Source: Chlorokybus atmophyticus
Taxonomy: Eukaryota; Plantae; Mesostigma and Chlorokybus algae
NCBI GenBank assembly: GCA_009103225.1
Contig: RHPI01001699.1
Location: 1 to 14,251, forward strand
Length of the DNA: 14,251 bases
Reading direction: 5' to 3'
In this document: positions 1-14,251 of the stretch, in pieces
How the letters are laid out: each line of letters begins with the position of its first letter
Position numbering within the stretch: the first letter of the stretch is position 1
Notes under the pieces: generated by a model
Told to the model about the DNA's origin: nothing
The model's database searches: none
What the model saw: the letters and a program-made list of their open reading frames with translations, nothing else
Program-made: the position numbers and the translations under genes

Positions 1-4
1 TCAC

Positions 5-206
5 TGGCTCCGTCGTACCATTATAATGGTACGATCGAGCCATTGAACGTCCAGGGTGAGTCTGGATATATATATATATACATATGTATTATGATTGAAC
101 CGTTTCAATGGTACGAAGATGCCTTTGCCCCAAGGTATAGGCATTATACAAAGGTACCATTGAAATGGTACCTTTGTACAATGGCAATGGCAGTTCGTAC
201 CATTGA
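5..206. repeat. Array of inverted GTACCATT/AATGGTAC motifs and palindromes; candidate subterminal region of a CACTA-type element (CACTG at 2-6)
   Basis: Perfect 22-bp palindrome TCGTACCATTATAATGGTACGA at 13-34, extended by TGGCTC/GAGCCA (5-10/37-42). Hairpin with 15-bp arms at 147-161/164-178 (TACAAAGGTACCATT-GA-AATGGTACCTTTGTA). 12-bp inverted pair TCAATGGTACGA (105-116) and TCGTACCATTGA (195-206). The repeats are directly seen; the transposon-end interpretation is inference. Confidence 0.8.
66..80. repeat. (AT)n microsatellite
   Basis: ATATATATATATATA at 66-80. Confidence 0.9.
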
Positions 207-285
207 CAACTCTGGCAATGTCAGTCCCCCTGCGCATGAAAACACCATTGATAGCTCCGCCAAGCTATGCCCTTACAGGGGCGTG

Positions 286-1220
286 ATGCCGAGGGTATGT
301 GGCGTTTGGAAGATCGTTGGCGGCGCTGCCAGGGGCGTAGTGGGCATTGTGGTCGAGGTCCGGGATGAATTCCATGTTCGCACAGGGCGGGCAGGGTGCC
401 GGAGGGGTGTCCTCGGTGTCAAACCCCACCAAGACTACCAAGGGCACATCCAATGACAACAGTGACTCGGGCGATATCTTACAGGGCTCCCCATCCGAGT
501 GGGCAAAGGCACACCACAATACTGCCTCTAAGAAAATCCGACCCACCAGCAGCTGCGACCACGGCGACATGATTGAAGGGACCAAACAAGACTGGCATAA
601 CCAAGGTGGGTTACGATGCACTGTCAATGCCACATGCTAGGGTTCTTTTATCTTGCACATGCACAGCCTCAAGTATCTTGCACTTGACATACATTGTCAA
701 TACGACATGCACACCCTCATGCACAACCTCCAGTGTCATGCACATGAACAGCATGACCAATCTCGCAAATGCACAGCCTATTTCTACTTGCGGGAGCTCA
801 CAAGTCGCAAAAGAGAAGCTGCGGAGTCAAACGAACGGGTAATCTATGACCTAGTTTAATGTTTCCAGCGGTAATTAAGCAGTATGCTTGCAGATTGCCA
901 TGTTGGTCAGAGTGAACCAAGAGCAGCGCGGCAGGCTGACTGTCTGCCTGGCGGAGTGCAACAAAGCGGAAGACGAGGTAAGCGTGTGTATGCTGATGGG
1001 CTAGTCCTCTGGCAGCACGCCACTCTTACAGCATTACCAAATGCAGGTGGTCACTCTCAAAGCGACCATCAAGCGCATGCGCGTGCACGGCGAGGCGCTG
1101 ACATTCAAGCTGAAGGACGAAGTAGCCGCTGTACTGTCAGCGAGCGAGGCAGCGGATGAAGATGACTCCGGCGTTGAAGCAGAAGACTCGTCGGAGGAGG
1201 AACAGGAGGAGGGGGTTTGA
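286..1220 (+). CDS. Small spliced gene of unknown function (about 187 aa): low-complexity N-terminus, helical/coiled-coil-like middle, acidic C-tail
   Basis: Exons 286-294, 386-605, 777-838, 894-977 and 1032-1220 join through GT..AG introns with compatible phases (0,1,0,0) into one open frame: ...DWHNQAYFYLRELTSRKREAAESNERIAMLVRVNQEQRGRLTVCLAECNKAEDEHYQMQVVTLKATIKRMRVHGEALTFKLKDEVAAVLSASEAADEDDSGVEAEDSSEEEQEEGV*. The 5' end is uncertain (alternative ATG at 365). Confidence 0.6.
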
Positions 1221-1442
1221 GGAGGAGTTCTTAGGCAGGCACCACGGGTTGACAAGCTGCGCATGAGTCCGACAGCTAGACTCAATGTTATAGGATAGTT
1301 TCATGCGCAAGTCGACTGCTCAGTTGTGAGTGGACATACTCTCACCACTGCCCGTACATTGTATATATTGTGGGCTTTTAGGTGCAAGACCAAACAATCA
1401 GTCCAAGGTTTGTACAAGCTGCATGGCATGTTAGTGTTGGCT

Positions 1443-1766
1443 TACGGCAAGAATTGCCAACTTTTGTCAAATGGCAAGGGTCACATATTAACAGCAGTGT
1501 AACGGCAAAGAAACTGCCGGCTATGGCTGTCAGCGGTCCGTAACTACCGGTTAACGGCCGTCTGTGCACATCGACCAAAGGGTAACTGGTTGACAACTCT
1601 CGGCCGGTTAGTGCCACTGACAACCACTTTCGGCCCGCGGCCGTCTGCGTCAGTCCATTTAAGCCAACGGCAAACCCAACAGTCCAAAAGTAATATTTCA
1701 GGCAGCAACAGGCAGGCTCAGGCAGGCTCAGGCACCAGTCAGTCCCTCAGTCCTTAGTCAGTCACC
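1443..1766. repeat. Cluster of short AACGGC(A)/GCCGT motifs, then a 10-bp tandem and CAGTC repeats, upstream of element A transposase; possible subterminal/promoter region
   Basis: (A/T)ACGGC at 1443, 1501, 1553 and 1666; CGGCCGTCTG at 1556 and 1638; TGACAAC at 1591 and 1618; GGCAGGCTCA x2 at 1711-1730; CAGTC repeats at 1736-1766. Confidence 0.45.
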
Positions 1767-1861
1767 GTGTAAAATTTGCGACGAATGACCATTGGTCTAC
1801 ACACACTTTGTTTGCCCTTTACACTCTGGTTACCGCTGAGCTGCTCTGCTGGTAATTTTCC

Positions 1862-4800
1862 AAGTGTGGCTGTTGCTGGTGCAATTACTAATAACAGTGG
1901 AGTGTGTGCCTTTGTGCAACTTGGAGATCCAGATGTTGCACTCACCATGACATTGTGGAAGAGGCACAGCAACGTATTGGTCGCCAACACCCAGCGAGGG
2001 AAGTAAGGAGCCTGATGCAGACCCTGATGCAGCAGTGCCCAGAAAAAACAACCATAAAGTTAAAGCTGAACCAGGTCTTCCATCAAGGTCCAAGTCCTTC
2101 GATACCATGGAGGATGCAGCAGTCCATACCGAACAGGCCAGGGAGATGTTTGCTGGTCTTTTGAGAGACGAAGAAGTGCATATGGCCGCAATCAGAGATG
2201 TGCTATCAAATTTGCGTGAACACCAATTGATTATTGGGTTGCGCACAACTACATTGGGCTTCGTGCTCAGCTTGCTTGCCCTTGCAGAACGCCACAATGC
2301 ACCGTTTGCCTTGGTCAACAGCCTATTCAGGTAACCTAGGCTATAGAACTTGCCTTGAGCAAATAGTCACCCTGTCAACTTGGCTGCAAAATGACATGCG
2401 TCCATGCAGATTCCTGCACGCTCATCCGCGACCCGAGAGTAACAACCTCCCAAAAAGCATTGATGGCGCACTGAACATGACTGTTTTTTGCATATGGGGT
2501 TCAAGTCATGTCATGCTTGCAGTTGTAACGGCACCGTCTACTATGGTCGCACCGCGCACTTGAGGCGCTGTCAAGGTACGTGATAGTTAAATCATTCAGG
2601 TCTCTGCACTCAGCTCATAGTGATTTGTGAACCCATAACACCGGTGTTGCATCAGTGTGCAAGGCCAAGCGATTCAAACTAAAAGCTGGCAAAAAGGTCC
2701 CATGGAAGTTGTACGCTATTTTTACATTGCGGAGGCGTTAAGAGCCATGTTTAAGAAGCCAAGCATTGCCAAATGCATGACTGCCCACATGACATCGCGA
2801 GGAGCAGATGATGACCCTGTTGTGCGATCTATCCACGGTACTGTTTAATTCAATTGAAAACCTTAGTGTGTGAACGTTTTGCTAACTGTATGACCATTTG
2901 CGGATTCAAAGAGGTTCAAGGAGACAGAGCGGCAGTATCCACAGTTCAAAGATGAACCAAGACAATTACGGCTAGCTCTCTTTCTTGACGGATTAAGCCC
3001 CTTCAAAGACCCGCACAAAGGTGGCTAGGTGCATAACCACCAAGTTTTTCTTCTTCAGTATAGCTGAATGTCGTTAAGGAATTGCTTCTGATGTACGCAG
3101 GAAACTATGAGCTGTGGTTGGTTGCAGTGTCAATCCTCAACCCGCCCGTGGACATCATGAACAAGTCTGATGCAACGTTTTTTGGCTGCTGTCATACCTG
3201 GACCCAAGCAGCCGGCAACCCTACAACCGTATCTTGAACCGATTGTTGACCAACTGCTGGAGTTGTGGTATGGTATGTGTTTGTTTTGTGGGGGTGGGGG
3301 GATTTGAATGTATGCCTTCCTTATGTAGGAATAAATATGTACGATGCACACAAGAAAGAGTACTTCACGTGCAAGGTCATTCTAAAAATTGTGGTTCACG
3401 ACTATCCAGGTGTGTACAATCATTAGCACTTGCTGCTATAGCAATTTAACATGTCTTGACCTCTCTTGACCCTTAGTACTGCTCTGCAGCACTGTTAAAG
3501 GCCGCCATGCAGATGCCTGATGGCTCAAGGAGCGGGTGCGCCAAATTCGTTATTCGTGGAGTGTACGTACCTAAGCTGAATAAAGTGATCTACGACAACT
3601 ATCGACATTGGTTGCCCCCCGATCATCCTTATCAAACTGATGAGCGCTTTGGTGAACCGGAAACGCGACTACCTCCAGTACAACAAACTGCAGAGTCTGT
3701 GCTCAGGTGGGTAACTCAGCGTCGCCTACGCGCGAGTCGTCCTTGTCCTTGAGATGCTGTCGGCGTACTGTGTCATGCATTGCAGGCAGGGTACAGCAGC
3801 ACTGAAGTCCACACTGCCCCACAAGTCACCCAACCACCCATCAAAGGCATCGGGCATATTTGGCGTTAGCTGCTTCCACAAGCTGCCTTACTGGATGCCG
3901 TTGGCAAAACCTATAACCGGACATGTCATTGGGCCCATGCATATTTGTGCAAATCTGGCCACCGATTTTGCAAAGCTCTTATCCGGTGACGGGAGTCGTG
4001 ACAACATCAGCGCACCCCGTGATCTTGAAAAGCAGGGCAGGATGCCTGAGCTATGGCCCAAGGTATGATGCATTATCATGATGATACATGCTATGCAGCA
4101 GAGCGCATACGGGATGTGTCATGTCCTTGTAGTTGATGCTAACAACATCGCATGTAGACGAAGGTTGTTCACAAGGACGATAAGGAGGTTGAGGTCACAA
4201 AACTGCCAGAGCACCATAAGTGATCGACACAGATGATCTGGATGAGTTGATAGACGCGGTGAAGGTTCCGAACAGTTTTGGAGCAAAGCTACGGTCATTC
4301 TCCAAAAATCTAGGTGAGTTGACAGCATAGGTTGTGCTTGTCTGTTCCCACCAGCATTGCCACATGACACAACAGCTTGCATATTTTCTCGCAATGTGCA
4401 ACCATATGCAGGGTCTATGAAGTCCCACGACAAGCGCAACCTATGGTCTGTTGTCTTCCAGTATGTCTTGCGCCGTGCACAAGGGATAGGAGCTGAGCAA
4501 AAGGCCACCATAAACAAGCTTTGTGAAGTATCAACGACTCACGGCTTTGAAAGTTGAACAATCCCAACTGGAAGAATTGCGTGTGAGTATGTCAGCAACC
4601 ATGCCTTCAGGGTCTATGTGTTGCATCTTGGCGCATGCATAGTTGACATCATTTGTCAAAGCAGTTGATGGTGTGGGAGGTGCAGTGCGAGGTGGAGCTT
4701 CACGTCCCACGCACGTGTCTCACCAGCATGCTGCATTTATTGGGTCACTTGGCGGACCAATGCATGTGGTTGGGTCCTGTTTGAGACCACTAGGAGTGGG

Positions 4801-6284
4801 CTTACGTGAGGCTGATCAACTTTGTGAAAAAGAAGAGTTTGGCGCGCCAAGCCATTGAAGCCAGCACTTGCATGAGGTGAGTCACTAACATACCTACATG
4901 AATGACAAAATGCATGCTAACGTCTGCTTGTGAACAGGTATGCCATCCACACAATGGTTAACACGCGGATGGATTACCCGCAGACAGTGTTCCCAACTAT
5001 CACCTTGAGGTCAGGAAAGCAGCGGCAAGATGACGATTTTACTGACTGCCTGGTGCAAAGCGTATCGTGCGGTTCGGGGCCAAGAGCAAGTTGCGCCAGC
5101 AGCAGGAGCACGGGCTGGCGGAGAATGACAAGCAATTCAACAGGCTGAAAAGGTGAACTTGTGCATTTGCTTGCTAAAAGGAAGTGTCGAGTGAGTTAAA
5201 TATGCTGTGGATTTTTAGCTCACATATGAATGTTGCAGAGAATTTGAAGCTTGGAAGGCGAAGCAGCGATAGCAAAACAGCAAAGCCAAGAGGGCAGGCC
5301 AAGAAGCCAATGAGGAAAATCTCAACAATGACATTTGTAATGGAGGCCAAGTCGACCTCTGACCAATCATGAAGAGAGCCTTCTGAGACTGCCTAGCCAG
5401 CTGTTGCATTACAAGCGTGCCGTATACAAGGACATTGTCCAGTTTAGAGCAGGGAGTATGGAGTCACGCATGGAGACCATGGATTGTGGAGTCTCTACCA
5501 TTGGCTATGCTGAGTGTGCAAGCCCAGCAAAAGCAGTGACCTGGTACGGGCGCGTGCAGTCGTTTGATGTGGTATGCATCGCCGGTATTGAGCATCAGTT
5601 GGTGAGAGCCAAGTAGTACAACCCTGCGGCTGTCAAGTTTCGTGACGGCTTCCCTTTGGTGGATCGGCGGAAAATAGAAGCCGTTTTACACAAAGTCAAC
5701 TTACATCTCGTGTGATCAGGTGGGATGTGTGTGAAGCAAATTGCACAGTGCCTTATTATTCTCAATCACTTAAATGTGCAACACATGGCCAGGTTCGTGG
5801 GCAGTGGCTTGAAGGCATATATGTAAAAATTAAACACGTCATTGTTGTGTTGACCAAAGACCACCAAAGTATCATGCGCAGGGGGATCAAGCGCCCTCGC
5901 TCGTCGGTAAGCACATGCTGCACACGCACTGCGGCTTTATTGACACAGGATAACACAATCATGCCGGTCTGGTAGGGACCTGGAGAGTGTAGCGGGCAAA
6001 GCAATCGGTCGTGGTCCACGCTCCGCGCATGGCATTGGGAGAACAAAAGTTGTCCTCCTTGTTGTGCTGTGCTGTGCAACAACCTCTACCACACACACAC
6101 TTTACGTGCTTTGGTAGGGCGCAAGCTGACTTTGAAGCTGAAGCTGTCTTCAAGGATGAAGCTGAAGACTACTGCTTTGTTTGCAAAGATGGTGGTAATG
6201 TTGTCTGCTAACGACAAGCAGGGTTGCCTCAAGAGCTACCACCCCCGCTGCTTGGAGAAACCACTGCCAAACGAGGAGGCACCG
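1862..6284 (+). pseudogene. Element A: degraded CACTA/EnSpm Tnp2-type transposase gene with C-terminal PHD finger (truncated)
   Basis: Exons homologous to element B: ...-2330, 2410-2575, 2656-2837, 2904-3020 (LRLALFLDGLSPFKD), 3101-3272 (IPGPKQP..YLEPIVDQLLELW), 3329-3409 (VVHDYP), 3490-3706 (YRHWLPPDHPY), 3786-4062, 4158-4313, 4412-4582 (MKSHDKRNLW), 4665-4876 (LHLLGHL..LGP), 4938-5152, 5239-5719 (WYGRVQSF), 5793-5906, 5949-6049, 6118-. Lesions: stops at 4217, 4782, 4791, 5270, 5614 and 5973; frameshifts near 2484-2489, 2708, 3178-3183, 4199-4202 and 4528; acceptor AG>GG at 2902-2903; catalytic E>V at 4806-4808. Confidence 0.92.
6118..6284 (+). pseudogene. PHD-finger exon of element A, frameshifted and truncated before the final W-x-C-P-x-H
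   Basis: EDYCFVCKDGGNVVC / DKQGCLKSYHPRCL aligns with element B EDYCFVCKDGGTISGCDVEGCWKSYHAHCV. There is a frameshift near 6209-6215, and homology stops after ..PNEE at about 6280. Confidence 0.85.
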
Positions 6285-6309
6285 GTAATTATGAGACCCC
6301 CGAATTTTT

Positions 6310-6865
6310 GAAAATTCATGGCAAACGCACTGAATATTCGTTGGATTTACCGTTTTAGCTTTTTATCGAGTGAATATTCAAGTGTTTTCGTACATTTTGT
6401 GCAATCCCTGCCAAAACGAAATCGCGACATTCACCTATAAATCGCGTGAATATCCACACGATAAACCAATGCCACCTTTCAAAACCCATATACCTCGTAT
6501 ATTCAGTTGAAATCGATTGAATGTTCAAGGCATGCAATTGTGAATGGACACAGCATGTGCTCTGCTAAATATTCAGCTATACATTGCCTGAACATTCATG
6601 AAGGGGCATAAGCTTCTGGCTATAACAGACAGCTTAAACTCACCAAGTCCCAACTGCCCGTGAATAATCAATTGATCAGCTTGTCACACATGTATATTCA
6701 TAACCTTCATCAGTTTCATGCCACAGATGTGAGTGAACATTCAACACCAATCTGAAACTACGCAATACGATTCACACTAAGTCCTAGCTTTGAGTGAATT
6801 TTCAACACCATTCCAAAACCAAGCAATACGTTTTGCACTAACTCCTAGCTGTGAGTGAATATTCA
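6310..6865. repeat. Array of about 12 variant GAATATTC palindromic motifs in an AT-rich block; candidate subterminal region of element B or of another inserted element
   Basis: Perfect TGAATATTCA at 6371-6380 and 6856-6865. Exact or variant octamers at 6310, 6332, 6448, 6497, 6519, 6567, 6590, 6662, 6692, 6735 and 6796. Confidence 0.7.
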
Positions 6866-6870
6866 ACCCC
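6730..6870. repeat. Degenerate 61-bp tandem repeat (2 full units plus a partial third)
   Basis: GAGTGAA..TTCAAC starts at 6731, 6792 and 6853 (period 61). Units share GCAATACG and CACTAA.TCCTAGCT. Confidence 0.85.
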
Positions 6871-7076
6871 ACACGAATAAACATATACTCTCATTTTGGC
6901 CAAGTCTCGAATGTGATTGAAAACCAAGTAGATTGCACTGCTAATTCTAATATACAGCCTAGTATATGTCACAGCCAGAGTTGCTCAGCAACTCTACACA
7001 GCTGGTTTGAGTTGATGGTGGGGGACAGCTCTGATATGGACTACAGCATTGCTATGCTACACACCACCTGCTACTA

Positions 7077-8340
7077 CTAGCTCAACTCACGTCTTTGCTG
7101 TGCTAACATACTGTCCATGAGTGTTCGCAATCGTCTTCTCAACCTGTCTGCCACTTGAGGATGAAACCAACTCCTTTGCATCTGCACACAACCACACAGC
7201 AATAACATGTGGTTACTAAGCACGTGTCGGCCTACACGACAGTGCCATTGAAGCACCTTCCACTTGTAAACATTGCAGTGCACATGCATGAACTGTACCT
7301 GTTGAAATATCCGTGCGTTTGGGTCAATTGGACCAGCTTGTACCCCATCTATAAACTTGTCAAGATAAAGCATGACAAACAACCCGCACGCAACTCCATC
7401 CTTCTGCTGAGGGACCTGCACAAACATGTGTCAATGCTTGCAAACCAAATGCATGTGCATGCATCCAATCAGTGCTTGTGACAGAATGCATGCAAACTCA
7501 TCACTAGTGCAATGCAACGTGTGCTACCTGTGGTACAAGAAGCTGTACGTTTTCGGGAGAGAAGCGTCGTTGTGAGTCACTTCCATGCTTTCTGCCCCAC
7601 ATGTAGTCAAGGTAAGCGCGCATAGGTCCATCAACGTTGCGATGCAGGCCAAGGGAGTCGAGATGGACGAGTAAAGGCGGCGTGTCACTTCCAAGTTGGC
7701 CTCCAGGATTGCACACAAGCAGCAGACTCCAGTGAGTCCTGTGAACAATCAAAATAATTCCAGTTTGCAAATACAGCAGCAATTCAGCAAGATATTCTTG
7801 GCGCTTATTCTCACCGCGTGTCTGGGTTGACAATCACTCCCAGCAAGTCCTTGGCAAACGGATCACTCTCCCACCTGTCTATCCTGTGATTGCTCGTGTG
7901 CCAGTCATTTTGTCTATGGCAGCGCACGATCTTGGTGTAGAAATGCGGGTGGAACAGCTTCACCTGAATGCCATCTGCTCTGCCTAAGATTTCCTCTTCC
8001 TTGTATCTGCATGTGCATCCCACGTACATATGAGATACACGAATAACACAGACGCAACAAATCACATACCTGCAAAAGAAGTGGAGGATGGTGTCATTGA
8101 GCTCTTGTCTGCCATCCAGCAACCTCCTGTCCGTTTCAAGCACTGGCACCGCATCACGTGCACTTGCACTAGGGTAAATGAACAGTGGCTGCGGTGTTGA
8201 CGGCTGCGGGTTGCTGACTGGATCGTCCAGCACCATGATATCATCATCGCTGCCCACGAGGTCCACAACTGCCGCAGCCGTCGTGGGTTGCTGATTACAG
8301 CCCTCTTCGTCTTCATCGTCAACTTCCATCGTGACTGCCT
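7077..8340 (-). CDS. Ulp1/SENP-type SUMO-like protease domain (peptidase C48); exons 20-24
   Basis: FIYP..DAVPV..D...L....ELNDTILHFFCRY, KLFHPHFYTKI, RW..DPFAKD, IVNPDTRTHWSLLLVCNPG (His 7732-7734), HLDSL (Asp 7657-7659), VPQQKDGVACGLFV (Cys 7386-7388), SWF..VADRLRRRL. The triad and oxyanion Gln are intact. Confidence 0.92.
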
Positions 8341-11300
8341 CTGCAGCCATAAATGGTTCAATTGGGCAAGAACCACAACGCAAATCAACAAGCTCAAGCA
8401 CACAGCAGCTTACCATTGTTAGCCTCATCCCCACTCTCTTCAACGTGTTGAACCCCACTCTGCACAGGTTGTGAAACCCTACCGCAACTGCCCGGCAGAG
8501 AACGACGAGCAAGGCTCTCCCTTGGGAGCTGCGCTGGAGCACCACCTTCTTCGTACGCAGCGCATCGCGAGCACGTAACCTCAACCATGCTACCCACAGC
8601 GTGCCGTCGACAGAGGCTGTTTGGACACGTCGCGCAGACTTGAAAAGCTGCTTCGTTGCAGTTCTTCACATGGCACCTGTGTTTTGGTTCAGTACAAGTG
8701 ATGATGGTTCTAGAAGTGAAGTTCCTCACAACAAGATGCCGAGCATTTGCTGCAATGAAGTCCACTTACTCATGCCTTGGGCACTCCCAATATTCATCCT
8801 CCACAGGTGGCATAGAGACACAGTGCGCGTGGTAGCTTTTCCAGCAACCTTCCACATCGCAGCCAGATATGGTGCCCCCATCCTTGCAGACAAAGCAGTA
8901 GTCTTCATGTTCCCGATGTTCCAACGCATCCAGCTCCAGTCTCGGTCTCATCCTGTGAACAAAGGTTCAGTGGCCAGGTCTACAGTCTCACAGTAGGGAT
9001 ATGAGGCATCACAATCGCAAACAGTACCTCTTGTACTCAAAATGCCAGTCGCGGCGTGTGGTCCATGACACCTCGCTCGAGGCGCTATTGGTTTCGCTTT
9101 GGGCACCCTGCACCAAGTACACAAGATGGTTGTATGTGATGCCAAAACCCAGGATATATGAGGACATCCAGATTCTAATGGACAACGTTGTTAACTCTCC
9201 TCTTACCGGAGTGTCCCGGTGCATGCCTCGACGCATGAGACTGCGCCTGTCTTTAACAAGCGCTACAATTACTTTGTTGTCATGGGGATCAATTCCCTCA
9301 AACCACTGGCCCTTGACCTGCCAGCAAGAAGGGATATTCATCAGCCATTTTCATACTACTATTTCAATTTACTATCATCACACCAAGCACACGCCAAAAC
9401 GATTGCAACACAGCCACTTACCAGGTTGCAATCAAGGTAGGTTTGTTCTGCAAAGCGGGGCTTGTCTTTTCTTAGGATTGCAAATCCTCCACTGTGCTGG
9501 ACTTGGTTGCTCATGTACCACCTAGCTCTGAGCAGCTGGTGCTCCCGACCAGCTATCACCACAACATCAAAAGATTGCACCCTGCCATACCAATGGATCT
9601 TCTTGGTTGGGTCATCTGAGTCACGCCCAACGGTAAACACGCCACAGTCCATGGTGCGGAGTTTCTTCTCCATTTCCTCTGCTCTGAACTGACCGATGTC
9701 CTTGTAGCGTGCTCTGAAGTATCGCTTGATGTACTTTGGAAAGATTGGACCGCTCAACAGCTCCATCTCGTGCTTTGTAAGCTCCCTAGCAGGTCCACGC
9801 CAGTGATGCAGCTCAGTCATATGCTCCATGTCCTTTGCCACGACATGTCCTTGTTTTTGAGCCCTTTCCCTTGCCATCCTGCGTTTGTTCACCTCCCGAC
9901 TGAACTCTCTGTGTAGCAGCAACCCATAAATAAATCATACTGTCTGCGCGTTGGACATCACGTACAAAACAGCAACTCCCAAAGCAACTTACTCTTTTAA
10001 CAGCCTGTATTCATCGTCATTCTCAGCCAACCACCACTCGAGCTCCTGCCTTGTCTTACTATCTTTATCCCCAACCTCAATACGGTGTCTCCGTCCGCAG
10101 AGCACATAGTCGTCATCATCTCGTTGCTTGCCCGATCGCAAACTGATGTCGGAGAAAAGTCGCTTCAAGGTGTCCATGTAAGTGTTCAGCATGAGCTGGA
10201 TAGAGTATCTGCAGATGCAACTGGCACTTAACAAGGCAAACAATGTGGAAAGTTTGCACGTAACTCTCAGTGGGCTCACACAAAACTTGCCTTTTGCAGA
10301 TGCTTGCTTCCACATGCTGCCTTGCAAATATCATGCGCTTCACCCACTGCATAAAGCGTTCATGTGCCCACTCCCAGTGGTCACGCGTCGGACCAAGCCA
10401 CATGCACTGCTCTGGTAGATGGCCAAGGAGGTGCAGCATCATTGTGAGAGAAGTTCGCGGGAAGAACAGCTCCACTTCAGACTGTGCCTCATGCACCAGC
10501 ACCTGCACTAAGTAATAAGCTACGCATGCCATAGGAGCTGGGCATGCAGAGTAAAGTGTTATTAAAGCCAACCTTCAATTCTTCGAGGTGTGACTGCTTT
10601 ACTTCCAATGCAGTCAGCCGTTGATAGATGTCGCATAGTTTGAAGATGGTTCTCTTCTGATCTTCTCCAATGTCGTGTGCAGAGCGCAGCACGTACTGAA
10701 AAACGACCGACCATAAGTTGTGCTTGTCGTGCGATTTCATCGAGCCTGCATGCTCCATGTCAAAAGTTGTCCATGCATGGAGAATCATTGCTTTAGCGTA
10801 AACACAAAACATATAACGGCTATCTCACCTAAATGCTTTGTGAAAGACTGCAGTTTCGAGCCGAAAGTGCTTGAAACCCTCACGCCGGAGAGCAATTGCT
10901 CAACCAGTCCTACATCTGTGATTGTCCATGGAGCCTGGGGTTTTACCTTGACTGCGACTTCCTTTCCATCCTTCATCTTCATCTCTGTCTGCAGCACATA
11001 GGTTCAAGTCCTTGGTTAAATCCAACTATGGCACATGTCAACGAGGCCGACTACATACGTACCTCTAGCCAGAGTTCAGGCATGCGGCCTTGCTGCTGCA
11101 GATCTTCTCGTGATTCGATGCTGTCGCGCAAGCCAGCTAGGAGATTTGCAAAGTTGGTTGCCAGGTTGGCAAAAATGTGCATAGGGCCAACCACATGACC
11201 TTTGACAGATTTTTGTAACGGTAGCCAATATGGAAGGTCGTGAAAACAGCTCAGTCCAAGGATGCCGGAGGTCTTTGAAGGATGTCTCTTGGAGTGCAGT

Positions 11301-14153
11301 GGACGCTTGCTGTTGCGAGATGTCATAGCATACCTGATCACATGGCATCCATTGCTGACATACCTATGTTCTGCAACCGAATGCGCAATCAACTGAGATT
11401 GCTCACCTGTACACGCTCTCTGCAGTCCGCATGGGTGGTGGAGGTCTGTGTTCTGGTTGCGGCCAACGCTCATCAACTCTGTAAGGATGGTCATCCGGTA
11501 GGTACCGGCGGTGGCCTTGATAGATCACCTTTTTGAGAAGTTCCACATGTTCTCCACTGCACTCGCACTTTGAACAGCCAAAGATGGCTCCATGCGCCAT
11601 CTGCAAGGCAGCTTTTGCCAGAGCTGCGCAACCAACATGATGTACTTCAGTAGCCACAACCATGGTTGTAAGGACAGTCCAATATACAGATACAGTCAGA
11701 CACTGATAACAGTAAGTGCAAACACTGCTGCTGCTTGAGTACCTGGGTAATCATGGATTACAATCTCCAGAATAGATCTGCAACGAAAAACTGCGTCGCG
11801 GTGGCTGTCATATATGTCTATACCTACAACAAATGCCAGCAGATTACATGCCTCAGTCATGCGCATTTGTCAGGCATGACTGCAGTAATGGAAGCTGCTT
11901 ATCCTAGCTGCGTTGAAACCATACCTTCCCAGAGATCTCCCAACTGGTCAATAATTGGCTTGAGATAAGCCTGTAGATTCTCTGGTTGTTTGGGTCCAGG
12001 GATAACAGCAGCTAGAAATGTAGTGTCTGTCTTGTGCATCTTGGCAATGGGCAGGTTCAACACTGAGATTGTGACAACCCAAAACTCATAGTTCCCTGCA
12101 ACTCAACAAACCCTTTGCTGCCATTCGTACAGTTACACTGCAACGAGCATACAGGAAGAAAAATGCTCTTTTATACCTTTGTGCGGATCTTTGAACGGGC
12201 TCATCCCGTCGATGAACATCGCTAGGCGCACATTGCGTGGTTCTTTGGCAAACCGGCTGTAGCGTTGTTCAGTGTCCTTGAACATTGGCGAGTCTGACAG
12301 CAGCAAGTACACCAAGGGCTTACGACCAACTGCCCCAGCCCCACAACACATTCAAACATGCATACAATCGCAAGGCTGGATACTGAGGTCTTACATACCG
12401 CCCCAGCACCTCGCCGACACACAAACAAACACAGGCAAGGACACCGAGGTCTTACATGCCGCCTCAGCGCCACGCCGACACACAAACAAACACAGGCAAG
12501 GACACCGAGGTCTTACATGCCGCCTCAGCGCCACGCCGACACACAAACAAACACAGGCAAGGACACCGAGGTCTTACATGCCGCCTCAGCGCCACGCACA
12601 CAAAAGCACAAGGCACGGACACTGAGGGCTTGCATTGGACTGCCCCAGCCGCTCACCAACACAATCATGCACACAGTCGTGCCTCATTTACCACTGAACT
12701 TGGCAATGTTACCGTGTATAGATCGCATAATCCCATCCTGACTTCGATTTGTGTGCGCCATCATCTCCGCAGCAACACTAGGTTTTAGGTACAGAGCCCT
12801 CAGCGCAGCAGGCACGTCAAAGTAACGCCCAATCTTCCATGCAACTTGTCTACCTCCTATGTGCGGTAGCGAGGGGCCTTGCAGACTGCATAAGCAAGTC
12901 GTATGCTGATGGGACATGCTAATCAAATCCCATTGTAGTGAACATTTGCAACAATTGCTCACCTTTGCAAAGTATCCTGTTGGCATGTCGGCCACAATAC
13001 AACATGTGATCACAGCGACAGGCATCATATGTGTGGAAGCCCATGTTGAGGCCTTCAAGGCATTTCAATAGCTCGTGCATGCTGCCTGGCATCTTATTCT
13101 CCTTAGGCAAGAGGATGCCACGCAACAACCTGGCACACAGAAACACATCAGTTCTGAACAGGCTGATGTTTCAGCAGTCAGCAGTGTAATTTGCCCACCA
13201 ACCTGAGCAGTTTATTCATGAAATTGAAGGGTATTCGATGTAGCTGCGCCAGAACCAATAGCAGCATGGAAATGCCTAGAGGGGTTGTACGAGAGCCGAA
13301 AACAACAGGGTTGCTTGCATTATCCAGCAACGCAGCATTCACCTTGTCAAGTAGCATGGCATCATCAACGCATTTAGCCTCTGGCTGCGATTCCACATCG
13401 GTTTCATAGTCTTGGTCTTCGCCGGCAACATCACCTTGCTCCGCATCACCTTGCTCCGCATTGACTTGCTCAGCAGTGGAGGTGCAGTGCACTGGCGTCT
13501 CAGGCTCCACTTGTCCATTTGTGAATTTGGTTCTGGCACCTTGATGCTCTTGCAATGTAGCATTCTCAATTCCATAAAATGCTGGGTGAGATCCGCGTTG
13601 TTCTCCATAAGCACATTGTCCTTCATGAGCACACGGATTACAACTTGCCAGCTGCCATGAGTCTAGTGGCACATGAACAATGAGAGGCACAGCATCCGCA
13701 ATGTTAACATGCCACGCAAGTCAGGTCGTACCTGCTGGTTGCAAGTTGGCTGCAACATTGAAAGGAGATTCAACACTCGGTTGCAACGGCGTGCCTGTGT
13801 CAACATGTTCAGTAGCGTCGTTCCCAACTAGCAATTGTTCGGTGTCATGGAGAGCTTCACCTGGGGCAAGCCAGATCAATGATCAGACAGCCTGTTGTAT
13901 AGATTCACAGCTGTAGAGAAGTTGCTCTCGTACCTGACGACATGTGTAAGGATGCAGCAGCAACAGCAGCATCAGCTTCTTCAAGTTCATGGGGTTGTAG
14001 TCGATCACGGTATTCAGGAGCAACAGCTTCTGGAGTGCCACACCACATGTTTTTGCCAAAGTTTTCATGATATTCAGCCCTTCTAATGTGGTTGTGTGTG
14101 AACACTTTGCTCCCTTTGCAGTCGCAGCAAAAACACTTGCGAAAGTAGCTCAT
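7077..14153 (-). CDS. 24-exon fusion gene: CACTA Tnp2-type transposase + PHD-C5HCH + SIM-like linker + Ulp1/SENP (C48) protease, about 1595 aa, with one -1 frameshift near 12864
   Basis: Exons (minus): 14153-13934, 13860-13732, 13662-13203, 13129-12963, 12885-12713, 12293-12177, 12095-11925, 11823-11743, 11623-11407, 11333-11063, 10988-10829, 10745-10573, 10502-10291, 10208-9993, 9908-9422, 9317-9207, 9107-9028, 8952-8770, 8676-8414, 8340-8070, 8006-7815, 7738-7528, 7415-7299, 7181-7077. All 23 junctions are phase-compatible (22 GT-AG, 1 GC-AG) and no in-frame stop was found. The sum is 4787 nt, one short of a multiple of three. A further intron (14230-14155) precedes the ATG, so the N-terminus could extend upstream. 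Confidence 0.82.
8414..8952 (-). CDS. PHD finger followed by C5HCH-like zinc module (NSD-family PHD5-C5HCH pattern); exons 18-19
   Basis: Spliced sequence EDYCFVCKDGGTISGCDVEGCWKSYHAHCVSMPPVEDEYWECPRHE|CHVKNCNEAAFQVCATCPNSLCRRH...CSRC. The pattern matches the recalled NSD C..C.DGG....C....C.K.YH..C........W.CP.H.C..C......C..CP...C..H. Confidence 0.88.
9207..13662 (-). CDS. Transposase portion: Tnp2/Transposase_21-like core with DUF4218- and DUF4216-like regions
   Basis: Motifs YDACRCDHMLY, RNVRLAMFIDGMSPF (D at 12208-12210), IPGPKQP..YLKPIIDQL..LW, IHDYPA (D at 11750-11752), GHRRYLPDDHPYR, MKSHDKH, LHLLGHLPEQ..LGP..WEWAHERF (E at 10359-10361), WYGRVQSF..LLRARWY. These correspond to recalled plant En/Spm TnpD motifs (TDGFNPF, NDFPA, GHRRFL, KSHDCH, WMYPFER, YYG). 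Confidence 0.95.
12314..12680. repeat. 61-bp minisatellite inside intron 5 of the element B gene
   Basis: Three identical units at 12412-12472, 12473-12533 and 12534-12594 (CGCCGACACACAAACAAACACAGGCAAGGACACCGAGGTCTTACATGCCGCCTCAGCGCCA), flanked by degenerate units near 12314, 12385 and 12625. Confidence 0.97.
13430..13474 (-). repeat. 15-bp in-frame coding tandem repeat (AEQVN-AEQGD-AEQGD)
   Basis: ATCACCTTGCTCCGC is exact at 13430-13444 and 13445-13459, with a degenerate third copy at 13460-13474. Confidence 0.9.
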
Positions 14154-14251
14154 GCTACAAACATCGAAAGCAGTCAGCCAACATACTGCAAGCAACTTCC
14201 AATCAACTTCCATACAGCCAAAGCAAAGACCTGCAGGCACGCTGCCGCCGC

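Follow-up and report, generated by a model that had tools for sequence, protein, structure and literature searches.

Two CACTA elements in the window

The window, that is, the whole stretch of 14,251 nt of Chlorokybus atmophyticus DNA that was analyzed, contained two CACTA transposase-PHD genes, element B on the minus strand and element A on the plus strand, with the following features.

14153-7077, minus strand: transposase-PHD-Ulp gene of element B (24 exons, open frame of 1,658 aa; modeled from exon phases and splice dinucleotides)
12329-11407, minus strand: Transposase_21 (Tnp2) core, exons 6-9 (Pfam exon pieces of 29.5, 32.5, 16.4, and 29.2 bits; 60% aa identity to element A)
10502-10282, minus strand: DUF4218, exon 13 (Pfam 38.5 bits, E = 1.1e-9, cut-off 27)
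9317-9028, minus strand: link exons 16 (9317-9207) and 17 (9107-9028), bridging the transposase C-terminus and the PHD exon
8952-8770, minus strand: PHD finger, exon 18, similar to NSD PHD5 (Pfam PHD_NSD 29.5 bits, cut-off 23.9; zf-HC5HC2H 29.6 bits)
8676-8414, minus strand: exon 19, a C5HCH zinc finger (to approximately 8601) followed by a low-complexity linker (Pfam C5HCH 26.5 bits)
8413-8341, minus strand: 73-nt intron that decides between fusion and separate products (gtaagc...ctgcag, strong consensus splice sites)
8269-8225, minus strand: two SIM-like hydrophobic cores (VVDLV and IMVLD) in an acidic linker (from the translation; a motif-based call only)
8188-7077, minus strand: Ulp/SENP (Peptidase_C48) catalytic domain, exons 20-24 (His 7734-7732, Asp 7659-7657, Gln 7406-7404, Cys 7388-7386)
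6308-6866, no strand assigned: block of subterminal repeats at the 3′ end of element B (motifs of GTGAATATTCAA type; CACTG at 6328-6332 is the candidate terminus)
2-6285, plus strand: element A, a diverged and decayed second CACTA transposase-PHD gene, used as comparator for element B

The gene model of element B ran from an ATG at 14153 to a TAG at 7079-7077 without an internal stop (approximately 1,658 aa), and all 24 exons were bounded by GT-AG introns (GTR in 20 of 23 donors, YAG in 21 of 23 acceptors, median intron length 74 nt). The frame-compatible splicing from transposase to protease that the earlier note had claimed was thus recovered, and the three junctions quoted for it were all exact GT...AG introns (9207/9107, gtaaga..gtgcag; 9028/8952, gtactg..tcacag; 8414/8340, gtaagc..ctgcag). 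Compatible phases were not significant by themselves, because a frame-compatible, stop-free GT-AG intron was also present in 56-73% of cases when the three linking intervals were dinucleotide-shuffled. The real intervals were unusually open, with 108 solutions vs. a mean of 9.4 in shuffles; 2 shuffles in 1000 were as open. Within the transposase part, a further 128 combinations of boundaries were likewise stop-free, so that exons were uniquely defined only for the last ten. The start codon was uncertain, a second in-frame ATG being present at 14213.

Pfam domain searches were run on exon pieces, one by one. Three Transposase_21 pieces (29.5, 32.5, and 29.2 bits) exceeded the cut-off of 28.6, and the pieces spanned profile positions 8-207 of 213. 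The domain matches fell in the frames used by the gene model. DUF4216, which had been placed in the frame previously, was undetected even at E ≤ 10 on exon 15 and on the longer ORF 9359-9922, and this assignment was withdrawn. DUF4216 is usual in the ORF1 of seed-plant CACTA elements and is not strictly defining. The WYGRVQSFDVVVIAG stretch of element B resembled DUF4216 by eye only.

The GTGAATATTCAA-type motif had 13 matches vs. 1.2 expected (0 of 200 shuffles), and 12 of the 13 were inside 6308-6866. The stop codon is reached before this subterminal array begins, which places the protease inside element B. CACTA/EnSpm elements carry CACTA/CACTG terminal inverted repeats and a 3-bp target duplication. 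Candidate CACTG termini were found at 6328 for element B and at position 2 for element A, the latter followed by six occurrences of AATGGTAC in 15-204 (0.37 expected). The window does not reach the opposite end of either element and showed no long inverted repeat. Outside the window, eight JGI gene models on eight scaffolds matched near-identical copies of element B (94-99% aa identity among models). Element B is best read as an intact and autonomous CACTA/EnSpm transposon that was recently amplified in C. atmophyticus and is present in multiple copies.

Conservation and identity of the modules behind the transposase

Element A was interrupted by in-frame stops and by a +1 frameshift close to 6210 in its PHD, and its donor at 6049 had changed from GT to TT. 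In tblastx comparisons, it shared 48-76% aa identity with element B in all exon blocks, those of link and PHD among them (48-56%). The ratio pN/pS was 0.35-0.45 across blocks (approximately 0.45 for PHD and link exons), with synonymous sites saturated. The introns were unalignable, and both elements had their three linking introns at the same positions and in the same phases. Link exons 16 and 17, which carry no known domain, showed 56% aa identity in the model frame and a pN/pS of 0.44; their codon-usage log-odds were +26.8 in that frame vs. -16.5 and -27.1 in the other two. By this sequence comparison, long-term purifying selection has acted on the linking exons, which are real coding sequence and part of the transposon, and the predicted transposase-to-PHD exons have been selected since before the divergence of A and B.

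A contig of 1,733 nt with approximately 84% identity was colinear with element B at 7327-9050 (link exon, PHD, C5HCH, and Ulp). The exons of this contig aligned to those of element B, and its introns were reported as diverged beyond alignment. Among the 34 exonic differences listed, 21 were synonymous and 21 were at codon position 3; in the Ulp exons, 18 of the differences listed were synonymous and 11 were nonsynonymous. The predicted PHD-to-protease exons are maintained by selection among paralogues. The linker flanking the key intron (8286-8467) was unalignable in this paralogue. The codon-usage test was uninformative for the tail of exon 19.

The NSD-type PHD-C5HCH module of the earlier note was supported by profile matches and by matches to solved structures. 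Among solved structures, exon 18 matched NSD3 PHD5-C5HCH (4gnd) at E = 1.3e-10, and the longer NSD3 chains 7crr and 7crp were at the top of the list; with exon 18 alone, the CHD4 PHD scored almost as high as NSD3. The C5HCH match of exon 19 was borderline (26.5 bits vs. a cut-off of 26.3; profile positions 5-34 of 50), and the NSD3, NSD1, and NSD2 modules were the top three PDB matches to it and the only ones below E = 0.05. PHD_NSD and C5HCH were contiguous after splicing of 8770 to 8676. The acceptor of the C5HCH exon was moved from 8709 to 8676, which yields CPRHE|CHVKNC, in agreement with CPWHQCDEC of NSD3, and is consistent with the intron-like behavior of paralogue indels not divisible by three at 8684-8726. 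The PHD5-C5HCH modules of NSD1, NSD2, and NSD3 (4gnd, 2naa, and 9gbf) were thus the best solved matches for both exons, with equal Cys/His spacing, including the CPxH-C junction between fingers, and with all zinc ligands intact in element B. Unlike the NSD proteins, element B has no SET, PWWP, or any other NSD domain.

The SUMO-protease-type domain predicted at the end of the frame was also upheld. On single exons of the window, Peptidase_C48 was weak (15-17.6 bits), whereas P0002, an annotated JGI copy 94% identical to element B, gave E = 1.3e-12 (48.5 bits). The closest solved structure was the SENP7 catalytic domain (3eay, E = 1e-4), to which element B aligned through THWSL/SHWYL, HLDSL/ILDSL, and PQQKDGVACG/PKQDNSSDCG, with His, Asp, Gln, and Cys all present. 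The opening motif PLFIYPS...LNDTILHFF corresponded to KLIVYPP...LNDVIIDFY of SENP7. Both the NSD3 and the SENP7 alignments continued smoothly over the predicted splice junctions. Compared with SENP6, SENP7, and yeast Ulp2, the enzyme is very divergent and is best described as a putative SUMO protease; in a length-limited search, all relatives at E ≤ 0.001 were from Chlorokybus. In SENP6 and SENP7, SIMs are N-terminal of the catalytic domain, the same placement as that of the SIM-like motifs of element B.

The PHD and Ulp segments might instead be captured fragments of host genes, without function for the element, with the open frame reflecting the youth of the copy. ULP fragments in plant transposons have been interpreted as such transduplicates (PMC2528002), and because the JGI copies are near-identical, intactness alone proves little. 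We regard this as very improbable, given a pN/pS of approximately 0.45 for PHD and link exons between elements with saturated synonymous sites, the excess of synonymous differences in the Ulp exons of a paralogue with unalignable introns, and the retention of every catalytic residue and zinc ligand.

One fused protein or several products

The transposase, PHD-C5HCH, and Ulp exons, as predicted, are one continuous, intact, spliceable frame in a single transposon, and the fused transposase-PHD-C5HCH-Ulp protein of approximately 1,658 aa is, on balance, probably its main product. The fate of intron 8413-8341 is central. If it were retained, then a stop would be reached at 8397-8395, six codons on, and translation of the protease alone could begin at an in-frame ATG, at 8351 or 8328. 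The protease might thus be a separate gene inside the element, initiated at either Met, with the transposase-PHD-C5HCH protein ending by read-through into the intron. Of the eight JGI Chlat1 models, seven, each on its own scaffold, covered the protease only and began with MEVDD or MMEVDD at Met 8328. These models, however, are mis-spliced within the protease; they omit VQLLVPQ, which aligns to SENP7, and they use a last-exon frame that is not favored by paralogue substitutions. The 187-aa transposase exon had no match among 1.84 billion representatives and was in no annotated Chlorokybus model, which suggests that masking had hidden the transposase part before genes were predicted; truncated models would then be expected. 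Only approximately 45-70 nt separate the stop at 8397-8395 from the ATGs, the 73 nt between the C5HCH and protease exons leave little room for a separate promoter, and the splice sites of the intron are of strong consensus. A separate protease gene seems to us quite improbable. The eighth model, P0003, runs from the link and PHD exons into the protease exon through acceptor 8340, using an in-frame alternative donor within the PHD exon and skipping C5HCH. Only 15% of the words of 8070-8676 occurred in a read run labeled as RNA (X2), and a run of genomic DNA (X1) showed no joints.

In En/Spm, two proteins (TnpD and TnpA) arise by alternative splicing, the classical CACTA pattern. One transcription unit of element B could similarly yield at least two proteins, a transposase with or without PHD-C5HCH and a PHD/SIM/Ulp accessory protein replacing the ORF2 product of plant CACTA elements, with the full fusion at most a minor isoform. 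Such an arrangement would fit the bypass of C5HCH in P0003, the pairing of Peptidase_C48 with Transposase_24 in protein atlas clusters, and the stop-free introns 9206-9108 and 8069-8007, both multiples of three. The end of exon 1 and the start of exon 20 are both in phase 1, so that splicing of one to the other would keep the frame, although by chance alone one pair of exons in three matches in phase. Peptidase_C48 of plant CACTA elements sits at the same 3′ position, behind Transposase_24 in ORF2 and outside the transposase ORF (PMC8978399). Against alternative products, link exons 16 and 17, although they carry no known domain, are conserved in both A and B in the frame dictated by the flanking transposase and PHD exons. 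We consider alternative products possible, if somewhat unlikely.

Under the preferred reading, a fully spliced element B mRNA would be translated into one protein of approximately 1,658 aa in which the transposase would be followed by the product of the two link exons, the NSD-like PHD5-C5HCH, the acidic linker with its two SIM-like motifs, and the protease of SENP6/7/Ulp2 type. The PHD-C5HCH could dock this protein on histone H3 tails or on a partner zinc finger, and the SIMs could bring the protease to SUMO chains. Removal of SUMO near the element or its target might then counteract SUMO-dependent heterochromatin or repair factors and so favor expression or transposition of the element. The complete proposal, a single protein, older than the split of the two CACTA families, that unites a transposase, an NSD-like chromatin reader, and a SIM-guided SUMO-chain protease and that would deSUMOylate silencing or repair factors either at its own locus or at its target site, is tentative, and we hold it to be unlikely as a whole.

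Known fusions and significance

Proteases of Ulp1 type have been found repeatedly in Mutator, Ginger, hAT, and CACTA transposons. The transposase and protease of element B were in one uninterrupted ORF, a property seen at the level of DNA only. The novelty suggested previously for the three-part fusion was reduced by published cases. Bao, Kapitonov and Jurka (2010) described Ginger1 transposases with a C-terminal Ulp1, including Ginger1-9_HM with both Ulp1 and PHD, as well as Mutator transposases with Ulp1 and PHD in Hydra and lancelet, and a role of the protease in transposition was already proposed there (PMC2836005). As in element B, a DDE transposase and Ulp1 share one ORF, with a PHD in some families. 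The Ginger1 and Mutator proteins belong to the integrase-like Ginger or MuDR superfamilies, whereas element B is a CACTA element; their genes have 0-4 introns vs. 23; and a C5HCH or NSD-type module, present in element B, was not reported for them (PMC2836005).

Predicted plant CACTA proteins with Tnp2 and ULP1, or with Transposase_21...Peptidase_C48, have been on record since 2008 and again in 2022 (PMC2528002, PMC8978399). They include those of grapevine Cactavine-2/3/4/5/13, Chenopodium Jozin, and proteins such as Vitis RVW26095.1 (Transposase_21, DUF4218, DUF4216, Transposase_24, and Peptidase_C48), and they share with element B Transposase_21, DUF4218, and a Peptidase_C48 at the coding 3′ end inside the element. 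Their protease follows a TnpA-like Transposase_24 in ORF2, whereas element B has the NSD-like PHD5-C5HCH and SIM-like motifs at that place, the whole gene is one uninterrupted spliced frame, and the host is an early-diverging streptophyte alga. The term "PHD" was absent from the text of two CACTA papers (PMC8978399 and PMC12973397). What appears to be new is the NSD-type PHD-C5HCH in such a fusion, and the algal host.

The family of element B is an unusually clean case, being intact and multi-copy, with a protease kept by selection behind a histone-reader-type module and SIM-like motifs, and it extends the transposon-protease association to this algal lineage. Current Chlorokybus gene models at the matching loci, seven protease-only and one PHD-to-protease, are fragments from the tail of a transposon gene. 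The module order of element B suggests a concrete, testable mechanism, chromatin-targeted SUMO removal; if true, then the chromatin-reading fusion would be a chromatin-targeted anti-silencing enzyme, encoded by a transposon and physically linked to its machinery of cut-and-paste transposition.

Two CACTA-type elements and the frame of element B

The window, from Chlorokybus atmophyticus, contained two CACTA-type transposase genes, convergent and mutually diverged.

2 to approximately 6285, plus strand: element A, which opens with CACTG (position 2)
at least 14153 down to the stop codon at 7079-7077, minus strand: gene of element B

The AATGGTAC motif occurred six times in 15-204 of element A (0.37 expected), and GTGAATATTCAA-type motifs matched 13 times (1.2 expected), with 12 of the 13 in a block at 6308-6866 on the 3′ side of the B gene. 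CACTG at 6328 is a candidate terminus of element B; no long terminal inverted repeat spanning B was found within the window. Element A has decayed: stops interrupt its frame near 4780 and 5610, its PHD carries a +1 frameshift near 6210, and its splice donor at 6049 has changed from GT to TT. The match of its PHD exon to B ended after ...NEEAP, at approximately 6284, where gtaatt followed. Because this end lies close to position 6328, the candidate terminus, B may be an insertion in A, perhaps within one of A's introns, and the remainder of A would then fall beyond 14251. Inside B intron 5, a 61-nt unit was repeated 3.6 times in tandem with 96% matches (12378-12597, minus strand), which makes this intron the sole long one of B (383 nt). 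A second, different 61-nt tandem repeat (2.4 copies) was located at 6728-6871, in the 3′ subterminal block of B.

The single 24-exon frame proposed in the earlier note was recovered as a property of the DNA: all introns were GT-AG, and the frame was open for 1,658 aa from the ATG at 14153. The three junctions quoted in that note (9207/9107, 9028/8952 and 8414/8340) were all exact GT...AG introns. The median intron length was 74 nt, with GTR donors in 20 of 23 introns and YAG acceptors in 21 of 23. The last ten exons were uniquely defined; boundaries in the transposase part were ambiguous (128 combinations remain in frame), and two introns of that part (40 and 38 nt) are doubtful. Naive models based on the longest ORF and on codon-usage dynamic programming kept open introns or picked wrong frames, and the final model took its guidance from domain frames and from conservation between A and B. 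For the C5HCH exon, acceptor 8709 was replaced by 8676 because the latter joins CPRHE to CHVKNC (compare CPWHQCDEC in the NSD arrangement), lifts the C5HCH score over its cut-off and makes intronic the many paralogue indels at 8684-8726 that are not multiples of three. Two introns, 9206-9108 (99 nt) and 8069-8007 (63 nt; both minus strand), were stop-free multiples of three, and the frame survives retention of either.

The phases are compatible, as had been argued, but this alone is not significant, since one or more GT-AG introns that contain no stop and fit the frame were also possible in 56-73% of cases when the three linking intervals were dinucleotide-shuffled (10-26% under a stricter splice consensus). 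A permissive dynamic-programming search readily made open chains through introns. The openness of the real intervals is the unusual feature: the C5HCH-to-Ulp interval had 108 solutions, compared with a shuffle mean of 9.4, and 2 of 1000 shuffles attained that number of solutions.

Conservation, domains and annotated copies

When A and B were compared by tblastx, all exon blocks aligned (48-76% amino acid identity), whereas only four short stretches aligned at the DNA level and introns did not align. The transposase had a pN/pS ratio of 0.35, link exons 16-17 (9317-9207 and 9107-9028, between the transposase C-terminus and the PHD exon) one of 0.44 and the PHD one of 0.45, with synonymous sites saturated and most differences at codon position 3; since A is decayed, the comparison reflects selection in past lineages. 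The three linking introns had the same positions and phases in both elements, with one A donor changed from GT to TT.

Among contigs of the DNA sequencing run X1 placed at 80% likeness, a 1,733-nt paralogue contig (approximately 84% identity) was colinear over 7327-9050 and contained a link exon, the PHD, the C5HCH and four protease exons. Its exons aligned with those of B, and its introns were reported as diverged or different in length. In the 40 of 276 differences listed, 34 were exonic, 21 of these being synonymous and 21 at codon position 3; the listed differences in the protease exons were synonymous in 18 cases and not in 11. Codon usage favored the model frame of the link exons (log-odds of +26.8 vs. 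−16.5 and −27.1 in the other frames) and also backed it at the start of exon 20 and in the protease. In the Cys-rich fingers and at the end of exon 19 it was uninformative. That the PHD and Ulp segments are a capture without function is, in our judgment, very improbable.

Pfam searches with exon pieces in the model frames identified Transposase_21, DUF4218, PHD_NSD/zf-HC5HC2H, C5HCH and Peptidase_C48; the DUF4216 named in the earlier note had no match in these searches. The NSD3 PHD5-C5HCH structure (4gnd) aligned to both zinc-finger exons, and the SENP7 catalytic domain (3eay) aligned to a stretch that opens with PLFIYPS...LNDTILHFF and reaches the catalytic Cys; the His, Asp, Gln and Cys residues were all present. 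Both alignments crossed the predicted splice junctions smoothly. The acidic linker contains VVDLV and IMVLD, which look like tandem SIMs. A word-index search with the C5HCH exon gave no match.

Eight JGI Chlat1 gene models (EukProt EP00898) on eight scaffolds matched the protease part of B with 94-99% amino acid identity; thus, the family is multi-copy and young.

P0001 to P0008: scaffolds Chrsp69, 6, 33, 46, 178, 102, 112 and 14

These annotated Chlorokybus "genes" match parts of the 3′ exons of the element B family. In P0003 the protease exon is joined to the link and PHD exons and uses acceptor 8340, as it does in the B model; the other seven models are protease-only, begin at an internal Met and have doubtful splice choices. 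The last-exon frame and 7546 donor used by JGI were ruled out by the SENP7 alignment and the paralogue substitutions, and donor 7528 fitted that alignment better. P0003 begins within intron 9206-9108 and omits the C5HCH. A word-index search with P0003 returned the same three proteins only. An exhaustive HMMER search with the 187-aa transposase exon gave no matches among 1.84 billion representatives, and its absence from annotated proteins fits a transposase masked ahead of gene prediction. Summed X1 contig depth rose two-fold to three-fold at 9025-9105, 9268-9348 and 10267-10508, where contigs break, which suggests short segments near-identical in other copies.

One polypeptide or several products

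We tend to favor the transposase-PHD-Ulp fusion as a real major product. The B frame is without interruption. The domain-less link exons are conserved in the transposase-to-PHD frame in two old lineages, the predicted C5HCH-to-protease intron has strong splice sites and a length of just 73 nt, the diverged paralogue keeps the colinear order, and the P0003 model runs from the link and PHD exons into the protease exon at acceptor 8340. The X1 run is genomic and was placed colinear, with no joints. Approximately 15% of the sampled words of 8070-8676 were present in X2, an RNA-labelled run of 2021 whose organism carries a different code; the match may reflect part of a transcript or conserved sequence of a relative.

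A protease-only gene within the element is improbable. Retention of the C5HCH-to-protease intron would stop the frame at 8397-8395, ATGs at 8351 and 8328 are possible in-frame starts, and seven JGI models begin there; however, we give these models little weight because they may be products of transposase masking and are mis-spliced within the protease. The strongest rival to the fusion, a real but lesser possibility, is that alternative products dominate, made by alternative splicing as with TnpD and TnpA of En/Spm. In seed-plant CACTA elements the protease lies in ORF2, behind Transposase_24 (PMC8978399), and the PHD/SIM/Ulp part of B holds that same ORF2-type position.

Known architectures and proposed function

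The novelty suggested for the three-part architecture stands in part. Ginger1 transposases are fused to Ulp1, in one family with a PHD as well, and Mutator transposases with Ulp1 and PHD have been aligned (PMC2836005); in grapevine and rice, ULP domains occur in CACTA elements, and some proteins combine Tnp2 and ULP1 (PMC2528002); and Transposase_21...Transposase_24-Peptidase_C48 architectures occur in many angiosperms (PMC8978399). Whereas angiosperm CACTA elements have Transposase_24 ahead of Peptidase_C48, element B has an NSD-type PHD5-C5HCH there. This replacement appears to be new, as do the SIM-like linker, the single 24-exon frame and the host, an early-diverging streptophyte alga. The term "PHD" was absent from two CACTA papers (PMC8978399 and PMC12973397). 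Our literature search found no paper tying Chlorokybus to CACTA elements that carry PHD or Ulp domains.

The transposase core would cut and paste element B. By analogy with NSD3, whose PHD5-C5HCH reportedly docks on the H3 N-terminus (4gnd study), the module of B would do the same; alternatively, it might bind a partner zinc finger, as the NSD1 module is said to do (2naa study). Together with this module, the SIM-like linker and a protease nearest to SENP7, a SUMO-chain editor, would recruit the protein to SUMO-rich silenced chromatin, where local SUMO removal would follow. Such removal could maintain expression of the element, or tune repair or target choice at the transposition site.
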